Below are positions 1 to 64,000 of a stretch of DNA of 64,000 bases, in pieces. The stretch is from a virus: IMG/VR virus record IMGVR_UViG_3300025617_000009, positions 1 through 64,000 of that record, one strand, 5' to 3'. The number at the start of each line of letters is the position of its first letter. The first letter of the stretch is position 1. The notes under the pieces were generated by a model. The model ran no database searches. It was given only the letters and a program-made list of their open reading frames with translations, and was not told the origin of the DNA. Position numbers and translations under genes: made by a program.

Positions 1-1028
1 TTGTCGTATGGCAAGCCACTGTTGCTTACTGCAAATATTATACGGCCGGCGAAGTAGTCTGTGGCTGCTAGTACACCGTAGCGATATACTGCTAGATCTC
101 TGTCGCCTGCGTTTGTTGATGAGGTGTAATCACCTCTGTGTGTGTAGTTGTCAAAGTCGTAGAATGTAGTGTTTGCGAGATCACTGTCAGCGCAGTAGTA
201 GCCTGCTCTGCCCATGTACATCGCTTGTGTGGGTATTTGTGTGTCTGTGCCAGGATCATAGGGATGGTTTACATAACGTACTACACCGTTGGCACTGAAT
301 GCTCCAAATGTTCCCATGGCATACGAGTTACCATCTAAGGTGCTTGCTGTGCCTGGATACATAAAACTTGTGTTGCTTTGACTCCTTACACTTGCCCAAA
401 ATGAAGGACCTTGGCCTTCTTGAGATTTTACCACACTCAAACTACCGGAAAATGTAGCTTGTGTATATGATCCTTGACTGCCGCTGGTGAATCTAATACC
501 AGTGGCACTGGTTGGCCATGATTCTATACCACGAGCTGCTGCACTGATAAGATGTGTGTTTCCGTTGCTTACTGTGAATGCTAGTCCGTAGAAATCAGGC
601 CATGCTCCTAGATTGGCATCGGTGTAGGTCTGTATTTGATTTGGGTTGGCGGGATCACTGATATCAAAACAGTGTATGCGTCCTTGTCTGCCTGAAACTG
701 TGGCTGTGCCTACATACACCAACTCATTGATGTTGTCATAGGCTAGAGGCACTGGCTTGTCTCCTCCTGCATATTCCCAGGTTGGAGAGAATGTGCCTGT
801 GCCTATCTGTGTGGCACTTGCATTGGGCCATGCACTCATATCCCAGATAGTAAAACTTGACGAGCCTGTAGTGAATGCACGATCGTTTTCTTCGTCTATG
901 AGTAGATATGTTCCACTGGGAGCAGTTATACCTGTTTGTATATCTGCTGTGGTTGGATCAAACGAATATCCACTGGGACTTGTAAATCCTGAAAATCCAC
1001 TTTGACTGAAACTGGTTAATCTTGGCAC
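1..1028 (-). CDS. Partial beta-propeller (LVIVD-like) virion/fibre protein, runs off the left edge
   Basis: Not in the ORF track. GTG at 1028 follows AAGGAG; reads MPRLTSFSQSGFSGF... and includes GRIHCFDISDPANP (LVIVD-type DISDP.NP motif). N-terminus resembles the neighbouring 399-aa ORF. Confidence 0.7.
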   Translation of the reverse strand, partial: MPRLTSFSQSGFSGFTSPSGYSFDPTTADIQTGITAPSGTYLLIDEENDRAFTTGSSSFTIWDMSAWPNASATQIGTGTFSPTWEYAGGDKPVPLAYDNINELVYVGTATVSGRQGRIHCFDISDPANPNQIQTYTDANLGAWPDFYGLAFTVSNGNTHLISAAARGIESWPTSATGIRFTSGSQGSYTQATFSGSLSVVKSQEGQGPSFWASVRSQSNTSFMYPGTASTLDGNSYAMGTFGAFSANGVVRYVNHPYDPGTDTQIPTQAMYMGRAGYYCADSDLANTTFYDFDNYTHRGDYTSSTNAGDRDLAVYRYGVLAATDYFAGRIIFAVSNSGLPYD

Positions 1029-1037
1029 GACTGCTCC

Positions 1038-2237
1038 TTACACACTGTTTACTATCCCAGACATATCGAAGGCATGTAATCTTCCACTGTTGGTTCCTAC
1101 AACACAGAGATTGGATTCTAACTTCCAACGAGTTAGTCCTCTTGTTCCAGTGATGCCTGGTATACTGTCTAGTAGATTTTCGTGTTCAGTCCACGTAGTG
1201 TTTGGCCAGGCAGTGTCTATGTCTGTTGTACTCAGTACCTGTCCAGCACTTACTAGGATCACACTTCTTGCTGTCGAACCTGGATGAACTGCTATACTTC
1301 CGTCTGAGCTCAGACTGTTGTTTGAATATATCAATGTGGCTTGAGGCAATCCGCCTATGCCAATAGGAAATACCACTTTGTATACCTGGGTTCCAGCATT
1401 ACTTCCGCCTGTACAAGCAACAATATATGTACGCTCATCTACCACTGTGCCTGTCATATGTCTTGCAACTTCTGCAGAATTACCTGCTGCTGTGAAAGAA
1501 CCGGCATCACCTCGTCCATCGTAATCTCTGTATACATTCACTGTTACATTGTTACCTGACGGAGTTCTTGCGGCAGCCCAAAATCGTGCTGCACCCAACG
1601 GATGATATAGTGCATTGTCGTGAACACATGCATACCCTCTTGTAAAGTCTAGTTGTGAGGTATTAAATGTAAAGAAGTTATTTCCGTTTGGGCTTCCTGT
1701 GGTCACGTTTGTTTGGCCCATGACTCTTCCAGTATACCCATCTTGTACTGTAAGAACATTACCTACATGAGCTGAGTGTATTCTAGCAAATCCAAAGTTG
1801 TTTGAGGATTGATAGCCGCTGAATCTGTTAGGTCTTCCTACACTTGCAGGAGTTTGAACTTGTGCCGAAGTGTATGCATACACATCAAGCTCTCCTTCGT
1901 TGCTGTTACCAAATGGCCTTCCGAGATAGATGTAGTTGTTGTTCATTGTGCATTGATAAAATCCCTGGGTGTCGACGCCTGTGCTTGTAGTAGATACAGT
2001 GTCTACTGCTGTAAATTCATTGCCGGTGCCTGCAAGTAAATTGTTGTAGAGAGACAACGAGTTGCTTCCTTTACGCCACACTGCAACACTGCCGTTCTCT
2101 GCGTAGTTAATATCAAATGCACGATAGTCGTATGTAGATATGCTGCTTATATAACCTAGCAGTGTTGCACCGCTTGAACTGCTGCCGCTTTGCGAGGAAG
2201 AAAAGTTTGCTCCACTTAAACTTGCAAGTCTAGGCAT
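1038..2237 (-). CDS. Putative beta-propeller virion/fibre-associated protein
   Basis: 399 aa, Ser/Gly/Thr-rich beta-strand pattern ending GTNSGRLHAFD; starts MPRLASLS; lies in a structural gene array. Confidence 0.55.
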   Translation of the reverse strand: MPRLASLSGANFSSSQSGSSSSGATLLGYISSISTYDYRAFDINYAENGSVAVWRKGSNSLSLYNNLLAGTGNEFTAVDTVSTTSTGVDTQGFYQCTMNNNYIYLGRPFGNSNEGELDVYAYTSAQVQTPASVGRPNRFSGYQSSNNFGFARIHSAHVGNVLTVQDGYTGRVMGQTNVTTGSPNGNNFFTFNTSQLDFTRGYACVHDNALYHPLGAARFWAAARTPSGNNVTVNVYRDYDGRGDAGSFTAAGNSAEVARHMTGTVVDERTYIVACTGGSNAGTQVYKVVFPIGIGGLPQATLIYSNNSLSSDGSIAVHPGSTARSVILVSAGQVLSTTDIDTAWPNTTWTEHENLLDSIPGITGTRGLTRWKLESNLCVVGTNSGRLHAFDMSGIVNSV

Positions 2238-2240
2238 GTA

Positions 2241-4991
2241 TTACAGCCTTGTTATATCAACGATGTGAGCCGCACCGCCTGCATATGTGCTAGGTCCAAC
2301 TTGTAGATATGCTCCTGCAATAAACTTATCGCCCGACATGTCTATATTTCGGCCAAAGTTTGCACTAGTAAGACTCTCGCCGATGTCTGGACAGTCAACT
2401 GTGTGTAACAACGACCCATCTGTAACATCAAACACGTATACCTTACCTACGGCTGTAACACCTTCGTATTCACGATGCGATGCTGCTACAACATATGATT
2501 CATTTATTGCTACATCCCAGCCAAAATAGTCTGCTGTAGTGCCAGCATCTGGATTTGGATTATCTAATGTATGCAATAATGAACCGTCGCTTAGATCAAA
2601 TACGTAGGCTTTACCTGTGCTGTTAAATGCTGCTTCGTCTTCATTTGTTGCTCCAACAACAGCATACGAGTTTGAAATATGAACTGTCCTACCGAAGCTA
2701 TCACCGGTCTCAGTATCATAGTCGTTTGGATTATCAAATGTGTATACTAGATTACCAGTTGACAAATCGTATACATATGCTTTACCCGAGTTAGAAGCAC
2801 CTTGGTCGTTTGACGAATCGCCAATAATAGCATGAGAATCTGATAATCCTACACTTATACCAAAGTCACCGCCAAAACCACTCGGGTCAGATAAAGTATA
2901 TAATAAACTGCCGTCGACGGCATTATAAATGTATGCACCACCTACGAAACTATTATCATTTTGAGCGCCAATAATAATATGAGTATCTGTTATAGCCACG
3001 CTTGTGTCATCACCTGCAAATCGTTCACTATTACCAAGACTTGGATTTTCTATAGTGTACAGTAAACTTCCGCTATTTACATCGTAGACGTATGCAACAC
3101 CTTGATCGTTGTAAGTGCCATCTTCTAAAGCTCCTACAATAGCATACTTACTTGAAATAGCAACAGCAGAACCAAATCTGTCGTTGTCTGTATTACTGTA
3201 TTGATTTGGGTTAACTAGTTCATGGAGTAGTTGTCCGCTAATTGTGCTAACAATATATGCTCGGCCCGATGCACTACCATCTTCTGACGCACCTGGCGAA
3301 CCTATGATAGCTTTGTTGCCTGATATTCCTACGCTCCAGCCAAAGTCATCTGCGTAGTTTCCATCGTTACCTAAATTCCAAATGCTAAGTGGGTTAGGTA
3401 GTACAGGATTGTTAAGAGGATATCTTACAAGTACAGCACCACTGCCGCCATCACCGCCACGTGATGATGATCCGCCTGTACGACCGGCACCACCACCACC
3501 ACCGCCGGTGTAGGACATACCGTCTTCACCTGTAGGTTCACCTGAACCACTTCTTAACTCAGAGCCGCCTGTACCTGCACCAGTTGGGCTATCGCCTCGA
3601 CCGCCACCGCCCGGGTGAGGTTCTAGCAAACTAGTTATACCGTTGCTGCCCCACTTACCGCCGCAGCCGCCTGAAGCAAACCATCCAGAGTCGCCTACAT
3701 CATCACCGAACTTATCACCGAAGTATAAACCTTCACCGCCTCGTCCAGCAATATTACGGTCAGCTGGATCTACGGCAGCCGAGCCAGCGCCGCCGCCACC
3801 GCCACCGCCGTGGTTTTGAGTGGCACCGTCAGTGTTGTTTACACCATCATTGCCGTAACCATACAGCCCACTATCACCTGCTTGCGAAGTTTGATTGCCT
3901 GTTACTACGTGACCAGAAATATCGTTTGCTCCACCGCCGCCTGATCCGCCTTCTCCTGAACGTGCATCTTGGGACCATGACGAACCAAATCCACCGCCTT
4001 TGGCAGTTAGTACATATCCGTTGCCGTCATCAAAAATACTGTCACCGCCTGCTGTAGCATTAGGCATACCTCCGTAACTACCAGGGTTGTAAGAACCAGT
4101 ACCTCCTTGACCTACTGTGATCGTGGTAGTTGCTGATGACAAGGTAAGTTTAGGACGATAGATTAAACCACCAGCTCCGCCGCCTCCTGGAGCAGCGTGA
4201 CTTCCGCCGCCTCCTCCTCCAGCAACCATGAGTACATCAACTTCTAAGTCTCCAGTATTAATAAAGTCTCCGGCAGAGTTAAAATAGTGTACACGATAAT
4301 CTATGTTGTCTGCATCTCGGTAGGTGTAAACTTCATCACCACCTGATGTTGTAACTTTTTTTACAGTTATATCTTGTGTTGTAGACACACCTGTTCTAGT
4401 TGTTGCTGTTACTGTGAATGTGTAATCACCGTCTGAACCTGTCGGTGATCCTTGTATCACACCTGTTTCGGATAATTCTACTCCAGTTGGCAGAGTTCCG
4501 CTGTCAACAGAGTACGTTATTAATCCACCTGTTTCGTAATCTGTGGTTAGTTGAGCTATACCTGTTATTCCGTCAAACACAGTAAGTGTTAAAGGCCCAA
4601 TAACAGGTGTTGGGCCTAGGTTAGTTGTTACAGGAGTAGGGACAGGATCTGCAGCATTGCCTACTTCTATACCCCAGGCTGTTGCAGTTACAAAATCCTC
4701 ATCGGTAAGCAGTGTGAGATATTTTCCACTGGGCACAAGTATTTGTGTTCTTTCCATTACACCCTTAGGTGCAATAGGAACTTCGAGTTCTAAAGGATAT
4801 ATTGTAGCGTCGTTAAGATCGGTGATGTCTGCGTTTAATGTATCAGTAAGTGCTACTGAAATTTTTATCCCGTCGTTTCTTCTATTAACAACATTTAATG
4901 TAACAGTCGTAACATCGTCAGTAGGGCATACATATATGCTCTGACTGATATTTTTGTTTAGTTCAACTGCTGCTAATCTTCCGCTTGCCAT
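2241..4991 (-). CDS. Modular fibre/adhesin: shared N-terminal domain + Ig-like (He_PIG-type) + glycine-rich domain + FG-GAP propeller
   Basis: GTLPTGVELSETGVIQGSP Ig motif; VAGGGGGG...GGSGAVLVRY Gly-rich domain; about 7 FG.SV.IS...IVGA...G.AYVYD repeats. Confidence 0.75.
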   Translation of the reverse strand: MASGRLAAVELNKNISQSIYVCPTDDVTTVTLNVVNRRNDGIKISVALTDTLNADITDLNDATIYPLELEVPIAPKGVMERTQILVPSGKYLTLLTDEDFVTATAWGIEVGNAADPVPTPVTTNLGPTPVIGPLTLTVFDGITGIAQLTTDYETGGLITYSVDSGTLPTGVELSETGVIQGSPTGSDGDYTFTVTATTRTGVSTTQDITVKKVTTSGGDEVYTYRDADNIDYRVHYFNSAGDFINTGDLEVDVLMVAGGGGGGSHAAPGGGGAGGLIYRPKLTLSSATTTITVGQGGTGSYNPGSYGGMPNATAGGDSIFDDGNGYVLTAKGGGFGSSWSQDARSGEGGSGGGGANDISGHVVTGNQTSQAGDSGLYGYGNDGVNNTDGATQNHGGGGGGGAGSAAVDPADRNIAGRGGEGLYFGDKFGDDVGDSGWFASGGCGGKWGSNGITSLLEPHPGGGGRGDSPTGAGTGGSELRSGSGEPTGEDGMSYTGGGGGGAGRTGGSSSRGGDGGSGAVLVRYPLNNPVLPNPLSIWNLGNDGNYADDFGWSVGISGNKAIIGSPGASEDGSASGRAYIVSTISGQLLHELVNPNQYSNTDNDRFGSAVAISSKYAIVGALEDGTYNDQGVAYVYDVNSGSLLYTIENPSLGNSERFAGDDTSVAITDTHIIIGAQNDNSFVGGAYIYNAVDGSLLYTLSDPSGFGGDFGISVGLSDSHAIIGDSSNDQGASNSGKAYVYDLSTGNLVYTFDNPNDYDTETGDSFGRTVHISNSYAVVGATNEDEAAFNSTGKAYVFDLSDGSLLHTLDNPNPDAGTTADYFGWDVAINESYVVAASHREYEGVTAVGKVYVFDVTDGSLLHTVDCPDIGESLTSANFGRNIDMSGDKFIAGAYLQVGPSTYAGGAAHIVDITRL

Positions 4992-5000
4992 TATTAATCC

Positions 5001-7487
5001 TTATCTTATATATACGCCGTGTCCGTAGAACGCATCTGATCTATTACCACTCCAGTTACCTGAGTTACGTGCAGATCCATGTCCCCACCAGTGACCGCCC
5101 ATTCTGTGCCAATCATCATTACCGTAACGTCCGCCAATGCCTCCACCAAAAATACTGCTGCTAGAGTTGTCTCGACCGCAGCCTATTTGTGCACCATAGT
5201 GCATAGTACCGGTGTGAAAGCCGCCTACGTAGTTACTTGTGTTGCTACTACTACCGGTATCTGAACGTATCTTGAATCCTACAAACTCATTGTTTGGTTC
5301 GTATACGTTTGTATCGCTTCGTACATGTAATGCACTTACCCAATTGTAAGCATTACCGAATAGCACAACATCAGCTTTGTAAGTGTTAGGTTGATTAATA
5401 ACACTTGCCATATTTTCAAAAGCAGTATTATGTCTCCACCCAATTCTTTTGTTTAACTCGGCAGGATCGTTCGCAATAACCATTACATCGTTAAACGGAG
5501 ATAACGCATATGTAGGAGCGAATGCCTTTGTATCTGTTGCTCCATCTATGTCAAAATCTGTGTAACCTTGATCCATTACTAGCTGTTTAGTAGTAGCTTC
5601 CCATCCAGACCAGTTAGCAACTAAAAAGTCACCACTTGGAAAAGGTGCTGTGTTTTCCACACCAAAAAAGTCATCTTTCCGTAACACCAACATCCAGCCT
5701 CCGCCGTCATATTGGCTGTCCATATAGCAATGTACTTGGAATGCTTCGTTCTCGCCTTCTGGTTTAATCCAATATGCACCGTCTGTGTTTGTGCCTGTGA
5801 TACGTTTAATTTCTTTTGCACTAGGAGCAGCTAGTGCTTCTGTACTTCCATCTTGCCATTTCCTTGTAATCGCAAATGCGGTAGGAGTTGTATTTCCTAG
5901 TTCGTCAGTGGCGGTTAATGTAACTGTAGTAGGCGTAGATGTTGATGAGTATGTTTGAGTGTTTGTAAACACATATCTAGTACTAAAGTCAGCATTGGCA
6001 TTTGTAGGGAAGTCAAACGAGTTTGTAGAGAACACAATACGTGCTGCTCCTCTGCCTCCTTTGCCACCATAGCTGGTATAGCCAGGTTGATCATAACCTC
6101 CGCCACCGCCGCCACCTGGAAATCCGCCATTGCCGCCGTGTCCGTTGTTAGTATTAGTAGCGTGGTTGTCTCTACGTTCACCTGAAACAGCAGTTGCTAC
6201 AATAGTTCCAGAGAATGTTTGAGCAGAGTTATTCCAGAGGTAGGATCCGCCACCGCCACCGCCGGCACTTGAATCATCACTATAGCCGCCTTGGCCACCA
6301 GCAACTCCTGATACACCTTCTGATCCATCACCTGCTGCAGGGAATGTGTTCCAGCCACCAGCACCGCCTGCGCCTGTACCAGTTGCTAGTTCGTAGCCTA
6401 CACCAGAGTTAACTCTAGGTCCTCTCGCACCGTTACCGTCAAATCCACCAGCGCCACCGCCGCCAGCGCCACCGTTATTGTTTCCTCCAGATCCGCCGCC
6501 ATTGCCGCCTCCTCTGGTTAAACCATAACTAGCGTTTGCAGAAAATGTTCCTTGGTTAGCGTAGTTAGTAGTTCCAGCAAACCCGTCACGGTTACCGCCA
6601 ATGTAACCGCCTTGACCTGCACCGCCCGTAAGAACTGCTACATTGTCAATCTTTAATGTACTCGCTTCGCCTGCTGAACCGTATCCGTTTTTTACACCAT
6701 CTCCGCCATCGCCGACAACTACTTGAATAACTTCGCCGCCAGTGAGTGTTACATTGTTTACATAAGCAAGGCCACCACCACCGCCTCCGCCAGCACCGTA
6801 GTCGGTGTTGTCTCCGCCACCACCGCCACCGCCACCTCCGACTACTACGGCACTCATGTTAGTGAATAAACTGTTTCCTGTCGGAACTGTGATAGTGTAT
6901 GTTCCTGGCTGATCTATTAGGAAATCAACCTGAGTAGCATCTCCTGGAATGTTATCTAATGCTTCTTCCAATGTGCCAGTAAGATATTCTCCTGATACTA
7001 GTAATCCTGGTAGAAGAGTTCCGCTAGAAAGTGTAACATTTACAGGTCCTTCATCATCAATATCAAACGGTATTTCGTTTAACACGCCTGTTATAGGCTC
7101 TGCTGTATTACTAACCCAGACAGGTGCTTGTCCTAGATTTTGCGAAGCCGGAGTTACTGTAATAGAGTTACCATTTACCATACCCCATGCTTGTACACTC
7201 AATGGACTGCATGTAGATTTAATAGTTAAGAAATAATTTGAAGGTACAATAATACCAGTTCTTTCAATAACCTGTTTAGGAATAATATCTAAATCCCATT
7301 CTAATATTGCATCTGTTTCTTGAATGTCATCTCTGTTCTCAGTAACAGCAATATAAATCTTACCCGAGTCTACGCCTCTATTACAAACATTAATACTTAC
7401 TGCCGCCGCATCATCAGTGTCGCACACAAATATTGATTGTGTGACATTTCTAAAAACTTCGAATGCTCCTTGTATACCTGTAGCCAT
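5001..7487 (-). CDS. Modular fibre/adhesin: shared N-terminal domain + Ig-like with inserted Gly-rich domain + fibrinogen-C-like domain
   Basis: N-terminus paralogous to the flanking ORFs; C-terminal SAKEIK...DGAYWIKP...FQVHCYMD...GGGWMLV is the fibrinogen-related signature. Confidence 0.75.
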   Translation of the reverse strand: MATGIQGAFEVFRNVTQSIFVCDTDDAAAVSINVCNRGVDSGKIYIAVTENRDDIQETDAILEWDLDIIPKQVIERTGIIVPSNYFLTIKSTCSPLSVQAWGMVNGNSITVTPASQNLGQAPVWVSNTAEPITGVLNEIPFDIDDEGPVNVTLSSGTLLPGLLVSGEYLTGTLEEALDNIPGDATQVDFLIDQPGTYTITVPTGNSLFTNMSAVVVGGGGGGGGGDNTDYGAGGGGGGGLAYVNNVTLTGGEVIQVVVGDGGDGVKNGYGSAGEASTLKIDNVAVLTGGAGQGGYIGGNRDGFAGTTNYANQGTFSANASYGLTRGGGNGGGSGGNNNGGAGGGGAGGFDGNGARGPRVNSGVGYELATGTGAGGAGGWNTFPAAGDGSEGVSGVAGGQGGYSDDSSAGGGGGGSYLWNNSAQTFSGTIVATAVSGERRDNHATNTNNGHGGNGGFPGGGGGGGYDQPGYTSYGGKGGRGAARIVFSTNSFDFPTNANADFSTRYVFTNTQTYSSTSTPTTVTLTATDELGNTTPTAFAITRKWQDGSTEALAAPSAKEIKRITGTNTDGAYWIKPEGENEAFQVHCYMDSQYDGGGWMLVLRKDDFFGVENTAPFPSGDFLVANWSGWEATTKQLVMDQGYTDFDIDGATDTKAFAPTYALSPFNDVMVIANDPAELNKRIGWRHNTAFENMASVINQPNTYKADVVLFGNAYNWVSALHVRSDTNVYEPNNEFVGFKIRSDTGSSSNTSNYVGGFHTGTMHYGAQIGCGRDNSSSSIFGGGIGGRYGNDDWHRMGGHWWGHGSARNSGNWSGNRSDAFYGHGVYIR

Positions 7488-7495
7488 ATTTTTTC

Positions 7496-9004
7496 CTAGT
7501 TAGTCCCGAATATAAACCATGTCATCCTAGATGAGCTGTTTGGAGCGTCAATGCCCCATACGCCACTATAGTTTGGTTCTGGATAGTTTAAATCGTTATA
7601 GTTTGTTGTTACGTCAGCCGTCCATGCATAGTGTTCTGTGTTTGCGCCGGTTGTTCTACAACCTAGTGCGTTGATCATAGAATATCTATAGTTTTCGTTG
7701 TTACGAATACCAAAGTCTAGTTCGTCGGTTTCTGATAGTTCACCTCTTGCACTAGATCGGTATCTATCTCTTGATGTTGTTGCACTTCCTTTTAAGAATG
7801 TAACTGGTACTTGTAGTCTTCCTGCATCGCCGTTTACACGTAGATCTGGACCGTCGTTTCCTCTAAAGAAACTTCGTAGATTACTTCCTCTAGTACTTAA
7901 CCATTCCGAACTTGTATATGCTACTTCAGTAGAGATAGAGAATAAATCATCTGGATCATCAACTGATTCAGCAAAGCATTGCATGATTAATATATCTTTG
8001 TAGTCCCAGTCATAATACAGTGAATTTTTATAGCTCGTATTATCTACTAAATTTGTAAAGTTACCAAATGTATTAGTATCAGTCCAACTACCTAACCATG
8101 ACCCGGTACCTGCCGTGCTCTGGGGGATTGTAACGTCGCAGCTGATACTTCCTAATAATGCCCAGCCTGTGTTAGAACTTCCTGCATAGTCTGCATTGCC
8201 GCCAATACCTGTAGTTGCGTTAGTAGTGAATAGTTTTGTTTCTACAGTATTGCCAACAGCATCTAAAATATAAATGCTTCCTGATGTTTGATTTGAAGTG
8301 TTAATAGCTGTACTAAGATTAGCGTCAGATGCTAAAGGATTATCTGAAACTGTTCCCGGAGCCCATGAACGAAGTATACTGAATACTCTTGGAGTTGCTA
8401 GTCTAGAATCTTTTGCTTCGACGGTGAATGTATAAGGTACACCACCAGCGTTGTAAGCATCACCTTCTTGAATAAAACCAGATATTGTACCCGATTGTTG
8501 GATAATCATTCCAGTTGGAAGTGTGCCAGCTGTTTGTTCATAGGTTACACTAGCACCGTCTGGATCTGTAGCATCTAGTTGAATAGGCGTCATATCGAAT
8601 CCTTCGTATATTTCTCCTAGATCAGCAGTAGTATTCCATACAGGCGCAGTACCATCGTTTTGTAAAGGTTGTGGATCGCCAGTTTCTTCGCCTAGTTCAT
8701 ATCCCCAAAGAACTACACTAGTAGCTTCTCCGGTAGATCTGACTGTTACATAATGATTTGCAGGAAGCACTAGTCCTGTTCGCTCTAATACACCTTTTGG
8801 TTCTAATCTTACATCATATTCAATGTATTCATCTACGGTAGCAGAGTTTTCTGTAGATGTAATAGCCACCCTAATATAAGTTGGTACTATATCCCTGTTA
8901 CATATACTAACATTGATTACAGTTGCGTCATCGCTGGTACATTTATAAACCGACTGTGTAATACTTGGAAATATCTCCCAAGCACCTAAACGACCTACTG
9001 CCAT
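7496..9004 (-). CDS. Modular fibre/adhesin: shared N-terminal domain + Ig/cadherin-like + intelectin-like domain
   Basis: APVW...ATDPDG...GTLPTGM Ig motif; GWALLGSI...GSWTDTNTFG...YKNSLYYD..KD resembles intelectin. Confidence 0.7.
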   Translation of the reverse strand: MAVGRLGAWEIFPSITQSVYKCTSDDATVINVSICNRDIVPTYIRVAITSTENSATVDEYIEYDVRLEPKGVLERTGLVLPANHYVTVRSTGEATSVVLWGYELGEETGDPQPLQNDGTAPVWNTTADLGEIYEGFDMTPIQLDATDPDGASVTYEQTAGTLPTGMIIQQSGTISGFIQEGDAYNAGGVPYTFTVEAKDSRLATPRVFSILRSWAPGTVSDNPLASDANLSTAINTSNQTSGSIYILDAVGNTVETKLFTTNATTGIGGNADYAGSSNTGWALLGSISCDVTIPQSTAGTGSWLGSWTDTNTFGNFTNLVDNTSYKNSLYYDWDYKDILIMQCFAESVDDPDDLFSISTEVAYTSSEWLSTRGSNLRSFFRGNDGPDLRVNGDAGRLQVPVTFLKGSATTSRDRYRSSARGELSETDELDFGIRNNENYRYSMINALGCRTTGANTEHYAWTADVTTNYNDLNYPEPNYSGVWGIDAPNSSSRMTWFIFGTN

Positions 9005-9028
9005 TTAAATCTCCAAAAACGTTTCTTA

Positions 9029-9036
9029 TATTTATG
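9029..9036 (-). promoter_or_regulatory. T4-late-like promoter (CATAAATA) for the fibre operon
   Basis: TAAATA core followed by a GGAG RBS upstream of ATG 9004. Confidence 0.6.
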
Positions 9037-9058
9037 CTAATATAACCAAAGAGAAATA

Positions 9059-10486
9059 TTAATCAGTATCTAGATTGTTTAAAAACTGCTTGAGTTTGGT
9101 AGAACTTGCTTCTGCTTGTATCTTAGGCGCAGCTTTGCCTTCATCTGGAGTGTCACTAGATTGTATTGGTTTAGAACCTCCACGTTTGAGTGCATCTACA
9201 ATACTGTTGCTTCCGCTACTGCTAGTTGCTGTTGCCGGTGCATCTTCGTCTTCGCCTAGATCAAATATACGCAGTGTGTCTACATCAAAGCCTAGATCAA
9301 TCTTAGCACCTACGCCACTTGAACTACGTGTTTTCATCAACTGGATTTGATAGCGTCCACGTTCACGCATAGCACGACTTGTAAAGATACCAATCAAGTT
9401 ATCTGCTGTATTAATCTTAGATATACCGCCCGAGATGTGCGAATGATCAAATTCAATCTCTTCTACACTTGATCTGTTCAACTGACTTGCTGTAACAAAG
9501 ATACAGTTAAGTTCCATTGCCAAGTTACGTAGTTCTTCTGACACATACTTGTCTTTGACAAACAAGTTCTCTGCAGATATCTTTTGTCCAAGCGGGTGCA
9601 TAAGATCCAAGTAATCAATTAATAATACGTCTACTTTACGTCCTGTTTTAATTTCATATTCTTTTAGATAAGCTCTAACGTCATTAGCATTCTTGCCTGT
9701 AGGCATATATTTGACCTGGAAAGCACCTGACTTTTTACCGATCATGCGTACTTTCATTTCAACATCGTCGATGGTTTTAAAGATGTCTCTGCTAGGTATG
9801 TCTGTGGTCATCGAATCAAGGCGCATACTAACTAGATTTTCACTTAGCTCAAATGTCAAGTATAATACATTCTTACCTTGTAAACACCAGTTCACACCCA
9901 TGTTTGCCATAAACAAACTCTTACCAGAACCTGACCCACCTGCAAAGATATTCAGTTCGCCTCTGTTGAATCCGCCAAATAACTTACGATCTAAAGCAGG
10001 CCACCCTGTGCTCACTTGTCCGTTCTTGTCTTTGATTGCTTCGAGTCGAGCTCTAGGATCAGCAAAATAATCTGTACCTAGATCTTTTTGTAAGCCAATT
10101 TGTACAGCACTCTTAACAAGTTCTTCACAACGTCCATACTCACCTTTCTCTAATAGGTCTGCTGAGTCAAGGATTGCTTTCTCTAGTGCTTTGTGTTTGG
10201 CAAATGTTTCAAAGTCTTGTAGCAACCAGTCATAGTGATTCTCTGCTAGTTGTCCTGGGTCTTTCAAGTCTGTATTTGTAGAAGCATTAACAATTTCAAA
10301 TGTAGGTAATGCGTTATGCTCTTCTACATATGTTTTAATAAACTTAGCTGGTTCTTGTAAACGTCTATCAAATGTGTTAGGATCAAACACACCCTGACAG
10401 CGTACAAAGCTCTCAGCGTCTGTCATAAACATTTCTAGATATACTCGTTGTATGTCGTAACCGTAGTCTGTGTTCTGTCTTGTCAT
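9059..10486 (-). CDS. gp41: Replicative DnaB/gp41-like helicase
   Basis: Walker A GGSGSGKS, LIDYLD, TASQLNR, MKTRSS motifs; STGWPALD. Confidence 0.92.
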   Translation of the reverse strand: MTRQNTDYGYDIQRVYLEMFMTDAESFVRCQGVFDPNTFDRRLQEPAKFIKTYVEEHNALPTFEIVNASTNTDLKDPGQLAENHYDWLLQDFETFAKHKALEKAILDSADLLEKGEYGRCEELVKSAVQIGLQKDLGTDYFADPRARLEAIKDKNGQVSTGWPALDRKLFGGFNRGELNIFAGGSGSGKSLFMANMGVNWCLQGKNVLYLTFELSENLVSMRLDSMTTDIPSRDIFKTIDDVEMKVRMIGKKSGAFQVKYMPTGKNANDVRAYLKEYEIKTGRKVDVLLIDYLDLMHPLGQKISAENLFVKDKYVSEELRNLAMELNCIFVTASQLNRSSVEEIEFDHSHISGGISKINTADNLIGIFTSRAMRERGRYQIQLMKTRSSSGVGAKIDLGFDVDTLRIFDLGEDEDAPATATSSSGSNSIVDALKRGGSKPIQSSDTPDEGKAAPKIQAEASSTKLKQFLNNLDTD

Positions 10487-10492
10487 CTTATT

Positions 10493-10521
10493 ATTATATT
10501 ACCTATGCCATACTTTGTCAA
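10493..10521 (-). promoter_or_regulatory. sigma70-type promoter for the helicase (probably leaderless)
   Basis: TTGACA-17nt-TATAAT, then 6 nt to ATG 10486. Confidence 0.8.
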
Positions 10522-11464
10522 TGTTTGTAAACTGTTTTGATTTTGCCAATACTGCACCTATGCACGATCCAGGATCGCCCGGGTTCTTAGGTACATGTAC
10601 TGTTTCCCAGTAAGGGCGTATTTTATCTACGGCCCGACGGTTAAGAGCGCCGCCTCCTGCTAGGGCTAGATTATCTGCACCTGTGTACCAACTAGCCCAC
10701 ATACTTAATCCTTGTAGTGCGTCTTCAAACAAGTCCTGGGTAGTAGCCGCTAAACACCCTAAGGCCCGTTCACTGCTTATCCCTGGGCGTAACCAGTTGC
10801 ACCCTCTATGTAGATTTATCTTAAACCGCCAACTAGGGTCTGCATAGGTAGGCATCTTTTCTATGACCTCTGACATCATCATACTGCGAAAGTGGTCAGG
10901 GTCGTAACCTTCACCCATGCCCGCTACCATGTATTCATCTCGCTGTGCTACCAGCCCAAGGCGCTGTGTCATAGCAGAGTAAAATAATCCTGGGCTGTGA
11001 GGATATCCTTGGCTAAAGATTTTTTTAAGTTTGCCTTGTTGTCCGTGCCATATTGTAAGTGTTTCAAACTCGCCTATGCTATCTAAACAAATAATTGCAC
11101 AATCGTCATGCGGTTGTGTATAGTAAGCATACGCGGCATGACTATGATGATGTTGTGTATACATTATTTTGGGATTGCGTATACCACGTTCTTGAAAATA
11201 TCTTTCTATATCATTCTCTTTAAACAACCAGCCTTGTCCAGCCCATAACTGTCTAACACTTTTTAAGAACGGGCGTTCGTACCATATGATATAACTAGGA
11301 TAACCCCAGTGTTCTATAGCATAGTCTAGCAGTTCTTTGTTTAGGTGAGGGTCGTTGGGTATGCCTGAAAAATCTTTGGCAAGCCCTGCCCACACTAATG
11401 TGTCGTAACTGAATACAGCCAGACTAGCATCGTGACTGTTACCTACTGCTCCCCAAGTAATCAT
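10499..11464 (-). CDS. Carbamoyltransferase, NodU/CmcH family, N-terminal (Kae1-like) domain only
   Basis: HDAS, YERP, HHHSHAAYAYY, DSIGE, GLFYS, GGGALN, PGDPGSCIGA motifs; ends at 321 aa without the C-terminal domain. Confidence 0.85.
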   Translation of the reverse strand: MITWGAVGNSHDASLAVFSYDTLVWAGLAKDFSGIPNDPHLNKELLDYAIEHWGYPSYIIWYERPFLKSVRQLWAGQGWLFKENDIERYFQERGIRNPKIMYTQHHHSHAAYAYYTQPHDDCAIICLDSIGEFETLTIWHGQQGKLKKIFSQGYPHSPGLFYSAMTQRLGLVAQRDEYMVAGMGEGYDPDHFRSMMMSEVIEKMPTYADPSWRFKINLHRGCNWLRPGISSERALGCLAATTQDLFEDALQGLSMWASWYTGADNLALAGGGALNRRAVDKIRPYWETVHVPKNPGDPGSCIGAVLAKSKQFTNIDKVWHR

Positions 11465-11583
11465 TTGTAGATAAAAGGATCCCGTTTTTTAAGTTCGTCT
11501 AGTCGTTTTTTAAGTTCACGATGTTCCTTCCATTTTTTATACGGAAGTAGTATAAGTTCTTTAAGTTTTTTCAAATAAACCAT
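11461..11583 (-). CDS. 40-aa basic peptide ending KKRDPFIYK, coupled to the carbamoyltransferase
   Basis: Not in the ORF track. MVYLKKLKELILLPYKKWKEHRELKKRLDELKKRDPFIYK*; ATGA overlap with the carbamoyltransferase start; fills the gap after primase. Confidence 0.75.
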   Translation of the reverse strand: MVYLKKLKELILLPYKKWKEHRELKKRLDELKKRDPFIYK

Positions 11584-12554
11584 TTCTTTGCTCTCAGTCT
11601 AATTTTAAGTGGAGACTCTTCTGCTGAAGTTACAATACTATGTAAAGTATATAGTCTACCGTACTTATCTACAGCATCTCCTATATCATTAATGTCTTGA
11701 CGCCATTCGGGCATGCTCACTGACCATCCTAGTTCAATAGCTCGCTCTACAAGTTTGCTTCCTGCTTTATCTCTATCAGGAACTACAATAATCTGTTTTC
11801 CTAGTCTATTCAACAACATTGCTTGTTGATCTGATATTTCACTGCCGCCTAGGGCACAACCTTCAATGTGTATAGCATCTACCTGTCCTTCGCAGACAAT
11901 AGCAAATATCTTATTGTAGCCTTGATTATCTAAACCATATACAAAGCCAGGTTGTACTTCTGTGAGATACTTGGGCTTCTTGTCAGGTACTACACTTCGT
12001 CCTGTCCAACCTACTATGTTGCCTTCGTAGTAGAAAGGAATGATAAGTCTATCACGGTAACCTAGACTAGGCGACCAGTAATAGTCAGTGTCATCTACAT
12101 TCAAATGACGACTAGCCATGTACTCTAACACAGCCATTGAGTACTTGTCAAAGTCTGTAATGTCTGTAATCCTAACAGCATCCTCAGGCAGAGGCACAGG
12201 GCGGAATGAAGGTAGTTGGGCTATGCGTGTTTGTGCCTCTACTCCTTCGTTCTCCCTCATCACTTCCAACGCCACCTTATTGACTATGTCGTCAGGCGCT
12301 CCCATCCATTGTAGGAGTTTCCGTAACTTGTGAGAGAGATTACGCCCTGGTTGCCAACTTGCTTTAAAGCCACAGTTAAAGCAGTGGAAACTAACGCCGC
12401 CGTCTGGGTTTGATATGAGTCCGCCACGCTGTCTAGTATCTGCACTTGTACCATTATGGTGACAGCAAGGAGCATTAAAACTAATCCATCCACTAGGAGT
12501 AGTCTTACGCTTGGGCGGTAGATATGTCAGAACTGTGTCAGATACAATACTCAT
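11571..12554 (-). CDS. gp61: DNA primase (Zn finger + TOPRIM), gp61-like
   Basis: CCH...HCFNC zinc-binding region, RLIIPF, GWTGR, PKYL, CEGQVDA, PDRD, DIGDA. Confidence 0.88.
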   Translation of the reverse strand: MSIVSDTVLTYLPPKRKTTPSGWISFNAPCCHHNGTSADTRQRGGLISNPDGGVSFHCFNCGFKASWQPGRNLSHKLRKLLQWMGAPDDIVNKVALEVMRENEGVEAQTRIAQLPSFRPVPLPEDAVRITDITDFDKYSMAVLEYMASRHLNVDDTDYYWSPSLGYRDRLIIPFYYEGNIVGWTGRSVVPDKKPKYLTEVQPGFVYGLDNQGYNKIFAIVCEGQVDAIHIEGCALGGSEISDQQAMLLNRLGKQIIVVPDRDKAGSKLVERAIELGWSVSMPEWRQDINDIGDAVDKYGRLYTLHSIVTSAEESPLKIRLRAKKWFI

Positions 12555-12560
12555 AATAGT

Positions 12561-12589
12561 ATTATACTGTAACTTTTTTATAAAGTCAA
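12561..12589 (-). promoter_or_regulatory. sigma70-type promoter for primase (probably leaderless)
   Basis: TTGACT-17nt-TATAAT, then 6 nt to ATG 12554. Confidence 0.8.
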
Positions 12590-13366
12590 TTAGTTTCTTA
12601 CAAGAACTTTGGTTATTTTATTTTCAGGATCTGCATTAACACTTACACGTAGATAACTAAACACACCATTGAAGTTAAACATCTTATGTGTTTCTGTAGT
12701 TGTTACTACTTCTGTTTCCACATCAAACCATTTAGTAATACCTGTATCGATTTGATTCTCTAGTGTTCCCTGAATAGTGACTTCGCCGTCGAAGCCGTTA
12801 GTGTACACTAGTGCAGTATGTAGTGCTTCGTTACCGTTTAGTGCAGGTTGTGCTTCTACACTTTCTGATACCCACGTACCTTCAACTTCTTCTGAGAACT
12901 GCGTAATACTGTGTGCAGGTTTAGGCGCAGGCAAACTTTGTCCATCTAAATATATTGTGCCACGATTTTCAAAGTAACTATCGCTGTATGTTAATGTGTT
13001 TCCCGAGCTAGAGTTTAAATGTATGCTATAACTTAGATATTGTTGTTTGAGATTAAGCATGTCATTTTCTGTGATGGTTATTTTACATTTACCACGTGTT
13101 TCTGTAGTTCCTAAATCCAACACATCGCAGTCATGTTGAATAACAAGATTTTGATTCTCATCAAAAATCATAATCACAGGCGTATAGCCTTGAATGTCTA
13201 CAGGCTTTTGATCTGCATTTAAAACTCTATATTCTAATACATTATCGATGCCTTTAAAAATCTTTATCTGTCTTGTATACACTGATCTATACTCCGTGAT
13301 GAATCCTGCTTCATTAGCAATAATGTTGGTTTTATTTTTGACTAAATATCTAGGTGTTAATTGCAT
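12590..13366 (-). CDS. Putative structural protein with Ig/BppU-like beta domains
   Basis: IFKGIDNVLEYRVLNADQKPVDI beta-sandwich pattern; start reassigned to ATG 13366 (MQLTPR), 5 nt after TAAATA. Confidence 0.55.
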   Translation of the reverse strand: MQLTPRYLVKNKTNIIANEAGFITEYRSVYTRQIKIFKGIDNVLEYRVLNADQKPVDIQGYTPVIMIFDENQNLVIQHDCDVLDLGTTETRGKCKITITENDMLNLKQQYLSYSIHLNSSSGNTLTYSDSYFENRGTIYLDGQSLPAPKPAHSITQFSEEVEGTWVSESVEAQPALNGNEALHTALVYTNGFDGEVTIQGTLENQIDTGITKWFDVETEVVTTTETHKMFNFNGVFSYLRVSVNADPENKITKVLVRN

Positions 13367-13383
13367 AACACTATTTATCGGAC

Positions 13384-13755
13384 ATGTTAACAAAAGATAT
13401 TAAAGAAAATTTTCCATTTATTAGCGTAGTAACATATGGCGGCAACGAATATGTTGGAATCATCACGAATCAAGATCAATACGTAACTTGTATGTACAAC
13501 TATGCCTTTTTAAAAACTCAAGAAGAAAAGAAACTTTTATTAGATCTTGGAGAAATATGGTGGTGGGAAAGTAATCGTCTGATACCCATTAATATCTTTC
13601 TAAGGCAAGAATTAGAACCATTAGCATATTCTGTGTTAACTATGAATTCTAAAGATGTTGTTGTTAGTATAGGTCCTACAGTCAATTTAAATAACATGAC
13701 GTTAAAAAGAGTAAAAAGAAAATCTGTACAATTAATTAAAAAACCTAAAAATTAA
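13384..13755 (+). CDS. Hypothetical phage protein (WWWESNR motif)
   Basis: 123-aa ORF filling the gap between genes; plausible composition. Confidence 0.7.
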   Translation: MLTKDIKENFPFISVVTYGGNEYVGIITNQDQYVTCMYNYAFLKTQEEKKLLLDLGEIWWWESNRLIPINIFLRQELEPLAYSVLTMNSKDVVVSIGPTVNLNNMTLKRVKRKSVQLIKKPKN

Positions 13756-14470
13756 ATCTTCCACTTCTTTTATTAATATTATTTTTTGTAAACTTCTTAT
13801 CGCCGGCAGCATGTGTTAATATGCCTTTGACATGCTTGCTTTGGAAATACCCTCTACCTTTAACGTCCTTGTTTAAATCATTACACATCATATGTGTGCA
13901 ACATTCGGGCCATATATGTCCGTCCCAAGTTTTAGGTTTGTTCCATACTTCTCCGCTATCGTAGATACTTAACATGTTATCTACCAGTTGCTGTCTTTGT
14001 TCAGATGTGCCTGCTATAACAAATAATCCTGTTTCCCAATGAGTCATTCTATTTTGTATTTCTACGTGAACTGCTAGATCATATCCTGCAAGTAATAATT
14101 TGTCAATGTCTTTTTGTATAGGCTTGTGTGTTTGTGTGTCGGCATCTAGCCATATTACAGGTTCGTCCGTTTTTAATATTAGATCACAGATAGCATATAC
14201 CTTATGACTCCATCGCAAACCTTTTAGATATTTGTTTTTAGTTTTTTTATTTTGTTCAAGATTTATTAAAGACTCAGTTTTATTTTTAAACAACAAAAAA
14301 TTTTCTTGTTTGTCTAAATCAATGTTAATTATGCGGGCGTGATCTACTGGACAATCTTGATGATACACATATAGAGTACTGTCTTCAGGCCAGCACCGCG
14401 TCCAAGATTCTATAAACTTGTTAGCATAAACGTTCCAATGATCTTTGTGAAAACTGGTTATACATATCAT
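13745..14470 (-). CDS. GT-A glycosyltransferase (WLDAD), paralog of 21650 and 22408
   Basis: ITSF, SHKVYAI, WLDAD, ETGLF, WDG motifs. Confidence 0.72.
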   Translation of the reverse strand: MICITSFHKDHWNVYANKFIESWTRCWPEDSTLYVYHQDCPVDHARIINIDLDKQENFLLFKNKTESLINLEQNKKTKNKYLKGLRWSHKVYAICDLILKTDEPVIWLDADTQTHKPIQKDIDKLLLAGYDLAVHVEIQNRMTHWETGLFVIAGTSEQRQQLVDNMLSIYDSGEVWNKPKTWDGHIWPECCTHMMCNDLNKDVKGRGYFQSKHVKGILTHAAGDKKFTKNNINKRSGRFNF

Positions 14471-15033
14471 TGTAGCTCCTCACATAGTAAGTTCATATGC
14501 ACTACACAAGCCATTGCGTAAGACACAGCATGAGCTTTCTTGAAGTAGTATTCACCGTCCTCTGGTTTAATCCACACTTCCTTTCGTATAGTCGTCCACG
14601 GTTCGTTCATGAGGTGTCTTTTTGCCGGACGGATTATAGCGAGGACTGCTGCCAGATCCTCTACGCTTCGTGGCTTCAAACTGCGCAAGACGTCTCCGTG
14701 CCCCGAGAGATGAAATACGTTGTTTACGAAGTCGTCGTGTTCTAGAAGTTCCCATAATGGCTCCTTGTTCATCAACGCTAAGAGATGTTCTTCATCTCTT
14801 ATATCTTTATATATGCTAACATTGAGAAAGTCTAATTTAAAGTATCCGCGCTCTTCTGCACTTTTATAATCTATTGTACTTAAATTATCAACAGGGTTAT
14901 GTGGAATTTCTGTAACGTACACACCAGTGTTGTGTTTCTTTTCTGTGTCAAGTTTTGCAACACGATGATTTATTTTAGATAAAATTAAATCCCTGTCAGG
15001 GAAATCTATATCAATATCTGGAAGATCTATCAC
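14467..15033 (-). CDS. Miniature DNA polymerase III alpha (DnaE)-like catalytic protein
   Basis: PDIDIDF, KHNTGVYV, GYFKLDFL, LAIIRP, YYFKKAHAVSYA: the ordered DnaE palm/finger motifs in only 188 aa. Confidence 0.85.
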   Translation of the reverse strand: MIDLPDIDIDFPDRDLILSKINHRVAKLDTEKKHNTGVYVTEIPHNPVDNLSTIDYKSAEERGYFKLDFLNVSIYKDIRDEEHLLALMNKEPLWELLEHDDFVNNVFHLSGHGDVLRSLKPRSVEDLAAVLAIIRPAKRHLMNEPWTTIRKEVWIKPEDGEYYFKKAHAVSYAMACVVHMNLLCEELQ

Positions 15034-15779
15034 AGATTGGATTCCTTGGAAATATCTTTTACCAGTTGTACATCACTTGGACTTCGTTTAAAACGCAGTG
15101 CCCAATGTTCCGGGTTAATAACATGATAAACCATTTCTAGTTGTTCGTCATTAAATTTACTTAGCATTTCTTTTCCGCTTTTACAATTTAAAATAAGCCA
15201 CGGAGATATTTTGCCATCCTTGATATGCCATACTGCTCTGTTGAGACTTACATGCTGGAAATAATGATTCCACGGTGCAGGTTCGTTTTCTTCTGCCCAC
15301 TCCATCATTGTCTTTACACTTCTTTCTAATGCTGTTGTTACATCTTCTTTGAGAATAAATTCTAGTACATATTTTTCATATAAACTATCTTTTGCCCAGT
15401 GATCTAGTTTAACGCCACTAGTAACAACATAGTCTATGTATTTTTCTGGATACAACGGTTGCACATTATTAAGAAAACTACCAAACTTAACAAAAGCGTT
15501 GTAATACTGACTGTCAACAAAGTCAGCATAACTTTTTTCTTTCTTTGCTCCTGCGCTGAGAATATAGAATCTCTGGAAGGCGTATAAGCCGTATCTTACT
15601 CGCTTTTCATCTTTTTGTAGCCATCGTCTCTTTTTTTCACACATATGTGCCGCAAGAGTTTTTTCTCTTACATAACTTGTGCCGCAATATTCGCACTTGT
15701 ATTTTTTATCAGAGTTTGACGTCAATGTTATGTTCTTCAGCCAGTTGCTTGAGTTCTTTTTTTGTATATAGTCCAGCAA
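15030..15779 (-). CDS. Hypothetical protein with N-terminal C2HC zinc finger (true start probably near 15725)
   Basis: CEYC-x12-HMC; coupled by overlap to mini-DnaE. Confidence 0.7.
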   Translation of the reverse strand: MLDYIQKKNSSNWLKNITLTSNSDKKYKCEYCGTSYVREKTLAAHMCEKKRRWLQKDEKRVRYGLYAFQRFYILSAGAKKEKSYADFVDSQYYNAFVKFGSFLNNVQPLYPEKYIDYVVTSGVKLDHWAKDSLYEKYVLEFILKEDVTTALERSVKTMMEWAEENEPAPWNHYFQHVSLNRAVWHIKDGKISPWLILNCKSGKEMLSKFNDEQLEMVYHVINPEHWALRFKRSPSDVQLVKDISKESNL

Positions 15780-16161
15780 GTAGCTCTACCTCTTTCTGTT
15801 TCATGTTAGGATGGATTTGTTCTAGTAGTTTTACTGCTTTGTTATTGTCAGCAGTTGCTTTCTTTTTGAAGCCTTGCCAAGGATGATATTCTATCTTACC
15901 TGTAGCACCACTCATACAAAGCAGTTGCCATTGTAATTGAGGATGCTTGCTTACTTCCATGTAGTTTTTATTAAAGTATTCATTGGTTTTAAACACAGCA
16001 AGTTCTTGTGCTTCTCTGTTGCCGCTGACATTACTAACATATCTATTCAGCAACCAAAAACTTACTTGTTTCTTTTCTTCGTCGCTTAGTTCCTTCCAAA
16101 CAGATTTTGCACCCATGTCTATTGCCGCTAGTATGTCTTTGATTGGAAGTTTATTTGCCAT
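15709..16161 (-). CDS. Clamp loader small subunit, gp62-like
   Basis: FWLLNRYVS...N...KHPQLQWQLL...HPWQGFKKK pattern and length resemble the T4 gp62 family. Confidence 0.6.
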   Translation of the reverse strand: MANKLPIKDILAAIDMGAKSVWKELSDEEKKQVSFWLLNRYVSNVSGNREAQELAVFKTNEYFNKNYMEVSKHPQLQWQLLCMSGATGKIEYHPWQGFKKKATADNNKAVKLLEQIHPNMKQKEVELLAGLYTKKELKQLAEEHNIDVKL

Positions 16162-16537
16162 CTATGTATTTCCACACTGAATCTGTTTCTAATCTGTAAC
16201 TACCTGCAAACTTATATCTATCCCATCTATCAGGTTCTATTAAACTTAGTATATACTCATTGCCGGTATAATACAAGTGATACGTTTGTCCAACAATAGG
16301 AACAAAGTTAAATCGTGCTTGATAAACTAGTTGAGTATCTTCTGCTAATTTTGCTAATCTAAAATACTCTTGTTTGATTTCTTCTAGTTTGCTTTCTAAA
16401 TGATGTTTAGCTTCGATTCCTCGTCCTGTTTTGAATCCGCCTACATCAGGTAATACAATAGCAGGAGCACTTACATTACTTCCGTAAGGTAAAATATTTG
16501 CGTCTTCTGCAAAGTTGTCAGGACGTTTATTTGCCAT
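16151..16537 (-). CDS. DUF2452-like protein
   Basis: LPYGSNVSAP and FVPIVGQTYHLY...LSLIEP motifs. Confidence 0.7.
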   Translation of the reverse strand: MANKRPDNFAEDANILPYGSNVSAPAIVLPDVGGFKTGRGIEAKHHLESKLEEIKQEYFRLAKLAEDTQLVYQARFNFVPIVGQTYHLYYTGNEYILSLIEPDRWDRYKFAGSYRLETDSVWKYIDGK

Positions 16538-16784
16538 CTTTTATAATATAGTATAGTTCGACAGTTTTGTCAAGTTGCTTTTTAAGAGTAGGATGTTGCT
16601 CTGCTAGATCACATAACTTTTCCCATTCTCCCCAATGTAGTAGTTTGCCTTGGGCTCTTGCTACACCTCTAGGATCCCCGCCTATTATCCAGCGGGGTAT
16701 CTCTGGTTTGTCTCGATAACGAGCGTAGACAACACCGTCATGACGCTCATATATCAACGGCTCGCCTGGAAGCAGTTTAGCCAT
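16527..16784 (-). CDS. Hypothetical protein
   Basis: MAKLLPGEPLIYER...; start chosen at ATG 16784 overlapping the upstream gene end. Confidence 0.65.
   Translation of the reverse strand: MAKLLPGEPLIYERHDGVVYARYRDKPEIPRWIIGGDPRGVARAQGKLLHWGEWEKLCDLAEQHPTLKKQLDKTVELYYIIKDGK
16545..16573 (-). promoter_or_regulatory. sigma70-type promoter
   Basis: TTGACA-17nt-TATATT, then 7 nt to ATG 16537. Confidence 0.6.
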
Positions 16785-17583
16785 TATTAATAGCAGCAAT
16801 AATGTCTGCTTTCTTCATGCTAGCATTAACTTTAATGCCTTTTGATTTAGCATGAGCTAACAAATCATTTTTTGACATGCTATCTAAGTCTGCAGATTTG
16901 GTTGCTTGCTTAGTTGCTTTAGTCGATGTCTTAACAGGAGCTCGTGCCTCTTTAATGGACACAGGTGCTTCTGACGCTGATATAGCATCTTCGCCTAGGC
17001 GTCCTGCAATAGTACGTAACAAAATACCATACATAGGCAGGAAGATAACAAGACCTACAATAATTTTTAATACAGTCTGTGATCCTGCAATCTCAAACCA
17101 ATGCTCCGCCATATACGGATCTGCTGAGTTATTAAATGCAACAGCAAAGAACGTGTAACTATCAATGATGTTTGCTACAATAGTTGACAGTGCAGGCGCC
17201 GCCCACCATGCTTTGTAGTTTTCACGAATCCATTGGAACACATACACGTCAAGGAATGTACCTACTGCGTATGCTGTTGCACTTGCAAAGCCAATACGTA
17301 GTGCTACACTTTCAGGTGCACCTTCTGCTAATACTACAGCAATACTGCCAATAATAGCAAACGGATATGCGGCGGCAATAGTTGCTCGTGCAATACCTTT
17401 ACCTAGTAAGCGAACTGTTAAGTCAGTTGCAATAATAACAAGCGGGAATGTAAACGCCGCCCAAGTTAGTTTAACGCCAAAAAACTCAACTGGAATGTTG
17501 ACTAATGCGTTCGATACTGTGATAACAACTACATGAAGTAGTGCTAGTTTTAGCATCATTACTTTATCTATGTCTTTAAACAT
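16777..17583 (-). CDS. yhhQ: preQ0/preQ1 transporter (YhhQ/Vut_1) with C-terminal HeH/Rho-N-like extension
   Basis: SNALV, TWAAFTFP...TDLTVR, RIGFASATAY...LDVYVF, WWAAPALST...IDSYTFF; multiple transmembrane segments; tail LDSMSKNDLLAHAKSKGI...MKKADII. Confidence 0.88.
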   Translation of the reverse strand: MFKDIDKVMMLKLALLHVVVITVSNALVNIPVEFFGVKLTWAAFTFPLVIIATDLTVRLLGKGIARATIAAAYPFAIIGSIAVVLAEGAPESVALRIGFASATAYAVGTFLDVYVFQWIRENYKAWWAAPALSTIVANIIDSYTFFAVAFNNSADPYMAEHWFEIAGSQTVLKIIVGLVIFLPMYGILLRTIAGRLGEDAISASEAPVSIKEARAPVKTSTKATKQATKSADLDSMSKNDLLAHAKSKGIKVNASMKKADIIAAINNG

Positions 17584-17594
17584 ATTTTCTCCTT

Positions 17595-18101
17595 TTACAT
17601 AAGTTGTGAATAATCAATTAATTCGCTCTGTCTAGAAATTTCCTTAACAAACATAGCACACATAGGTTTCTTTCCTGTAGTTATTGGAATGCATAATAAC
17701 TGTCCATTTCTTACTTTAGGAAAGTACCATTTTACATCGCTGTAAAAATTAGTTATTTTAATCTCGCCAAACTCGTGTTTAAAACTGGATAAAGGATTAA
17801 ACAAAAATGCATCAAACCCTCTATCATTTAAACTTGTCAACGGAAGAACTTCTAAATCATTTCCACTTTCACTATCCCCTACTGCAATGTGCCAGTCTAG
17901 AGGCATGGTTACTTCTTGTCCGGCAATTTCTAACACCATTGCAGGAGAACTAAATGACTCTAAAAAGATCAAAGGAGGAAAAAAGAAATCTGGATCTTTT
18001 GGATCTGAATTATCTAAAACAGCAAACCTTACATCATCTTCTAGTTGTTCTGGTAAATTGTTTAAGAAAAAACATTCATTGTCTAGTGTTAATATTCTCA
18101 T
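17595..18101 (-). CDS. Hypothetical protein with probable degenerate HINT fold
   Basis: 168 aa; strand pattern follows HINT/hedgehog blocks but catalytic residues are absent. Confidence 0.55.
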   Translation of the reverse strand: MRILTLDNECFFLNNLPEQLEDDVRFAVLDNSDPKDPDFFFPPLIFLESFSSPAMVLEIAGQEVTMPLDWHIAVGDSESGNDLEVLPLTSLNDRGFDAFLFNPLSSFKHEFGEIKITNFYSDVKWYFPKVRNGQLLCIPITTGKKPMCAMFVKEISRQSELIDYSQLM

Positions 18102-18102
18102 T

Positions 18103-19566
18103 TTAATTCCAATCTATTTTTTCTATTGTAAAAGGATATTGTGCATCCTTGTAAAACTTCTTACGTTGTGTAAGATGTCGCTTTGCAAATTTACAGCTAC
18201 TTGTAATATCCCATATCTGTACAAAGTCTTTGTCTTTTGCCTTTCTTACGCCTCTGCCTATACTTTGAATTACCCTAACAAAACTTTTCCCAGGCTCAAT
18301 AAGCACGAGATTAAAAATACGAGGAATATTAATGCCAACGGCGGCAACACCATATGTTGCAATAACCACATGATTGTCTGCTTGATTAATTTCATCATAT
18401 GCTTCTTTTCTGTCTTTAAGTTTAACATCACCTTTGACAAACACTGAACCTTCAATGCGTTCTTGTAACATTTCACCTGCACTAATCCTGTCTACAAGAA
18501 TAAGTGTGTTACCTTCTTGTCTTACATTGTTGAGCAGTTTTGCAATATAGTCAATCCTGTCTGTGTTTGTTACTAGGTATTTTAATTCTGATTGATAATC
18601 TCTATGTGCTACAGTATCTATAAGCTGACAAATGTTTACATGGCAGTTGGATAATACACCTTTATCTTGTAGTTCTTTTGCTGTGATCTGTCCAATAACA
18701 GGACCAAGACTTGCGTGGATACTTTCAAACTCAAACGATTCTTTAGGCACTGTGCCTGTTAGTCCCCAACGGATAGGTGCATTGCGTAGGTTGCGTGTAA
18801 GCAAGTTCTTGAGAACTTCTGCTTTAGCTTGGTGTACTTCGTCGACAATAATAGTGCTTACACCGTCTAAGAACTCTGCGAGGCTTAGTACTGCACTGCC
18901 GTCTTTGAACTTCTTGTCTAGAATGTTCAAGCTCTGCCATGTACAGATAGTGTGAGTCTTACCTAACTCTTTCCTGTCTCCGAAGTACACCCCTACATCC
19001 AAGCCGCAGTTGCGATAGTCTTCTTCTGTTTGTGTAACAAGTGATTTGTTAGGCACAATAACTAGACTACGTCCATACGGCTCACTAATATGTGACAAGG
19101 TTGCTGTGGTAATTGTTTTGCCTGCACCTGTTGCAATCTCTTGCAGGCTCTGTGGGTTTTGTAGAAAGTTGTTTATTGCTTCAACTTGATAGTCACGTAG
19201 GATAATGTCTTCGCCTTCCGCTGGATGTCCTTTAGGCCATTTAACACCTTGATCCTTCCAATAGTTTTCTGTGATCGTTTCAAAATTTAAATCTACAGGA
19301 TGCCGTCTATCTTCAATGTCTACAATTTCAACATTATTTTTTTGTAGTACTTCTACAATTTTGTCTAAATGATTAACATAGCCTGTGCCACCTATTCCAA
19401 AGAATGCAACTTTACCATCCCAACGCCCAAGTTTATACTGAGGCATATATCGTGCATAAGGTACTTCAAACTTCAGCGCAGAACTGAGCTTTCTCCTTAT
19501 GTCTACATCGAGTCCTTCGAGTTTGATGTTTACTTCATCTTCAATGATAAGTTTACAAGTTGCCAT
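18103..19566 (-). CDS. uvsW: UvsW-like SF2 DNA helicase
   Basis: LRDYQ, ATGAGKT, DEVH, GLTGT, QSIGRG motifs. Confidence 0.9.
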   Translation of the reverse strand: MATCKLIIEDEVNIKLEGLDVDIRRKLSSALKFEVPYARYMPQYKLGRWDGKVAFFGIGGTGYVNHLDKIVEVLQKNNVEIVDIEDRRHPVDLNFETITENYWKDQGVKWPKGHPAEGEDIILRDYQVEAINNFLQNPQSLQEIATGAGKTITTATLSHISEPYGRSLVIVPNKSLVTQTEEDYRNCGLDVGVYFGDRKELGKTHTICTWQSLNILDKKFKDGSAVLSLAEFLDGVSTIIVDEVHQAKAEVLKNLLTRNLRNAPIRWGLTGTVPKESFEFESIHASLGPVIGQITAKELQDKGVLSNCHVNICQLIDTVAHRDYQSELKYLVTNTDRIDYIAKLLNNVRQEGNTLILVDRISAGEMLQERIEGSVFVKGDVKLKDRKEAYDEINQADNHVVIATYGVAAVGINIPRIFNLVLIEPGKSFVRVIQSIGRGVRKAKDKDFVQIWDITSSCKFAKRHLTQRKKFYKDAQYPFTIEKIDWN

Positions 19567-20798
19567 TATATAATATCGTACTGCTTATATCCAAAAATAG
19601 TAAAAGAACTCATACTTTCTACATCGTACACTATCAAATCACATTGCATCATATACTTAGAAAGTTCTTGAGGAATTCTTTCATCTGAAAAAGTTAACCA
19701 TGCTTCAGGAAGTATTTTACTTTCAAGTGTTGGCTTACTAATCTTACTATTAGTATACACGACTTTTGTAGTTTTTGCAAGAGTATTATTTAATTTGTTA
19801 TTTTTAATATATTCATTAAAATTAATATTATTTTCATCGGTATTGTCTAGCCTAAACATTACGCTTATTGATTCAGCGTCTACGTAATCTTTTAATATTT
19901 CATGTGTTTGCATTAACTGTTCATATTCTTTTTGATCAGTTAAATGTATAAAAAGAGGATAACGATCTAACTCATTAAAACTATGTAAAACAGGTTTTAA
20001 GTTTGTATGATTAGTTTTATTCCAAACTCCTGGAAATTTTCTATGAGTCAATTGTTGGGTAAACTCACTGCAAGTTTCAAAACTTGCATCTAAATCTGTT
20101 TGATCAAAATAAGATAATCCATACAGTGCCTTGCGATCATAAAACTTGTATAATGTTTCTTTACAAGGTATGCCTAGTTTATCTATAATATATGTACTAG
20201 CATTTTCTCTAAGATGTTTGATTTCATAGTCGTAAACACCGGGTACATAATCTTGAGCATTAAGGTCAATGTCTTTTACAAAGTCTAACAGTTCTTGCAC
20301 TTCGTCTTGAACAGTGAATCCAGGAAAGTTATAACCTTTGTAAAAGTTATATAAGTTGCGTGGAGTTACACTAATAAAATGTTCGTGTGAGCCTTTTCTA
20401 TGCAAATATTGTAGGTGAGGAACTTTTTCTTTGATAGATTGCACAGCAATGATTTGTTTTTTACTAAATGGAAAACGTATTCTAATAGCATCATTGTTGA
20501 ACTCTTCTACATACTCAAGAGTGATTTCTTTTCGTCTATCAATCTCTCTAAATGGGAATCTAACTTTTTGAGTGCTGGCGTCTAAGTCAATGCCTTGCGC
20601 ATCAAAAAACTCTGCATACTCATTGCATTTTTCTACAAGAGCATTATACTGACGCTCAGTAAGAGCCATGCCTTTGTTTAGTTGGCTGTTAATGCTGTTT
20701 AAAAATGTTACATCTTTTTTGTCTAATCTAAAACTAGGACTATAGATGTTTTCAGATACTAATAGATTAAGACAGTCTTCAATATAAAATACATTCAT
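19566..20798 (-). CDS. Hypothetical protein, possible HARP-like/inactive helicase-associated
   Basis: 410 aa coupled to uvsW; LTERQ and IRFPFSKK segments; own sigma70 promoter. Confidence 0.6.
   Translation of the reverse strand: MNVFYIEDCLNLLVSENIYSPSFRLDKKDVTFLNSINSQLNKGMALTERQYNALVEKCNEYAEFFDAQGIDLDASTQKVRFPFREIDRRKEITLEYVEEFNNDAIRIRFPFSKKQIIAVQSIKEKVPHLQYLHRKGSHEHFISVTPRNLYNFYKGYNFPGFTVQDEVQELLDFVKDIDLNAQDYVPGVYDYEIKHLRENASTYIIDKLGIPCKETLYKFYDRKALYGLSYFDQTDLDASFETCSEFTQQLTHRKFPGVWNKTNHTNLKPVLHSFNELDRYPLFIHLTDQKEYEQLMQTHEILKDYVDAESISVMFRLDNTDENNINFNEYIKNNKLNNTLAKTTKVVYTNSKISKPTLESKILPEAWLTFSDERIPQELSKYMMQCDLIVYDVESMSSFTIFGYKQYDII
19752..19780 (-). promoter_or_regulatory. Internal sigma70-type promoter upstream of uvsW
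   Basis: TTGCAA-17nt-TATACT. Confidence 0.45.
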
Positions 20799-20804
20799 GT
20801 TATT

Positions 20805-20832
20805 ATTATAACATGTTGATTTTACTTGTCAA
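20805..20832 (-). promoter_or_regulatory. sigma70-type promoter (probably leaderless)
   Basis: TTGACA-16nt-TATAAT with TG extension, then 6 nt to ATG 20798. Confidence 0.75.
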
Positions 20833-21660
20833 GTTCTTTATAGGTAAGCCTTGTGCTATCTCATCCACGGTCCATTCTGTGTGAGCATAGTCGTTGAGCC
20901 ATTGTTGTCTATCTGGAGTGGGAGGATTATCTAGGTTGGTTAAACTTTTGATAGAGACGTCCCACGCAAGACTTGATGGCGATGTATAACTAGGCACGCC
21001 TTCTATCACTGAATGAATGCCTGGATTACTAGTCCAACTTACTGTACAGTACGTGTTACCAAACTTCATATCAAAGTCGTCGTAGGTGCCTGGTATGTGT
21101 CTAGGAGGTTGTCTTGTAACGTCTTTGAACTGACGTTCTATTCCTCGCACAGGACACCTTGGATGAGGACGAAATACAATAAGACGATCTGTATAATGAC
21201 GAATATTCTCTATGGTTTCTGCAACCCAACGTTCCATACTGGGTAATAAGTTCCATTGATAACTTTTATCGTGTTGCCCGCAGAGTAGAATGTTCTCTCC
21301 ATCCGTGCGCCAAGGCTTTAGTGACAAGCCAAGTAGATTAGCACGAACACTGTCATGCCCACCGTTACTAAAAAAAGCATCTCCGTTAATCCCATTAAGC
21401 CCTACTTTCCAAGTTGTTCCCCGCTTTATACCGCCTACTTCTAAGACCACCACCGGTTTGGATTTTTCCAGTGCTCTCTCCCATATTGCACGATTTCCAG
21501 ACATACGACCATGGAAAAGAACGCTCCATATAACATCAACGTCCCCGTCAGTAGTATTGAAGCCAACATCATAACCGAGAGACTGACAACCGCGATGAAA
21601 AGCGTCAAACACTGGTTTAGAATTGAGTGCGCCATATTGTGTCCATAAATTAAACTTCAT
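20806..21660 (-). CDS. Capsule-synthesis-type GT-B glycosyltransferase
   Basis: LKPWR, CGQ, FRPHP, TSNPGIHSVIEGVP, C-terminal WT.DEI..G. Confidence 0.7.
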   Translation of the reverse strand: MKFNLWTQYGALNSKPVFDAFHRGCQSLGYDVGFNTTDGDVDVIWSVLFHGRMSGNRAIWERALEKSKPVVVLEVGGIKRGTTWKVGLNGINGDAFFSNGGHDSVRANLLGLSLKPWRTDGENILLCGQHDKSYQWNLLPSMERWVAETIENIRHYTDRLIVFRPHPRCPVRGIERQFKDVTRQPPRHIPGTYDDFDMKFGNTYCTVSWTSNPGIHSVIEGVPSYTSPSSLAWDVSIKSLTNLDNPPTPDRQQWLNDYAHTEWTVDEIAQGLPIKNLTSKINML

Positions 21661-22411
21661 CTTCTATATCTTTATTTAAATCATATAGCTCTTCTAAATC
21701 TTTAGGATTTATTCTGTCTTTTAACCCAGCTTTTAAATGTGTAAGATAAGGTGCTAGTACACTCTTGCCTATAGGCGTTTTATATTTGTATGCTTCTGGA
21801 CTTAGTTCACACATTTTTGCACCTTGTTGTTCTAATCTTTTTACAGTAAGACCATAAACTTCTCCGTCGTAGAATCTACGTAATAAAGTAACATCGTCGT
21901 GTGTATATATGTACTTGTATGTTTCATAAAAGTCTTTAAACATTGGATGCTTGCAGTTTAACATTGTAAATCCTGTTTCACAACTAAAATAAGTTTTATC
22001 GTCTTGAGTATGTTGCACACCAAAATGAGCACTTAATGTATCGTCCGGACACATCCATGCAAATAGCTGTTCAGGAATAGTAGCAGTAAGTATTAAATCT
22101 GCATCTAACCAAATTAGTCTATCAACGTCTGATTCTAAACATTCTTCCATTGCAGCAATCAAAGAAAACCCTTTTTTACTAAATGTTACAACTTTAGAGT
22201 TACTTTTCCATCTTTCGACGAACTCTAAATAATCGTCTCCAAGATTCCATCCTTTAGACACTACTCCTTTTACTTTAGAACTAAAATGATCTTCGTTATA
22301 CAAGTCAATATTATAAAATTTTCCTTGTGTTTTTTTAAAACTTTTTAACATAGCCTTGCCGCAATGATTATAGTATTTCCAGCTCATGCTGGTTACAAAC
22401 TTAATGTTCAT
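21650..22411 (-). CDS. GT-A glycosyltransferase (WLDAD)
   Basis: FVTS, FSKKGFS, WLDAD, ETGF, YDG, HLKA. Confidence 0.72.
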   Translation of the reverse strand: MNIKFVTSMSWKYYNHCGKAMLKSFKKTQGKFYNIDLYNEDHFSSKVKGVVSKGWNLGDDYLEFVERWKSNSKVVTFSKKGFSLIAAMEECLESDVDRLIWLDADLILTATIPEQLFAWMCPDDTLSAHFGVQHTQDDKTYFSCETGFTMLNCKHPMFKDFYETYKYIYTHDDVTLLRRFYDGEVYGLTVKRLEQQGAKMCELSPEAYKYKTPIGKSVLAPYLTHLKAGLKDRINPKDLEELYDLNKDIEDEV

Positions 22412-23223
22412 AGATTTTTCCAATATGATTCTGTTCTAGGCTTTATCAAATCTTGCCGTTTACTTTTACCCAAGTCTTTTCTTCCGCCTTTAAGGTGATC
22501 TAGATAAGCACCCCACACACTGTTAATCAAGGGATGTCCTTCTCCTTTGATTAATCCCCTGCCCCAGTCTATACACTTTAAAGGCAAGCTCTTTCTTACT
22601 TCTTCAAATACATAACTGTCATGCCATTCTTCCATTTTAAATATTCCGTTTTCGGCATCGTCATATACTCGTTGAAACTCTTGTAAAAACTTTTGTCCTA
22701 GTAATGATTTTAAGTTAACACTATAAAATCCACATTCAGGCCATTTGCGTTCTCTGCCAATATATCCTAGATCCATGTCGTTAGGAATAAGGTTATTGAG
22801 TTTTTCTATGGTTATATGACTATGGCAAAACATATCAGCGTCCATCCAAATAAGAACATCGGCATCTGTATTTTTAGCAGCGTGAAAAATAGAATATACT
22901 TTGTGGCTAAATCTAACAGCGTCCCATTTAAAGTCTTTCCAACTATCCCTGCGTTTTGCAAGATGAGGTACAGAGCTTACATCGCCATTTGCTTTAGGTA
23001 CACTCTTCCACTGTGTTTTAAATGCAACCAAGTCTGGCACACTAGTATGGCTATCAAAAAGTTCTATTCTATTATGATCTCTGATTATAGGATTACAGTC
23101 TTCTGCATATACATATAGTTTAACTTGTTTAGGCCAAGCATCTAAAAAACTATCAATCATACGTTGACCGTATTGTTTTAATCCTTTTTGATTAAATGTT
23201 GTTACAACTATAAATTTTCTCAT
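22408..23223 (-). CDS. GT-A glycosyltransferase (WMDAD)
   Basis: VTTF, AVRFSHKVY, WMDAD, ECGF, EWHDSYVF, HLKG. Confidence 0.75.
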   Translation of the reverse strand: MRKFIVVTTFNQKGLKQYGQRMIDSFLDAWPKQVKLYVYAEDCNPIIRDHNRIELFDSHTSVPDLVAFKTQWKSVPKANGDVSSVPHLAKRRDSWKDFKWDAVRFSHKVYSIFHAAKNTDADVLIWMDADMFCHSHITIEKLNNLIPNDMDLGYIGRERKWPECGFYSVNLKSLLGQKFLQEFQRVYDDAENGIFKMEEWHDSYVFEEVRKSLPLKCIDWGRGLIKGEGHPLINSVWGAYLDHLKGGRKDLGKSKRQDLIKPRTESYWKNL

Positions 23224-24131
23224 AAGTATTCTTTTATTATATTCCAAGCTATGCCTTGTTTTAAATCATCATAGTTAAAGTGACACATTGCAATTTTTTC
23301 CAACCATGCTTGTCTATCAAACACTCTAGGACTCTCTATTAGTGTAAGATCTTTGTTAGCAACATCAAATGCTTGACTTATCCTAGGGTTAGGATCTGTT
23401 ACGAACACTGGTATTCCTTCAATGGCGCTAGCTACACCCGGACTAGAGTTATATGTTATACATGCCCATGCTCCGGATAAATCATGCTGAATCGTTTTTG
23501 CATTACTTATTCTTACTTGAGGATGATTTATTTTTAAGTACTGCTGTGCTCTGCGATCACCAGGGTGGGCTCTAACAACTATAGGACGATCAGATAGTTT
23601 AGTTAGAGTTTTAATAGTAGTATTACACCATTCCATAACATCTAATCCACCCATGCTCCAGCCACCATTACGCTGAAGACAAATCAATATATGCTGTCCT
23701 TGTGTACGCCAAGGTTTTACTTGTATGTTTAAATTTTTTTGTATCTTTGTCCAACGACTAGGATCGACATTGTCTGTAAAATATGTCCCTGTTGTAGGGA
23801 ATACATCATTTAAACTAAAACGAAGGTAATGTTGTTTGTTTGTAGGTTCTACATATAAAAACAAGTTACTGTCTATAGCAAGTGTGTGTTTGCCTATTTC
23901 TCTTTGTTTATCGATAACTTCTTTTCTAAAACGAAGATGAGGAGACTTTTGACTTTGTTGATGCACCCATCCTTGTATTACTGCCAAGTCACTAGGTTCC
24001 CAACGTGCTTGTTCTATTTCTTTGCTTTGTCCTTGAGACACACCTACATGAAAGTTATGAAGTACATCACGTTTTTCTGGTTTAGTATTTTTTGCAGGAA
24101 TACCTGCGTAATATACTCTAACTGTCTTCAT
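23220..24131 (-). CDS. Capsule-synthesis-type GT-B glycosyltransferase
   Basis: VKPWR, CLQ, VRAHP, YNSSPGVASAIEGIP; paralog of 20806. Confidence 0.7.
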   Translation of the reverse strand: MKTVRVYYAGIPAKNTKPEKRDVLHNFHVGVSQGQSKEIEQARWEPSDLAVIQGWVHQQSQKSPHLRFRKEVIDKQREIGKHTLAIDSNLFLYVEPTNKQHYLRFSLNDVFPTTGTYFTDNVDPSRWTKIQKNLNIQVKPWRTQGQHILICLQRNGGWSMGGLDVMEWCNTTIKTLTKLSDRPIVVRAHPGDRRAQQYLKINHPQVRISNAKTIQHDLSGAWACITYNSSPGVASAIEGIPVFVTDPNPRISQAFDVANKDLTLIESPRVFDRQAWLEKIAMCHFNYDDLKQGIAWNIIKEYL

Positions 24132-24891
24132 TTAATATCCTATGTGCTAATCCACTTTTCATTTCATCTACGTGAAACTGTCCATAAGCTAAATGGTGTG
24201 CCCATTTATGTATTTTATCCATATCTTGTACAGTTGGTTGTTCAATTAGACTTAGATTCTTATCACAAACAGGATCAGCCGCTGTAGGTGCTAGTGTAAA
24301 CGCTGGAACGCCATATAGCACACTTTCTACAGCCGCAATACTTTGATATGTTACAAGTGCATGACAATCTTTTAAATCGTCAAATATTGTATTTGTAATA
24401 CGTTGTTGTCTAGATACTTTGTCTCTAATGATAATAGGACGTTCAGTATACTTTTTTATCTCCGCAACAGTTTCTCTAACCCAAGCATTTCTATCTATAC
24501 CATAAAATTTACAAGGTTTTTCGCTTGGCGTAACTAATAATATGTGATTGCCAGTCTTTCTAGATTCTATCGTATACTCTAGTTTACTCCAACGATCGTC
24601 GGGTCTGTCTATTATCTTGTTATGTTGCACATCGTTCTTTACAATACGATGCCACAACTTCCAGCCATGCGGATTAGCAGAAGATTTATAGTTACCTACA
24701 TAACCGCTGTCCATGTAATAAAATGTGTGATTATTATCTAAGCACCATTGTATAAGTTTGCGTTTACCCATGCTACGAATCATTATGGGCTTATTACCAA
24801 AGTCGTAGTCGTAACTTTCTATAGGCAAGCCTGCACCGTGTGCAAACATGTTCACATATTCGTCTGTGAGATTTTTACTCAGGCATATCAT
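24118..24891 (-). CDS. Capsule-synthesis-type GT-B glycosyltransferase (HP motif replaced by RDK)
   Basis: MDSGY, RPIIIRDK, YQSIAAVESVLYGVP, QFHVDEM; start reassigned to MICLSK. Confidence 0.65.
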   Translation of the reverse strand: MICLSKNLTDEYVNMFAHGAGLPIESYDYDFGNKPIMIRSMGKRKLIQWCLDNNHTFYYMDSGYVGNYKSSANPHGWKLWHRIVKNDVQHNKIIDRPDDRWSKLEYTIESRKTGNHILLVTPSEKPCKFYGIDRNAWVRETVAEIKKYTERPIIIRDKVSRQQRITNTIFDDLKDCHALVTYQSIAAVESVLYGVPAFTLAPTAADPVCDKNLSLIEQPTVQDMDKIHKWAHHLAYGQFHVDEMKSGLAHRILNEDS

Positions 24892-25558
24892 GCTGTTGGC
24901 AATACTCTGTATAGATGCGTTCTCTATGCCATTCGTCGCCCATGGGTGTTGTAGCAAACTCGTGAAAACTAGGAGTACCTAATGTGTAGTGTAGTAGTTT
25001 AGCATCTGGATTAGCGCCGTATTCATCTGGCAACCAGTTCCATTCAGGAGAAAGTTCTCCTATGCGTTCATCCTCAATGTGCTGAAATCTATGTAGTTGA
25101 GCACCTGTGGCATTTTGTACATATTCTGGTGTAAGTCTTTTATTAGGGAAACTAGCACAGTTCCAAAGAATAACAGAACTCCAGTTTTTTCTAGGGTAGT
25201 TTTCGTTTTTACTTCCAAGATACTTTTCAGTCATCTTAGTTTGGTAATCGTGTTTTACAACCATTACATCTTTATCAGTTTCTTTTAAGTTCCACAACTT
25301 ATAGATGTCGTCACGAACAATCATATCGCCATCCATGAAGATTGCCCAACCTGTATAGTTCATTAAATGCGGAACAAGAAAACGACTGTAAATAAAATGG
25401 TTTGATCCGTCTGTGTGTTTTTCTTCGTAGTCTTGTAGTAAGTTTAATGCTAGAGGAATAATCTGTACAGGGCCGCTTGCATGTCTAATAATAGAGTTTG
25501 CACATACGTGAAAGGCTATTGCTTCTCTAGGATCATATCCTATAAAAATTGGAATCAT
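24875..25558 (-). CDS. Glycosyltransferase (GT8-like)
   Basis: IFIGYDPRE, FIYSRFLVP, FMDGD, YPRKNWSS, WNWL, HYTLGTP. Confidence 0.8.
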   Translation of the reverse strand: MIPIFIGYDPREAIAFHVCANSIIRHASGPVQIIPLALNLLQDYEEKHTDGSNHFIYSRFLVPHLMNYTGWAIFMDGDMIVRDDIYKLWNLKETDKDVMVVKHDYQTKMTEKYLGSKNENYPRKNWSSVILWNCASFPNKRLTPEYVQNATGAQLHRFQHIEDERIGELSPEWNWLPDEYGANPDAKLLHYTLGTPSFHEFATTPMGDEWHRERIYTEYCQQHDMPE

Positions 25559-26325
25559 CGTCTTTCAATATCCTCTTCTACACATACAGTACCCCATTGA
25601 ATTTCAAGAACATGTGCATTTTCTGTTCCTGGATTACTTGCCTGATGCCATACTTCTTTGCCTATTTTATAAGTAAAACTGTCTGATGTTAGATGCACAC
25701 TTTCTTTAATTCTATTATATTCAGTATCCATCTTAACACTGCCTTCGAGTACAGTCCAATCTTCCGAACGTTTAAAATGTCGTTGATCGCTTAGACTTTT
25801 TCCAGGATAGATTACAAGTTCTTTAACTTTATAACCTTTACTAGGTTTATCGTCTAATACTCTCCAATAACCCCAGTCACGTTCTGTCTTTTGTGTTTTC
25901 CACTCGTCTAATATCCACGAGCTAGAATTCTTTTTATTTTCACCACCTATGCCAAACTCGAAACTTAGATTATCTGCTATGACTTTCATTTCAGGAATAT
26001 TTTTGCTAGTTCTGTCGCCACCGTTAGCAAACACAACTTCGTCTTCTTCATAGTTCCAGCACGAATCTTGTACAAACTTAGTACAAGTGTCATCAGCATC
26101 ATAGTCGTCATCAAATGCTACAACAGCGTCTACCATAGATAGTGCTCTAATAACTTCTGCTCTTTCTTCTAAAGGCATAAACGGTCTGCCTTTCTTGCGT
26201 GTAAGCCAAGCATCGCTGTTAATGCCAACTACAAGTCGATCACCTAATGTTTTAGCTTCTTTGAAATATTCTATATGACCTGAATGAAGTGGATCAAATC
26301 CACCTGTAACTAATACTACTCTCAT
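25555..26325 (-). CDS. HxGH cytidylyl/adenylyltransferase fused to a mannose-6-phosphate isomerase-type cupin
   Basis: GGFDPLHSGH, FANGGDR, KKNSSS; C-terminal RDWGYWRVL...SLSDQRHFKRSEDW...WH. Confidence 0.85.
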   Translation of the reverse strand: MRVVLVTGGFDPLHSGHIEYFKEAKTLGDRLVVGINSDAWLTRKKGRPFMPLEERAEVIRALSMVDAVVAFDDDYDADDTCTKFVQDSCWNYEEDEVVFANGGDRTSKNIPEMKVIADNLSFEFGIGGENKKNSSSWILDEWKTQKTERDWGYWRVLDDKPSKGYKVKELVIYPGKSLSDQRHFKRSEDWTVLEGSVKMDTEYNRIKESVHLTSDSFTYKIGKEVWHQASNPGTENAHVLEIQWGTVCVEEDIERR

Positions 26326-26330
26326 GTAGA

Positions 26331-26338
26331 TATTTATA
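26331..26338 (-). promoter_or_regulatory. T4-type late promoter TATAAATA within the glycan cluster
   Basis: Exact TATAAATA, 5 nt before ATG 26325. Confidence 0.7.
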
Positions 26339-26343
26339 TGCTA

Positions 26344-27105
26344 CTATAATAGATTTAAAACTTTTTGATAAAAGTTATTATTATAGTCTCTACATTCTTC
26401 TAAAAACCCATTTATAATAGGACTACTAGCCGAAGTTTTCCATTGAGAAATGTGAGGTATCAGAGTAGGTTGATATTTCATATGATCGAACTTTACACTC
26501 CACGACAAAACTCTAACATCTTTTTCAAGTAGTTGTCCCCAAAACGCACCGTGATAACTATCAGTGATAATAGTTTTTGCACTACCTAAAAAATCTATTA
26601 CAGCATCAAAATCCATATTGCTGTTTGACATATGTATATCGCCTTTGGAATATTCATATTTAGACTTAAATGCATGAGTATAATAAACTACATCGTGTTT
26701 AACTTCATATTGTTTGTCAAATGCTGTATGCATGCAACTTACACACGGAAGATATGAATCATAATGTCCTGGTATCCAATCACGAATACCTACAAGGTTA
26801 CATTTCTTAATATAATCTGGATAATATTTTATCCCTTTAGCAACAGCTTTTCGACCAAAGTTATGTCCTATCCCCCAAAGTACTGCATTTTTTGGTTTTT
26901 TGTCAAGCAGTAATTCTATGTGCTGACTAAATTTTTTATGTATTAATCCACCACCGCCTACTACTAAAGTTTGATCAGTAATAGGAAATCCGTTATAAAG
27001 TAACTCGCCTGATTCATATTCAGGAAAATCAAAATAACGCCCAGGATTGCAAAAATAATCTCCAACGTTATTTTTTACTTTTCGATGTACCTCGTAAGTT
27101 TTCAT
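26344..27105 (-). CDS. Polysaccharide pyruvyl transferase family protein
   Basis: NVGD, VGGGGL, WGIG, GIRD, TDSYHG. Confidence 0.8.
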   Translation of the reverse strand: MKTYEVHRKVKNNVGDYFCNPGRYFDFPEYESGELLYNGFPITDQTLVVGGGGLIHKKFSQHIELLLDKKPKNAVLWGIGHNFGRKAVAKGIKYYPDYIKKCNLVGIRDWIPGHYDSYLPCVSCMHTAFDKQYEVKHDVVYYTHAFKSKYEYSKGDIHMSNSNMDFDAVIDFLGSAKTIITDSYHGAFWGQLLEKDVRVLSWSVKFDHMKYQPTLIPHISQWKTSASSPIINGFLEECRDYNNNFYQKVLNLL

Positions 27106-27685
27106 TATATTTATAAATCTCTTTTTTTAGTGGCCCAGTAAAATGTAATACATGTGCCTTCTCTTTTAACCTAGGAGATGCACAATTCCACTCAAAACTT
27201 ATCTGTTGAAAAATGTTTCTTCCTTGCTGAATCCATTCATCTTGTAACCAAATTATATGTCCATTTTCGCCTTCGGTAGTTACAAAATATCCTTTACCCC
27301 TAGGTATCCTATATTTTAATTTTTCTTTTAGTTGTTTAATAAAATCTCTACTATGGTCATTATTTTTAAAATATATAAATCCACTATTTAATCTCCCTGA
27401 CTTTCCGTTTACATAGAATATACTTTTCTTTTTATTAAGAAAGTTTATAGGCGGACAACGATCTTTAATATAACAGTCGCCGTCAATTAAGCACACATCT
27501 TCATCTGTTGTATTAAGAAGATTTTCTAATTCATCTATTTTTGCCCGCTTCCAATTGCGAGATTCTTGAGAGCCTTTTATTAAATTATAAGTGTAATCAT
27601 TCTTTCGGCACCATATAATTTGACTAGAAATACATGGTTTATATTTTTCTATATAGTCATCTGATGCGGTACACAATAATATCAT
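27068..27685 (-). CDS. GT-A glycosyltransferase (GT34/GT77-like)
   Basis: WKRAKI, IDGDC, LNSGFIY, EWN, VLHFTG. Confidence 0.65.
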   Translation of the reverse strand: MILLCTASDDYIEKYKPCISSQIIWCRKNDYTYNLIKGSQESRNWKRAKIDELENLLNTTDEDVCLIDGDCYIKDRCPPINFLNKKKSIFYVNGKSGRLNSGFIYFKNNDHSRDFIKQLKEKLKYRIPRGKGYFVTTEGENGHIIWLQDEWIQQGRNIFQQISFEWNCASPRLKEKAHVLHFTGPLKKEIYKYNENLRGTSKSKK

Positions 27686-28242
27686 TAGTGCGTTACATGT
27701 CTTAATTTTGTTATATCTTTAATCACAGTTGAAAACATTGCTTTACTGTAAATATCTTCAACAGTTCTGTCGCAGTCGTGAATAAAAACATCTGTATTTT
27801 TTGATGCAAGTGATGATGCAGTATAAATGCTTTGCATTCTTCCTGGCTTTTTGTCCGTTGTACCTACAGGCGAATCAACAAAAATACAGTCCCATTTTGT
27901 ATTTTTTACAACGTCCGGTAAGTCCATTTTTAAATTTTTATAAACACCTTTGTTATATTCTTCTAGAAGAGTTACGTACTGAACTCTTCTAGTAGTATAT
28001 GTTACTTTAATAACATCATTATCTTCTGGCCTAATCCATTTAGCATTATTTTCTAAAAATAAAGTTTTTCCGTTGCGATTAACATAGCGCCACATAGGCG
28101 TGTCATGACCAGTTCCAAATACTAGAAAGTTTTTATCTCCTAAAAAATTTGCAATATATCGATATTCTTCAGCTGTCATTTGTCCATGATTAGACTTTTC
28201 CATCTTTTCAGCGAGCATAGTTTCAAATTGTTCGTCTAACAT
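27685..28242 (-). CDS. DUF579/GXM-like polysaccharide O-methyltransferase
   Basis: NFLVFG.GHD..MW...N..GKTLFLE, WDCIFVDSP.G, PGRMQSIYTA, TDVFIHDCDR.VE match plant GXM/IRX15 motifs. Confidence 0.82.
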   Translation of the reverse strand: MLDEQFETMLAEKMEKSNHGQMTAEEYRYIANFLGDKNFLVFGTGHDTPMWRYVNRNGKTLFLENNAKWIRPEDNDVIKVTYTTRRVQYVTLLEEYNKGVYKNLKMDLPDVVKNTKWDCIFVDSPVGTTDKKPGRMQSIYTASSLASKNTDVFIHDCDRTVEDIYSKAMFSTVIKDITKLRHVTH

Positions 28243-28829
28243 AGTTGCTGCACCTTTTCAAGAATTTCGTCATTCTTTTCTTTAGTTTTAGTAATAATAT
28301 AAGAAGGAAAAGGTTCTTGGGTTACAACAGTTAAGAAGTAATTATTCTCTTCAACAAAATCATTAACACTTTCAACTACACCCCAGTCTGGACGTTTTCG
28401 CCACGCTGGTCTATAATCATGTCCTAGTATCATTCCGTCATCTTTTACTAAAGATTTTACTGCTTGAAGATCTTTCATACATCCGTCATATGTATGATCT
28501 CCGTCAACGTATACCCAATCAAATAAGTTAGGTTCACAGTACTTAGGTAAGTTATACGTCATATCACGAATAAACTGAACATTATAATTTTTAAACTGTT
28601 CTTTTATTTCTTCGTATCTTTGATCCCAAGTTTCTTGATCAGTATAATATGTTCCTTGAACATTTGTAGCAATAGGTCCCCAAAGATCTACACAAAAATG
28701 TAGTTGTGGTTTTACTATTTCTAAAATAATTCGACTAAAATTTCCTTTACCTACACCGAGTTCTGCACACGTACTGTCTGCTGGCATAAGTTCTAATAGT
28801 TGTTCTCTTTTTATATCAAAGCGTGGCAT
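28236..28829 (-). CDS. Class I SAM methyltransferase (Methyltransf_24)
   Basis: AELGVGKG, VDLW, DWVYVDGDHTY, GMILGHDY. Confidence 0.85.
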   Translation of the reverse strand: MPRFDIKREQLLELMPADSTCAELGVGKGNFSRIILEIVKPQLHFCVDLWGPIATNVQGTYYTDQETWDQRYEEIKEQFKNYNVQFIRDMTYNLPKYCEPNLFDWVYVDGDHTYDGCMKDLQAVKSLVKDDGMILGHDYRPAWRKRPDWGVVESVNDFVEENNYFLTVVTQEPFPSYIITKTKEKNDEILEKVQQLC

Positions 28830-29271
28830 CTTCCATTCCTGCTACTCTGAGCTTTACAACATTAGTTATCTGCCATTGCTTTTGATCAAGTGCCTTTAAG
28901 ACTCCTAACCATTTGTTACGCATTAGCGCAAATTCATTGATAATCTTTTCATAGTCTACGACATCTGCCTCACCGTCAACGTATTTTTCAACGTCGCGGC
29001 TTGACAGAGCTCGTTGGTAATTTTCAAGATATTTTTTGAAAAACGAACTGCGCAATCTACGCAGTTCGATGTTTAGGTATTCTAGGATTGCTTCAATCTC
29101 TTGGAGCTGGTTAAATCGGTGTTCAACAATACCAGGCATACTTGCCGCGGCACGTTCAACATTGCCAGTTAGTTTAACTTCTGTCCGAGCTTCTTGTAGC
29201 TCGTGTTCAAAGAAAGCAACTGCATTAGGAATTTTAGAAATATCACGTGATACTTCGCTGTACCAACCCAT
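28816..29271 (-). CDS. uvsY: UvsY-like recombination mediator
   Basis: Helical ~150-aa protein with KYLE.Y...L...D..KYVDGE; next to recA/uvsX. Confidence 0.7.
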   Translation of the reverse strand: MGWYSEVSRDISKIPNAVAFFEHELQEARTEVKLTGNVERAAASMPGIVEHRFNQLQEIEAILEYLNIELRRLRSSFFKKYLENYQRALSSRDVEKYVDGEADVVDYEKIINEFALMRNKWLGVLKALDQKQWQITNVVKLRVAGMEDATL

Positions 29272-29486
29272 TACCAATCCTCATCATTATCTTCGTCTAA
29301 ATCGAGATAGTAGTTAATTGCATTATCTAAATACTGATCATTTCCCAGTGCATCTTTTAGTGTTTCATCTGATACTCCGTAATCTGCAAGTAGGTCAATA
29401 AACTTTTCAGCAGCAATTTCTAGATTTTTCTTGTCGGCATATTCTTTAAAAACTAGCCACAAATCAACGATGATGTTTTCATCCAT
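29271..29486 (-). CDS. Small acidic hypothetical protein
   Basis: 71 aa, TAATG-coupled on both sides. Confidence 0.7.
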   Translation of the reverse strand: MDENIIVDLWLVFKEYADKKNLEIAAEKFIDLLADYGVSDETLKDALGNDQYLDNAINYYLDLDEDNDEDW

Positions 29487-30556
29487 TATTCATTAATCTC
29501 CAAAGGTTCTTCAACATCGGTATTTACCTCTTGAGTCTCCTCTGGTAGATTTACAAAGTCATCCATAACTTTCTGCATAATATCTCCTGTAAAGTTTTTA
29601 CGATACTCGAGAATCTCTTCACCGCTACTCATAACATACTTGAGTCGGTTACCGCTTTTCTCAATAACGCCTTTCTTTTCAAACAAATCCAGCAATCCTG
29701 AAAATGGATCCATTCCTGTTTCATACGGAATACGTACTTCAACATCCTCAAACGGTTTTGCATAGCGAGTCTTCATCACTTTACACTTGGCACGAATACC
29801 ATGTACTTGTGATGTTTTAACACCGTTCTCGTCTTCCTTGAGTTTAAGTTTTTTCATTGCCACAACAATACTGCTAGCATAGATAAACCCTGCACCGCCT
29901 GAAATCTTATCGTCTGGATCAAACATATCTTGGCTTGCGTATGTATGGTTAGTTACTACCATACCTACATTGTATGCTCCAAACATGTTTACACAGTTAG
30001 TTACAAGTGCTTTAAGTGCTTTAGCCTTGCGACCCATATCACCTTTCATGTCACCTGCTTCAAACTGATTAACTTCAGTAGGTGTCATTAACATGCCTAA
30101 ACTGTCAACTACAAACAGAACTTTAGGACGTTCTTCTTCAGCCATGTCTCTATAGTCTTTCATGAATGTTGATACAGTTTTACCTACATCGTCAATCATT
30201 GCCATGTTAAGTTTTAACATTTTATCTTCGCCGGTGTCTACTTGAAGTGCTTGTAGCCATGCTTCGTCAAGTGCGTTCTCTGTATCAATCAATACAACAA
30301 AGATACCTTGCTCTTGTGCTGCTTTGATAATATTACCAGATACTACATAAGATTTACCTGCACCACTTTCGCCTGCAAATACACTTACTTTGCCTAGTGG
30401 AATACCTTTACTAAAGTCACCACTAATAAGATAGTTGAGTGCGTAGTTACCTGTACTAATCCAGTCAGTAGGATCGTTAAATCCTGCACTCATACCTGTA
30501 ATGGATTTTGTTAGTTGTGTCCTAAACTTGGTAGGATCAAATGCTTTTGATGCCAT
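29486..30556 (-). CDS. uvsX: RecA/UvsX recombinase
   Basis: STGNYALN, GESGAGKS, IDTENA, VVDSLG, TNH, SGG, KTR. Confidence 0.92.
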   Translation of the reverse strand: MASKAFDPTKFRTQLTKSITGMSAGFNDPTDWISTGNYALNYLISGDFSKGIPLGKVSVFAGESGAGKSYVVSGNIIKAAQEQGIFVVLIDTENALDEAWLQALQVDTGEDKMLKLNMAMIDDVGKTVSTFMKDYRDMAEEERPKVLFVVDSLGMLMTPTEVNQFEAGDMKGDMGRKAKALKALVTNCVNMFGAYNVGMVVTNHTYASQDMFDPDDKISGGAGFIYASSIVVAMKKLKLKEDENGVKTSQVHGIRAKCKVMKTRYAKPFEDVEVRIPYETGMDPFSGLLDLFEKKGVIEKSGNRLKYVMSSGEEILEYRKNFTGDIMQKVMDDFVNLPEETQEVNTDVEEPLEINE

Positions 30557-30572
30557 GTGAATCTCCTAATCT

Positions 30573-30620
30573 AAAAAGCAAAGAACCCCCGAGCAGTCCT
30601 TTTCAGCAACTGACGGGGGC
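30573..30620 (-). terminator. Terminator/attenuator-like hairpin between ssb and recA
   Basis: CCCCCG/CGGGGG stem with inner CAGT/ACTG, followed by TTCTTTGCTTTTT on the minus strand. Confidence 0.6.
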
Positions 30621-30626
30621 GTGTTA

Positions 30627-31637
30627 TTATTGTCCTTGACGTGAACGGATCATTGCAAGAATGTCTTGCGCATTACCGCCATCTGCAGGAGCTGCTTCAG
30701 CTGTTGCTGTAGCAGGAGCAGGATCAGGAGTAAATGGTACATCCTCTGTTACAGGAGGCACTGGTGCTGGCTGTGGCGTAGGTGCACTCTGACTAGTAGC
30801 AGTTGCTTGCGGACTAGCCGCCATGTTAGGGTCACCTGTACGAGCCGCCATACCTGCTGGACGGAAGTACTGACTAAAGCGGTCTGGATCATATGCTTCA
30901 CCATCTACTGATGCTTCAAACATTTCCTGCATAACTTTAATTTCTACTTCTGTAGGTTTCTTAGGCAAGAAATCGCCTAGATTAAACAACCCATGTGTAT
31001 TGATTGCCTGCATCTCTGCATCATTTAAAGGACGCTCACGACGAGCCCATTGTGATGTAGAGTAGTCTGCATAACCGCCTTTGCTTGTTTTGTTAAGACG
31101 GAAGTCAACACCTGCTGTGTAATCTGTTGGCAATTCTTCCATATCAGGATCCATAAGAGCCTGCTTGATGATCTGGAAAATTTGAGGACCAATAATAAAA
31201 CGTCGAATTGGATTCTCTGGCGTTGTGTCTTCTGATAAAGGATTATCTGCAACAAAGCCTTGGAAGATATATGAACGCTTCTTCCAATATTTACGACCCA
31301 TGTCTTCTAAACTTGGATCTTTAAACCAACCACGTACTTCGTTGAGAATGTTACATGACTCACCGTACATTTCCATACATGGAATCTGCACTTGTACTGG
31401 CTTGCTTGAAGTGTCGCCTTTAACTCCACTAAACGGAAGTTTAATCATAAGACGTTCTGTCCAGAAGAATGTGTTGTCTGCATTACCATCGGGAAGGAAT
31501 CGAAGTGTTGATGTTTCACCTTCGTTCATGTTCCAAAATGGATAGATTGCGTTATCGCCACCGCCTGACTGACGGTTGCCAGAAGCGCCTGCTTCTTGTT
31601 CTTTGAGCTTCGCTCGGATTTCTGCTAATGATGCCAT
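30627..31637 (-). CDS. gp32: gp32-like single-stranded DNA-binding protein
   Basis: LRFLPD, C...YGESC.I, YWKKRSY, DYTAGVDFRL.K..KGGYADYSTS; low-complexity tail. Confidence 0.88.
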   Translation of the reverse strand: MASLAEIRAKLKEQEAGASGNRQSGGGDNAIYPFWNMNEGETSTLRFLPDGNADNTFFWTERLMIKLPFSGVKGDTSSKPVQVQIPCMEMYGESCNILNEVRGWFKDPSLEDMGRKYWKKRSYIFQGFVADNPLSEDTTPENPIRRFIIGPQIFQIIKQALMDPDMEELPTDYTAGVDFRLNKTSKGGYADYSTSQWARRERPLNDAEMQAINTHGLFNLGDFLPKKPTEVEIKVMQEMFEASVDGEAYDPDRFSQYFRPAGMAARTGDPNMAASPQATATSQSAPTPQPAPVPPVTEDVPFTPDPAPATATAEAAPADGGNAQDILAMIRSRQGQ

Positions 31638-31697
31638 AGTTATGCCTCCTAATGTATTGCCTATGTGCTTAGTGCCTAATTGTGTAGCACAATGTAT

Positions 31698-31726
31698 ATA
31701 CTACACTCAACTATTTAGCATGTCAA
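31698..31726 (-). promoter_or_regulatory. Composite ssb promoter: sigma70 (TTGACA-17nt-TAGTAT) with a late TAAATA in the spacer
   Basis: Seen directly; TAAATA at 31712-31717. Confidence 0.65.
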
Positions 31727-31764
31727 CCATGAAATGCTAAATTTTTCAAAAAGTTAGCGGATTA

Positions 31765-33972
31765 TTATAAACCCGCTAAACCTTTAATTCTATTTAATTC
31801 TTCTTGTTCACCAAAGTCTTCGTTGATTTCTGCATACATTGTCTGTAGAGTTTGCTCTGCGTCTTCTTCGTCAGCAATGTTGTAGTCGTCTCCGTTTGCA
31901 AGATAGATGTCGCCTGTTTTAACATTAACCTGTGCAACTTCTTTACCATTGCTTGCTAATATTGTTACTGTTCCGTCAGCGTTTTTTTCAATATCAGCAC
32001 CTGGGAAGTATTCTGGATCTTGTTTTAAGTATTTTAAAAATTCAACTGCTTCAGACTCTTTTTCAGTAATTTCAGAATCTCTATAGCCTTGTATTTCTGC
32101 TACTTTGTTATTGATTTCTTCAATAAACTGTTTAGCATGTTCAATGTACTCTTCACCGTATTCTTTTTCTACCATAGTAAGTACTGCTGTTTCGCCTTTA
32201 GGAAACTGAGCATCTTCGGTACTGAAATATTGTAATACAAATTCAGTAACTGGTATTTTTTTCTTTTCTTCGTCACGAGCTTTTTCTTCGCTTTCTTCTT
32301 GTCCTGCTTCTTTTTCATGATGTTGTGAAAGTTCAATCCAAAGTGCTCTAGGCTTTAATCCAGCTTCGTCTCTTTCCGCATCGTAATCAGCTTTTACTTC
32401 GTCTGGTATGCTAATTTGCTTGCCTCTGCCTGCATCTAATACAGCTTGTGCAAGTTGTTCTTGATATTTTTCGCTGATACCCATGATGCTCATATAAGTT
32501 TTTAAATTCATGTGTCCTGATATGCCTGGCTTGCCTGGACTAAACTCGTCGTCATATACAGTAATCAAAGGATTTTCATCTGTAGTATTTCTGTCGCCTT
32601 CTGGTGCGTCATCTCTGCCTTCTGCAAACTGCCCCATTAAATCATCGATGCTAGACTCAATTGCTTCATCGTAGCCGCCAAAGTCTTCGTCACCGCCATA
32701 CAAGTCTTGATACTCATCGTATGAACTTGGTTGCCCGTCATCGTCGCCGCCTTGATCCTCATAATCGTCACCGTACTGGGCTTTGATTGTTTTTATTGTA
32801 TTGATTACAAGATCGTCCATGTCATTCATACTAGACTTTTCATTTTGATAGATAGTATCAATATCCATTTGAACTTTTTCACCGTACTCGCCTTTTAAGG
32901 CAGCTTCGATCATATCGTACGCTTCGTCGTCGTCAGTGTCAGCAACTTTCTGTTTGAACTCTTCTGGATCCATTCCTTCACCTAAAAAGTCTTCTGGACC
33001 AATTTCTTCAGCAAGTGTGTTCTCACTTACTAGTTTGTAAATGTAAGGGAATACATCTGCAAGCTCTTCGTTGAACTGACGAATGGTTAACTGATCAATC
33101 CAGTTCTCACGAACTTCATCTGGAACATCTTCCATTACAGTTGTTTCAAAGTTTTCAAATGACTCTTTGTAGAAGTTTGGTCTTTGTAGTCCTTCTACTG
33201 TCTTTTTAATAACACTGACACGATCAATAACAGCATCTAGGTAACCGGATAACCCTTCTGCCATTACGCCTGAACGACTCATGTATGTTTTAAACTTTTT
33301 AAGACTCGATAGTTCTTCTGACAATCCTGTGATATGCTTACCGAAATCATCGTATGGCTTACCGCCTTCTGCTACGTGACGAGCCATTGCTCTTGCACCG
33401 TTAAGATGACGATAAGGGTATTTAAACTTCTCGCCTTCTGTACTTTCAATGTATATCGAACTAATGCCTTGTGTTCTTGACATAGGTACTTCTGGATTTA
33501 CATTTGCTTTGTGCTTGATTACAATACGAGCAGAATCTACATCTTGATAACTTGTTCTGCTAGTTCCGTATAACTTTGATTCGGTCATTTGAGTGTCCCC
33601 GGTATTTGCTAAAAAATTATAATCTCTTTTATTTAGATTAGATTTATTAATATCTCTGATATCAAAATTCAACATACGCTTCTTGGCAAACTGTCTAAGT
33701 TCACGTAAGAAACTGTACCATGTATTTTGTGTTCCTTGATCTTCATTGCTAACGAAATCGTTTGAGTAAGTAACAGTAACGCCATCGTCTTCTGATAGTG
33801 CTACACTAACTTTACCCAATGATCTTCCTTCTGATGTAAAAGTAAAATCAAAAAATCTAGCATCAGTAGGTTCAGTCACTACTTCACCAGATTCGTTTCC
33901 GATTGTTAAGTTGTTAAATCTGCCTCTTATTTTTGAAAACAGATCTTCTGCTATTTTGTCAAGGTTGTTCAT
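31765..33972 (-). CDS. Large acidic putative head-internal/prohead core protein
   Basis: Very acidic; C-terminal ELNRIKGLAGL motif; TAAATA 5 nt before ATG 33972. Confidence 0.55.
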   Translation of the reverse strand: MNNLDKIAEDLFSKIRGRFNNLTIGNESGEVVTEPTDARFFDFTFTSEGRSLGKVSVALSEDDGVTVTYSNDFVSNEDQGTQNTWYSFLRELRQFAKKRMLNFDIRDINKSNLNKRDYNFLANTGDTQMTESKLYGTSRTSYQDVDSARIVIKHKANVNPEVPMSRTQGISSIYIESTEGEKFKYPYRHLNGARAMARHVAEGGKPYDDFGKHITGLSEELSSLKKFKTYMSRSGVMAEGLSGYLDAVIDRVSVIKKTVEGLQRPNFYKESFENFETTVMEDVPDEVRENWIDQLTIRQFNEELADVFPYIYKLVSENTLAEEIGPEDFLGEGMDPEEFKQKVADTDDDEAYDMIEAALKGEYGEKVQMDIDTIYQNEKSSMNDMDDLVINTIKTIKAQYGDDYEDQGGDDDGQPSSYDEYQDLYGGDEDFGGYDEAIESSIDDLMGQFAEGRDDAPEGDRNTTDENPLITVYDDEFSPGKPGISGHMNLKTYMSIMGISEKYQEQLAQAVLDAGRGKQISIPDEVKADYDAERDEAGLKPRALWIELSQHHEKEAGQEESEEKARDEEKKKIPVTEFVLQYFSTEDAQFPKGETAVLTMVEKEYGEEYIEHAKQFIEEINNKVAEIQGYRDSEITEKESEAVEFLKYLKQDPEYFPGADIEKNADGTVTILASNGKEVAQVNVKTGDIYLANGDDYNIADEEDAEQTLQTMYAEINEDFGEQEELNRIKGLAGL

Positions 33973-33983
33973 AGTTGTATTTA

Positions 33984-35564
33984 TCAATAGTTGTTGCTTA
34001 TGAAGATAGGCATTGGCGGTTCATAATCTTCTTCGTGCTCTGCTTGAACAAAAGTATTATACACTCTAGGATCCCAATCTTTGAGTACTGCCATCATTCT
34101 TAATGCAAGCAATGTTGCGCTTATTAAATCATCATTGTGTCCTAGTTTTGCTTGAAAACTAGAGCCTGTTGCTACAAAATTTTTAAGTTCTGATATAAAT
34201 GGTTTGGAATGTATAACCATTTTATCATTTTCGATCATGGTTTTTAGTCGACTACATGCTGTAATTTTTGTAGAGTGTGTTGTGTTAAATCCTTTACGGA
34301 ACTTACGGACATGTCCTTTCCTAATTGGTTCTGATACAAACATTCCTGGAATATTTTCTTCACCAAAGTCATTAATAACAATAAGTGCTGCTTCTCCTAT
34401 GCCGTTGTTTTCCACACTCCAATAAATATTATTTGAAACACCAATTTCTGCTTCAATATATTTGCAGATATCTGCAAGTATTCTTATTTGTCCCGGTATA
34501 GCAGTTTGATTGTGTTGCCATTCTGCTACTTGTTCATAACTAGGTAGTTCAAATACTTGTATAGCAGCATAATCTCCGCCTGTACCCATACTAGGATCAA
34601 GTGCTACTGCGTATGTATATTGACTTGAAGGTTTCTTGTACCAGCGTGTTTGACCCATGTTAAGTATAGGTTTGCCGCCTTCGAGAATGGCAAGTTTAAT
34701 ACTGTTAACCAAAGTTTCGTCAAATACTAGAAATTCGCAGCCGTATTCACGACGAAACTTTTCTTCGCCGATGCGTCCAATTTCTTCTTCTTTCCATTTT
34801 TCATCACGATCAGGATGTTCGTCCCATTGTGCAACAAAACTATGAAAACCATTTATTCCTACTTCAGTTTCGTTGCCATGAGCATCAAACTTTTGTTCTG
34901 CTTGTTTCCAAATAGTAGCAAATGTATCTTCGTCACTGTTAGGTGTGCTGGTAATAATAGCTCTACCACCTGTTGCTAGTGTAGGTGAAATTGATGTCCA
35001 AAACTCTTCCGCAATGTTAGGTTGCACAAATGCAAACTCGTCACAGTATAGTAGCGAGATAGACATACCACGTCCTGTATTGCCTGTTGTTGTTTGTGCA
35101 ACGATACGTGATCCGTTTTCGAATTCAATTGATTGTTTGTTGTAACTTGTAACACCTGCTCTAATATGATCTGGACAAGTTTCATAAACATATCGAATAC
35201 GTGACATAATCTCTTGCGCACCTGTGTACTTGTGTGCAGCAACTAGAATGGTTTGGTCTGGATTAAACATTGCATACCAGGCAAGATAGATACTAGCACA
35301 CGTAGTTTTACCAGTTTGTCTAGGCATCATGTTAATATTAAATCGATAGTTATGATAGCTATACATTAGACGTAACTGATATTCATACGGATCGAACAAC
35401 AACTTGCCTCTTACCGGATGTTGAATGTATGCAAACTTACGAGCAAAATAAAGGTATCCGTTATCAGGATCCATACACTGAGCTAAGTCATTGATTTGCT
35501 CTTCTGTGTATGTTTCTCGTTGATTTGCTTTTTTGGTTAGTACACCGTCTAAACTTTTCGCCAT
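33984..35564 (-). CDS. terL: Terminase large subunit (T4 gp17-like)
   Basis: PRQTGKT, GRGMS, YCDEFAF, TSTPN, FRREY.CEF, ALDPS.G.GGD, HNDDL. Confidence 0.95.
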   Translation of the reverse strand: MAKSLDGVLTKKANQRETYTEEQINDLAQCMDPDNGYLYFARKFAYIQHPVRGKLLFDPYEYQLRLMYSYHNYRFNINMMPRQTGKTTCASIYLAWYAMFNPDQTILVAAHKYTGAQEIMSRIRYVYETCPDHIRAGVTSYNKQSIEFENGSRIVAQTTTGNTGRGMSISLLYCDEFAFVQPNIAEEFWTSISPTLATGGRAIITSTPNSDEDTFATIWKQAEQKFDAHGNETEVGINGFHSFVAQWDEHPDRDEKWKEEEIGRIGEEKFRREYGCEFLVFDETLVNSIKLAILEGGKPILNMGQTRWYKKPSSQYTYAVALDPSMGTGGDYAAIQVFELPSYEQVAEWQHNQTAIPGQIRILADICKYIEAEIGVSNNIYWSVENNGIGEAALIVINDFGEENIPGMFVSEPIRKGHVRKFRKGFNTTHSTKITACSRLKTMIENDKMVIHSKPFISELKNFVATGSSFQAKLGHNDDLISATLLALRMMAVLKDWDPRVYNTFVQAEHEEDYEPPMPIFISNNY

Positions 35565-35580
35565 GTATATATTTAACCAT

Positions 35581-35605
35581 AAAAAAAGCCCCTTGCGGAG
35601 CTTTT
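35581..35605 (-). terminator. Rho-independent terminator
   Basis: AAAAGCTCC-GCAA-GGGGCTTTTTTT on the minus strand (GNRA loop). Confidence 0.8.
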
Positions 35606-35608
35606 GAT

Positions 35609-35791
35609 TTATCCTGCGTCAATACAGTTGTTAACTCGTTTGCCGCCTTTCATTTTAGTTGGCTTTGTAGGATGTATTTTCTTACCATCCCAACAAGCTG
35701 GTCCGCCTGCTGGTGATTTTTTACCTTTTTTCTTGTTGCTACTTTTCTTGCCTTTTCTTTCAGCAATATCTATAACTTCAAAAATTTTCAT
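35609..35791 (-). CDS. Small basic putative head-internal protein
   Basis: MKIFEVIDIAE N-terminus; CWDG...K.KGGKRVNNC motif. Confidence 0.65.
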   Translation of the reverse strand: MKIFEVIDIAERKGKKSSNKKKGKKSPAGGPACWDGKKIHPTKPTKMKGGKRVNNCIDAG

Positions 35792-37257
35792 TTTTTCTTG
35801 CTGCCTTTTTCAGCAGTAGCCTTTGCAATAGCAGCTCTGCGGTTCTTTAGATACTTGTCTGATTTAGTATTCTCTTCACCGTCATTATCGACATCATCAT
35901 CTTCTTGGCCGACAGGATCCATTTTTTCAGCAAGTGCCTTGAGTAGTTGACTCTTGATGCTTTCTACAGCCATTGCATTGTCGCCATCTTGTGCGGCTGC
36001 ATATGCCTTTTTCTCGCGATTCAATCCGCCTGATAAATCTTTGTACATGTATTTGGCGTCTTTGTATTCTTCGTCGCCTTCACTGCCTTGTGGTGAGTTA
36101 GCCCATTCAGACATGCCTCTAAAATTATTAAGTATATCGCTGACCATATCGGATCTGTAGTCTTTGGACATATTCATCATATTCAAAACACTTTCTAAAT
36201 CTAGACTTTTTAATGCAGCGCCGATGTTTTTGTAGATTTCATCGTCTGATGCATCCTCTGATACACCCATCTTTTTTAATTCTTGAGCAACTGAAGTTGC
36301 TGTGTCTTCACCAGCTTCTTGGACGTCTAACCCAGCATTTTTTCTTATAGAATTTATTTCTACATTTTCGCTAGACTTTTTTTCTACAGGATTATTTTTT
36401 GCGAAGTCTTTAAGTGCCTCGACTGCATCACCAAATGTACAGTCGTCATCAACTCCGCATCTTGGCACAACTGTTTCGTCACCATATACTAAATCTGCAT
36501 CATCAAAGTAAACTTCTTCACTATCAACACCTGCCGCTGCTGCAAGTGCATTAGAAACATCTGGTTGATATGCATATTTCATTATACTTGGCATTGATTG
36601 TTTACGATCATACTTGACTGGTTCTCTTCGCGGTGATTTTCGTGGTTCTGATCCAAATTCAAAACTTTCTGCCTGTCCGCGAAGTTCTGCTCTTGCTTTC
36701 TTTAGCATTTCAAAATCATCCCCAGCACGAAGACTATCATCGCCTGAGCCAAATGCCATTTGATATAATTCTTTGTCTGAGGCGTTTTTGACTTTTTCCT
36801 GCATTTCTGGGCTGAGCTTCATATCGCTAACAACACCTTCTTCCATACTTTCTTCCTTAGGATCAGCAATGATACTACGTAACTTGCTCATATCAGAATT
36901 GATATCTAGATCAGGTTGATGATCACCGTCCATATCAACGTCTAAGATGCCGTCGCCTTTGTCTAGTTGCTTCGCACCTGAAAGTCCTGCAGATTGCATA
37001 AGAGATAATAAGTCGTCAACGTGATCTTTACCGCTTGCATTTAGACTTACATTCATTGTAACAGGCTGTCCTTGTGGTTCCTGTGGTGGCATAGCCGCTG
37101 GAGGCATTTGACTTGGAATAGCTGGTACAGGTGCTTCTGACACTGCATTGAAAGATTCTAAGATTGCTTTCATACCGCCGGTGTCTTGTGTGCTTGTTGA
37201 TTCACCTTTTTCTGCTGAATCAAAATTCTTTAAAATGTCTAACATGTTGTCGCTCAT
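35788..37257 (-). CDS. Acidic putative head-internal/scaffold-like protein
   Basis: Acidic; I/L..AGL motifs; C-terminal DPVGQEDDDVDNDG...SDKYLKNRR motif. Confidence 0.55.
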   Translation of the reverse strand: MSDNMLDILKNFDSAEKGESTSTQDTGGMKAILESFNAVSEAPVPAIPSQMPPAAMPPQEPQGQPVTMNVSLNASGKDHVDDLLSLMQSAGLSGAKQLDKGDGILDVDMDGDHQPDLDINSDMSKLRSIIADPKEESMEEGVVSDMKLSPEMQEKVKNASDKELYQMAFGSGDDSLRAGDDFEMLKKARAELRGQAESFEFGSEPRKSPRREPVKYDRKQSMPSIMKYAYQPDVSNALAAAAGVDSEEVYFDDADLVYGDETVVPRCGVDDDCTFGDAVEALKDFAKNNPVEKKSSENVEINSIRKNAGLDVQEAGEDTATSVAQELKKMGVSEDASDDEIYKNIGAALKSLDLESVLNMMNMSKDYRSDMVSDILNNFRGMSEWANSPQGSEGDEEYKDAKYMYKDLSGGLNREKKAYAAAQDGDNAMAVESIKSQLLKALAEKMDPVGQEDDDVDNDGEENTKSDKYLKNRRAAIAKATAEKGSKKK

Positions 37258-37259
37258 AA

Positions 37260-37829
37260 TTAACTTCCTAGTGGGCTTTTTGAATTTTCTGTGTCGTCAA
37301 TGTCAGCACTTTCGCCTTTTGGAGCACCTTCCATTGGGTCGTTTTCTTTTTCTTTACGAACTTGTTCTAGTTCTTTGAGCAAGTCCATTACACGATTACT
37401 GCCTACAGTGTCTTGTGCAGAGTTTTCAGCTGCACCTTTTTCCATTTCTTCTGTAGTTAGTAATGCTTCATATGGTTCGTTTGATTTTGCTTCTTGATAT
37501 TCTTCTTGTGCTTCACCAACTCCGCGAACAATAAGATGGCTTACAGGAATATCACAACAATACGGAATGTACTGTTCTAATACTTGTCTAGTAGTTGGAT
37601 AGTTTAAACTTACTTCAAAGTACGTAACTTCCATGTTTTGCAGTTGTGGGAAATCCAAAGGACGCTCTTGAATAGGAGTTTTCTTACCACTACTCATGTT
37701 TGCAACACTAAACTTTTGTAATGCTGTTTCTATTTTATCTACGCAACCTTCTGGTAGCTCACCAGCAACTCCAATCTTGAAGTCATAGGTCTTTTTTGAT
37801 TCTGTTAAATATTCTACTAAACTTTTCAT
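37260..37829 (-). CDS. Putative head-internal protein with capsid-targeting-like N-terminus
   Basis: MKSLVEYLTE resembles the T4 CTS (MKTYQEFIAE); TAAATA 5 nt before ATG. Confidence 0.6.
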   Translation of the reverse strand: MKSLVEYLTESKKTYDFKIGVAGELPEGCVDKIETALQKFSVANMSSGKKTPIQERPLDFPQLQNMEVTYFEVSLNYPTTRQVLEQYIPYCCDIPVSHLIVRGVGEAQEEYQEAKSNEPYEALLTTEEMEKGAAENSAQDTVGSNRVMDLLKELEQVRKEKENDPMEGAPKGESADIDDTENSKSPLGS

Positions 37830-37833
37830 AATA

Positions 37834-38325
37834 TTATTTATCCTTGTCTAACCCTTTTAGACGTTCTAGAAGACTGTTTCTATCAGTTACTACGTAACCT
37901 TCTCCATTGATTAAACCAGCATCTTCAATGGACGAATCCTTGTCCATCTTTTCTTTTTTAAGTTGTAGTTCAACCATCTTGAGTTTTTTATCTAACTTAG
38001 CAACTTTACTGTCTAGGTTAGTTTTTAAGAAAGTACTAGCAACTTCAAACACTCTGCCTGAGTATCTGCTTTCTACATTCATGCCAAGATCCATTAAATC
38101 TTCGTAGGCTTGCATGGCTTTGTCTGCAACGATGTCCAGTTCTTCATCCGCCATGTCGCCTAGCCCTTTTACTTTAGGCAAGGCTGAAGCAATCTTGTCA
38201 AACTCTGCAATCTCTCTTACAACTTCTTTGTTTTTTTGACTGGGAGTTTTAGGCTTTTCTTTTGCTTGTTCAACAAACTCTTGGTTCTCAGGTAAGTTTA
38301 ATAAATCTTCTAGTTTCTTAGTCAT
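37834..38325 (-). CDS. Terminase small subunit candidate (gp16-like)
   Basis: Helical; GRVFEVA..FLK resembles the gp16-family R..EV...L.K segment; near terL. Confidence 0.55.
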   Translation of the reverse strand: MTKKLEDLLNLPENQEFVEQAKEKPKTPSQKNKEVVREIAEFDKIASALPKVKGLGDMADEELDIVADKAMQAYEDLMDLGMNVESRYSGRVFEVASTFLKTNLDSKVAKLDKKLKMVELQLKKEKMDKDSSIEDAGLINGEGYVVTDRNSLLERLKGLDKDK

Positions 38326-38356
38326 AGTTTTTTCCAGCATTATATGCTACTATTAT

Positions 38357-38794
38357 TTATCTACGTCTTCCTTGATGGAAAATATCCTTTTCGCTAATGA
38401 CTCTAAAGCGTATTCCTTTTTGTTTACACCATGAGTTAGCAGCTTCCCACTTGGCTTGATTCATTACCCAATGTGCTTGATTATGTTTTGATGTGCCTAG
38501 TTTTTCTTTCAGTGTTTGATTTTCTGGTTTGACTTCTATCAGTTCTACTAGTTTTTTACCATTTTTATCTGCATACGCAATAAAGAAGTCTGGTACATAT
38601 ATTGTTTGCTTGCCGCTTAAAGGATTACGATACGGAATCTTTATTGCTTCACTTGCCCATTTTTCTACACTAGGATGCTCGTCGCAGAACCGCATAAATG
38701 CAAACTCCCAACTTGAACGATAGGTAGGAGTTTTGTTACCCATGTACTTTTCTGGGTTTTTAAGATTAAATTTTCCTTGAGCAAATCTAGACAT
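38357..38794 (-). CDS. gp4: Head completion nuclease (T4 gp4/TnsA-like)
   Basis: NPEKY, YRSSWE, WASE..IPY, YVPDF, IEVKP, NQAKWEAA. Confidence 0.88.
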   Translation of the reverse strand: MSRFAQGKFNLKNPEKYMGNKTPTYRSSWEFAFMRFCDEHPSVEKWASEAIKIPYRNPLSGKQTIYVPDFFIAYADKNGKKLVELIEVKPENQTLKEKLGTSKHNQAHWVMNQAKWEAANSWCKQKGIRFRVISEKDIFHQGRRR

Positions 38795-38799
38795 ATCAT

Positions 38800-41700
38800 T
38801 TAATTAAATTTAAAACTTACAGGATAAAACTCGCTAGACCCTGTATTTGACAGCGTTCCTCCATTACTAGGATCTAACCATACTATTTTTTCAACTATAG
38901 ATGATCCAGCATACCAAATCCATAATCCAGTAGGCTCGCTAGGATTGAGTGTAATAGTGCCAGAACTTAGATTAGCATATTCGCCGTCACTATCACCCGA
39001 ATACTGTCTACCTATTTTTGTATCTTTAGTCACAGTAAGTTCTACAGTATCGCCTACAAAATAAGTTTTTGTTTTGATAGTATTGTTAAGAAAAATTCTA
39101 TCAGGTCCTTCAGTATAAAATGTGCCAGTAGATATTGAATAGGTTTGATTAGGTGTGTCATCATAGAACGGTGCCCAATTATCTCCTGTAAAACTTGGAA
39201 TAGCATTACCTGCACTATCGGTTGCACTAGTAATATTCACAGTCATAAAATTACCTTTAAGGACTGGTCCCGCTTTAAGTGTAAAAACCCAAGTAGGAGT
39301 TGTTCGCATTGAGTTATCAATAGTTGGTGTATCAGTTACGGTTAATGTGCCTGTGGGATTATCAAAATAATCACTGGCATTACCTTGATCGACAGTGATT
39401 TCATAATCAAAAGTAGTACCCGCAGGAATGTTATATAGTATTGCATATATGCCTAGTTTGGCTCCTGGTGGGTAATAATAGTCGGTCGTTGATCCGCTTA
39501 CTAAAGAGTATACTCTTCCACTTGAACTAGTATCCCAGTACAGTTGTACTCTAGACCAATCAGGCGTTCTAGTTGTTCCGTCATCTATTACGTTAATTGT
39601 TAATGAATCCTGGTTGGCTCCGTCGTCGACAGAAATAGTCAACGTTTGTGTAGATTCTATTGCTTCGTTTTGAAGAACAAAAAAACTTGCTGTGCCTGTA
39701 TTGTTGTTTATTATAAAATATTGACGTCCTGGAATTCCGTCACCGCTGCCGTCACTCAATTCGTAGTACCAATTTCCGCTAGTTGATGTTATGTTAAATG
39801 GAACTATAGTTCCATCTGGAACATTTGTTGTAGTAAGTGTAACAACAAACGTGCCGTCTCCTTCTGTTACTGTGCTCGGACCTGATAACGTGTATGTTCT
39901 TGTAGGCACAGGAATACCACTAGGTAATAATGTAATTTTAGCTGCATTAGGATTTAAAGTTAAATAGTTTTCCATGCTTGTGTATTGTTCGTAGTTGAAT
40001 GTAGAACTAGACGTCCCAGGTACTAATAAGATTGATCTTGATTGAGTTGCATTTATGTTTTTAGTAGGGATTGTAATTTTAGTAACAGTATACATAGGCA
40101 CAGCATCACTTGGCACATTACGAACAAGTTCTCCTGTGCTATAATATAGTCTTTGTAAAGTACCGGTTTCCCAGTTTAAAGAATCATATCTGTCATCTGT
40201 ATCAGGAGTGTTATCCCATTCCCAAGGATAGAATGACCAATAATCGTCGGTGTTTTCAGAATCATGAAATACATATAACTCTAAATCTTCACCTTCTGTG
40301 ATAGTTGTTTTAGGATATTTTACAAAAAAGTTTATAGCTCTATCTGAATCGCCATTGCTCATTGTAAGTTTTTTTGTAGATATAAAAGGTGCTTTTAGAA
40401 GTTTATTCGGACCGCCGAATATTGTTGATGACGATGTATAATCATCTGTCTGTCCAGTACCTTTCATATGATTGTCCCAAGCAAGTTGTACAATATAATC
40501 TTTAAACTGGTAATGATTCCATTTACGCCTTGCTTCTGCAAGTTGGGCAATTACTCCAGTAACTTGCGGACATGCCATCGACGTGCCAGAAATTGCAATA
40601 GCTTTATAGTTAGAATCTAAGACATAGTTGCCTCTATAATCATTATTGTATTGATCCCATATTGTACAACCTTCAGGTATAGCTCCCATAATCCAACTTC
40701 CAGGTGCATATAAATCTACTCCTGGACCTGCATTACTAAAACTCGATCTTATATTGTTTGTTGGAGGGTTCCAGCCACTAGTACTTCCGTTACCAAAATC
40801 CATGGCTCCTACAGTTATTACGTCTCCGTGACCTGGAGTTGTTCCTCTGTGATAATATCTAGTACCATATACACTTGAAGTCCAGTAGTTGTCGTAGTCA
40901 TCGCCTCCTGGAATATCTACCTTGTGTTTGTCATTACCTGCTGCGGCAACAACTATTATTCCTGCATCAATACAGTCTTGTATATCAGCATCAACAGAAG
41001 CAAAGTGTACAGGAAAAATATAATCTCCGTCAACATTTTGTTGTGATTCTACCATGCCGTATTGCGATTGCATGGTAGTTGCTGTCCAAGGAGTTCCTCG
41101 ATAATTGCCGCCTGTGATATTTGTATACGGAGCAAAATACCCCCAGCTGTTACTCATTATTGTAGGATTGTCGTTGCTTTTATTCAAATGCCATAATCTC
41201 ATTAAATTAATAGCAAGACTTGTTCCAAATGCATCTGTATCAAAAATTTTAATGGCATAGATGTTAGCAGAAGGAGCCCATCCAAATCTTGCTCCTGCGG
41301 CAGTACTTGAACAATGTGTGCCATGACCGTACTGGTCTGTATAGTGCTGAGGTCCTTGTGTATATGAGCCAGATAAACCCGCTTCTGCAGGCCAATCAAC
41401 TTGTTGAAGTCTACTTACACCTGTAATGGGATCTTTCCATTCAGGATGATCTGCAAGGATACCGCTATCACAGATTACAATGTCTACATTTTTTCCAGAA
41501 GCAGTTATACCATCAACCCATCCGTCTGGACGCAATGTAAAACTTCGAGTACCGTGTGTACTCATCCATTTACCCCAGTCAGTTTTGTCTGCGTCGTAAA
41601 ATCCCTGAATGGATGTTCTATTTCCTGTTCGTCCAATATTATGAAGTAGTTCGCCGCCGTTTTCTATTTTAGAACCTACTCGTACATCTATAACACGACT

Positions 41701-41868
41701 ATCTGTTTTTAAATCTTCAACTTGTTCTGCAGTCATTAATAGATCAAAATTACGCAAACTTTCTGGCTTTTCATTATGCACAGTAAAGCCAGCATCGTGC
41801 ATTTCTTGCATGAAGTTTGCTTTGTCTATGCCTTTATGAAGAGTAACTACACAGCGTTGTTCAGACAT
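38800..41868 (-). CDS. S8 subtilisin-like serine protease with C-terminal Ig/Calx-beta-like domains
   Basis: Catalytic triad CDSG, HGTHCSS, GTSMACPQV; AAAGN oxyanion motif; TVTEG...TLTTTNVPDGT domain. Confidence 0.9.
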   Translation of the reverse strand: MSEQRCVVTLHKGIDKANFMQEMHDAGFTVHNEKPESLRNFDLLMTAEQVEDLKTDSRVIDVRVGSKIENGGELLHNIGRTGNRTSIQGFYDADKTDWGKWMSTHGTRSFTLRPDGWVDGITASGKNVDIVICDSGILADHPEWKDPITGVSRLQQVDWPAEAGLSGSYTQGPQHYTDQYGHGTHCSSTAAGARFGWAPSANIYAIKIFDTDAFGTSLAINLMRLWHLNKSNDNPTIMSNSWGYFAPYTNITGGNYRGTPWTATTMQSQYGMVESQQNVDGDYIFPVHFASVDADIQDCIDAGIIVVAAAGNDKHKVDIPGGDDYDNYWTSSVYGTRYYHRGTTPGHGDVITVGAMDFGNGSTSGWNPPTNNIRSSFSNAGPGVDLYAPGSWIMGAIPEGCTIWDQYNNDYRGNYVLDSNYKAIAISGTSMACPQVTGVIAQLAEARRKWNHYQFKDYIVQLAWDNHMKGTGQTDDYTSSSTIFGGPNKLLKAPFISTKKLTMSNGDSDRAINFFVKYPKTTITEGEDLELYVFHDSENTDDYWSFYPWEWDNTPDTDDRYDSLNWETGTLQRLYYSTGELVRNVPSDAVPMYTVTKITIPTKNINATQSRSILLVPGTSSSTFNYEQYTSMENYLTLNPNAAKITLLPSGIPVPTRTYTLSGPSTVTEGDGTFVVTLTTTNVPDGTIVPFNITSTSGNWYYELSDGSGDGIPGRQYFIINNNTGTASFFVLQNEAIESTQTLTISVDDGANQDSLTINVIDDGTTRTPDWSRVQLYWDTSSSGRVYSLVSGSTTDYYYPPGAKLGIYAILYNIPAGTTFDYEITVDQGNASDYFDNPTGTLTVTDTPTIDNSMRTTPTWVFTLKAGPVLKGNFMTVNITSATDSAGNAIPSFTGDNWAPFYDDTPNQTYSISTGTFYTEGPDRIFLNNTIKTKTYFVGDTVELTVTKDTKIGRQYSGDSDGEYANLSSGTITLNPSEPTGLWIWYAGSSIVEKIVWLDPSNGGTLSNTGSSEFYPVSFKFN

Positions 41869-41877
41869 CTAAGTTCC

Positions 41878-43149
41878 TTAGTAAAGTGCGTTCCACGACA
41901 CACCGTCATAAAATACAGGATAAGGAGTGGATCCTCCTTTAGAAGCAGGGTCCCAGTTAGTTGCATCTGCTACAGCAAAACTTCCACTAACTGCTGTCGG
42001 AGCACTTGTTTGTGCAGTAAGTTCTAAGACATTCGTTGCAGAAATACTTCCATCTACTGCTAATACACCTGCGCTGTTTCCTGTATTAAAAACAAAATCT
42101 GCTCCACTGTCAAATGTAGGATTTCCTACACCTGTAAAAACAAAATCAGTTGCTGTAACTGTGTTAAAGATAACATCGTCTGTGGTGTTTAATGTTTGAT
42201 CTCCTCCGCCGGGTAATCCTGTAACAGTGGCTCCTGAAAAATCAACTCCTGCTTGAAATTCTACATTAGAGGTAAATGTTGTACCTTGTTGAGCAATTTG
42301 TAATCCTACTACATTTACATCTGTAAAATCTACAGTTGCAGTTGAATCAAATCGTAAACTATTTTCAATAGTAACATCACTTTGGAATATTGTATTATTT
42401 GCAATGTTAATAGTGCTCGAATCGTCTGTGCTAATAACACTGCTTGCAAAACTAAAGTTTCCAACGCTATCTGGTATATCTCCTAGAGTAATATATCCTG
42501 CATCATTTGTCAATTCGCTTACAGCAGATACTAGTCTATTATTACTATCTGTTAAGTCATCAATATCTTGAGGGATAACATTGTTATTATCAGTTAGCGT
42601 ACTAATATCAACAGGTATTGCAGGCTTGTTAGTTAAATCGTTATAGCTACCGCTAAACAGTAATGAGTTAATATCTGCCAGTTCAGACACATCTTGCGGG
42701 ATGGTAGGCTTGTTTGTTAAACTAGTATACGAACCATCAAAGGTAAACACTGGTGGTACATCGATTAAATCGTTGAAAGATCCTGTGTAGGCAACAGCTG
42801 ACAATGGATTTACATAACCCTGCGTTGTAGGACTTCCATAGGTTACATCTGTTAGTAACTTGCGCCAAGCGCCACTATGTGCATAGTACAAAGCTCCTGT
42901 GCTTGCAACGTGTATGGTCATACCAGTATAGGTATTTGGATTGTAGTTTGCTAGACTTGCTTCGTCTGCAACAGTGTTAGAATAAGAAATAAGATTATTG
43001 CCAAAATCTATATCTTCACCGCCAATGTCTGGATCACTGGCAAGAGTTGCTTCTACAGCATCTACTCTTGTGTCTAGTTCTGTAAAGTTTCCGTCTAACT
43101 CTGCGTGAGTAAGAGCTGTACCTTTTGTTGTTCTTAATGTTATTGCCAT
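41878..43149 (-). CDS. Tail fibre-like protein with GSY.DL.NKP repeats
   Basis: MAITLRTTKGTALTHAELDGNF anchor; repeated GSYNDLTNKP.IP and SELTNDAGY. Confidence 0.7.
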   Translation of the reverse strand: MAITLRTTKGTALTHAELDGNFTELDTRVDAVEATLASDPDIGGEDIDFGNNLISYSNTVADEASLANYNPNTYTGMTIHVASTGALYYAHSGAWRKLLTDVTYGSPTTQGYVNPLSAVAYTGSFNDLIDVPPVFTFDGSYTSLTNKPTIPQDVSELADINSLLFSGSYNDLTNKPAIPVDISTLTDNNNVIPQDIDDLTDSNNRLVSAVSELTNDAGYITLGDIPDSVGNFSFASSVISTDDSSTINIANNTIFQSDVTIENSLRFDSTATVDFTDVNVVGLQIAQQGTTFTSNVEFQAGVDFSGATVTGLPGGGDQTLNTTDDVIFNTVTATDFVFTGVGNPTFDSGADFVFNTGNSAGVLAVDGSISATNVLELTAQTSAPTAVSGSFAVADATNWDPASKGGSTPYPVFYDGVSWNALY

Positions 43150-43157
43150 TTTAGTTC

Positions 43158-43598
43158 CTACACTACATATCCTGGTTCAACAAATCCAGGTTCCATAAAC
43201 GTTGTTGTATCGCCTACCTCAACAGGTACAGGAACAGTATCACCGATATTTCTAGATTCGAGTCTATTTCCTGTTTGCACTTTGTAACCGATACTACTAA
43301 TATTTTCTCTGTTATAATTTAATATTTCTGCAACCACTGCATCTAGTTGTATTTTATTAAAGTTTTTAATACCATCTAATAGTTCAAATGTTTTTATATT
43401 GTCTATCTTTGCTTGTTGTAATAATACTCCTGCAACTGATGTTGCACTTGATTTACCAAAGCCGCGCTTTTCAAAAAAACCTACAACAGCATCAATTTCG
43501 TTAGCAGGAAATGCAATTTTTTTAGTAAAATATCTATTATAAAATTCTTTTACTTTATCGGCACTGTCTTTAGAAACCGTTTTAGGTAAACTGCTCAT
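43158..43598 (-). CDS. Hypothetical tail/baseplate-associated protein
   Basis: 146 aa within the tail operon. Confidence 0.6.
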   Translation of the reverse strand: MSSLPKTVSKDSADKVKEFYNRYFTKKIAFPANEIDAVVGFFEKRGFGKSSATSVAGVLLQQAKIDNIKTFELLDGIKNFNKIQLDAVVAEILNYNRENISSIGYKVQTGNRLESRNIGDTVPVPVEVGDTTTFMEPGFVEPGYVV

Positions 43599-44788
43599 TA
43601 TAATCCGCCTCTTATTCTTCCTGCTGCATCTACGTTAGTTAAATCTGCATTACTAACTTTACTATTTGCTTTACCTGTTTCAACAGCGCCTTGTATTCTC
43701 TGTGCATAGTTGCTTGCCGAAGCATTTACTGCTCCGCCAAACGCTTCTAATTTTTGGAAAAAGCCGCCGCTGCCTGTGTTCTTAGGAAAACTATAGCCCG
43801 AGCTATTTCCTGACTGATCTTTGGCTGCCTGCTGTATTGCACCTTTAAATACATTCAAACCTTCTTCTCTAAGTCCTTCTGCAGAAAGACCTTTTGCATT
43901 ACCAAATGTATTAGCAGCATTTAAAATAGTTCCTAGACCTACATTGCCTGTAGCAATATCATTTGCAATATTGCTAATCCCAGATAATATGCCACCTTGA
44001 CCTAACAAACTTTGTGTTCCGCCGCCTTGTATAGTTAATGGGCTCGGTGTTGGATCGTAGTGTTCTTTTGCAAATCCAGGAGGGGAATCTTCTCCTGTTG
44101 CTCCGCTATCGTAAAATACCGCTTCGTATGCAACTTGCATGGTGTTTTCTGATACTCCTGATGCATCAGTTTGATCCATAGTGTCATGTCCAAAACTTGT
44201 TACAATAGGATTAACTAATGTGTATGATACATATGAATGGCGAGCCATTTGATATATTGTAATTCTATCAAAAAATGGTGTTTTACTTCCTGCATCTAGA
44301 CCGTATCTATACTTGTGAGATGTATCGCCTTTATATGTATTTCTAGAATCGTATGCACCAGGTTTAGAACCTTGATTGCCGTCATTATAATAGTATCTAT
44401 AGTAATACTGCATTAACGTGCTAGTAATACCAAAATTATCGTCGTGGAAGTTAATATTGATCGGTTCGTATTCTAATGTAGTTTGTAGATTCTTTTTTCT
44501 GTTATACATGTTTTTAGTAACAGTATTAACAGAATAGCTAGGCAAATCAACACCTTTGACTAGTAGATTAATTTCGTTGCGATGACGCTGAACTAAATTT
44601 GGAACTAGATCCTGTGCTTCACTGCTCAAACTTAAAACAACATGATAAAGATATTTTGTTTTAGGAGCAAGTCTAAAAGCATCATCTACGTATAATCTAG
44701 CGGCATGTTTATAATCTCCAAAAGTTCCTTTCGGATTGGATGCCCCACTTACTAAATTATCTAAAAACCCGTTGAGTATATTTGCCAT
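43598..44788 (-). CDS. Tail-tube-related baseplate protein (gp54/gp48-like)
   Basis: VKGVDLP.Y, YEPININFHDD, L.NP...F.HD tube-fold motifs; adjacent to the tube gene. Confidence 0.65.
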   Translation of the reverse strand: MANILNGFLDNLVSGASNPKGTFGDYKHAARLYVDDAFRLAPKTKYLYHVVLSLSSEAQDLVPNLVQRHRNEINLLVKGVDLPSYSVNTVTKNMYNRKKNLQTTLEYEPININFHDDNFGITSTLMQYYYRYYYNDGNQGSKPGAYDSRNTYKGDTSHKYRYGLDAGSKTPFFDRITIYQMARHSYVSYTLVNPIVTSFGHDTMDQTDASGVSENTMQVAYEAVFYDSGATGEDSPPGFAKEHYDPTPSPLTIQGGGTQSLLGQGGILSGISNIANDIATGNVGLGTILNAANTFGNAKGLSAEGLREEGLNVFKGAIQQAAKDQSGNSSGYSFPKNTGSGGFFQKLEAFGGAVNASASNYAQRIQGAVETGKANSKVSNADLTNVDAAGRIRGGL

Positions 44789-44821
44789 AATAGTATTTAT
44801 ACCATTTTATAATGTGCGTAT

Positions 44822-44850
44822 AAAACAAAAGGAGCTATTATAGCTCCTTT
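44822..44850 (-). terminator. Rho-independent terminator after the tail tube gene
   Basis: AAAGGAGCTA-TAA-TAGCTCCTTTTGTTTT. Confidence 0.8.
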
Positions 44851-44876
44851 CGCTCGGCATTTCAACTTAAAAAGTA

Positions 44877-45503
44877 TTAAGCACCGCCACCTGTAATTAG
44901 GCTTCCTACAGTTCTACCTACAGCAGTACCAATACCTTCACCTTGTGGTGATTGTATTGCATTATCATAGCGGATTGCTAGGGTAATTTGTACTGGATCG
45001 TTTGTAGCATATGCTAGCGTGTTGTAGTTAGCATTTTGTACAAAGCAACCGTATAGTTCGAATGTTTCTAGTACGTTTGGTGTATTAGCACCGTTGCCGC
45101 CGTCTAAAATTTCAATACGTGTTGTAAACTTATAATCAATGCCTGAAGCTGCACTTGACTGTTCAAAGAAGTCAAACTGCTTTTGTAGTTGTTCGCCGAC
45201 TAACTTCTGTACATTATTGTTTACATCTTCACGTAAATTTAATGTAATTGGATCCCATGCATGCTTACCAGCTAGGTAAACACGTGAGTTGTAAACAGGA
45301 ACTTCAATTTCTTCAAAGTTAACTGTCGGACGAGTTACGTCAATAACTTGTTTAGTTAATTCTGTAGTAGGTGTTGAAACACCAAAGTTCTCTAATGTCA
45401 CTCTAAAGCGGTATTGTAGCTTAGGCATTAACAAGCCTTGACTTGCTGCACTATTATCGCTTGCTAGTGGCACTGTAATTTTTGATAGTGTTGAAATTGC
45501 CAT
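44877..45503 (-). CDS. gp19: Tail tube protein (gp19-like)
   Basis: PKLQYRFRV, LAGKHAWDPITL, LYGCF...L.Y, IRYDNA; downstream of the sheath gene. Confidence 0.85.
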   Translation of the reverse strand: MAISTLSKITVPLASDNSAASQGLLMPKLQYRFRVTLENFGVSTPTTELTKQVIDVTRPTVNFEEIEVPVYNSRVYLAGKHAWDPITLNLREDVNNNVQKLVGEQLQKQFDFFEQSSAASGIDYKFTTRIEILDGGNGANTPNVLETFELYGCFVQNANYNTLAYATNDPVQITLAIRYDNAIQSPQGEGIGTAVGRTVGSLITGGGA

Positions 45504-45530
45504 CTTAATCTCCTATATAACTATTTAGCC

Positions 45531-45554
45531 AAAATAGGTCCCCTTGCGGGGACC
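45531..45554 (-). terminator. Terminator after the sheath gene
   Basis: GGTCCCC-GCAA-GGGGACC-TATTTT. Confidence 0.75.
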
Positions 45555-45560
45555 CACTTT

Positions 45561-48500
45561 TTATAGGCCTGCGATCTCGCCTGTATTCTTCAATCTTAAT
45601 GGAATGTAGATGAATTCAACTGCCTTAACAGGTTCAATAGCAATGTCTAAGTATAGTTCATTTCTATCAATTCTGTTTGGAGTGTTGTTAGATTCATCAC
45701 AAACAACTAAGAAGTCATACAGTGCTCTTTGTCCTACTAATTCTAGTAATAGACTTTCAGTTGCGCCTTTGATCTCGTCTCGTGTGATCTTATCGTTTGG
45801 TTCAAAGATGTAAGGTTTGGCAAGTTTGTTTAGTTGACTACGTAAGTAGATAACTAAACGTGCAACGTTAATTCTATCAAGCGCACTTGCATTTCTTGCA
45901 CGAGTCTTCTGACCGTAGTTAACAAGTCCTGCACCATTTAAGAATGTAATCGGGTTAACGTTGTTAGCGTATAATGTATCACGCTGTCCTTCGTTAAGTG
46001 CAACACTTACAAACTCGCCTTCGGCATTAATATAACCTGATGAAGTTGCGTTTGTAATACCACCACGTCTTGTACCTGCTGGTGCAAACCATGGATAGCT
46101 AACTTGATCGCTAAGTGCAATAGTTCTTAGAATCATATGCGAAGCTGGAACAACAACATTGTTACCAAAGTTATCACTTGTAAAGCCTGCTGGGTAGAAG
46201 ATACCTAAGTATTCGTCGAAACTTACAAGTCCGTCGTCGTTGTCTTCTACTGCTAGTCTTACGTTGTTTGCCCAATCGTTTAGTGATGTAGCATCAGGTG
46301 TTAAACGGAATGGTGAATCACCTACGATAAACGCACTTAGTCCACGATCATAGTTTAATGATACCATTTCACCGATAAGCTCTGGATATCCTGGAGTTGC
46401 CATTAGGTTAAACGGTCTTGCTTCGTCGTCTCTAATATCATCATTAGAGTTAAGCATTGCTTGTAGAGCCTGTACAACAACTTTACGTTGTGCAACTCTG
46501 CCAAATGCACCTGAACCATCAGCGTTGTTAGCTGACTCTGTTACCCAGCGATGAGGATAATAGTTTTCCATGTTCTCGCCGCCGCTTAAGCCTGGATCAT
46601 AACGATTGTTGTCTGCAACTACATCAACATAGTTACGTACAAAACGCTTAACGTTAAATCCGCTTCTACGAGTATTAAACAACAACATTCCTTTCGGATA
46701 TAGTGCTGGATCTGGAGCATCAAAATCTAAGAAGTTACTAGAAAGTAAATCTACAATTGAACTTGCTTCGTCTGTAGCATTAACTCCAGCATCTGTCCAA
46801 CGTGCATCAGCAAATAAAACACCATTATCTGTTGTTTGATCTGAACTGTCTAATAAATTCCACTTTAGACTGTCGCCGTTGTATCTGTAAATCAACGGAT
46901 AATTATCAATGTCAGCAGTGCTAACCCAAAGGTCACCATTTACTAATGCAGTTCCGTCTGACTGTTCAGTTGGTTCAGTCGCTGATACAATAGGTCCTTG
47001 AGGATCTGTTTGTAGTACAGGACTCGAATCATAAAACGGCGCAGCCGGTCCAAATGCAGGATCGCTACCGTCATACTGATAACCAACCCAAGTAGTACCG
47101 TTGTGAATCATAATGTCGCACTCGTCAACAACTGAACTGTACCATAAAGCACCGTCTGCTGTTAATGAAGTAGGAGCATCTGTTGAGTTTTCTGCAACTA
47201 GTGGCTTCCAGTTAGAGATAACATAATCATAGAATGTATCTCCAGTTGGCGCATCGTAGAAATTAGCAGTAGCAGTAGTAATTCCGATAGCTGCTAATAC
47301 AGCGTCTGGATCGTTAATTTTAATCTCGCCGCCTTCTACATGACTAATAGTAAGTTTATTTTGTGCGTCTACTGATGCTAAAACTTTAGTTAATGCACTG
47401 GAGTTAATTGCTTCTGCAATAGTTTCAGCATCAGTTGAATCTCCAGCAAGTGTCATTGGAATAAAGACTAAGGTGCTGTAACTATCGCTACCTGCTGTTG
47501 TTTCAACGATGTTAAATGCTGCAGGTCCAGCTGCAGGAACCGACGATCCGCCAACTACTGCCGACGTTACAGAAGCATATCCTGTCGAGTTTCTACGATA
47601 AATTTTAAAATCTGCAACAGGGTTAGCTGCCGATTCAACGTCTGCTTTGACGTATAAATCTCCAACTGCTAAATTTGTGCCGCCGCCTGTGCGATCCAGC
47701 CCGTATAATGCAAGTTCTGGGCTTGTGTATACAGGTGCAGTAATTTCGTCCCAAAGCAGAGTAGCATCGTTCCATTCTCTTACACGGAATCTAGCGCCGC
47801 CGTTTGGTTCTGTGGTTTTAACCCAAAGAGAACCTGTTGGTCTAGCATCTTCATAACTCTTGTAAGTAGGTACGTCTGTATGCGGACTAACCTGTAATAC
47901 AGGAGCTGCATAAGTTTTTGCTTCTAGTCCTAGTTTAGCTAAGATAGGTGTATTAACAAGATTAATGTCTGGGCCTGATGAACGAAGTTCTAATGCTCCG
48001 CCAGTTTCTCTTGCACTAATTCCTGTAATATTAGCTTGATTAATATTGTTTACTAGGCTTGATATAGTAGCGCCTGTTGTAGTAATATTATTTCCGCCAA
48101 TGTTAATAGATTCGCCAGGAGTAATATTATGACCAGATGTAACTGTTCCTAGAGCAGTAGTTAAACTTGCCTTCCACTCTTCTGTACCAACTTCTACCCA
48201 AGTACCTGCAGCAACTTGTCCGTCACCTTGGTCGTTGCCTGCGTTTCCGCCTGACTTGTAATAAGTTCTAATTAAATTAGTAGTTGTAACAATCGCATAA
48301 TCGCCAGTTTGACCAATAGAAGGCTTAGGATCCGATGTTGCTGATCCACCGATTAAATCACTAGCACTATCGATGATAGTTGCTGTAACAGTTGTAAAAC
48401 TCTGTCCGCCTGCTGTAGAGCTAGATGCTCCGTTCCATTCTAACATACCGTATGATGTTGAATCGATGTCAAACCAATATGTGCCGTCTGCAGGATTACC

Positions 48501-48881
48501 TGCCGGTGCATCTGCTTGTGGTGTTAGTTCGTTTAGATCAATGTCCGCACGTACTACATAAGCACGATTGCTTACTCCTAGTAATGAATATGCTGCTTGT
48601 AAACCATACTCATTCAGTTCTCCTCCATTTACTGGATTGTTGTTGTTATCAACTTGGAAAACTGGGTCGCCGAATGTGTCGGCTAAATCTCTTTGACTTG
48701 TTAGTAGATAAACTCTACCAGCGTTTTCTTTTAATGTGCCCTGCGCAATGCCTGTACCTGATGAGTTGGTCTTATCTTGACCAGACGCAACAAATATCAT
48801 TGGCACTGTGCCTGGTTCAGCCGGAGTGTAAAAACTCTCGTCGATTACTGAAACCTGTACACCTGGTGATGTTAATGCCAT
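45561..48881 (-). CDS. gp18: Contractile tail sheath protein (gp18-like) with large insertions
   Basis: SPGVQVSVIDES, PWFAPAGTRRG, GQKT, ALDRINVARL, FEPND, CDESNNT, PVKAVEFIY. Confidence 0.95.
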   Translation of the reverse strand: MALTSPGVQVSVIDESFYTPAEPGTVPMIFVASGQDKTNSSGTGIAQGTLKENAGRVYLLTSQRDLADTFGDPVFQVDNNNNPVNGGELNEYGLQAAYSLLGVSNRAYVVRADIDLNELTPQADAPAGNPADGTYWFDIDSTSYGMLEWNGASSSTAGGQSFTTVTATIIDSASDLIGGSATSDPKPSIGQTGDYAIVTTTNLIRTYYKSGGNAGNDQGDGQVAAGTWVEVGTEEWKASLTTALGTVTSGHNITPGESINIGGNNITTTGATISSLVNNINQANITGISARETGGALELRSSGPDINLVNTPILAKLGLEAKTYAAPVLQVSPHTDVPTYKSYEDARPTGSLWVKTTEPNGGARFRVREWNDATLLWDEITAPVYTSPELALYGLDRTGGGTNLAVGDLYVKADVESAANPVADFKIYRRNSTGYASVTSAVVGGSSVPAAGPAAFNIVETTAGSDSYSTLVFIPMTLAGDSTDAETIAEAINSSALTKVLASVDAQNKLTISHVEGGEIKINDPDAVLAAIGITTATANFYDAPTGDTFYDYVISNWKPLVAENSTDAPTSLTADGALWYSSVVDECDIMIHNGTTWVGYQYDGSDPAFGPAAPFYDSSPVLQTDPQGPIVSATEPTEQSDGTALVNGDLWVSTADIDNYPLIYRYNGDSLKWNLLDSSDQTTDNGVLFADARWTDAGVNATDEASSIVDLLSSNFLDFDAPDPALYPKGMLLFNTRRSGFNVKRFVRNYVDVVADNNRYDPGLSGGENMENYYPHRWVTESANNADGSGAFGRVAQRKVVVQALQAMLNSNDDIRDDEARPFNLMATPGYPELIGEMVSLNYDRGLSAFIVGDSPFRLTPDATSLNDWANNVRLAVEDNDDGLVSFDEYLGIFYPAGFTSDNFGNNVVVPASHMILRTIALSDQVSYPWFAPAGTRRGGITNATSSGYINAEGEFVSVALNEGQRDTLYANNVNPITFLNGAGLVNYGQKTRARNASALDRINVARLVIYLRSQLNKLAKPYIFEPNDKITRDEIKGATESLLLELVGQRALYDFLVVCDESNNTPNRIDRNELYLDIAIEPVKAVEFIYIPLRLKNTGEIAGL

Positions 48882-48999
48882 CTTGTTTCTCCTATAAAAT
48901 CGTTTAAACGATATGTTACTAGTGTATTTAGTAGAACTATATTAAAAACCTGTGTTATAACCCTAAAAAAAGAGACCGAAAAGGTGAGGTAAATACACT

Positions 49000-49335
49000 A
49001 TGAGACCTTTATGCAAATGTGGACAACGTCCTGCAGCTATAAACTACAAAAAAAACGGACGTACATATTATCGTAAGTTATGTGAAACGTGCTTGCGCAA
49101 CGGTGTAGGACACGGTATTCCAAAATGGCGGCAAGCAGGTTACAAGAAAAAAGACTCTTGTGAAAAATGCGGATTTAAAAGCAAGCACAGCGAACAGTTT
49201 AATGTGTTTCACATAGACGGTGACTTAAATAATTGCCGGCCTTCAAATCTTAAAACAGTGTGTGCTAATTGTCAACGTATACTTCAAAAAGAAGGTGTAA
49301 AATGGAAGCAAGGAGATTTACTTCCAGATTTTTAG
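49000..49335 (+). CDS. Zn-binding HNH endonuclease-like protein
   Basis: CEKCG...HIDGDLNN...NLKTVCANC; TAAATA 4 nt before ATG. Confidence 0.75.
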   Translation: MRPLCKCGQRPAAINYKKNGRTYYRKLCETCLRNGVGHGIPKWRQAGYKKKDSCEKCGFKSKHSEQFNVFHIDGDLNNCRPSNLKTVCANCQRILQKEGVKWKQGDLLPDF

Positions 49336-49336
49336 G

Positions 49337-49364
49337 TTGACAAACTTGTTATAGATGTTATAAT
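49337..49364 (+). promoter_or_regulatory. sigma70-type promoter
   Basis: TTGACA-16nt-TATAAT with TG extension; AAGGA RBS downstream. Confidence 0.75.
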
Positions 49365-49387
49365 ACTTGTTTAATTAAGGAAAATCT

Positions 49388-49660
49388 ATGGCCATTGATT
49401 ACAAGTATAACGAACGCAAACTCATTGAAGAATTTCAAAAATATGTAGATGCTACATATGGTGAACACTATTCTATGAATAAACTACAAAGCACAGAGTT
49501 TATCATGGATGCTGGACATGGAGATGGATTTTGTTTAGGAAATGTAATCAAGTATGCTCAACGTTACGGCAAGAAAGACGGCTATAATCGCAAAGATTTA
49601 TTGAAAGTATTACACTACGGACTAATGGCGTTGCATCACCATGACCAACAAGGGCGTTAA
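49388..49660 (+). CDS. DUF3310 (SaV-like) protein
   Basis: HY...GFCLGNVIKYAQRYGKK.G...DLLK.LHY. Confidence 0.8.
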   Translation: MAIDYKYNERKLIEEFQKYVDATYGEHYSMNKLQSTEFIMDAGHGDGFCLGNVIKYAQRYGKKDGYNRKDLLKVLHYGLMALHHHDQQGR

Positions 49661-50415
49661 CCGATTAAGAAGCCATAGCCTGTGCCGCCCGATACTGCCA
49701 TAGAAACTTCATTTTCTAGTTTTTCCATTTCAGATTGAGCTTCAGCTTTTAATGAATCACCGTTAAGAGTTGATCCTCCTTGCGGTCCTGCAATAGTAGC
49801 AAACTTTGAACGTGCTTCGCCTAACATATACTTACATGCTGCAAGTGTATAATCTTTGATCCATTGTATTGCTAGATAATCACTTAGTAGTTCACTGTCT
49901 GGACGATAGTTATAAGCGTATAGTAATAAAGTTTCTTCTGCTCGTGGACGTTGTAACAGTGTAAGTTTTTTACTTGTACTATTCCATTTGAACTCGATAA
50001 AACTACCAAACATTCTACCTACTAGTTCTTGATATTGACTGAACATGTCGTAGGTTGCGATGCCTCCTATATTAGTAGAACTTAACAAATATGTATTTGT
50101 ATAAGCAAGGTTAAACGGTTCAAAGATACTTCCGCCGTCACCTCCTCCTGTTCTAGAGCCTATACTTCTGCGGAACAATTTACGAACTTCTATAACTTCA
50201 TTAGGTAGCGTGTATTCGTTCTGGTCCTCTACAGTTTCCATGAACAAATATGATTCTTCAACAGAGTTATCTGAACGTTGTCTAAAACGTGTTAGTGCTT
50301 TAGTTAATGCTGTTTCGTAGTGAACAGGATCAAGTTCTACATCAACCATGCCTCCGCCTAACATTGCGTAAACATAGTCAAATATTTCTTGCTTTTGTGT
50401 TGCTAAATCTGCCAT
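49657..50415 (-). CDS. gp13: Neck protein (gp13-like)
   Basis: LGGGMVDVEL, WIKDYTLA..K..LG..RSKF...GP.GG.TLNG. Confidence 0.85.
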   Translation of the reverse strand: MADLATQKQEIFDYVYAMLGGGMVDVELDPVHYETALTKALTRFRQRSDNSVEESYLFMETVEDQNEYTLPNEVIEVRKLFRRSIGSRTGGGDGGSIFEPFNLAYTNTYLLSSTNIGGIATYDMFSQYQELVGRMFGSFIEFKWNSTSKKLTLLQRPRAEETLLLYAYNYRPDSELLSDYLAIQWIKDYTLAACKYMLGEARSKFATIAGPQGGSTLNGDSLKAEAQSEMEKLENEVSMAVSGGTGYGFLIG

Positions 50416-50432
50416 AGGTAATCTCCGTATAG

Positions 50433-50447
50433 TATTTATGCTAAATA
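50433..50447. promoter_or_regulatory. Back-to-back late promoters (TATTTA-TGC-TAAATA)
   Basis: Minus-strand TAAATA at 50433-50438 and plus-strand TAAATA at 50442-50447, between divergent neck genes. Confidence 0.7.
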
Positions 50448-50452
50448 TGTGT

Positions 50453-51616
50453 ATGCCGAGATTATCACTTTACAAGCCCGAGAGAGGCAAAGATTACGGA
50501 TTTATAGACAAGCAAGTCTATGAAATGTTTACCATTGGTGGTACTGACGTATTTGTACACAAGTATCTTGGAACTGAGAACCCTAGCGACGAAGATGCGA
50601 CTGTAGACAAACCTCAATATGATGTTGTAAAAGAAACTAATATTCAGGATCTGTTATTTTTAGAAAATAGGGATAGAAAGTATGATCCAGATGTCTACAG
50701 TCTTAGAGGCATCTATAATGTACAAGATATTGATTTTGATTTATCAGCGTTTGGTTTATTTTTAAGTAATGATACATTGTTCTTAACAGTTCATATCAAC
50801 TCTAGTGTTAAGACTATTGGCAGAAAGATTATTGCAGGAGACGTTATTGAGCTTCCGCATCTACGTGACGAATACGCTCTTAATGATTTAAGTGTAGCAC
50901 TAAAACGTTTTTACGTTGTAGAAGATGTTAATCGTGCAGCGGAAGGTTTTTCACAGACTTGGTATCCTCACTTATATAGGTTAAAACTCAAGCAGATTGT
51001 AGACAGTCAAGAATACAAAGAAATACTTGACTTACCTGCAAACGAAGATAATCCTGCAGAAGGTTCATTAAGGGATCTGCTTTCTACATATGAAAAAGAA
51101 ATGCAGATTAACCAAGCAGTTGTTGCTCAGGCAGAAGAAGACGCAGGACTTAGTGGATACGATACAAGTCACTTGTACACACTTGCTACTAATGATGACG
51201 GCAGTGTTGACCTTGTAACTATTGACCAAGACGATATCGATGTAAGTGCAGAAAGTATTATTTCTGATGAAATATACGGTAGACCAGATAGGCAAGGCTA
51301 CGACGGTTATCTAGTAGATGCAGAGATTGCTCCTAACGGTGCTCCTTACGGCGCTGGCATTAGTTTCCCTCCAGAAAATCAACCTGGAGATTATTTTTTA
51401 CGCACAGACTTTTCGCCCAAACGCTTGTTTAGATTTGACGGCACACGTTGGGTCAAAGTACAAGATGGTGTTAGAATGACAATGACTAATGGCCCGGATA
51501 GGCAAACACAAAAAGGTACGTTTATTAATAACACCAATGTTGATAGTATAGGTGGCGAAGACGTACAAGAAAGACAGAGTCTAAGTAAGGCACTTAGACC
51601 TAAGGCGGATAACTAA
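50453..51616 (+). CDS. Neck/head-closure protein (gp14-like)
   Basis: DLLFLENRDRKY, LSAFGLF, GDVIELP; between gp13- and gp15-like genes; start reassigned to MPRLSLY. Confidence 0.7.
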   Translation: MPRLSLYKPERGKDYGFIDKQVYEMFTIGGTDVFVHKYLGTENPSDEDATVDKPQYDVVKETNIQDLLFLENRDRKYDPDVYSLRGIYNVQDIDFDLSAFGLFLSNDTLFLTVHINSSVKTIGRKIIAGDVIELPHLRDEYALNDLSVALKRFYVVEDVNRAAEGFSQTWYPHLYRLKLKQIVDSQEYKEILDLPANEDNPAEGSLRDLLSTYEKEMQINQAVVAQAEEDAGLSGYDTSHLYTLATNDDGSVDLVTIDQDDIDVSAESIISDEIYGRPDRQGYDGYLVDAEIAPNGAPYGAGISFPPENQPGDYFLRTDFSPKRLFRFDGTRWVKVQDGVRMTMTNGPDRQTQKGTFINNTNVDSIGGEDVQERQSLSKALRPKADN

Positions 51617-53052
51617 TGCAGTTTTTTTACGACGGTCAAATAAGAAGATATATCACTCAAATGGTAAGATTAATGAGCAACTTTTCTTATCAAGACGGTA
51701 GAGGAAATCTTACTCTAGTACCTGTACTATATGGAGATATGACTCGTCAAGTTGCTAATATTATTCGTGATAACTCTGAAAACAAGATTCCTAGTGCACC
51801 GAGAATGGCAGTTTATGTAACTGGTTTAGAAATGGATCGCAGTCGTACAGCAGATTCTAGTTATGTAAACAAAATAAACATTCGTGAAAAAGCATATGAT
51901 ACAGACGGCAACGAATATCTAAACATACAAGGTAAAAACTACACAGTAGAGCGTCTTATGCCTACGCCTTATACACTGTCAATGAATGTTGATATATGGA
52001 GTACAAATACAGAACAAAAACTTCAAATCTTAGAACAAATACTAACACTGTTTAATCCTAGTTTTGAAATACAAACTACAGATAACTATGTTGACTGGAC
52101 TAGTCTAAGTGTTGTAAATCTTGAAGGCACAACATTTTCTAGTAGAAGTATTCCAGTAGGTGTTGACAGCGACATAGATGTTGCTACTCTACAGTTTAGT
52201 ACACCTATATATATTTCACCGCCTGTTAAAGTTAAGCGTCTTGGAGTTATCACCGATATTATTACCAGTATTTTTAACGAAGAAGAAGGAACCATTGATT
52301 TAGGATTAACTTCACCACAGGTAAATGCATATGACGACAGTCCAGAACCTGGACGTACTAATGTAACCGAAGACGATGTACAAACTGACATGAACAATAG
52401 CGGTGTTACATTTAGCACAAACTATGCAGATCTTGGAGTGTACGTCGACGGTAATATTCTAAGACTTATTAGTAAGAACCAAATAGGAACAACAAACTGG
52501 CGCAATGTGTTAGATAATGTTTCGGGACAATATCAAGCAGATATTAGTCGTATATACCTTAGTAACTTAGATACAGGAAGTGTATACACAGGTACTATTA
52601 CTTTAAATGAGTTAGATGAAACACAACTTATTGTTAACTGGGATTCTGATAGTTTTCCTAATGATACAGTAATAGAAGGTCCTGCAAGAAACAGTGCTAG
52701 TTGGACTAGCATAGATTACATCATAGATCCTCAAAAGAAAAATCCTACAGATTTAAAAGCTGCAGGTGTAAGAATATTATTACTTAATAATATAGGCGAT
52801 GCGGCTAACACAGATGGGCCAGATGCTTGGAAGAACAACGACGGCACTGATTTTATAGGCGGCGAAAACGATATCATTGAATGGACTGGCACACAGTGGG
52901 TTACAGTATTTGATGCAAACGAAACCGCAGAAGCAACATACACTACTAACCTTAACACAGGTATACAGTACAAGTGGACAGGCGAATATTGGTTGTTAAG
53001 TATTGATGGAGAGTATCCAAAAAGTTCTTGGAGAATGGATCTCAACGGCTAA
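51616..53052 (+). CDS. gp15: Tail terminator/sheath stabiliser (gp15-like)
   Basis: FFYDGQIRRY, VPVLYG, PRM, PTPY.L, QILEQIL.LFNP. Confidence 0.8.
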   Translation: MQFFYDGQIRRYITQMVRLMSNFSYQDGRGNLTLVPVLYGDMTRQVANIIRDNSENKIPSAPRMAVYVTGLEMDRSRTADSSYVNKINIREKAYDTDGNEYLNIQGKNYTVERLMPTPYTLSMNVDIWSTNTEQKLQILEQILTLFNPSFEIQTTDNYVDWTSLSVVNLEGTTFSSRSIPVGVDSDIDVATLQFSTPIYISPPVKVKRLGVITDIITSIFNEEEGTIDLGLTSPQVNAYDDSPEPGRTNVTEDDVQTDMNNSGVTFSTNYADLGVYVDGNILRLISKNQIGTTNWRNVLDNVSGQYQADISRIYLSNLDTGSVYTGTITLNELDETQLIVNWDSDSFPNDTVIEGPARNSASWTSIDYIIDPQKKNPTDLKAAGVRILLLNNIGDAANTDGPDAWKNNDGTDFIGGENDIIEWTGTQWVTVFDANETAEATYTTNLNTGIQYKWTGEYWLLSIDGEYPKSSWRMDLNG

Positions 53053-53059
53053 CTACTGT

Positions 53060-53497
53060 ATGACAGATAAAATCGTATGCAGCGGTGCTCTATTTTACAG
53101 CTTATCTACAAAACGTTTCTTATTTTTACATCGTACTCAAGGTAAAAACAATAATCTTTGGGGATTAGTTGGCGGAACCAACGAAGGTGAAGAAACTCCG
53201 TGGGAAGGTCTTAAACGAGAAATATCAGAAGAAATAGGCAATAATCACGAAGTTACAAAAGTTATACCTTTAGAAACTTTTGTAAGCAGTGACAGCAGAT
53301 TTTTATTTCATACATACCTTTGTCTTGTAAAGGAGGAGTTTATTCCCACACTTAACATAGAACATGACGGCTATTCCTGGGTGAGTTTTGGCAAATGGCC
53401 AAAGCCTCTACATCAAGGATTGCGTAATACTCTGAACAACAAAAACAATATTTCTAAACTAGAAACAGTATTCCGAGTAATCGATTTAACACAATAG
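53060..53497 (+). CDS. NUDIX hydrolase
   Basis: WGLVGG..EGETPWEGLKREISEEIG Nudix box. Confidence 0.9.
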   Translation: MTDKIVCSGALFYSLSTKRFLFLHRTQGKNNNLWGLVGGTNEGEETPWEGLKREISEEIGNNHEVTKVIPLETFVSSDSRFLFHTYLCLVKEEFIPTLNIEHDGYSWVSFGKWPKPLHQGLRNTLNNKNNISKLETVFRVIDLTQ

Positions 53498-53509
53498 AAA
53501 GGACAACCA

Positions 53510-54334
53510 ATGCGTATCTTAGTAACAGGACACAAAGGGTTTATCGGACAAAATATCTCAAAATATTTAATACAACAAGGACACGAAATAGAAGGATGGG
53601 AATGGATTCCTAACACTGTACCAGATCCTAGTTCGTATGATTGGGTTGTACATTTAGGAGCAATCACAGATACTACTTGCAAAGATGTAGAACAAATTAT
53701 GGAACAAAATCTAGAGTTTAGTCTTAGATTATTACAAGTATGTGATATGACAGGGACAAACTTTCAATATGCTAGTAGTGCCAGCGTTTACGGAGATTTA
53801 AAAACTTTCAACGAAGAAGGACCGTTTTATCCTATGAATCCATATGCTTGGAGCAAATATCTTTTTGATAGATTTGTAGATCAACACATAGACGGATTTA
53901 CAATCAAAGTACAAGGATTTAGATTTTTTAATGTTTATGGAAATCATGAAGAGCACAAAGGAAATATGGCCAGTGTGTTTCACAAGTTTATAAAACAAGC
54001 ACGTACTACTCAAAATATTCAAGTATTTGAAAACAGTGAAAATTATTCTAGAGATTTTATTTGTGTAGACGATGTATGTGATATTATGTCTAAGTTTATG
54101 GACAAAGACGTAATGGGTGTTTTTAATCTAGGAACAGGTTCTGCAACAAGCTTTGCAGAGGTTGCAAAATATATTGCAAGAGTGTATAATAGTAGTATAC
54201 AAGAAATACCTATGCCAGATAACTTAAAGGCACAATATCAAAAGTTTACACAAAGTAATAATAACCTTTTATTATCTGAGCTAGGTGATTATAAGTTTAC
54301 ATCAATATACGAGTGGATAGATAAAAATGGATAA
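53510..54334 (+). CDS. rfaD: ADP-L-glycero-D-manno-heptose 6-epimerase
   Basis: TGHKGFIG, HLGAITDT, YASSASVYG, YAWSK, RFFNVYG.HE.HKGNMAS, RDFI. Confidence 0.85.
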   Translation: MRILVTGHKGFIGQNISKYLIQQGHEIEGWEWIPNTVPDPSSYDWVVHLGAITDTTCKDVEQIMEQNLEFSLRLLQVCDMTGTNFQYASSASVYGDLKTFNEEGPFYPMNPYAWSKYLFDRFVDQHIDGFTIKVQGFRFFNVYGNHEEHKGNMASVFHKFIKQARTTQNIQVFENSENYSRDFICVDDVCDIMSKFMDKDVMGVFNLGTGSATSFAEVAKYIARVYNSSIQEIPMPDNLKAQYQKFTQSNNNLLLSELGDYKFTSIYEWIDKNG

Positions 54335-54716
54335 CCCGACTAGACTTTCTGGAGCAGTAAAAAAAGGCTGGGGATATGAGCTAATATTTGCAACCAACGA
54401 TTTGTACTGCGGTAAAATCATAGTTTTTGAAAAAGCTGGTGCAAAAACTAGTATGAACTTTCACAAAGAAAAAGACAAAACTTGGTTTATTAACTCAGGT
54501 AGTTTTTTATTACGAACTATTGAAACTAAATCTGCTACACTAATCACTAAAGAATTAAAGGAAGGCGATGCTTGGCACACTCCGCCATTAATTCCTCACC
54601 AATTAGAAGCATTAGAAGATAATTCTAGTTTAACAGAAGTAAGCACACCTGATTCAGTTGAAGATATGCATAGAATTAGTCAAGGCGATACACAACTCGA
54701 GGCTAAAAATGGTTGA
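54327..54716 (+). CDS. Cupin, sugar isomerase-like
   Basis: KGWGYE, YCGK, SMNFHKEKD.TW, PHQL, EVST. Confidence 0.75.
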   Translation: MDNPTRLSGAVKKGWGYELIFATNDLYCGKIIVFEKAGAKTSMNFHKEKDKTWFINSGSFLLRTIETKSATLITKELKEGDAWHTPPLIPHQLEALEDNSSLTEVSTPDSVEDMHRISQGDTQLEAKNG

Positions 54717-55326
54717 TATTGTTTGGAGTGGCAAAGACGATCTACGTTATAAAGATCCGAGCTGGATCGCTCCTAACGTAGTTGTAGGTTTAGATCGTGA
54801 CGGCGTACTTAATGAAAATGTCGAAGGATATTGTACTAAGCCTGAACAGTTCGTACCAATAGAAGGCAGTCTAGAAGCGGTTGCTAAACTTCGCAAACTG
54901 GGACATAAGACTGCTATTATTACTAATCAAGGATGTATAGAAAAAGGTATTTGCACTCAAGAAGATGTAGAGCGTGTAAACACCTATATGTTTGAACTAC
55001 TAGGCAAAGCAGGATGTCCTGTTGTTGATGCATTATATTTTTCTGCTAGTAGCCGCAAGGACGATGAGTGGGCTAAACCTAATGTTGGTATGTTTAAACG
55101 TTGTGAGCGAGAACACCCTCACATCAAGTTTAATAAAGGGTACTATGTAGGTGATAAACTTACAGATTTGAAAGCCGCTGTAAAAATAGGTGCTACGCCT
55201 ATTTTAGTTCGTACAGGACACGGCTTAGAAACAGAACAAGAACTGAATAAGTTTACATACAGAAAACTTAAAAAGGCAACAAAGATCTTTGACGATCTAC
55301 AATCATTTGTTGCCACTTTAAGTTAG
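54709..55326 (+). CDS. gmhB: D,D-heptose 1,7-bisphosphate phosphatase (HAD)
   Basis: LDRDGVLN, ITNQ, KPNVGM, VGDKLTD, VRTGHG. Confidence 0.85.
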   Translation: MVDIVWSGKDDLRYKDPSWIAPNVVVGLDRDGVLNENVEGYCTKPEQFVPIEGSLEAVAKLRKLGHKTAIITNQGCIEKGICTQEDVERVNTYMFELLGKAGCPVVDALYFSASSRKDDEWAKPNVGMFKRCEREHPHIKFNKGYYVGDKLTDLKAAVKIGATPILVRTGHGLETEQELNKFTYRKLKKATKIFDDLQSFVATLS

Positions 55327-58300
55327 GCTTGCGCTTCGCCCCAACGTAGAATAATATTTGACGTTGTATCTGCACCTGATGTTTTATATACGTTAATAGC
55401 CAGTACATCAGGACCATTAGGGAATGTACCTCGCCCTCCTAAAGTAGTATTTGTCAATTCTTTTAACGTATCTAAGTTTAGATTAGCACGTTCGCCCGGT
55501 GTTGCAATAAACGAGAATACTGTTTCACCTGGTTGTGCATAAGGCGGTTCTACAAACTCTACAGTAATAGTACCCGTGCCAGCTACCAATGTTCCATTGT
55601 ACGAGTTATTGAATATTATTCTATAGTATATTGTGCCTGCAAACTCTTCTTCTGAAATACTCTGTATCTTTGTGTTAGCAGGGAAGTTACCAGCGGTTGT
55701 AGCAACAACATCTGTACCTACACTGGCGCCTGAGGCTGTTAATGATGCAGCAGTAGCAAGCATAAAGTTACGTCCTACAAGATCACCACCTCGAGAAAAT
55801 GTTATTGTCTCGCTGTCTTGGATTCTTCCACTGAACCGCTGATTTAGTCGAACAATATAGTTATTCTGCCAAGAGTTTTCTATTCGTCTTACCGTTGTGC
55901 CTGCAGGGAAAGTTGCGCCACCAGCTGCAGATACCAGACTATCACCTGCTTCTAATCCGATATTATTTACACTATCTCTAGTCATATATATGTAATCAGC
56001 ATTATTGGCATTCATAAAGAACGATGTAGTTGCTGTTCCTGTAATAGCAGACTGTGCTGTAATATTTGCTTGTACTGCACTTTGACCAGTTGACCATTGA
56101 ACAGAACCGCCTGCGGCAATCTGTGCAAAGCTAGGCTGACCACCTTGTGCTTCTGAGCTTAGTCCCGACCATACAATATTTGCTGGGTTATCTGGATAGT
56201 TTTGAGGATTAAGTACGCCTTCAACAACAATGCCACCTGTGATTGGTGCATTTGAGTTTGCAGGGTCGACACCGTCTGAACTGATTTCAATACCTTGAAT
56301 CAATAACTGGGCACGATTTAACAGTTCGCGTTCGCCTAAGTCACCTGTAATAGCGTTTGATACACTAGGTGCTAGACGCAACAAGAATGCTGTTTGTTTG
56401 ATTGTACTGACTGGAATACTCTGTTCTGTGTAAGAGAAAATATATCCACGATCTTCGTCAAAGTTACCATCTGTAATAAACGATGAACCCCAATGACTAA
56501 TAAGTGGTGTAATAGTGTTGCTTACTAGTACAACGCCAGTTCTATTAGAATGCGATGCTGCTGATCCTGCTGTATACGATCTTTGTGCTCCAGCATTAAA
56601 GTTTGTAAGGTTAGCACTTCTAGTACAACCAGTTAATCTATTATTATCAATATCCACACCAGTAAATGATATTAGCTCGTTGTCTATATACACTGTTCCT
56701 CCACTTGGTGGGAAGAAACTAGCATCTTGCAACGGTATAAAGTCTTGCGAAGGCGTCATGTCTGCACTTAATCGATCATTTGCACCTTCGTTGGTTACTT
56801 CATAACGTACAGGCAAGTTACCTGAACGCATGTATGCTTCAGTGTTTACGTTAGAGTTACGTATTCTGTGTGCGTATACAAAGTTACCGTCTGCACCGCG
56901 GACCATAAAATCAATAAAACCAGCACCATACCATGAATATTGAATACCAATCATCTGCATCTTAGCAGGATCAATGTTGTATTTACTAGCACCTGTGCCA
57001 TCTAATCTATCAAGGTTAAAGTCTTGTTGTCTAATCTTTTTATCTGTAATCAAACATGCTTTAGCACCTGAAATATTTACAACGCCTCGGAAATCTGGAG
57101 TGACTGTCATCTCTGTTTGTGAGGTTACACCTGAAATAACGTGTGTCATACCTTTAATAACAATTCTGTCGCCTGCTTTTACTTGGTCGCGGAATCGTGT
57201 GCCTGTACCTGTTACTAAACTACTGTCACTATCAATAGCAATAGTACCTGCTAGTTGTTTAGTAGATGTTCTTTGTACTACACTTAGATATGTTCCATCA
57301 TATTCCCAAAAGATTCCGTTCTGATCGTCAAAAATACCTGAACGTACAGTAGCACCATTCCACGCTACTGTAGATATTTGAGCGCCAAATCCGATAACTG
57401 GGTCTGTACTTCCCAATCTGTATTGTGCTGTAACTCTAAATGTTCTTTCGTTGACGATATCAGTAACAGTATAATCGTGATTGTATCCTGGAGTTTCTAC
57501 ACCAATAATGCGTATCTGACCACCTACTTGTAAGCCGTGATCGTTTTCATCAGTAGTAACTGTAATAGTTGATCCTATTTCTACGTTATCTGCTGAGATA
57601 CTTAAAATATCATAACTTGGTGCAAACAATGCACCGGTGGTATACATAATACCTTTACCTGATTGATAACGAATATATTTTTTACTTTGACGTATTGCTT
57701 GCGCACCATGTTGCGGACCGCCTGTGCCTAGTTGTACGCCGCCGTCATACGGTCTGTGAATAAAGAAGCTGTCAGGTTTAGGATAAATGTTGCCTGCAAT
57801 AACATCATTATCGTCAATGGCTCCTGGCGCTCTTGCTTGATATGTTAAAGTCAACGCATCTGGCACACTTGTAGCAATGTATGGACCGTTTGCAAGATTA
57901 TGATTGTTTACACCGTCGTCGGAGTTGATTACAACGTTAAATCCACTACCAGGTATTAATCCATGAGCAGTTTCAAACGTTACTAGAATAGTTGCAAGTG
58001 CGCTAAAACTAATAGTATCACCGTTGGTTATTCCGCCTACAGTAGATTCACTGAGTGTAACACTGCTAATAAAATCTAATGCAGCGCCTGCTACTGCTGT
58101 TCCTGAATCTGTAAATGTAACAATACTACCCGCTGAATCAACGTCAGTTACTGTAATTAGAATATCGTTAACACCGTCAACTCCACCCAAATCGTTACCA
58201 CTAATTATTAATCTATTACCAGTTTCATAACTTACACCTGTACTAACTAATGTTACAGATGTATATGATCCCGAATCTCGTGTTACGTTAAATGTTGCGC

Positions 58301-61300
58301 CGCTACCGTTAATAGTAATATTAGAGCCAGATACAGCAGTATATGTTCCGACGTCGCCGGCGGCAGTGCCTGTAAACGTAGAACTAGCAATGCTTCCGTT
58401 TGTTCCTATTGCTGTTACAGTTACTTCAATATCGTTAGTAGGACTAGCTCCTCCTACAGATGTACCTGGAATAATAACAGTCTGTCCAACGCCATAATTA
58501 ATACCTACATCTGCTTCAGTAACACTATAAACACCGTTAACAATATCAACATCCCATGTTGCGCCCGAACCTACGATATTATCTGCTGTTAATCCTAAAC
58601 CATTTACTACATCTCTATTAGCTGCTGTACCTGCAATAGAAAATGTTAGTATTTCTCCGTTTACATCTACAGTATTAACAGTAATTGTTAGATTATTAGT
58701 TCCATCATCGCCGCCAAGTTCACTACCTAATATAGTAATAGTATTAGTAGGAGCATAATCTACACCAGCAGCAAACAATGTTACAGAATATACATCAGCA
58801 TTTTTATCTATGTTAAACGATGCGCCTGTTCCAATACCATTAGTAGTACTTTGAGTTACAGCACTATAACTTTCAACAACATCTGGCGCAGTTCCTGTAA
58901 ATGTATATGATGTAATATATCCGCTACCATCTACACCAGTAACTGTTATAACTATATCGTTAGTTGTTACAGCACCGTTTGGTATTGTAACACCCGATAT
59001 CAATAGTTTATCGTTTTCTACATAGCCTGACATAGTTGGTAATGCCGTCCCCGAACCAGATATTGTAGAAATAGTACCCAACAATGTTGTTTCTGATCCA
59101 GCAGTTATTGCTGTTATATCTACGGTGAGGTCATTAGTTGGAGAAGATCCTCCTATTTGATCACCGGTGATCAAAATAGTCTGATCAGATGCATAGTTAG
59201 TGCCTGCATTATTAACTGTTACAACATATGAAGATGCTGATACTTCTACGTCAAATGTTGCGCCTGATCCTACAATGTTTGACGTTGATAAACTTTCCCT
59301 AGTTTCTTCGTCAACAGCAGTGCCTGAAACATTTACTGTTAATATTTCTCCGCCTACGTCAACAGATGAAATTGTGATAGTTACATCATTGGCAGGAGTA
59401 GCTCCACCTAATAAATCACCTGTAACTACTTTAGAATCACCATTGGTATAACCACTACCTGCGTTTGTAATATTTACTAGGTAGTTTTGATTATCTGTTG
59501 TAATATCAAATTGTGCATTAGTGCCAGTGCCTGTATCAAAGTCTAATCCGCCATATAATCTACTAGTACTAGGTGCACCTGATGAATCATATGTAAATGT
59601 TGTTATTGCGCCGGTACCATCTACTCCTGTAACTTTAATATAGAGATCGTTAGCAGGAGTAGTTCCTCCTAGATTACTACCAGTTATTTGAATTATATCA
59701 TTTACTGCATATCCTGAAGTTGCCGCTCCAGAAAGTTGTACGTCACTAAATCCCGTACTAGACCATGTTACATCAAATAATACACCAGATCCGTTTCCTT
59801 GCTGTGTAGTTCCTGTGACATTTGTATACGTAGGATTGGAAGTGTCTAAACTATAAACATTGTCTTCCCAAGTAACATCAAAACTTGCACCTGCGCCATT
59901 ACCATGCTGATAGTTGCCTTCTATACTGGTGTACGAAGCATTACCGTCAAATGCTGCGCCAGCAATAGTAGCAGTAAGGATTCCTCCTGAAGAATCTACA
60001 GTCGATATTGTAATAGTTGCATCGTTGGTTGACGATAATCCGCCTAAGTCTGCTCCGTCTACAAGTATTTCTTCGCCAGCATCATAATTTGTACCTGCTT
60101 GAGTTATTGCATCTATTGTATAAGATCCACCGGCTCTGCTAATGGTAAACTCTGCGCCAGAACCAATGACTAAATCAGCAGATGCATTTACTCCGATGTA
60201 ATCTACAACATTTCCTATAATAGTCGAACTAAGTTCATCTGATAAATTTACAGTATTTCCTACTACGTTTAATACAGTAACGCCAACGCCGTCTCCGCGG
60301 TCTACTGCTAGTCCTGGCAGAATTCCTGTTACACTGTCTACATTAACAGAAGTCGATCCTGCCGGAGCATCGTTAGTAACATTCGGAGATACAACTGTTC
60401 CTCCAGCACCTACAATACCAGTTACCTGTGTACCTTGATTTATACCATTACCACTTAACGGAGAACCTATTTCTGGCACGTCATCTTCAAATGGTATAAA
60501 ATCACTTCCAATAGGAACATTTAATGCTGCTGTCATTACACCACTGCTGCCTTGACTATCAATAGTAAACTCTGGGCTACCAATAGTAGCTCCTGTATAG
60601 AAACCTGCTTTTCTAAGAACGGTAAAGTTTGTAGCCATTTCTTCACCAGAGGTTGTTCCTACTTTTGCTTTTGCTAGGTATGTGAACTCGTTCGTAGCCG
60701 GTGTACTTGTAACAATAAATGTTCCTTCTGCTCTTGCAGCACCTACAACACCTAAATCTAATGCTTTGACTACAACAGGATCGCCTTCTTCTAATGTATG
60801 AGCACCAGCAGTTGTTACTGTAATAACACTAGAACCTACGCCCTGAGATCCAATACTCGCATCCGTAGTAGCACTTGTAATATTAAGTTCTGTACCTACT
60901 ACTTCATAAGTTGAAGGATATCCACGTAGTGTGCCAATAGCACTCCACTTAGTAGGCTGTAAACCGTATTCAAAGTCAGCATCAAGCATCGACAACGGAG
61001 GTGCAACACGCATACGTTCAATGGCGTCAGTTCCAAAGTCAAATGGTCTTGTTCTTAGTTCTTTTTCGTCTATGAATATTTGAATATCGTCTGCAGCATC
61101 TTGTCCTGTTGTATCAGCAAATAGATTTACAATAGTAACAGCGTCTGTTTTATCTAAGAACTTAGGAAAATCGTCATCTTCTTCTGTGTGGTACTCTAAG
61201 AAACCTCCTAGTTCTGCTTTAGCAAAGTTGTAAATAATCTCACCACGATCAGTGTTTGTCATTAACAAGAAATCAGCGTTATTATAATTACCTATAACTT

Positions 61301-62834
61301 TAATATAACTTACACCAGTATCTTCTCGCACAGGTACAACACTTAATCCGTTTTCGATAATATTAGTTGTATCATCTAACAGTACTTCTAGTTTTGTTAC
61401 TGCTGCAGGTTCTGACGTTTTAGTTAAATCTATAACTTGTGTATTAACATTTTGTCTAGCATATAAAAATTCTGTATTTGTTAACACAAAATCTAAAATT
61501 AGTTTCTTTAAAAAAGTATGTCCTTCAACTTCTGCTAATCTGTTACCGTCTACTTGCGAAACATCACCGTCCCAGAACAAACTGATAGCATCTATAGTGT
61601 TTGTGTTTCCACCATAACGAATATCATACAAATATGCATCAATAGCATAACCGACATCTCTCTGACACTTGCTGGCATTAAATGTATAGCCTGCAAAAAT
61701 ACTATACACACTGCCGCCGTCAGCACTTACAAACGTGTGTTCACTAGTGTTTGAACTAATACCTACATCTACTGTAATAGTATTTGTACTAGTTGCTACG
61801 ATTTCTACAGGTTTGTTATAAGCATAATCAGCATCAGGTTTTCTTATTGCACCGTCAATAGCGCCTACAAATGTGTGTACGCTAGTGTCACTGCTTATAC
61901 CTACATTTACTGTAATAGTCGTTGCTGTAGTTGCTGTGATACTTACTAGAGTGTTAAACACATAATCTTTCCCGCCAGGTGCATTAGATCCTGTTGATCT
62001 TGGATATGTGTGATTAGTAGTGTTACCATCTAAAGCACAAGTAAATGTTAAACTATTTTCTACGATTCTTATATCGTCGCCTTGACTAAAATCATGGGCG
62101 CCTATAGTTAAGGTCATTACCCCAGTTGTCGGTGTGTAAACAGCATTTGTTGGAGTGTATTTTTTACCTGCTGAACTACCTGTAGCACGAGGATATGTGT
62201 GATTAGTAGCATCGTTGTCTAGCGCACAAGTAAATGTTAAACTGTCTTCTTGAATACGAATAAAATCGCCTAACTCGTAATCGTGCGCACCAATCGTTAG
62301 CTGCATTAATCCTGTAGCAGGATCATATGAAGCATCTGTAGGAGTATAAGGAACTAGGATACTGTTTGCTTTTCCACGAACAAATGTGTGAACACTTGTG
62401 TCACTGCTTATGCCTACGTTAACTGTAATAGTTGTCGATGTAGTACTGTCAACTCGAATAGGATTATTACTATAAGGATCTGTTCCTGTTTGGTTAGGAA
62501 CACCTATTGAACGAGGATATGAATGTTCTGTTGCATTGTTGTCATAGCCGCATGTAAATACTAAACTATTGCCGCTAATTCTAATGTAATCACCGACGTT
62601 AAGTGAGTGTGTCCCTATAGTGATTTCCATTACACCTGTTGTCGGTGTATAAACAGCATTTGTCGGAGTATATGTTGTACCAACATGGGCAATTTGATCA
62701 GTCAACCATTCTGTTACTTCTTTCTGCAAAAATGTTTTATTTTGCTGTAGTAAGTAATATGCATTAGGTGCTAAGTTATCTGTGTAACTAATGCCTGGAT
62801 GAAATACATAATCATAAATTCTTTTCTTTGCCAT
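55323..62834 (-). CDS. 2503-aa virion structural/fibre protein with nested repeat domains
   Basis: Thr/Gly/Val-rich; three YTPT..Y.P.TG.M repeats; KCQRDVGY.IDA motif; eight G.GA.F.V...G..Y...LGG..P.ND units. Confidence 0.8.
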   Translation of the reverse strand: MAKKRIYDYVFHPGISYTDNLAPNAYYLLQQNKTFLQKEVTEWLTDQIAHVGTTYTPTNAVYTPTTGVMEITIGTHSLNVGDYIRISGNSLVFTCGYDNNATEHSYPRSIGVPNQTGTDPYSNNPIRVDSTTSTTITVNVGISSDTSVHTFVRGKANSILVPYTPTDASYDPATGLMQLTIGAHDYELGDFIRIQEDSLTFTCALDNDATNHTYPRATGSSAGKKYTPTNAVYTPTTGVMTLTIGAHDFSQGDDIRIVENSLTFTCALDGNTTNHTYPRSTGSNAPGGKDYVFNTLVSITATTATTITVNVGISSDTSVHTFVGAIDGAIRKPDADYAYNKPVEIVATSTNTITVDVGISSNTSEHTFVSADGGSVYSIFAGYTFNASKCQRDVGYAIDAYLYDIRYGGNTNTIDAISLFWDGDVSQVDGNRLAEVEGHTFLKKLILDFVLTNTEFLYARQNVNTQVIDLTKTSEPAAVTKLEVLLDDTTNIIENGLSVVPVREDTGVSYIKVIGNYNNADFLLMTNTDRGEIIYNFAKAELGGFLEYHTEEDDDFPKFLDKTDAVTIVNLFADTTGQDAADDIQIFIDEKELRTRPFDFGTDAIERMRVAPPLSMLDADFEYGLQPTKWSAIGTLRGYPSTYEVVGTELNITSATTDASIGSQGVGSSVITVTTAGAHTLEEGDPVVVKALDLGVVGAARAEGTFIVTSTPATNEFTYLAKAKVGTTSGEEMATNFTVLRKAGFYTGATIGSPEFTIDSQGSSGVMTAALNVPIGSDFIPFEDDVPEIGSPLSGNGINQGTQVTGIVGAGGTVVSPNVTNDAPAGSTSVNVDSVTGILPGLAVDRGDGVGVTVLNVVGNTVNLSDELSSTIIGNVVDYIGVNASADLVIGSGAEFTISRAGGSYTIDAITQAGTNYDAGEEILVDGADLGGLSSTNDATITISTVDSSGGILTATIAGAAFDGNASYTSIEGNYQHGNGAGASFDVTWEDNVYSLDTSNPTYTNVTGTTQQGNGSGVLFDVTWSSTGFSDVQLSGAATSGYAVNDIIQITGSNLGGTTPANDLYIKVTGVDGTGAITTFTYDSSGAPSTSRLYGGLDFDTGTGTNAQFDITTDNQNYLVNITNAGSGYTNGDSKVVTGDLLGGATPANDVTITISSVDVGGEILTVNVSGTAVDEETRESLSTSNIVGSGATFDVEVSASSYVVTVNNAGTNYASDQTILITGDQIGGSSPTNDLTVDITAITAGSETTLLGTISTISGSGTALPTMSGYVENDKLLISGVTIPNGAVTTNDIVITVTGVDGSGYITSYTFTGTAPDVVESYSAVTQSTTNGIGTGASFNIDKNADVYSVTLFAAGVDYAPTNTITILGSELGGDDGTNNLTITVNTVDVNGEILTFSIAGTAANRDVVNGLGLTADNIVGSGATWDVDIVNGVYSVTEADVGINYGVGQTVIIPGTSVGGASPTNDIEVTVTAIGTNGSIASSTFTGTAAGDVGTYTAVSGSNITINGSGATFNVTRDSGSYTSVTLVSTGVSYETGNRLIISGNDLGGVDGVNDILITVTDVDSAGSIVTFTDSGTAVAGAALDFISSVTLSESTVGGITNGDTISFSALATILVTFETAHGLIPGSGFNVVINSDDGVNNHNLANGPYIATSVPDALTLTYQARAPGAIDDNDVIAGNIYPKPDSFFIHRPYDGGVQLGTGGPQHGAQAIRQSKKYIRYQSGKGIMYTTGALFAPSYDILSISADNVEIGSTITVTTDENDHGLQVGGQIRIIGVETPGYNHDYTVTDIVNERTFRVTAQYRLGSTDPVIGFGAQISTVAWNGATVRSGIFDDQNGIFWEYDGTYLSVVQRTSTKQLAGTIAIDSDSSLVTGTGTRFRDQVKAGDRIVIKGMTHVISGVTSQTEMTVTPDFRGVVNISGAKACLITDKKIRQQDFNLDRLDGTGASKYNIDPAKMQMIGIQYSWYGAGFIDFMVRGADGNFVYAHRIRNSNVNTEAYMRSGNLPVRYEVTNEGANDRLSADMTPSQDFIPLQDASFFPPSGGTVYIDNELISFTGVDIDNNRLTGCTRSANLTNFNAGAQRSYTAGSAASHSNRTGVVLVSNTITPLISHWGSSFITDGNFDEDRGYIFSYTEQSIPVSTIKQTAFLLRLAPSVSNAITGDLGERELLNRAQLLIQGIEISSDGVDPANSNAPITGGIVVEGVLNPQNYPDNPANIVWSGLSSEAQGGQPSFAQIAAGGSVQWSTGQSAVQANITAQSAITGTATTSFFMNANNADYIYMTRDSVNNIGLEAGDSLVSAAGGATFPAGTTVRRIENSWQNNYIVRLNQRFSGRIQDSETITFSRGGDLVGRNFMLATAASLTASGASVGTDVVATTAGNFPANTKIQSISEEEFAGTIYYRIIFNNSYNGTLVAGTGTITVEFVEPPYAQPGETVFSFIATPGERANLNLDTLKELTNTTLGGRGTFPNGPDVLAINVYKTSGADTTSNIILRWGEAQA
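58130..60170 (-). repeat. Eight ~85-aa beta-domain repeats
   Basis: Recurring G.GA.F.(V/I)...G..Y...I.G..(L/I)GG..P.ND.TITV..VD. Confidence 0.75.
61700..62675 (-). repeat. Three ~110-aa domain repeats, partly conserved at DNA level
   Basis: For example gtcggtgt.taaacagcatttgt.ggagt.ta near 62128 and 62641; gtgtcactgcttat.cctac near 61886 and 62398. Confidence 0.8.
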
Positions 62835-62836
62835 TA

Positions 62837-63907
62837 TTATAATCCAAATGCTATCGAGAACGCAATATCTTGCGTGTCTACATAATCTTTATTTGTTATA
62901 TCGTTGTTGTCTACAGGTTCACTAGACACTGTTGCACTGGTAAAACTAGCAGTGCTAGGTGTAGTTAATCCTATTGTAGTGTTATTTATTGAACTATTAG
63001 TAATGTCCATATTTTCTGCACTACTATTTCTAATATCTAATATAAGGCCTTGAGCATCAATAGTACCAATCTGAGAACTACCTATTTGTATAGATATTTC
63101 ATTATCAGCATTAAATGCTAGATCAGTTGTCGATACAATACTAAATGTTTCTACTTCGTCTGCTGAAACAGAGTCTGCTCTTAAATAATCACCTACAGTT
63201 AAAGAGCCTGCTAGACTCATAGAGCCCTGTGATGTAATCGAGCCTTGTGCTGTTATCGAGCCTTGTGTTTCAATAGCACCTTGCGAAGTAATACTTCCAC
63301 CGATGTTTACGTCTTTTGCAATGCCTGCGCCGCCAGCAAGAACAAATCCGCCCGTAGTTGTACTTGAACTTTCTGTAGTACTAGATAAACTTAGATTGTT
63401 TAACAGTGATGTTCCTGTAACAGTTAACTGTTCAAAAATACCCACTCCGACTACAGTAGGAAGAGTTACTGTAATAATACCCGAAGATGTAAATGTTCCG
63501 TTAGCATAAAACAATCTATCAGGAGCATCTACTGGTACTTTAAATGTTAATGTACCTTGACGCTTTCCTTGAGCACTAGCTCCGTCAAATACATCACCGC
63601 CTATGTCTACAAACTGTAGTCCATTACTATATAACACACCAGGACGTTCGTAGATATTAAAATCTGCATTGCTGTCTAGTGTAAGCGTAAACTGATATGT
63701 TTCACCTTTAATTATTGTTATTCCAGGATTTCCAGTCTCATCATTGATAATAAATGTTGTACCTGAGTTAGTTACAACAAAGTTACTGGTGTCTGCTTGA
63801 CTTGCAAGCGAAATAGATTTAGCAGCAATATTACCTTCGTCATCCACAGTAAAGCCTGGACTTTTAAATCCATGCTCTGCGCTTAACGGTTTATAGTTTA
63901 CTGCCAT
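62837..63907 (-). CDS. Fibre-like structural protein with a degenerate cupredoxin-like domain
   Basis: GETYQF...GTLTFKVPVDAPDRLFY; STTTGG.VLAGGAGIAKDVNIGG; TNKDYVD. Confidence 0.65.
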   Translation of the reverse strand: MAVNYKPLSAEHGFKSPGFTVDDEGNIAAKSISLASQADTSNFVVTNSGTTFIINDETGNPGITIIKGETYQFTLTLDSNADFNIYERPGVLYSNGLQFVDIGGDVFDGASAQGKRQGTLTFKVPVDAPDRLFYANGTFTSSGIITVTLPTVVGVGIFEQLTVTGTSLLNNLSLSSTTESSSTTTGGFVLAGGAGIAKDVNIGGSITSQGAIETQGSITAQGSITSQGSMSLAGSLTVGDYLRADSVSADEVETFSIVSTTDLAFNADNEISIQIGSSQIGTIDAQGLILDIRNSSAENMDITNSSINNTTIGLTTPSTASFTSATVSSEPVDNNDITNKDYVDTQDIAFSIAFGL

Positions 63908-63927
63908 TAATAACTCCTATATTGTAT

Positions 63928-64000
63928 TTATGACACTATGATTTGTCCGGTCATTGCACTGTGAAACTGACAGATATAATAGTAAGTACCAGGTGTACTA
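63928..64000 (-). CDS. 3' end of a gene with a plastocyanin/cupredoxin-like C-terminus (partial)
   Basis: Reads ...STPGTYYYICQFHSAMTGQIIVS*, with the Cys-x2-His-x2-Met copper-ligand loop. Confidence 0.7.
   Translation of the reverse strand, partial: STPGTYYYICQFHSAMTGQIIVS

Follow-up and report, generated by a model that had tools for sequence, protein, structure and literature searches.

A predicted two-subunit minimal family C DNA polymerase in an uncultured marine member of the group 2.2 jumbo phages

We analysed a stretch of 64,000 nucleotides from an uncultured marine phage (IMG/VR record IMGVR_UViG_3300025617_000009, positions 1 to 64,000; hereafter the window). The window encodes UvsW, UvsX, a gp32-like SSB, a primase and DnaB, bearing out the T4-like replication surroundings that an earlier note, written from the sequence without database searches, had described. 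Within this setting a conserved module on the minus strand carries the genes and the candidate gene considered here:

18103–19566, minus strand: UvsW-like SF2 helicase gene, first in the conserved module (Pfam ResIII, Helicase_C and UvsW_N; phrog_16)
15709–16161, minus strand: conserved 150-aa protein of the phrog_11758 family, which is of unknown function (E 5e-18)
15030–15779, minus strand: conserved C2HC zinc-finger and all-helical protein (phrog_11058, E 2e-65)
14467–15033, minus strand: 188-aa protein, predicted C-unit of a split minimal Pol III alpha (from phrog_11778, an AF2 model, Foldseek, VIA-align, conservation and omega)
14567–14755, minus strand: nested ORF of 62 codons in the −1 (+2) frame, a candidate overprinted gene (from openness, its ATG and stop avoidance)
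11571–12554, minus strand: DnaG-type primase with Zn ribbon and Toprim (Toprim_2, DNAG_N), downstream in the same module
9059–10486, minus strand: DnaB-like replicative helicase of the T4 gp41 type (DnaB_C, E 3e-21)

The UvsW-like and DnaB-like helicase genes are syntenic in phages Paride, Phosso and Turkey3, as is the primase gene, whose counterparts there are annotated as DNA primase. No family B polymerase or clamp loader was found within the window. The 150-aa protein at 15709–16161, which overlaps the 5′ end of the Zn-finger ORF, had been labelled a clamp-loader subunit, and a homologous Turkey3 protein is annotated ‘sliding-clamp-loader small subunit’ (hhalign 97.6%). By our comparisons this label has no sequence support. 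Neither the 150-aa protein nor its Paride, Phosso and Turkey3 homologs matched PF16790 (Phage_clamp_A) at E ≤ 10, a search in which the positive control, T4 gp62, scored E 3.5e-77; against gp62 itself, two hhalign alignments (probability 0.1%) and a PDB profile search gave no match. PF16790 occurs on 13% of the members of a look-alike cluster in the Atlas, which together with the Turkey3 annotation provides a lead towards a gp62-like role; the gp44 homolog in the IMG/VR relative G001 has no gp62-like neighbour, so that the place of the small subunit is vacant there. We also considered whether 15709–16161 and the adjoining ORF at 16151–16537 (DUF2452) are halves of the 281-aa Turkey3 protein, and rejected this pairing because the Turkey3 protein is longer owing to an internal insertion; the 128-aa ORF at 16151–16537 is absent from relatives and skipped in a variant contig. 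A depth peak at 15737–15833 in matching contigs was likewise rejected as a conserved element, as it shows no excess nucleotide identity across 80 loci.

The ORF at 14467–15033 begins with a GTG codon, and an overlapping GTGA joins this start to the TGA that ends the Zn-finger ORF upstream. Its 188-residue product (the C-unit) is intact and contains every motif that the earlier note had listed, in the same order: PDIDIDF (residues 5–11), H34..G37-V38, K66-L-D68-F-L, A132-I-I-R135-P136 and Y162..K165..H168-A..Y172-A173. These comprise a DxD metal-binding strand (D6 and D8), K66 and D68, and a reduced fingers region (R135–P136, K165 and H168). The phrog_11778 profile, annotated ‘DNA polymerase’, matches residues 6–186 over positions 8–194 of its 197 (E 1.3e-62), Pfam returns nothing but a sub-threshold finger match, and PDB profiles of Pol III alpha place residues 54–139 on E. 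coli 539–641 and residues 150–178 on E. coli 739–768. The AF2 model of the C-unit has a pLDDT of 96.8. A Foldseek comparison with DnaE and PolC, proposed in the earlier note as a check, matched only Pol III alpha and PolC: the top 15 Foldseek matches are all Pol III alpha, with probability 1.00 for the palm–fingers fold of 4IQJ, 2HPI, 3E0D, 7PU7, 5LEW and 2HNH, and across Foldseek and VIA-align the top 13 structural matches are Pol III alpha or PolC without exception. VIA-align superposes C-unit residues 1–188 on Taq 458–837 (Z 9.8) and E. coli 398–780 (Z 9.5), pairing 182–187 of the 188 residues, whereas the best unrelated match reaches only Z 3.4. D6, D8, D68 and K66 align with E. coli D401, D403, D555 and K553, and the correspondence to positions 553 and 555 is given by profile and structure alike. 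With its match to phrog_11778, 427 homologous clusters and top structural matches that are all Pol III alpha or PolC, the motif set lies far beyond chance, and the C-unit is, as judged from its sequence and modelled fold, a family C polymerase core with three catalytic Asp. The chain stops at the equivalent of E. coli 780, and in both profile and structural alignments E. coli 433–510 and ~641–739 are collapsed and the PHP, thumb, beta-binding, HhH and OB domains are missing, confirming that PHP, HhH, OB, most of the thumb and most of the fingers have been lost from a protein that spans E. coli 398–780. The GRGS nucleotide-binding motif is also not in the polypeptide, as the ORF begins 5 residues before DxD.

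This reduced core is widely conserved. C-unit homologs form 427 representative clusters (E ≤ 1e-3; clusters defined at 50% identity), more than 550 C-unit loci occur in IMG/VR, and the window protein shares 52–56% identity with its PA5oct-type, Phosso and Atu_ph07 counterparts. Across an alignment of 74 sequences with 29–59% identity to the window protein, five residues never vary (D6, D8, K66, D68 and P136), and conservation reaches at least 90% at D10, H34, G37, R135, K138, K165 and H168. Median omega is 0.15 (80 unsaturated pairs), indicating purifying rather than neutral evolution. Given invariant catalytic residues and an omega of ~0.15, we read the gene as a streamlined C-family polymerase core and not a decaying one, in agreement with the streamlining that had been proposed from the intact ORF. 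A decaying remnant of a captured host dnaE might be suspected from a length below one fifth of that of DnaE, but the conservation data rule it out: beyond the unvarying catalytic residues and the low omega, homolog length is fixed at about 185–215 aa across the 427 clusters, and codons 5–155 align in register in 81 of 81 genes. As a separate observation, metatranscriptome run X20 contains one 315-nt contig identical to 14475–14787, which we do not count as expression because DNA can carry over into RNA libraries.

The GRGS element lacking from the C-unit is encoded elsewhere in related phages. Paride, Phosso, RsoM2USA and the IMG/VR relatives G001 and G002 carry a separate gene for a protein of ~170 aa with GRGS (the N-unit), which scores above the Pfam PF07733 cut-off (positions 21–94) and contains a WGVGRGSSVASY motif that is at least 97% conserved (n = 56 sequences). 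The N-unit and C-unit genes lie 4–224 kb apart among relatives (207 kb in G001, which is 100% complete, 122 kb in G002, 43 kb in Paride and 224 kb in Phosso), and the host-genus distribution of the N-unit, the C-unit and the Zn-finger protein is identical among isolates. The two halves also occur in a natural fused form, P0103, a 375-aa protein in which N- and C-units are joined collinearly; it aligns with the N-unit (E 5e-22) and with the C-unit, and PF07733 positions 12–121 run unbroken over the split point. P0103 is the only fused form among the 150 representatives listed and is a single-member cluster from a single 2.4-kb ENA contig. No close relative of it was found in IMG/VR, and a word-index search, a weak method for absence, found no longer (fused) C-unit homologs. 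On the 115-kb contig that carries the window, an N-unit was not found with a G.GS regular expression, tblastn with the Paride and Phosso N-units, PF07733 or phrog_405. As this contig is 31% complete, we infer from the relatives that the N-unit of this phage lies on the part of the genome missing from the contig and is not absent.

The earlier note had offered two possibilities, a stand-alone enzyme or one chain of a multi-chain polymerase completed by the Zn-finger protein. Sequence comparison upholds the multi-chain idea with a different partner: the C-unit is one chain of a multi-chain enzyme, and the chain predicted to complete it is the N-unit, a DnaE fragment encoded far away, and not the Zn-finger protein. 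Complementary dnaE fragments do therefore exist in relatives, which had been named as a sign of a simple split gene, but the two pieces total only about 360 aa and so do not amount to a simple split of full-length dnaE. The alternative is a minimal nucleotidyltransferase that needs no further DnaE-derived chain and serves, for instance, to modify ends or to signal. It draws on the retention of all three catalytic Asp in one small, confidently folding chain and on the missing N-unit. We consider it very improbable. The C-unit begins exactly at the DxD strand, without the GS nucleotide-binding element that is present, to our knowledge, in every Pol-beta-like transferase of this family; in every case with enough genome to judge, that element is kept in a gene of its own, it is fused to the C-unit in P0103, and the contig from which it is missing is only 31% complete. 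Without the GRGS half of the palm, the C-unit would not be able to stand alone.

We propose, with a probability of about 85%, that the C-unit is the C-terminal metal- and template-binding subunit of a two-subunit minimal family C polymerase that is predicted to be accessory to a family B polymerase (PolB). This two-subunit model rests on homology and fold, on half-sites that are both conserved, on purifying selection, on the halves occurring together and on the natural fused form. The C-unit would supply the beta-strands with the three catalytic Asp and Lys66, together with a pared-down fingers region, and the N-unit would supply a helix–GRGS–helix element that grips the triphosphate of the incoming nucleotide. 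Only together would the two chains make up a whole Pol-beta-like active site, ~360 aa in size and without PHP, thumb, clamp-binding, HhH or OB domains. The C-unit gene would be expressed within the T4-like module, in which UvsW helicase lies at one end, the Zn-finger protein and the C-unit follow one another, and primase and DnaB helicase lie at the other end. The main replicase would be a separate family B polymerase: a search for it, also advised in the earlier note, succeeded in G001 and G002, each of which encodes a PolB of ~900 aa, and found none in the window or elsewhere on its own contig. Next to PolB, the heterodimer may act as an accessory templated DNA polymerase that, for example, extends and hands off primers, fills gaps or carries out recombination-dependent synthesis, and it would probably rely on further proteins to grip DNA and to be processive. 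With the thumb, ~100 aa of the fingers and all DNA- and clamp-binding domains lost, it is doubtful that the two chains could synthesise DNA processively by themselves.

Pol-beta-fold enzymes are often recruited for signalling, and the same heterodimer could instead serve in phage–host conflict as a repurposed nucleotidyltransferase (for instance a terminal transferase, a synthase of nucleotide signals or a decoy) rather than as a templated polymerase. The extreme domain loss (no thumb, clamp-binding, HhH or OB) would fit such a role, as would the full family B replicase that these phages already possess (G001 and G002). We nevertheless hold this to be improbable, as R135, P136, K165 and H168 of the fingers are among the best-conserved C-unit positions. 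The motifs to which they belong align with RP (E. coli 639–640) and KSHxxAYA (E. coli 758–766) of DnaE, which we take, from the literature on the Taq ternary complex, to act at the dNTP/template site. Moreover, the C-unit gene lies within a helicase–primase–recombination module in every lineage examined and is a core gene of the whole phage group, not a patchy accessory.

The Zn-finger ORF, whose stop overlaps the C-unit start codon, probably has its true start ~16–20 codons downstream of the TTG; the 5110 homologs of its product are mostly 229–233 aa, and residues 1–20 of its model (pLDDT 90.6) are disordered. The C2HC finger recognized in the earlier note is well conserved as C29-x2-C32-x12-H45-x-C47, with C29, C32 and H45 invariant and C47 conserved in more than 90% of 42 sequences, and the protein scores 21.8 bits against Pfam zf-C2H2, under the cut-off of 25.2. 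Foldseek against the PDB, a wide VIA-align search and BFVD gave no significant fold match beyond the protein’s own family, and an Atlas search returned nothing. There was no Pfam match to gp59, and no gp59 is recognisable in these phages; similarity to the C-domain of T4 gp59 (1C1K; VIA-align Z 3.5 over 96 residues) is at a level that is noise for helical proteins, and matches to lambda P (Foldseek, E 0.77) and to a ‘loader of DNA helicase’ (BFVD, E 0.48) are also within noise. The multi-chain model of the earlier note would make this protein an obligate third subunit of the mini-polymerase, replacing the missing thumb or HhH DNA-binding parts, a proposal compatible with the two-subunit explanation. 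In its favour, the two genes share the GTGA stop/start overlap here, the Zn-finger gene is always upstream of the C-unit gene on the same strand, the protein is present in 93 phage records with the same host genera as the C-unit, and a conserved C2HC finger is suited to nucleic-acid binding. The linkage is nonetheless loose: 0.5–2.4 kb is inserted between both genes in close marine relatives (L076, L043, L077 and L031), and RaK2, GAP32 and CBB have a gap of ~0.5 kb, SCTP-2 one of 3.6 kb and XacN1 one of 11 kb. Co-occurrence carries little weight because all these phages are one lineage with a conserved core order, and the sole structural hints, all at noise level, point to helicase loaders. 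An obligate third subunit is thus unlikely.

The C-unit gene is real and conserved but not new. The arrangement was published in 2021 by Iyer, Anantharaman, Krishnan, Burroughs and Aravind (Viruses 13:63, PMC7824862), who described it from sequence in group 2.2 jumbo phages as a ‘minimal split DNA Pol III alpha’. In the literature on mini-Pol III we found this computational description alone (Iyer et al. 2021, PMC7824862), with no experimental work and no biochemical report of polymerase activity or heterodimer formation for any family member. The minimal family C enzyme is specific to group 2.2, which ranges over the lineage of PA5oct, RaK2, 121Q, Atu_ph07 and XacN1 and a large uncultured marine clade. 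The C-unit of the window resembles other group 2.2 C-units (PHROG 11778; Paride_0017 and Phosso gp437) in its full-length family match, its length, its DxD start and its neighbourhood of UvsW, small ORFs, Zn-finger protein, C-unit, primase and DnaB; group 2.2 relatives also have a distant N-unit and a co-resident family B polymerase. Unlike the named members, this phage is marine and uncultured, and the available contig includes neither its N-unit nor its PolB; its clade also has a conserved −1-frame ORF inside the C-unit gene that is absent from Paride and Turkey3.

Compared with DnaE (2HNH; Taq 2HPI/3E0D; M. tuberculosis DnaE1 5LEW), the C-unit shares the Pol-beta-like palm strands, the equivalents of D401/D403/D555 and K553, and both the RP and KSHxxAYA fingers motifs. 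By contrast, it has 188 aa rather than ~1160, the GS half of its palm is on another chain, the thumb (~433–510) and ~100 aa of the fingers (641–739) are deleted, and it has no PHP, beta-clamp motif, HhH, OB or tau-binding tail; nor is it predicted to be the main replicase. Cyanobacterial dnaE is naturally split as well, into large halves that end in split-intein halves and are trans-spliced into full-length DnaE. Both systems draw a C-family catalytic subunit from two distant genes, but the phage pieces (~170 and 188 aa) are too short for an intein half and the break separates the GS helix from the DxD strand within the palm, so non-covalent assembly is expected. Firmicutes replisomes with PolC and DnaE provide a precedent for a second polymerase that works beside the main replicase. 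The phage enzyme would likewise be a second polymerase, encoded near primase and helicase functions, and a parallel in primer extension and hand-off can be imagined, although the main enzyme here would be of family B. No relative of the bacterial replicase is known to be smaller than split mini-Pol III, which belongs to the core genes of a very large phage group with a global distribution and bears on the evolution of the Pol III catalytic core; what a two-chain C-family polymerase of ~360 aa would do beside a full family B replicase is a testable question. To the published picture the window brings a marine member, the natural fused form linking the halves, selection statistics and a candidate overprinted gene, but no new principle.

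The most novel item at the locus is this nested ORF, a well-supported candidate overprinted gene. We put the chance that the C-unit gene of the marine clade is dual-coding slightly short of even; if so, a −1-frame ORF of ~62–67 codons would be translated into a basic, Ser/Arg-rich and fast-evolving peptide. Speculatively, this peptide could be a nucleic-acid-binding accessory of the stripped-down polymerase, in which case a second frame of the polymerase gene would encode a cofactor for the enzyme. In the window, the ORF starts at an ATG built on the W94 codon, with AAGGAG upstream, and its predicted product is basic and rich in Ser and Arg. The ATG is present in 77 of 81 relatives and the frame is open in 76 of 81 despite saturated synonymous sites (P(open) 0.008–0.088 under synonymous shuffles). 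Inside the nested region, T occupies the third codon position in 1.6% of contexts where it would create a stop versus 28.6% of safe contexts, whereas outside the region the corresponding values are 43.7% and 45.4%.

The 188-residue protein that an earlier note had described as a miniature DnaE-like polymerase is the DxD-bearing half of a split minimal DNA polymerase III α subunit (the C-unit). The features discussed here are:

13745–14470, minus strand, 241-aa gene downstream of the C-unit
14467–15033, minus strand, C-unit ORF, 188 aa
14567–14755, minus strand, nested ORF of 62 codons in the −1 frame inside the C-unit gene
16151–16537, minus strand, 128-aa DUF2452 gene

The C-unit gene overlaps the ORF on either side: GTGA combines its GTG start with the TGA stop of the 249-aa ORF upstream, and ATGA combines its TGA stop with the ATG of the 241-aa ORF downstream. 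The motifs listed earlier occur in the order claimed: PDIDIDF at 5–11, H34..G37-V38, K66-L-D68-F-L, I-R135-P136 and Y..F-K165..H168-A..Y-A. The only Pfam match is a sub-threshold one to DNA_pol3_finger (19.6 bits; cut-off 22), and among PHROGs the protein matches phrog_11778 ('DNA polymerase'; 197-position profile) end to end (E 1.3e-62) and the DnaE family phrog_405 (1190 positions) weakly. An AlphaFold2 model built from 74 homologs is highly confident (mean pLDDT 96.8), and the best 15 PDB matches returned by the proposed Foldseek search are all Pol III α chains from Taq, M. tuberculosis and E. coli, the top nine at probability 1.00. VIA-align places residues 1–188 on Taq 458–837 (Z 9.8), M. 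tuberculosis DnaE1 416–807 (Z 9.7) and E. coli 398–780 (Z 9.5), and also on PolC, with the first unrelated chain at Z 3.4; profile comparison with PDB sequences equates 54–139 with E. coli 539–641 and 150–178 with 739–768. The 188 residues therefore stand in for a DnaE stretch of ~380 residues, bearing out the earlier reading that PHP is absent and that the thumb and much of the fingers are cut. Compared with E. coli DnaE, the C-unit lacks the PHP domain, the thumb (about 433–510), about 100 aa of fingers and anything past about residue 780.

The C-unit opens five residues ahead of the DxD strand and so lacks the triphosphate-binding helix–GRGS–helix element. Scanning the full Paride and Phosso records with phrog_405 revealed a second small ORF corresponding to DnaE positions 362–436, directly upstream of the DxD. 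This GRGS-bearing fragment (the N-unit; 169 aa in Paride, 177 aa in Phosso; termini ...WGVGRGSSVASYVLFLIG...EFL) lies 43 kb from the C-unit in Paride, 224 kb in Phosso, about 207 kb in the IMG/VR relative G001 (357.6 kb, 100% complete; C-unit 73% identical to that of the window), about 122 kb in a second relative, G002, and merely 4.3 kb in RsoM2USA. These five phages thus carry the complementary dnaE fragment that the earlier note had named as the sign of a split gene. Its proposal of a stand-alone nucleotidyltransferase is wrong, since the C-unit lacks a GRGS element that relatives encode on a distant second fragment, and it is this fragment, not the adjacent Zn-finger protein, that completes the active site. 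On the 115-kb, 31%-complete contig of the window we found neither an N-unit nor a family B polymerase; both G001 and G002 encode a PolB of ~900 aa, answering for these relatives the question of the main replicase. In the N-unit loci of Paride, Phosso, G001 and G002, two shared genes come after the N-unit, one for a small protein bearing an NARGD-LGPGG motif and the other for a GroES/gp31-like co-chaperonin; beyond these, G001 and G002 have a MazG-like gene.

The N-unit clears the Pfam threshold for PF07733 (37.1 bits, positions 21–94) and has 356 relatives in IMG/VR; across 56 distinct sequences, conservation of its W-G-V-G-R-G-S-S-V-A-S-Y block is 97% or higher. Isolate counts by host genus for N-unit, C-unit and Zn-finger protein are 34/34/33 in Escherichia, 11/11/11 in Pseudomonas and 10/11/11 in Klebsiella, and identical for all three in Erwinia, Salmonella, Xanthomonas and Yersinia. 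The halves also occur fused: P0103, a 375-aa singleton cluster from a 2.4-kb contig of an ENA metagenome, has an N-unit-like first half (E 5e-22) and a C-unit-like second half, and covers PF07733 positions 12–121 unbroken through the split point. Among the C-family catalytic cores considered here, P0103 would be the smallest that is complete.

A tblastn search recovered C-unit homologs in 152 phage records. Streptomyces phages account for 54, presumably through ordinary long DnaE genes; the others are jumbo myoviruses (PA5oct/Paride/MIJ3, Atu_ph07, Phosso, RaK2/K64-1, 121Q/PBECO4, GAP32, CBB, XacN1, SCTP-2 and RsoM2USA). IMG/VR holds more than 550 loci with a relative, the best 80 sharing 71–83% identity, and an exhaustive phmmer search over 1.8 billion representatives gave 427 clusters at E ≤ 1e-3, with full-length members of 185–215 aa. 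Across 74 aligned sequences with 29–59% identity to the window protein, D6, D8, K66, D68 and P136 are invariant, and conservation is 90% or higher at D10, H34, G37, R135, K138, K165 and H168. In profile and structure alignments D6, D8, D68 and K66 fall on E. coli D401, D403, D555 and K553, respectively, in the established numbering of Pol III α. Against the 80 IMG/VR relatives, pS is about 0.78, indicating synonymous saturation, and dN about 0.22; among the 80 unsaturated pairs, ω has a median of 0.15 and reaches at most 0.28. Purifying selection acts on the gene, which is no decaying remnant: invariant catalytic residues, low ω and constant length support the earlier preference for streamlining.

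The two half-sites are each conserved, co-occurring and fusable. We infer that N-unit and C-unit assemble non-covalently into a single Pol-β-like active site, since chains this short leave no room for an intein. Within the fingers, the best-conserved residues of the C-unit (R135-P136, K165 and H168) align by profile with the RP and KSHxxAYA motifs of DnaE, which line the dNTP/template site in the Taq ternary complex; on this basis we consider a templated polymerase likelier than a transferase used in signalling. Because thumb, HhH, clamp motif and OB domain are all missing, the two chains probably depend on partners or work distributively. Speculatively, the fixed slot of the C-unit in a UvsW–...–primase–DnaB module would fit an accessory role, for instance in extending primers, filling gaps or synthesis during recombination. 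G001 also encodes a gp44-type clamp-loader ATPase, and an exonuclease gene of the DEDDh (DnaQ/epsilon-like) type within 239478–243092 of that genome has the ATPase gene about 0.6 kb away and the N-unit gene about 1.7 kb away; in Turkey3 a neighbour of uvsW is annotated 'DNA polymerase III subunit epsilon'. Such an exonuclease may be the proofreading partner of the exonuclease-less enzyme.

The split minimal Pol III α system has already been reported (Iyer et al. 2021, Viruses 13:63, PMC7824862), and a literature search returned no experimental work on the enzyme; the system is published and biochemically untouched. The sole new biology from the window is a candidate overprinted gene, the nested ORF, with a predicted basic Ser/Arg-rich peptide. 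Its frame is stop-free in 76 of 81 sequences, compared with 0–6 of 81 for the remaining four overlapping frames, and starts with ATG in 77, GTG in 3 and TTG in 1. Synonymous-codon shuffles leave it open with a probability of 0.008 for the whole gene and 0.088 for the region only. Inside the region, T takes the third codon position at 28.6% of harmless sites and at 1.6% of those where a −1-frame stop would result; outside it the two figures are 45.4% and 43.7% (Fisher p 1.6e-93, uncorrected for shared ancestry). Poor conservation of the peptide and unreduced synonymous divergence in the region (0.51 versus 0.46) count against a conserved protein, and neither Paride nor Turkey3 keeps the frame open. 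Judged from these codon patterns, selection keeping it open in the marine clade looks real.

The Zn-finger protein (15030–15779) is a member of phrog_11058 (E 2e-65), with more than 5000 homologs that are chiefly of 229–233 aa. The claimed C2HC finger (C29-C32-H45-C47) is conserved. The confident all-helical model of the protein (pLDDT 90.6) has no PDB match above noise. Helicase loaders recur at noise level (lambda P, E 0.77; T4 gp59 C-domain, Z 3.5 over 96 residues; BFVD 'loader of DNA helicase', E 0.48), and no recognisable gp59 was found in these phages; a helicase loader is no more than a lead. The Zn-finger gene is often separated from the C-unit, with gaps of 0.5–2.4 kb in close relatives, 3.6 kb in SCTP-2 and 11 kb in XacN1. 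Its TTG-started 5′ end overlaps the 3′ end of the 150-aa ORF by 71 nt (15709–15779, minus strand), and both frames align in relatives by tblastn; the start is uncertain, as database homologs are mostly called 16–20 codons shorter and model residues 1–20 are disordered. The clamp-loader label given to the 150-aa protein (15709–16161; phrog_11758, no annotated function) is tentative. By hhalign (97.6%) the protein is a homolog of one in Turkey3 that bears the annotation 'sliding-clamp-loader small subunit', but neither T4 gp62 nor PF16790 matches this protein or its homologs. The one further hint is a language-model look-alike cluster, 13% of whose members carry PF16790.

Near-identical DNA occurs in an independent 2023 seawater study, with 0–3 differences over 13700–15519. 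Variant contigs there jump 13755–14479, the 241-aa gene, one with 4 nt between the flanks, and a contig from another study jumps 16163–16564, the DUF2452 gene. From these jumps both genes look like strain-variable insertions flanking the conserved module, and neither has a counterpart in the relatives checked. Between primase and the DnaB-like helicase, 10499–11464 (minus strand) encodes a protein with a carbamoyltransferase N-terminal domain only, missing from that position in Paride, Phosso and Turkey3. Also within the replication module, 16777–17583 (minus strand) encodes a YhhQ/Vut_1-type (queuosine-precursor) transporter with a C-terminal Rho_N/SAP-like tail.
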